Part shown: one piece after another, positions 1-11,816 of the stretch
Layout of the letters: every line of letters begins with the position of its first letter
How positions within the stretch are numbered: the stretch's first letter is position 1
Translations under genes and position numbers: made by a program
The notes under the pieces: generated by a model
The model's database searches: none
Told to the model about the DNA's origin: nothing
What the model saw: the letters and a program-made list of their open reading frames with translations, nothing else
Assembly (NCBI GenBank): GCA_031370005.1
Contig: JANMPT010000048.1
Coordinates: 1 to 11,816 of the forward strand
Direction: 5' to 3'
DNA length: 11,816 nt
Source of the DNA: Bdellovibrionales bacterium
GTDB taxonomy: Bacteria; Bdellovibrionota; Bdellovibrionia; Bdellovibrionales; Bdellovibrionaceae

Positions 1-99
1 TATTTGGGCTATAGACAGGCCCTCAACCACATATTTTTGGTGGAGGAACTCTTTGTTTTTAAAAAGCGGTCTATGGACAAAGGGAACAAAATCAGACAC
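1..99 (-). CDS. 5' part of a probable HTH-containing / small recombinase-associated protein, running off the left edge (start uncertain)
   Basis: Manual translation: the minus frame is open from 189 to 1 and reads ...EQEFPPLEVSDFVPFVHRPLFKNKEFLHQKYVVEGLSIAQI. 'FLHQKYVVEGLSIAQI' looks like the entry into an HTH motif (LxxxYxxxGLSxxQIA). Candidate GTG start at 99. Not in the ORF track. Confidence 0.45.
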   Translation of the reverse strand, partial: MSDFVPFVHRPLFKNKEFLHQKYVVEGLSIAQI

Positions 100-210
100 T
101 TCCAGTGGAGGAAACTCTTGTTCTGACTGAGAAGTTAATGCTCCGCCATTTTTTTCTAAACATCTGACATAATTGAGTTTTTTTAAAATTTAAAAGCTTC
201 GCTTTATTCA

Positions 211-239
211 TTTCAACTTATTCCGATATATGGTATAAC
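211..239 (+). promoter_or_regulatory. Putative higBA promoter with overlapping imperfect palindrome (likely HigA operator)
   Basis: TTTCAA (211-216), 17 nt, TATAAC (234-239) preceded by TGn (extended -10). Imperfect inverted repeat TTATTCC-gatatat-GGTATAA at 218-238. The GTG start at 246 lies 7 nt after the -10. Confidence 0.55.
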
Positions 240-245
240 AGTATA

Positions 246-536
246 GTGATTAAAAACATAAAGGGCAAAGCAACTCAAGATATATTCGATGGGACAAACA
301 GCAAGGCTGGCCGTAAAGTTCCGAATGAACTTCACGAGCGAGCAAGAGATCTACTCGATGCAATTAATGCGATAACAAGAGTAGATGATTTGAAGTCTCC
401 ACCGAGTAATAGATTGCACAAGCTCAAAGGGAATCTTAAAGATTTTTGGAGTGTTAGCATCAATGATCAGTGGAGAATTATTTTTAAGTGGGATGAAAAA
501 AATGCTACTGATGTTGAAATAATAGATTACCACTAG
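246..536 (+). CDS. higB: HigB-family (RelE/ParE superfamily) mRNA interferase toxin
   Basis: 96 aa basic protein with hallmark DLKSPPSNRLHKLKG, WSVSINDQWRIIFKW and C-terminal DYH. It lies upstream of an HTH antitoxin (toxin-first order). Confidence 0.95.
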   Translation: MIKNIKGKATQDIFDGTNSKAGRKVPNELHERARDLLDAINAITRVDDLKSPPSNRLHKLKGNLKDFWSVSINDQWRIIFKWDEKNATDVEIIDYH

Positions 537-548
537 GGAGTATGGCAT

Positions 549-833
549 ATGAGACCAAAAAATAGAGCACCAAGGCATCCAGGCGAAATCCTACAACGTG
601 TATTTCTTGAAGACATGGGTATTACTCAATCTAGTCTTGCCAACCATTTAAAGTGGAAGCCTGGAAAGATAAATGAGATTGTGAATAAGAAGCGTGGTAT
701 TACTGCAGAAACGGCACTCGCTTTGGCTGATGCATTGAAAACAACTCCTGAGTTTTGGCTGAATCTCCAATCTAATTATGATCTTTGGCAAGCTGAACAG
801 AAGCATACGAAAGTTTCTGCGATAAGTGCTTAA
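549..833 (+). CDS. higA: HigA-family XRE-HTH antitoxin
   Basis: HPGEIL, HTH (ITQSSLANHL...INEIVNKKRGITAETA) and TTPEFWLNLQSNYDL motifs. RBS GGGAG at 536-540; 12 nt after the higB stop. Confidence 0.95.
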   Translation: MRPKNRAPRHPGEILQRVFLEDMGITQSSLANHLKWKPGKINEIVNKKRGITAETALALADALKTTPEFWLNLQSNYDLWQAEQKHTKVSAISA

Positions 834-936
834 CTAATTCCCAGGAACTGAATCAGGCAAAGGATTGGGTTTAACGGTTTTTTCCTAACGGGACTTGAAC
901 TTTTGGAAAATAATTTGATAGAAGGAGAGTTAAGAA

Positions 937-1227
937 TTGAAAAAATCTTCGATCGCAAGCTGGCTAATAATTTTTTTTCCATTTTATTTCGTGATACCGA
1001 TCGGTATTCTAGGTCCTATCGCAGACGCAAGTTCACCTTTAACTTGGGTCGGGTTGATTTTGGCAATTCTAGGTTGGATCTTTTTAGTAAGATCGAAATG
1101 GCCAAATATAAAAAAGTTCGAACTGATGCGCTTGGTCCAAAATACCTACCACCTAAAGAATTCGGCTGGTGTTGAAGCTATGAATTTTTTAGATTTTTGG
1201 TTTACGGTTCTGACATTGTCTAACTAA
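937..1227 (+). CDS. Small hypothetical membrane protein, possibly frameshifted or degraded
   Basis: TTG start after GAAGGAGAG. Two hydrophobic segments (WLIIFFPFYFVIPIGILG; LTWVGLILAILGWIFLV) followed by a basic stretch. The C-terminal frame is ambiguous. Confidence 0.45.
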   Translation: MKKSSIASWLIIFFPFYFVIPIGILGPIADASSPLTWVGLILAILGWIFLVRSKWPNIKKFELMRLVQNTYHLKNSAGVEAMNFLDFWFTVLTLSN

Positions 1228-1239
1228 TGAATTTCTAAT

Positions 1240-1270
1240 AAAAAACGGCCTATTAATTTAAAATAAGCCG
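1240..1270 (-). terminator. Rho-independent terminator (minus strand; possibly bidirectional)
   Basis: Minus strand reads CGGCTTATT-ttaaatt-AATAGGCCG-TTTTTT: a 9-bp stem with one G-U pair followed by a U-run, between convergent ORFs. Confidence 0.65.
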
Positions 1271-1321
1271 CTTTGTTATCTTTAGAATTTGGGTTGAGAT
1301 CTTATTCTTGAATAAAATAAA

Positions 1322-1496
1322 TTATTTTAAATTCAAATTTTTAATATCAACAATGAATTTTTCTGTGTGTTTGTTGCATAGAACATTGAGTGTTTGATCT
1401 TCTAGATCAAAGCTTCCCGTGCATGTGCCACTTAAGCTTTTTCCTTTAATCATTAACTGATCTACTTCAACTGCAATATCTCCTAATGCTTGATCT
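1322..1496 (-). pseudogene. Possible 3' remnant of an unidentified gene (distal part of track ORF 1322..1606)
   Basis: Open frame DQALGDIAVEVDQLMIKGKSLSGTCTGSFDLEDQTLNVLCNKHTEKFIVDIKNLNLK*, followed by a terminator. There is no good start/RBS, and the ORF's 5' part overlaps the katG-like relic in another frame. Confidence 0.3.
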
Positions 1497-1562
1497 TTAG
1501 GTGTGCACCCCCGGCTGCGAGCCGGCAGAGTGATTGAATGGGCATTTTGCTTCAGTTGACAT
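1497..1562 (-). pseudogene. katG: 5' relic resembling the catalase-peroxidase KatG N-terminus (21 codons)
   Basis: GGAGA RBS plus ATG at 1562 gives MSTEAKCPFNHSAGSQPGVHT*. The first 14 aa match the MSxExKCPFxHxAG start I recall from proteobacterial KatG; the expected NxDWWP does not follow. Confidence 0.6.
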
Positions 1563-1853
1563 ATATTTCTCCATTGACAGTTTGAATCCAGTGTCTCGGT
1601 CCGCACTGGTTGAAGACTAGCTTTTTTTCATCTTCTTGGGTTCATAGTTATCATTCAAACTTACTCAGTACCATTTGATTATTCACACAAAAAAATAAAC
1701 TATTTGGTTAGTAGAATGTTGCACTGGAAAAGTTGAATTCAGCTTGGCGCATAGGAGCAGTCTAACAAAGTTCAGGCTAAAATACTCGTCATTTTCGGAC
1801 ATCAACATAACTGTATAATAAACTGTCAAAGCAGAAATTAAAGTTTAGGGTCG

Positions 1854-2594
1854 TTAAATACTTTTAACGGCACTGCCAAGGTACGAAAGCGCCAAACTCT
1901 TCGTTAACTTAAAACGTAAACTTTTCGGCACCAGTCCAGAAAAAATATTCTGGATTGGGATACTTGAAAACACTGGCTTTATTCCAACCATATTTTCCGG
2001 CAACAAACCAGCTTGCAAACAATAAGTCTTCAATTCGGCGGGCTTGATAAAAAGATGCAGCACATGCATATCTTTTGGCGTATTCTTTACGAACCACACG
2101 ACGAATTTTATTATGATCAGATAGGCCAAAAGATTTCTGTTAAATGTGTGAAATATAAACAAACCATTCGGCTTTAACACGCGCGAAAATTCTTTAATCA
2201 CATCTGCTGGCCGATCCACATGCTCTAAAAAATCTAAGGAGGTAACAACATCAAAACTTTGATCCGCAAACGGTAGCCGGTACGCATCGGCCGTTTGGTA
2301 ATGAACTTTCTTTGTAACATCGTACTCGGCAGCTACACGAAGGCTATCAGGCGATAGATCGACTCCGGTGACTTGAAGATTTTGCTTTGCTAGCTCATTA
2401 CTTAAGAATCCGGCGCCGCAGCCGACGTCTAATACCTTCGTCGATGCGCTTAATAATCCGTGCTGACTAATTTTTTCTAGTATCCAAGGTGTCTTCGTTT
2501 TCGACTCGGCTCGTAGCAATGCGATTGGGTCGTCATCGGCCTCATACCAGCGATTTCCATACAAGTTATAAATATCATTGTTGACTTTTTTCAC
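1854..2594 (-). CDS. ubiG: UbiG-like SAM-dependent O-methyltransferase
   Basis: Motif I VLDVGCGAG, VTGVDLS, FDVVTSLDFLEHV, LKPNGLFIFHTFNRN (cf. UbiG STINR) and FIKPAEL. The GTG start overlaps the upstream gene by 20 nt. May be a pathway-specific paralogue rather than housekeeping ubiG. Confidence 0.85.
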   Translation of the reverse strand: MKKVNNDIYNLYGNRWYEADDDPIALLRAESKTKTPWILEKISQHGLLSASTKVLDVGCGAGFLSNELAKQNLQVTGVDLSPDSLRVAAEYDVTKKVHYQTADAYRLPFADQSFDVVTSLDFLEHVDRPADVIKEFSRVLKPNGLFIFHTFNRNLLAYLIIIKFVVWFVKNTPKDMHVLHLFIKPAELKTYCLQAGLLPENMVGIKPVFSSIPIQNIFSGLVPKSLRFKLTKSLALSYLGSAVKSI

Positions 2595-3021
2595 GCAGAC
2601 TCCAGTAGATGACTTGATAGATCATAAAAATAATTAGCGCAAATGATTGCCCTACTAAAAGATCTAAATGTATTTGCCGCATCCACATTAAGCCGCCCAT
2701 AAAAAAAACGACAGGGTGTAAGATAAATAAGGATGAGTGCAACCAGTGTTCGCCGCCCGCACATTTTTTAGCATGGATAAATTCATCTTTAGTGATGAAT
2801 AAAGAAGAAAAAATACAGAGACCAATATAGATTTTTAAATTCATTTCAGTGGGGACATAAAAAACTAAAAAAGCAAAACACGCTAAGACCGACAAAGTAT
2901 CTAAGGGATGGCCGATGCGTTCCCATGCCGGAAGCCCACGTCGGTGATGAAAATAGAATTCATCAAAAAACATTAAAATTCCCTGTAAAAAAAAAGGCGC
3001 AATTAAAAAAATCACTAGCAT
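2575..3021 (-). CDS. Uncharacterised ~4-TM membrane protein with duplicated DE..H / ExxxH motifs (putative di-metal enzyme)
   Basis: 148 aa with alternating hydrophobic helices and DEFYFHH...ERIGHP and DEFIH...EHWLH. Its ATG overlaps the PKS stop (ATGCTAG, 7-nt overlap). Confidence 0.85.
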   Translation of the reverse strand: MLVIFLIAPFFLQGILMFFDEFYFHHRRGLPAWERIGHPLDTLSVLACFAFLVFYVPTEMNLKIYIGLCIFSSLFITKDEFIHAKKCAGGEHWLHSSLFILHPVVFFMGGLMWMRQIHLDLLVGQSFALIIFMIYQVIYWSLREKSQQ

Positions 3022-4136
3022 ACCTCAAAAACCGCACCAAATAGGGTCAATCCCGGGCCGAAAGCGTAACTGATCACTTTCGTTCCAATCGGATAATTCC
3101 GATTTAAAATCTCATCCCAAACGTGCGGCAAAGTGGCGGATGACATATTCCCTCGCTCAAATAAAATCTTTCTGCTTTCAGAAATTTGACTTTCACTCAG
3201 TTCTAGAACTTCCATGACCGAATCGATAATCTTAGGTCCACCGGGATGCACGGCGTAAACTGAATTCATCGCCTCAGTTAAACTTAAACCAGCCTTTTTG
3301 AAAAGTTCATTTGAAAACTGTTTTAGTTCTGCTTTGATTTTAGTAGGAACATTGCGCGATAGGTTCATTTGCATACCCCAAGGAGCGGGTATCCAGCTCA
3401 TATCGTCTTGCGAATTAGGCACAAGCTTTTCTAGCAAAGCTATAATTTTTAGATTTTTTGAATTCACTTCTGGCTTTGATGTGGCTGTGTACTTGACGTG
3501 TCCGTCGGCAAATAAAGTTTGCACCACCATTTGCTCGGGCGTATGCACTTTTGGATTCATATGCAGACCGCACATTTCAGTGTGAACAATATCAGTCTGT
3601 TGATTTTCAGAGATAACGAAGCTTTTTGCCATTCTGACAGCAGGAAGGGCCGCATAGCAGCCCATATGATATGCATGCGTCACATCTGTTTTGTGACCCC
3701 AAAGTGTTTCGGTCACTATTTTTTGAGCCGCACTTGGGGATATATATCCCGTGCAACTGACGTGAATCAAATGATCTGGCCGAGACGACTTTTGTTTCAC
3801 ATCATAAAATTGATTAAAGACTTCATAAGCTCTATCCGAAAAAAAAAGAGTGCGTTCGTAAATAGACTTTCCGCTTTGTTGGTTTGGAATGACCTGATAA
3901 ATTTCGTTCTGACTATAGTCAGTCGATAGAATGTCGTCGCACTCTAAAAAACGCTGGGAAATTTGTTCTGGCCGAATGGCATACCTTTCAAGTAGTTTTT
4001 GAATCGTGTACTGAGTTCGCAAATTTTCTGACTCTGTGGCCTGATGACAGAGCACAATCCATTCAAGCAAATTACTTTGGCTAATTCTGTTTTTAGGCAA
4101 AACAACTTTGAACTGGTTTAAATAAACGGCAGTCAT
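3015..4136 (-). CDS. Type III polyketide synthase (chalcone/stilbene synthase family)
   Basis: Catalytic triad C160 (HMGCYAA), H297 (AVHPGG), N330 (GNMSSA), plus HVSCTG, TEMCGLH, LFADG and AFGPGLT. Strong RBS AGAGGAGGA at 4141-4149 (minus). Confidence 0.95.
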   Translation of the reverse strand: MTAVYLNQFKVVLPKNRISQSNLLEWIVLCHQATESENLRTQYTIQKLLERYAIRPEQISQRFLECDDILSTDYSQNEIYQVIPNQQSGKSIYERTLFFSDRAYEVFNQFYDVKQKSSRPDHLIHVSCTGYISPSAAQKIVTETLWGHKTDVTHAYHMGCYAALPAVRMAKSFVISENQQTDIVHTEMCGLHMNPKVHTPEQMVVQTLFADGHVKYTATSKPEVNSKNLKIIALLEKLVPNSQDDMSWIPAPWGMQMNLSRNVPTKIKAELKQFSNELFKKAGLSLTEAMNSVYAVHPGGPKIIDSVMEVLELSESQISESRKILFERGNMSSATLPHVWDEILNRNYPIGTKVISYAFGPGLTLFGAVFEVC

Positions 4137-4594
4137 GATGTCCTCCTCTTACCACATTGCTATAGACTGTTCGGACAGTACGCCGCGACCTGCTCGAAGT
4201 CTACGTGTGTGTCCCAAAAGATGCTTAGTGATGGAATTAACAAATGCCAATCCACAATATTATCACAGGGAACTGTCGTTTTTGCTCTCAGAAAATAGCT
4301 TTACTAGTTCTTATGTCAAAAGTTGAAATTAAACATAGTTACTCATTTTTCAGTCGAAAAGGTCTTTGCTTCTTTTCGCGCTGTTCGAATTGCAGAACTC
4401 AACTGCCACTTCTGTCAAATCACCATTGCCATATAGGTGTTGAGCCCTGTCCGTTTGTAATATTCATGTTTATTTACACATCTAAGTTTCAAGGTTTCTC
4501 GGAACTGTGTTATATGTCTTTATGTGCATAATCTAGTGTCCAACCTACTTAGACGTGCGATATAAATGAATATGTAAGAATAAATTGGGGATTT

Positions 4595-5740
4595 ATGCTT
4601 TACGAATTTCTGCTTGAAAATGAAAAAGAAATACTTGCCATGACAGAGAAAGCTTCGGTGGATTTGGCAGGTGTTCGAACATCATCGGAGCGGCTCAAAA
4701 GTGGACTCCCGATTTTTTTTGATCAACTGCTTGAGGTCCTCAGGCTTGAGGCTTTTATGCCAAACATTAATCCTAAAAAAGAAAAGTCGAAGATGCAAAT
4801 TGCGGCAACAGAAAATGACGAAGAGGCAATGGCTGTGGCCGCTGGGAGGCCTGAAGAAGCGGGTCTCGCCCATACAGCCGGAACCCATGGGAAAGAATTA
4901 CTTCGCCTTGGCTACACGCTTTCTCATGTAGTTCACGCATATGGCTCTATCTGCCAATCAATTACAGAACTTGCTAATCAGAAGAACGTCAGCATTACGT
5001 CAAGGGAATTTCATCACTTAAACCGCTGCTTAGATGTCGCAATAGCAGGAGCTGTAACAGAATTTCAGTCACAAAAAAATTCTCGCGAAAGTGATAGGGA
5101 AGTCAAACATCTTGGATTTTTGGCGCATGAACTGCGAAATGCACTTGGGACCGTAACTATGTCTCTTGATATAATAAAAAAAGGCACAGTCGGATTTAAT
5201 GGCAGTACGGGTCATGTGCTTGAGCGAGGCCTAAAGCGGATTGAACAGCTCATCCAACGATCCCTGACTGAGGTTAGGTTGCGTGTGGATCCAGAAGTCT
5301 ATCCTGAGACTTTAAACCTTCTGAATCTTGTGGATCAAATTGTTGTAACTGCTGGCATTGAAGCACAAGCTAAAAAACAAATTCTAGAAATTCAAATAGA
5401 TTCCAGCTTAGATTTTACTGCTGACCAACAACTTATCTATTCTGCGATATCTAATCTTATTCAAAATGCTATTAAGTATACTCGACCCGGCGGAAAAATT
5501 ATTATACGGGGCTTTTCGAAGAAAGAAAATATTGTGCTTGAGGTGGAAGACGAATGCGGGGGCTTGGCAAACAAAAAAATTGACTTATTTAAGCCCTTTG
5601 AACAGCAGAATGAAAATCGTGAAGGACTTGGATTGGGACTTACCATAGCCCAACAGGCTGTTAAATTGAATCGCGGCTCCATTCAAGTTTCTGACGTTCC
5701 TAGCAAGGGATGTATTTTCACGATCAGCCTGCCAAAATAA
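4595..5740 (+). CDS. Cytoplasmic sensor histidine kinase (helical RsbRD_N-like input domain + HisKA + HATPase_c)
   Basis: H-box FLAHELRNAL (H178), N-box NLIQNAIKYT, G1 VEDECGG, F-box LFKPF, G2 GLGLGL. No TM segments. Confidence 0.92.
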   Translation: MLYEFLLENEKEILAMTEKASVDLAGVRTSSERLKSGLPIFFDQLLEVLRLEAFMPNINPKKEKSKMQIAATENDEEAMAVAAGRPEEAGLAHTAGTHGKELLRLGYTLSHVVHAYGSICQSITELANQKNVSITSREFHHLNRCLDVAIAGAVTEFQSQKNSRESDREVKHLGFLAHELRNALGTVTMSLDIIKKGTVGFNGSTGHVLERGLKRIEQLIQRSLTEVRLRVDPEVYPETLNLLNLVDQIVVTAGIEAQAKKQILEIQIDSSLDFTADQQLIYSAISNLIQNAIKYTRPGGKIIIRGFSKKENIVLEVEDECGGLANKKIDLFKPFEQQNENREGLGLGLTIAQQAVKLNRGSIQVSDVPSKGCIFTISLPK

Positions 5741-5842
5741 TCTAATCACTGATGATATACATACCAGGTATCCTTATTTATTCCACGGGACGTGGAGATA
5801 TTTTTATGAAGCTTATTGTATTGTTTTTTCGAGGAGGTTTTT

Positions 5843-6217
5843 ATGTTTAAAAAGGAAATTATTATTGCAGTAACAGTGGCTTTCAGTGGAGCAGCTTTTG
5901 CCGCTCCCTATAGGTCTGACAATACAAAGGTAAACAAGAGGGATGCTAAAGGATCCACCTTGACCCCAGGAGATCAGTCCAATGGTTCTGCCAAGGATAT
6001 CGAGCTGACTCGAATCATTCGTCAAGAAATTGTCACTGACAAGTCTCTTTCAACGAATGGTGAGAACATTAAAGTCATAACTATCAATGGAGTTGTCACA
6101 CTCAGAGGGCCTGTCGATAATCAACAAGAAAAACAGCACATTGATTTAATGGTAAAGAAAGTTGCTGGAGTCAAAAAAGTGAACAGCCAGTTGGAAGTTA
6201 AAACAAAGACATATTAG
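5843..6217 (+). CDS. Secreted single BON-domain (OsmY-like) protein
   Basis: RBS GAGGAGG at 5831-5837 favours ATG 5843 over the track start 5816. Signal peptide ends in AAFA. BON signature NIKVITINGVVTLRGPV...VAGVKKVNSQLEV. Confidence 0.92.
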   Translation: MFKKEIIIAVTVAFSGAAFAAPYRSDNTKVNKRDAKGSTLTPGDQSNGSAKDIELTRIIRQEIVTDKSLSTNGENIKVITINGVVTLRGPVDNQQEKQHIDLMVKKVAGVKKVNSQLEVKTKTY

Positions 6218-6325
6218 AGACAATATTATATTAAGCACTCTGATCTGCAAAAAATGAGCTATAAAGATCTTAAAAATTAGTGAAGCTAACGATATCGGAT
6301 TTAAGCACAAAAAAAGGAGTAACGG

Positions 6326-6484
6326 ATGGGCATGGGAACAATTTTACTGATAATTTTGGTCTTAATCCTCATTGGAGCATTGCCGACTTGGCCCCACAGT
6401 AAAAGCTGGGGCTACGGTCCTAGCGGCATTACTGGACTCATTGTAGTGGTCTTACTTATCTTATTACTAACGGGACGTTTATAA
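6326..6484 (+). CDS. DUF3309-family small membrane protein (52 aa)
   Basis: Not in the ORF track. RBS AAGGAG, then MGMGTILLIILVLILIGALPTWPHSKSWGYGPSGITGLIVVVLLILLLTGRL*, with the LPTWPHSxxWGYGPSG family signature. Confidence 0.92.
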   Translation: MGMGTILLIILVLILIGALPTWPHSKSWGYGPSGITGLIVVVLLILLLTGRL

Positions 6485-6507
6485 TATTTAACTAGAATAT
6501 TCTCGTA

Positions 6508-7149
6508 CTAAATCAGCTTTTCTTTAGGCGGATGAATCTGACGGAGTCCAATATGGATTTGCTTAAGTTGCTTGGCATGTATCTTCATATGATATCCGGC
6601 GAACCAAATCCATTGCACATGTGTTAAATTTCCAAACCAAGGATGTGGAATGAGTCGGCTGCTGAGATCCTGTTCGGATTGCCATTGGGCTGCCTTCTGA
6701 ATCCTTTCGACTGAATGTTGAAATATTTCGATTTCTTGAATTATATTTTTCTCCGCTTCGGGTTTAACTGCTTTTAAGCGGTCCCTGGGATTGTATTTGG
6801 GTCCCCGCTTTGCTGTAAATCCGCTCTCGATAGCTTTTGCTAATGCGCCATTTACTTTTCCCAAGTGATTGCATAACATCGCGGCCGACCAGTAGCGCGA
6901 ACTATCTTCGACAAAGTAAGGACGCTTTACTAGAATTCGCTTTGTTAAATCCTCTGCTTTGAACTCTCGGATGTGGGCAGTGATTTCATCGCGCCCCTCC
7001 CTTAGGCTACGTAACGCCTCTGCTTTATCTAGTCGCTTCATAATGAAGGGCTTAATGAAAAGATATAAGAAAAGCCTTTCAAATAAGCTAATCCCGGCTC
7101 CTGGCTTTGCCAGTTTGGGCTCTGAACTTAGACCTGTTTTATTATCCAT
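6508..7149 (-). CDS. DinB/YfiT-like superfamily protein
   Basis: WSAAMLCNHL and HPWFGNLTHVQWIWFAGYHMKIHAKQL (His ... HxxxH metal triad). GGAG RBS precedes ATG 7149 (MDNKTG...), preferred over the track start 7188. Confidence 0.85.
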   Translation of the reverse strand: MDNKTGLSSEPKLAKPGAGISLFERLFLYLFIKPFIMKRLDKAEALRSLREGRDEITAHIREFKAEDLTKRILVKRPYFVEDSSRYWSAAMLCNHLGKVNGALAKAIESGFTAKRGPKYNPRDRLKAVKPEAEKNIIQEIEIFQHSVERIQKAAQWQSEQDLSSRLIPHPWFGNLTHVQWIWFAGYHMKIHAKQLKQIHIGLRQIHPPKEKLI

Positions 7150-7228
7150 TCTGATCTCCAATGCAAAAAAACCTGATTTCATCAACAACAGTTTGGTTCG
7201 AAAGAATCAGATTGTGGCCAAGGGCATT

Positions 7229-7810
7229 TTAAGAAGTACATATTGTGTGACTTTTGATGAGCGTTACAATTTGATCACCTGAACTCAAAGTAAGAGAGGG
7301 GTCCTTCTTAATCCGGGCCTGGAACTGCGAGCCCATCGCTTGACTGTAAATGAACATGGCGAGCATTTTTGGATCCATATCGTTTCGAATATGCCCCGAC
7401 ACTTGGCCCTCACGAATCTGCTCTTCAAGCCATGTCAGCCACTTGTCCACGAAAAGCCTCATTTCTTTTTGAATGCTCCGTGCAACACCTTGAAAATCCG
7501 CTGAAAGCGCTAAGATGGGACAGATCTTTGCTTTGTCCGTGGCAAACGAATAAAAGACATCAAAGACTCTTCGAACTCTTTCGATGGGGCTAATCTCCTT
7601 GAGAGCCTGAGCCCATAAATCAAATCTAGAGCTGTAGTCGTGGATGATAGCGATCACTAGTTCTTCTTTGCTTGCATAGTGGTCATAGAGGCTGGGTTTT
7701 TTAATATTCAGTTTGTCGGCGATATCTTGGAAGCTAAAGCCGTTGTAACCGTGCTGCTGAAGTAGGGAACGGCCCTCAACAAGGGCTTTTTCTTTTGTTG
7801 ATTTTCTCAT
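7229..7810 (-). CDS. TetR/AcrR-family transcriptional regulator (NemR/YxaF-like)
   Basis: HTH GYNGFSFQDIADKLNIKKPSLYDHYASKEEL; C-terminal ICP motif and GQVSGHIR. Confidence 0.95.
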   Translation of the reverse strand: MRKSTKEKALVEGRSLLQQHGYNGFSFQDIADKLNIKKPSLYDHYASKEELVIAIIHDYSSRFDLWAQALKEISPIERVRRVFDVFYSFATDKAKICPILALSADFQGVARSIQKEMRLFVDKWLTWLEEQIREGQVSGHIRNDMDPKMLAMFIYSQAMGSQFQARIKKDPSLTLSSGDQIVTLIKSHTICTS

Positions 7811-7818
7811 TTTTATTA

Positions 7819-7863
7819 CCTACCTGTGGATAGGACTATATCCTACCAATGGGTAGGATGCAA
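7819..7863 (-). promoter_or_regulatory. sigma70 promoter of tetR-dinB with two tandem palindromic operators (CCTACC-N4-GGTAGG)
   Basis: Minus strand TTGCAT (7863-7858), 17 nt, TATAGT (7840-7835). Perfect palindrome ATCCTACC-aatg-GGTAGGAT at 7840-7859 and a one-mismatch copy CCTACC-tgtg-GATAGG at 7819-7834. Confidence 0.85.
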
Positions 7864-7890
7864 GGATATATTATGGATTGGCATAATCCA

Positions 7891-9243
7891 CTACTGAACA
7901 CCAGTTGATCTAGGGAAATAATCAGCAGGCACGTGGACTCCGCGACGAACTATTTTCTCTGTCATAATAGAAGTCTTCATAAACCAATGGGACATCAAAT
8001 AGCTCAGTGAACACGCCCCCAGTAGGGGGACAATACCAAGAGGCTGCTGCGTAGTTTCTAGCGCAAAAACGATAGACGCAAATAAGGCCCTTGAACATCC
8101 CGCAAAAACGGAGGCCATTCCAATTAAAGCAAAGATATGAATATCTAAGCCCACCTCGGGAAATATAAATTTTGAAAGTACGCCAACTGCATACCCAGAT
8201 AAGGCACCAAACGTCAGAAGGGGCGCCAAAGTTCCCCCTGAAGTCCCACTACTCAAAGCAATTACCCATGAACAGAATTTCCAGAAACACAGCGCTAGCG
8301 CTACAGTTAAAGGCAAGCTCGCGCTTAAGCCACTGCTAATATTTGAGTACCCCACCCCTAAGCTTCGAGGCTCTATCAAGCCAATGATACCAATCCCGAT
8401 TCCACCAATCATCGGCCACCACATCCAATGCATTGGTAAGTTTTCAAACAAGTCCTCAACAAAATAAACACTTTTCGTAATAAAAATTGATATAAATCCA
8501 AAAATAACTCCAGACATAAGATAAATTGGAAGTTGCCCAAGCGAAATGGCTGCAATGACTGGCATTTCAAAAAAGGGGGCCGTCGTCCAGAATGTAGACC
8601 TGATAGCGGCCGCCACAACTGCGCTTATCGCAACAGGAATGAATGACTGGGCACGGAACTCAAATAAGAGCAGCTCAATGGCTAATAAAACAGCAGCCAA
8701 AGGTGTTCCAAATATAGCCGTCATGCCGCCAGCGGCACCGCAAGACAAAAGGATCTTACGCTCAAATCTTGTAAAGGGAAATATTTGACCGCATATTGAA
8801 CCTAATGCTCCACCAGTTGCAATGATTGGTCCCTCCGCACCAAAGGGCCCACCCGACCCAATGGCAATAGCAGAAGAAATCGGCTTCAGGAATACAAGAC
8901 GCCCAGGAATTTTACTTTCATTAAGTAATATTTTTTCCATCGCCTCCGGAATTCCATGACCGCGAATTGCTGCAGATCCAAATTTTGCCATTACTCCAAC
9001 AATCAATCCACCAAGCATTGGAACAAATATTGAGAAAATACCAAGCTTGTGCGGATCTGGCTGGATGGCCTCAAATGAAAAATGCTGGAAATAAAAAAGT
9101 TGAGTAAACAGACTTATACAAGCTAGAAGGGAGATCGCTATGAGGTAAGAAATGGCTCCAATCACTGCGGCTGCGAAACAAAGCCTTCCCTGGTGTCTGC
9201 GTCGCAAACTGACATTATGATCTGAATTATCTGAACTGTACAA
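7891..9243 (-). CDS. ClC (EriC) family chloride channel / Cl-:H+ antiporter-like protein without CBS domains
   Basis: GHGIPE, GAEGP (gating Glu E137), GAAGG..AIFGTPLAA, AIE (E190) and SGGTLAP motifs; many TM helices. TTG start after GGGAG. Confidence 0.92.
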   Translation of the reverse strand: MYSSDNSDHNVSLRRRHQGRLCFAAAVIGAISYLIAISLLACISLFTQLFYFQHFSFEAIQPDPHKLGIFSIFVPMLGGLIVGVMAKFGSAAIRGHGIPEAMEKILLNESKIPGRLVFLKPISSAIAIGSGGPFGAEGPIIATGGALGSICGQIFPFTRFERKILLSCGAAGGMTAIFGTPLAAVLLAIELLLFEFRAQSFIPVAISAVVAAAIRSTFWTTAPFFEMPVIAAISLGQLPIYLMSGVIFGFISIFITKSVYFVEDLFENLPMHWMWWPMIGGIGIGIIGLIEPRSLGVGYSNISSGLSASLPLTVALALCFWKFCSWVIALSSGTSGGTLAPLLTFGALSGYAVGVLSKFIFPEVGLDIHIFALIGMASVFAGCSRALFASIVFALETTQQPLGIVPLLGACSLSYLMSHWFMKTSIMTEKIVRRGVHVPADYFPRSTGVQ

Positions 9244-9450
9244 AATTAACTCCCGAGTTTATTACTTTTCCAAGCATATTTATCAGCTGGAATTTCCCTT
9301 GCAAGACCGGGGGCATCGAAACGCCGCGTTAGAGATTCTCAAGGCAAGAATTACTTTTGATTCCCTTGCGATGCTTTGATTCAGTTTCCGCTATGGCCCT
9401 ATTTTCTTTTTACAACATAAATGTAACTACTTTCCTTAGCTTCAACGTGA

Positions 9451-9744
9451 ATCCAAAGCCCAAACCGCATTGTCTACACCCAACAGTTTTGTGATGAAAA
9501 TGAAAAAGTAACTCGACATCCTATGGCGCCAACCTGGCCAGAAACCATGTTAACCGTAGTAACATTTGCAGAAGAAGGACCTGATAAAACCAGAGTCACA
9601 GTAACGTGGGAGACCCATGGTTCGACAACAACAGAAGAAATCGAGGCCTTCGTTAAGGCAAGAGGCGGAATGACTCAGGGATGGACAGGCTCTTTTGATA
9701 AACTGGAAGATTACCTAGGAGCGGCAAGTTTCAGCTGCGGCTGA
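9451..9744 (+). pseudogene. 5'-truncated SRPBCC (AHSA1/START-like) domain gene
   Basis: The frame extends upstream of ATG 9523 to an in-frame TGA at 9448-9450 and reads IQSPNRIVYTQQFCDENEKVTRHPMAPTWPETMLTVVTFAEEGPDKTRVTVTWE...GMTQGWTGSFDKLEDYL. This is the C-terminal half of an SRPBCC domain, with no start or RBS for the missing half. Confidence 0.75.
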
Positions 9745-9769
9745 TGTGCGGAATGTCATGACCACTTTC

Positions 9770-10681
9770 TTAGCCAATTTGATGATTCAACTTTTGGGAA
9801 ACGAAATCCACGAAGACACGAGTTTTAAGTGGAATGACAGATGCTTGTGGATACAGAAGATAAATAAGAGTGCTTGCTAACGTGTTTGGAACCGGCTCCC
9901 ATTCGGGTAAGATTCTTATGAGCTGCTCTTTCCGAACTTCTTCTGCAACAAACCATGGCGCAAAAGCTGCAAACCCTGCCCCATCTGATGTCATCCGCTT
10001 GATAACATTTATGTCGTCCGAGCGAAAATTACCTCGTAAAGCTACTTTTTCCCTTAGACGTTCGTTCTTTAAAATCCAAGTATCACTGAACTGACTTGTG
10101 AACGAAAAACTCAAATGGTTCAATTTCCCTAGGTCAAAAGGGGTTTTTGGTTCATTTCTATTCTTAAAATAACGAGGACTCGCATAAAATCCCCTATGAA
10201 GTGGAATCAGCTTCTTGGCAAAGAACGATGATTCGTCAAATTTTCCTGCTCGGATGACGACATCGAACTTTTCTTCAATGACGTCAGAGATTTTATCCGA
10301 CAGAAAAACCTCAAGTTTGATTTGCGGATAGTTGGCTGAAAACTCACTTAACAGTGGCGACAAAAGGGCTCTTCCGAAACTCGTCGTTGAATTTACTCTC
10401 AGCAAGCCAGACGGAGTTTTCTGAAGCTCTCTAAGGTTTCGATGGGTGGCATCCACATCTTCTAGAATTCGTTCACAGTTGAGCAAATAAGCCTCACCTA
10501 TTTCTGTGAGTGCCACTTTCCGGGTGGACCTTGTGAGCAGAGCAACTCCGAGTTCATTCTCAATTGTCGCGATTTGTTTAGAGACCCCGGAGGGACTTAA
10601 TCCAAGTTTCTTCGAAGCCTTTGTGAAGCTTCTCGAATAGCCCACTTCCCTGAAGATGCGCATTGCTCCCAATATGTCCAT
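9770..10681 (-). CDS. LysR-family transcriptional regulator (CrgA/DmlR-like)
   Basis: SFTKASKKLGLSPSGVSKQIATIENELGVALLTRSTRKVALTEIG HTH; PSGLLRV, FDVVIR and PLKTRVFVDF. Divergent from the SDR. Confidence 0.95.
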   Translation of the reverse strand: MDILGAMRIFREVGYSRSFTKASKKLGLSPSGVSKQIATIENELGVALLTRSTRKVALTEIGEAYLLNCERILEDVDATHRNLRELQKTPSGLLRVNSTTSFGRALLSPLLSEFSANYPQIKLEVFLSDKISDVIEEKFDVVIRAGKFDESSFFAKKLIPLHRGFYASPRYFKNRNEPKTPFDLGKLNHLSFSFTSQFSDTWILKNERLREKVALRGNFRSDDINVIKRMTSDGAGFAAFAPWFVAEEVRKEQLIRILPEWEPVPNTLASTLIYLLYPQASVIPLKTRVFVDFVSQKLNHQIG

Positions 10682-10723
10682 TGGCCCCCTATAATTTACT
10701 TTAACTCATAGATGTTATTCAAA

Positions 10724-10742
10724 TATTGACTCTAATTCAATA
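10724..10742. promoter_or_regulatory. Putative LysR recognition site (T-N11-A palindrome)
   Basis: TATTGA-ctctaat-TCAATA, with T10727-N11-A10739, in the 109-nt divergent intergenic region. Confidence 0.65.
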
Positions 10743-10790
10743 AATAAAAAGCTGCCAATATCGGACAAAATAAACAGGAGACAAATTATT

Positions 10791-11504
10791 ATGGGTTTGA
10801 AAAATAAGCGAATTCTGCTTATCGGTGGAACTAGTGGTATTGGATTGGAAACAGCTCGGCAGGCAAAAGAGCTAGGCTCCATCATAACAATAACGGGACG
10901 CGATATATCGCATACTAAACAGATAGCAGATGAACTTGGAATAGACCAGTTCACATCGTTTGACGTTGCGAATGAATCAGCAGTCAGAAAGGGACTTTCT
11001 TCCTTTGATGCCCTTGACCACATTTTCGTATCCGCCGGGAGCTTGGTTGGGGCAGGCCCACTTGCAATAACTGAAAGTTCGAAGATAGAAATGGCGCTTA
11101 AGCAAAGAGTTATGGGTGCTTTTTATATTATTAAAGCTCTGCTCCCGAAAATGAAAGAAGGCTCTTTTATTTTCACTTCTGGACTCTACGCAGATCGACC
11201 TACAGCTGGCGCAAGCGCTCCAGCTTCTTCGCTAGGTGCAATTGAATCCATGGTGAAAGCCCTTGCCTTGGAGCTTGCTCCAATCCGCATCAACGCGATT
11301 TCTCCGGGGCTCATAGATACACCACTTCTTCAGAATTTTTTAGGTGGCACTCGGGAAGCTGTTTATGCAGACGTTGCCTCCAGACTTCCATCGCGAAGGA
11401 TTGGCAAAGCAGAAGACATCTCAAAAACCGCGTTATTTCTTATGGAAAACAGTTTCATCAACGGTGAAACAATCCATGTTGATGGTGGCGGAAGGTTTAT
11501 TTAA
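10791..11504 (+). CDS. Short-chain dehydrogenase/reductase lacking canonical YxxxK
   Basis: IGGTSGIG Rossmann motif, LALELAPIRINAISPGLIDTP and FINGETIHVDGG. RBS AGGAG. Confidence 0.93.
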   Translation: MGLKNKRILLIGGTSGIGLETARQAKELGSIITITGRDISHTKQIADELGIDQFTSFDVANESAVRKGLSSFDALDHIFVSAGSLVGAGPLAITESSKIEMALKQRVMGAFYIIKALLPKMKEGSFIFTSGLYADRPTAGASAPASSLGAIESMVKALALELAPIRINAISPGLIDTPLLQNFLGGTREAVYADVASRLPSRRIGKAEDISKTALFLMENSFINGETIHVDGGGRFI

Positions 11505-11579
11505 TAAAATGCCCTTAGGCTCGCCAGTGGCACCGGGTGCCAAATTCTTATTACAAGAAATCCCCGACAATAATTGCCG

Positions 11580-11753
11580 CTAAGAGCCTCTAACACGCTC
11601 ACAATAACGAATCCATGCCTCAAAATGAGATGCAACAAATAAATCTCGACGAAGGTCTAAAGTTTCGTAGTTTATAGCCGAAAAGTGAATAGTCAGCGCA
11701 AAGATCCTTAAAACATAAAACAAAAGGATAAACCAAATGGCACGTTTTTTCAT
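11580..11753 (-). CDS. Possible small hypothetical protein with a hydrophobic N-terminus
   Basis: MKKRAIWFILLFYVLRIFALTIHFSA resembles a signal/TM segment. Weak RBS and no recognisable family. Confidence 0.2.
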   Translation of the reverse strand: MKKRAIWFILLFYVLRIFALTIHFSAINYETLDLRRDLFVASHFEAWIRYCERVRGS

Positions 11754-11816
11754 ATTGGCTTCTTTTTTTAGTTTTTTCATTTCAATAAGGGCAATGGCTC
11801 AGCTTACGAGCTCTTC

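Follow-up and report, generated by a model that had tools for sequence, protein, structure and literature searches.

Three packed minus-strand genes in the window (the whole 11,816-nucleotide stretch of Bdellovibrionales DNA that was analysed) encode a type III polyketide synthase (PKS), a small membrane protein and a UbiG-like methyltransferase that almost certainly serve one pathway, the product of which is probably a methylated membrane lipid of phenolic or quinone-like type. The open reading frames (Table 1) confirm the arrangement given in the original prediction, and all three residues of the PKS Cys-His-Asn triad that it had called intact are present. The longest frames do overlap by 7 nt (PKS/membrane gene) and 20 nt (membrane gene/methyltransferase) as had been proposed, but the first value is probably too large: a Shine-Dalgarno-like GAGGT abuts the ATG at 3021 yet lies 6 nt ahead of an in-frame GTG at 3015, and the database copy of the membrane protein has 146 residues, so that the true overlap is probably 1 nt. 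The promoter scan returned 5 sigma-70-like matches against 7.7 expected and thus did not rise above chance, nor did the terminator scan. Neither a prenyltransferase nor a flavin monooxygenase family was matched among the 14 window ORFs scanned (of 35 listed), in agreement with the predicted absence of both.

Table 1. Features of the cassette and its upstream region (window coordinates)
Feature	Position	Strand	Remarks
Type III PKS gene, ArsB/ArsC clade	3015..4136	minus	373 aa; C160/H297/N330; Trp248
Membrane protein gene, unannotated family	2575..3021	minus	146-148 aa; about five hydrophobic helices
UbiG-like class I SAM methyltransferase gene	1854..2594	minus	246 aa; GTG start
Strong Shine-Dalgarno-like sequence before PKS start	4142..4149	minus	
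Candidate sigma-70-like promoter upstream of PKS	4292..4319	minus	not above chance

The membrane protein has 555 genome matches, and the loci of the best 80 were fetched. In these the PKS lies directly upstream of the membrane gene in 79 and the methyltransferase directly downstream in 78, while the complete order is intact in 77; the syntenic loci come from Bdellovibrionota, Myxococcota and Verrucomicrobiota records. With synteny at this level the three genes are not adjacent by chance, and the trio of the original prediction is conserved across genomes. A sample of 201 genomes of the class, in which related genomes are not independent, gave all three genes in 67, none in 128 and a single gene in others (PKS 1, methyltransferase 3, distant membrane homologue 2). 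Where the operon is broken the absent partner is still found elsewhere in the genome, and this holds for all three pairings: PKS with membrane gene in genus g4 (methyltransferase elsewhere in 4/4 genomes checked), PKS with methyltransferase in genome G072 (membrane gene kept though unlinked) and membrane gene with methyltransferase in genome G184 (PKS elsewhere). In-frame fusions of the membrane protein to the methyltransferase occur in 7 of the 80 loci and at locus L136, as well as in 11 of the 17 long members of the family that were scanned, these having been chosen by length from 150 listed. The cultured type strain Labilithrix luteola DSM 27648 (L048) has an intact cassette; only 6 of 251 genomes sampled from the phylum of genome G203 gave a match, and the cassette is therefore not a general myxobacterial trait.

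No fourth conserved gene was found among the ORFs of the 80 loci: ORF clusters 2-7 of the neighbour set overlie, by their coordinates, the three cassette genes in a different frame or on the opposite strand, and the remaining clusters are lineage-specific flanks. Nor does a ferredoxin, reductase or other electron-donor gene accompany the cassette in these loci. The membrane protein found no plasmid match and a single weak row in a viral search. Elsewhere in the family, locus L078 has the membrane gene and methyltransferase followed by a fatty-acid-hydroxylase-family gene with no PKS, three distant membrane homologues (L092, L093, L133) adjoin neither a PKS nor a methyltransferase, and the homologue P0230 is fused to a UbiA-family domain.

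The PKS scores 80.1 bits on PF02797 (cut-off 27) and 22.6 bits, below cut-off, on PF00195, and the catalytic triad is kept in 95/95 aligned PKSs. Its closest PDB matches are 3VS9 (E 1e-59) and 3VS8 (E 9e-58), the G284W variant of ArsC and wild-type ArsC respectively. Residue W248 aligns with the Trp of 3VS9 and the Gly of 3VS8 (the ArsB W281/ArsC G284 position), where Trp leads to resorcinol products (PMC6274091), and Trp occupies this position in all 95 aligned sequences. A partnerless PKS (L137) has Tyr there together with further active-site changes; more distant type III PKSs likewise have Trp at this site, which makes the residue a guide rather than proof. The enzyme looks like an ArsB-type resorcinol synthase, in keeping with the original prediction, and because Trp248 is present the scaffold made by the cassette is very likely of the resorcinol type.

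The methyltransferase was predicted to be UbiG-like and proved so, exceeding the cut-off of TIGR01983 (127.2 bits vs 102.95) and keeping the SAM motifs, with an identity to UbiG and COQ3 of about 30-36%. Residues D121, E124 and H125 are kept in 92/92 sequences and H177 in 91/92. The H125-H177 gap of 52 residues equals that of COQ3 H227/H279, a putative metal-binding pair (PMC9774615), and binding of the ortho-diol substrate by COQ3 depends on a divalent metal (PMC7615680). The hydrophobic membrane insertion of UbiG is retained as well. The pocket differs from that of UbiG in having L27 in place of the His of 'LH', with R28 invariant and E30 nearly invariant, and a carboxylate-bearing resorcylic acid could therefore be a substrate.

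The membrane protein belongs to a family that falls into at least 315 clusters at 50% identity and in which, over 91 diverse sequences, 8 polar residues are invariant and about 6 nearly so. Conservation falls in two sets (D20, E21, H25, R28, E34, H38, D41 and K78, D79, E80, H83, E91, H95, H102) that map to two Lys/Arg-rich loops, and about 13 near-invariant Asp/Glu/His residues are predicted to lie on one membrane face. The structure is predicted with confidence as a bundle of helices (pLDDT 94) and carries two DE-x-H...E-x3-H sets, spaced otherwise than the paired E..ExxH motifs of COQ7 and ferritin-like di-iron enzymes; a two-fold repeat within the protein is weak (hhalign P 0.015, probability 3%). 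The window protein matched no Pfam or NCBIfam family, Pfam rows for 101 family members are scattered and weak, each in at most 4 members, and the Pfam His-box families show no similarity to these 101. No PDB sequence matched at E up to 10, Foldseek gave best E values of 1.6 (PDB) and 0.92 (viral models) with no significant fold match, and the best VIA structural comparison (Z 10.1) falls inside the helical-bundle background, a weak or absent match of this sort being no evidence for a new fold. Atlas matches were to unnamed clusters only, and two distant family members used as queries returned 5 unnamed relatives in one case and 2 loci of the query itself in the other. The COQ4 zinc motif HDxxH-x11-E (PMC9774615) is not among the conserved residues. 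With conservation centred on His/Asp/Glu the protein looks like an enzyme, as the original prediction had it; it is likely a metalloenzyme, and that it is a ring oxygenase is a putative assignment with not quite an even chance.

A pathway can be proposed on this basis. The PKS would load a long-chain acyl starter from the fatty-acid pool of the cell, add three malonyl units and, as Trp248 suggests, close the ring by aldol condensation to give a 5-alkylresorcinol or its resorcylic acid. Since a resorcinol is a meta-diol and a UbiG-type enzyme needs an ortho-diol, a prior hydroxylation is implied. The membrane protein may bind one or two metal ions (iron likeliest) through its Asp/Glu/His cluster at the cytoplasmic face and, in what is the weakest step, hydroxylate the ring at the carbon flanked by the alkyl chain and a phenol group; alternatively, it could oxidatively decarboxylate the resorcylic acid, which bears its carboxyl on this carbon. 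The membrane-associated UbiG-like enzyme, judged by UbiG/COQ3 chemistry, would then methylate the ortho-diol to yield 2-alkyl-6-methoxy-1,4-hydroquinone, the alkyl counterpart of an intermediate in ubiquinone synthesis. In the membrane this lipid might be an antioxidant or a modifier, or it might carry electrons as an auxiliary to menaquinone. We hold only tentatively, a shade below even, that the membrane protein depends on metal and provides the ortho-diol by ring hydroxylation or oxidative decarboxylation, leading to the 2-alkyl-6-methoxy-hydroquinone. Against this reading, a monooxygenase needs electrons, yet the cassette has no electron-donor gene, and the motif has neither the COQ7 spacing nor the form of the COQ4 motif. 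The weakness of the two-fold repeat and the distant membrane homologues with neither partner alongside also count against it. A planctomycete methyltransferase beside a resorcinol synthase probably C-methylates (PMC10896814), and predictions drawn from gene neighbourhood can therefore fail.

The missing electron donor would be accounted for if the membrane protein were a non-redox metal enzyme, either an alkylresorcylic acid decarboxylase or a releasing hydrolase, and the product a mono-O-methyl alkylresorcinol or methylated resorcylate serving as a structural lipid and not a quinone. His/Asp/Glu clusters also bind Zn, the invariant R28 of the methyltransferase could hold a carboxylate, and a salicylate-type substrate is also able to chelate metal. 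COQ4 uses Zn to decarboxylate a lipid-quinone precursor (PMC7615680); ArsB, however, yields alkylresorcinols that are already decarboxylated, and no partner of this kind is named for it (PMC6274091); the product of a decarboxylase would be a meta-diol ill-suited to UbiG-type chemistry, and some 13 conserved polar residues exceed the need of one Zn site. We regard this explanation as rather unlikely.

It is more doubtful still that the membrane protein is non-enzymatic and anchors the PKS and methyltransferase, presents the lipid, or flips or exports the product. It is small, hydrophobic and in some genomes fused to the methyltransferase, and channels, bestrophin for one (Z 10.1, rmsd 3.4, 129 aligned; background level), are among its best structural matches, but conservation centred on His/Asp/Glu would be unusual in an anchor, the methyltransferase already has a UbiG-type hydrophobic insertion of its own, and the membrane gene is retained in G072 even when unlinked. 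Membrane His-rich di-metal enzymes frequently use acyl chains as substrate, and the membrane protein could be a metal oxygenase or desaturase that acts elsewhere (on the alkyl chain, in ring cleavage or in oxidative coupling), or the methyltransferase could C-methylate, to give another phenolic lipid. The fatty-acid-hydroxylase-family gene at L078 would fit an acyl-chain activity; the membrane protein, though, has no similarity to that hydroxylase (hhalign E 0.15) or to the His-box families, and its close coupling with a UbiG-type enzyme indicates the ring, so that we give this marginally less weight than the non-enzymatic role.

The gene content of the host bears on whether the methyltransferase could instead be an ordinary ubiquinone enzyme. 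It is the only UbiG-like gene of the source genome (99.8% complete) and the cassette methyltransferase is likewise the sole such gene in 5/5 other cassette genomes tested, so that the predicted UbiG paralogue has no housekeeping UbiG beside it and that description does not hold; loci L024 and L037, with proteobacterial titles that may be wrong, show one UbiG match each and no second UbiG. The separation from housekeeping UbiG is borne out by a phylogeny, from a small sample with long outgroup branches, that places nine proteobacterial UbiG in their own clade (100/99) and 28 cassette-type sequences apart (80/92). The proposed co-occurrence check against ubi and men genes found menA and menB in the source genome; ubiA was not found there (its three UbiA-family genes are CyoE-, MenA- and MenA-like), nor was ubiD, and a UbiB-like gene falls below cut-off. 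A housekeeping UbiG, with the three genes as chance neighbours or as a prenylated-quinone set, is scarcely credible despite the TIGR01983 score, the sole-gene status, the UbiB-like gene and one report of ubiquinone from a Bdellovibrio with three homologues found (PMC13386864), given the separate proteobacterial clade, the failure to find ubiA and ubiD in so complete a genome and the near-perfect co-occurrence of the methyltransferase with the PKS. Both same-genus genomes lack the cassette, and together with the menaquinone genes this means that the cassette is not an essential respiratory pathway. In the source genome no full-length flavin hydroxylase was found (PF01494 matches span 31-37 of 349 positions), nor any tblastn match to two PKS-linked FAD oxidoreductases, and its single ICMT match is on another contig than the cassette.

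If the favoured ring-hydroxylation pathway is true, the cassette makes a lipid resembling ubiquinone with three genes, and a membrane protein acting as hydroxylase would be an oxygenase on a new scaffold, about 150 residues long. In either event an unannotated membrane family gains a concrete candidate function, and the cassette may explain ubiG-scoring genes in bacteria without ubiquinone genes, which are probably apt to be misannotated. With 555 genome matches, and with a third of the sampled genomes of the class carrying it, the cassette is widespread, and it is common in predatory bacteria. A bolder extension, which we consider improbable, is that the protein founds a new class of aromatic hydroxylases or oxidative decarboxylases that are very small, span the membrane, carry a di-metal site and take their electrons from the quinol pool or from the substrate itself, the lipid mimicking 2-polyprenyl-6-methoxy-benzoquinol as a second, higher-potential carrier in aerobic predators without a ubiquinone pathway. 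Non-isoprenoid polyketide quinones are already described as electron carriers (PMC9927152); phenolic lipids and polyketide quinones are thus a known class of product, and it is the enzyme set that would be new. This set was not found described in the literature searched (Hug 2019 and Spain 2016 lie outside that scope): PMC9814641 and PMC12766979 yielded nothing on the cassette, and PMC12843806 mentions only a T3PKS region in a Bdellovibrio genome.

Among known systems, UbiG/COQ3 share with the cassette methyltransferase the TIGR01983 family, SAM motifs, hydrophobic insertion and His pair, and differ in clade, N-terminal pocket residues and a host ubiquinone pathway, which was not found here. 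COQ7 (a di-iron hydroxylase) and COQ4 (a zinc decarboxylase), which act on lipid-quinone head groups next to COQ3 (PMC7615680, PMC9774615), are likewise small, helical and membrane-linked, and offer a functional analogy for the cassette membrane protein; unlike them it has no sequence or fold match, another motif spacing and an apparently membrane-spanning form. The arsABCD operon of Azotobacter vinelandii supplies in ArsC the nearest solved structure to the PKS, and ars-like PKSs of Beijerinckia and Methylosinus group among cassette PKSs in a quick tree with moderate support. Unlike the cassette, ars operons contain a type I fatty-acid synthase and a phosphopantetheinyl transferase; no type I fatty-acid synthase was found in the source genome, where two ArsA-like queries gave short low-identity matches only. 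An ICMT-family methyltransferase is a feature of srsABC and bpsAB (SrsB is ICMT-like), whereas that of the cassette is class I. Described alkylquinone operons combine a PKS, a methyltransferase and an oxidoreductase (PMC9927152, PMC8086630 and PMC10896814), a layout that another type III PKS of the same order (L146) also has; no FAD-dependent oxidoreductase or hydroxylase was seen in the scanned window ORFs or the recurring neighbours of the 80 loci. HidC clusters with ArsB/ArsC in one subclade, and hidABC (Cyanobium hierridins) and the planctomycete methyltransferase-oxidoreductase-PKS operon give O-methylated alkylresorcinol derivatives (PMC8086630, PMC10896814); they differ in their FAD-dependent oxidoreductase and gene order. 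Closest in outline are pkqABC (Mycobacterium smegmatis, Streptomyces sp. MNU77) and srsABC (Streptomyces griseus), whose methoxy-alkyl-hydroquinones/quinones are alternative electron carriers and which combine a resorcinol-type PKS bearing an ArsB-like Trp, an adjacent methyltransferase and one further tailoring gene (PMC9927152). That further gene encodes an oxidoreductase or hydroxylase, its counterpart in the cassette an unclassified membrane protein; the UbiG-like methyltransferase, the PKS clade and the hosts differ too. By analogy the cassette would function like srsABC, pkqABC and hidABC without being a member of their group.

The cassette of three minus-strand genes is set out in the table together with other features of the window. 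Re-examination of the window sequence bore out two details of the original prediction: C160, H297 and N330 of the type III PKS are all present, and the genes overlap by 7 and 20 nt when the longest ORFs are taken. For the membrane gene the GTG at 3015 is the probable start codon, because a GAGGT lies 6 nt 5' of this codon but abuts the ATG, and the database copy of the protein has 146 aa. The GC content of the cassette is 40.5% versus 43.6% for the genome, and its nearest named relatives are Bdellovibrionota records. The flanking genes (HigBA-like pair, histidine kinase, BON, DinB, TetR, CLC, LysR, SDR) are unrelated to it. The HigB-like toxin (PF05015) and the HTH antitoxin that follows form an ordinary HigBA-type pair, while the histidine kinase has an N-terminal region without a Pfam match and no adjacent response regulator in the window. 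The 21-codon ORF, which has a good Shine-Dalgarno sequence, an immediate stop and a start that we take to be similar to the N-terminus of the catalase-peroxidase KatG, is possibly a gene remnant; the match of the 73-aa ORF to AHSA1/SRPBCC is confined to the C-terminal part (PF08327 positions 71-125), and the ORF is probably a truncated gene.

Features of the cassette and its surroundings (window positions)
Feature	Position	Strand	Length
HigB-like toxin and HTH antitoxin	246-833	+	
21-codon ORF	1562-1500	-	21 codons
UbiG-like methyltransferase ORF	2594-1854	-	246 aa
Membrane protein ORF	3021-2575	-	148 aa (longest ORF)
Type III PKS ORF	4136-3015	-	373 aa
Histidine kinase	4595-5740	+	
73-aa ORF	9523-9744	+	73 aa

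The gene triad is conserved across genomes, a point that the original prediction had marked for checking. Among the best 80 of 555 genome matches to an alignment of 101 membrane proteins, a PKS lies immediately upstream of the membrane gene in 79, a methyltransferase immediately downstream in 78 and both adjoin it in 77, figures that overstate synteny because these loci are the closest matches. The exceptions are two loci without the methyltransferase (L054, L057) and one without the PKS (L078); in the latter, a Blastocatellia record (L078:5983-8728), the membrane gene and methyltransferase are followed by a fatty-acid-hydroxylase-family gene. No fourth gene recurs among the neighbours of the 80 loci. 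In 201 genomes from the window's class, a sample with less bias, the membrane gene is present in 69, a cassette-clade PKS (E < 1e-60; 16 genomes with a weaker PKS only were set aside as carrying other type III PKSs) in 68 and a cassette-type methyltransferase (counted up to E 1e-25) in 70; all three occur together in 67 and none in 128, kin among these genomes not being independent. Both same-genus genomes lack the cassette. Genus g4, a genus within this sample, is positive in 32 of 34 genomes, and in 4/4 checked the PKS adjoins the membrane gene with the methyltransferase elsewhere in the genome. Other separations leave the PKS linked to the methyltransferase and the membrane gene on another contig (G072), or the membrane gene linked to the methyltransferase and the PKS elsewhere (G184). 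At 7 of the 80 loci, and also at a further locus (L136), a single open frame spans the membrane gene and methyltransferase, and a UbiG-like domain ends 11 of 17 long membrane-family members scanned.

The best solved-structure matches of the PKS are 3VS9 and 3VS8, which are Azotobacter ArsC in its G284W mutant and wild-type forms. According to PMC6274091, Trp at position 284 (W281 in ArsB) redirects cyclisation towards alkylresorcinols. W248 of the window PKS is the Trp at that site, kept in 95/95 aligned PKSs; the only clade member without partners (L137) has Tyr there and further active-site changes. No ArsA-kind type I fatty-acid synthase was found in the genome, so the cell's ordinary fatty acids are the probable source of starters. 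The ars-like PKSs on Methylosinus and Beijerinckia plasmids (L128, L130) nest among cassette PKSs (quick tree, moderate support), which makes this clade a possible origin of the ars operon.

Family and cluster searches gave no name that holds for the membrane protein among 805 homologues and at least 315 clusters at 50% identity, and structure searches gave no clear match to its predicted model, which is all helical (pLDDT 94.3, pTM 0.88). Across 91 diverse members D20, H25, R28, E34, D41, K78, E80 and E91 are invariant and E21, H38, D79, H83, H95 and H102 nearly so. These polar residues fall in the two segments that carry the most Lys/Arg, 3.9 and 2.3 per sequence versus 0.3 and 1.1 in alternate loops, and so would lie on the cytoplasmic side, where a fused methyltransferase would sit too. 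The Asp/Glu/His set looks like a candidate one- or two-metal site, and the two halves of the protein align in register (DE..H..E..H) with weak statistics (P 0.015). In a single case (P0230), a UbiA-family prenyltransferase domain (PF01040) is fused in the methyltransferase's stead.

The methyltransferase retains in alignment the hydrophobic insertion described as serving UbiG membrane binding (PMC4796655). D121, E124 and H125 are kept in 92/92 sequences and H177 in 91/92; H125 and H177 share the spacing of a putative metal-binding His pair in COQ3 (PMC9774615), which is reported to require a divalent metal for binding its ortho-diol substrate (PMC7615680). The N-terminal pocket is unlike that of UbiG (L27, R28, E30). 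In the window's genome (99.79% complete) menA and menB are present, neither ubiA proper nor ubiD was found and the UbiB-like gene scores under cut-off, so the methyltransferase appears not to be the ubiquinone enzyme of this cell; no futalosine gene was found in the genome either. PMC13386864 notes a single report of ubiquinone from a Bdellovibrio, alongside just three homologues; this methyltransferase may be one of them. Consecutive genes elsewhere in the window's genome encode a polyprenyl synthase, its second MenA-like prenyltransferase and a SAM methyltransferase (L083, G000:C56:17587-21291). Some genus g4 genomes carry a second, more divergent UbiG-like copy (about 37% identity; L110 in G058, second matches in G104, G083, G062 and G113), and G058 carries only the divergent copy.

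The hydroxyls of a resorcinol are meta to each other, and UbiG-type enzymes methylate a hydroxyl adjoining another. A hydroxyl added between alkyl chain and phenol would give 6-alkyl-1,2,4-trihydroxybenzene, matching the UbiG substrate pattern, and its methylation 2-alkyl-6-methoxy-hydroquinone; oxidative decarboxylation of a resorcylic acid would yield the same trihydroxybenzene, since the carboxyl sits on that ring carbon. In described operons the oxidation step is ascribed to an oxidoreductase (PMC9927152, PMC8086630, PMC10896814), a layout that another type III PKS lineage within the window's order also has (L146), and no full-length flavin hydroxylase was found in the window's genome. We infer that the membrane protein may fill the vacant oxidation slot, and tentatively, at somewhat under an even chance, read it as the ring oxidation enzyme supplying the methyltransferase's ortho-diol. 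Counted against this reading are the lack of an electron-donor partner in the cassette, the altered methyltransferase pocket, distant membrane homologues standing alone (L092, L093, L133), the UbiA-domain fusion and the PKS-less locus. A non-redox metal enzyme would accord with the candidate metal site and the missing donor, but as a decarboxylase it would leave a meta-diol, which fits UbiG-type methylation poorly; we consider it unlikely. An anchor or transporter would suit the fusions to the methyltransferase and fit poorly with the invariant acidic residues and histidine, and is improbable; slightly less probable still is oxidation of another kind. That the methyltransferase is housekeeping UbiG, as its score over the UbiG cut-off might suggest, is very improbable: identity to proteobacterial UbiG is about 30-36%, and the nesting within UbiG that would have undone the original prediction is not seen in a 45-sequence tree (outgroup branches long), where nine proteobacterial UbiG form one clade (100/99) and 28 cassette-type methyltransferases a separate group (80/92).

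Targeted searches, with subscription journals mostly outside their coverage, returned no paper on this cassette, and the two-gene PKS-methyltransferase operon of PMC7064976 is distinct from it. Assignment to arsABCD was rejected for want of the ArsA-kind synthase. The cassette is real, conserved and uncharacterised, and its main interest is its membrane protein, a putative enzyme without a named family. In proposed function it would work like srsABC, pkqABC and hidABC, but it stands outside them, being without an FAD oxidoreductase and having a methyltransferase of another class.
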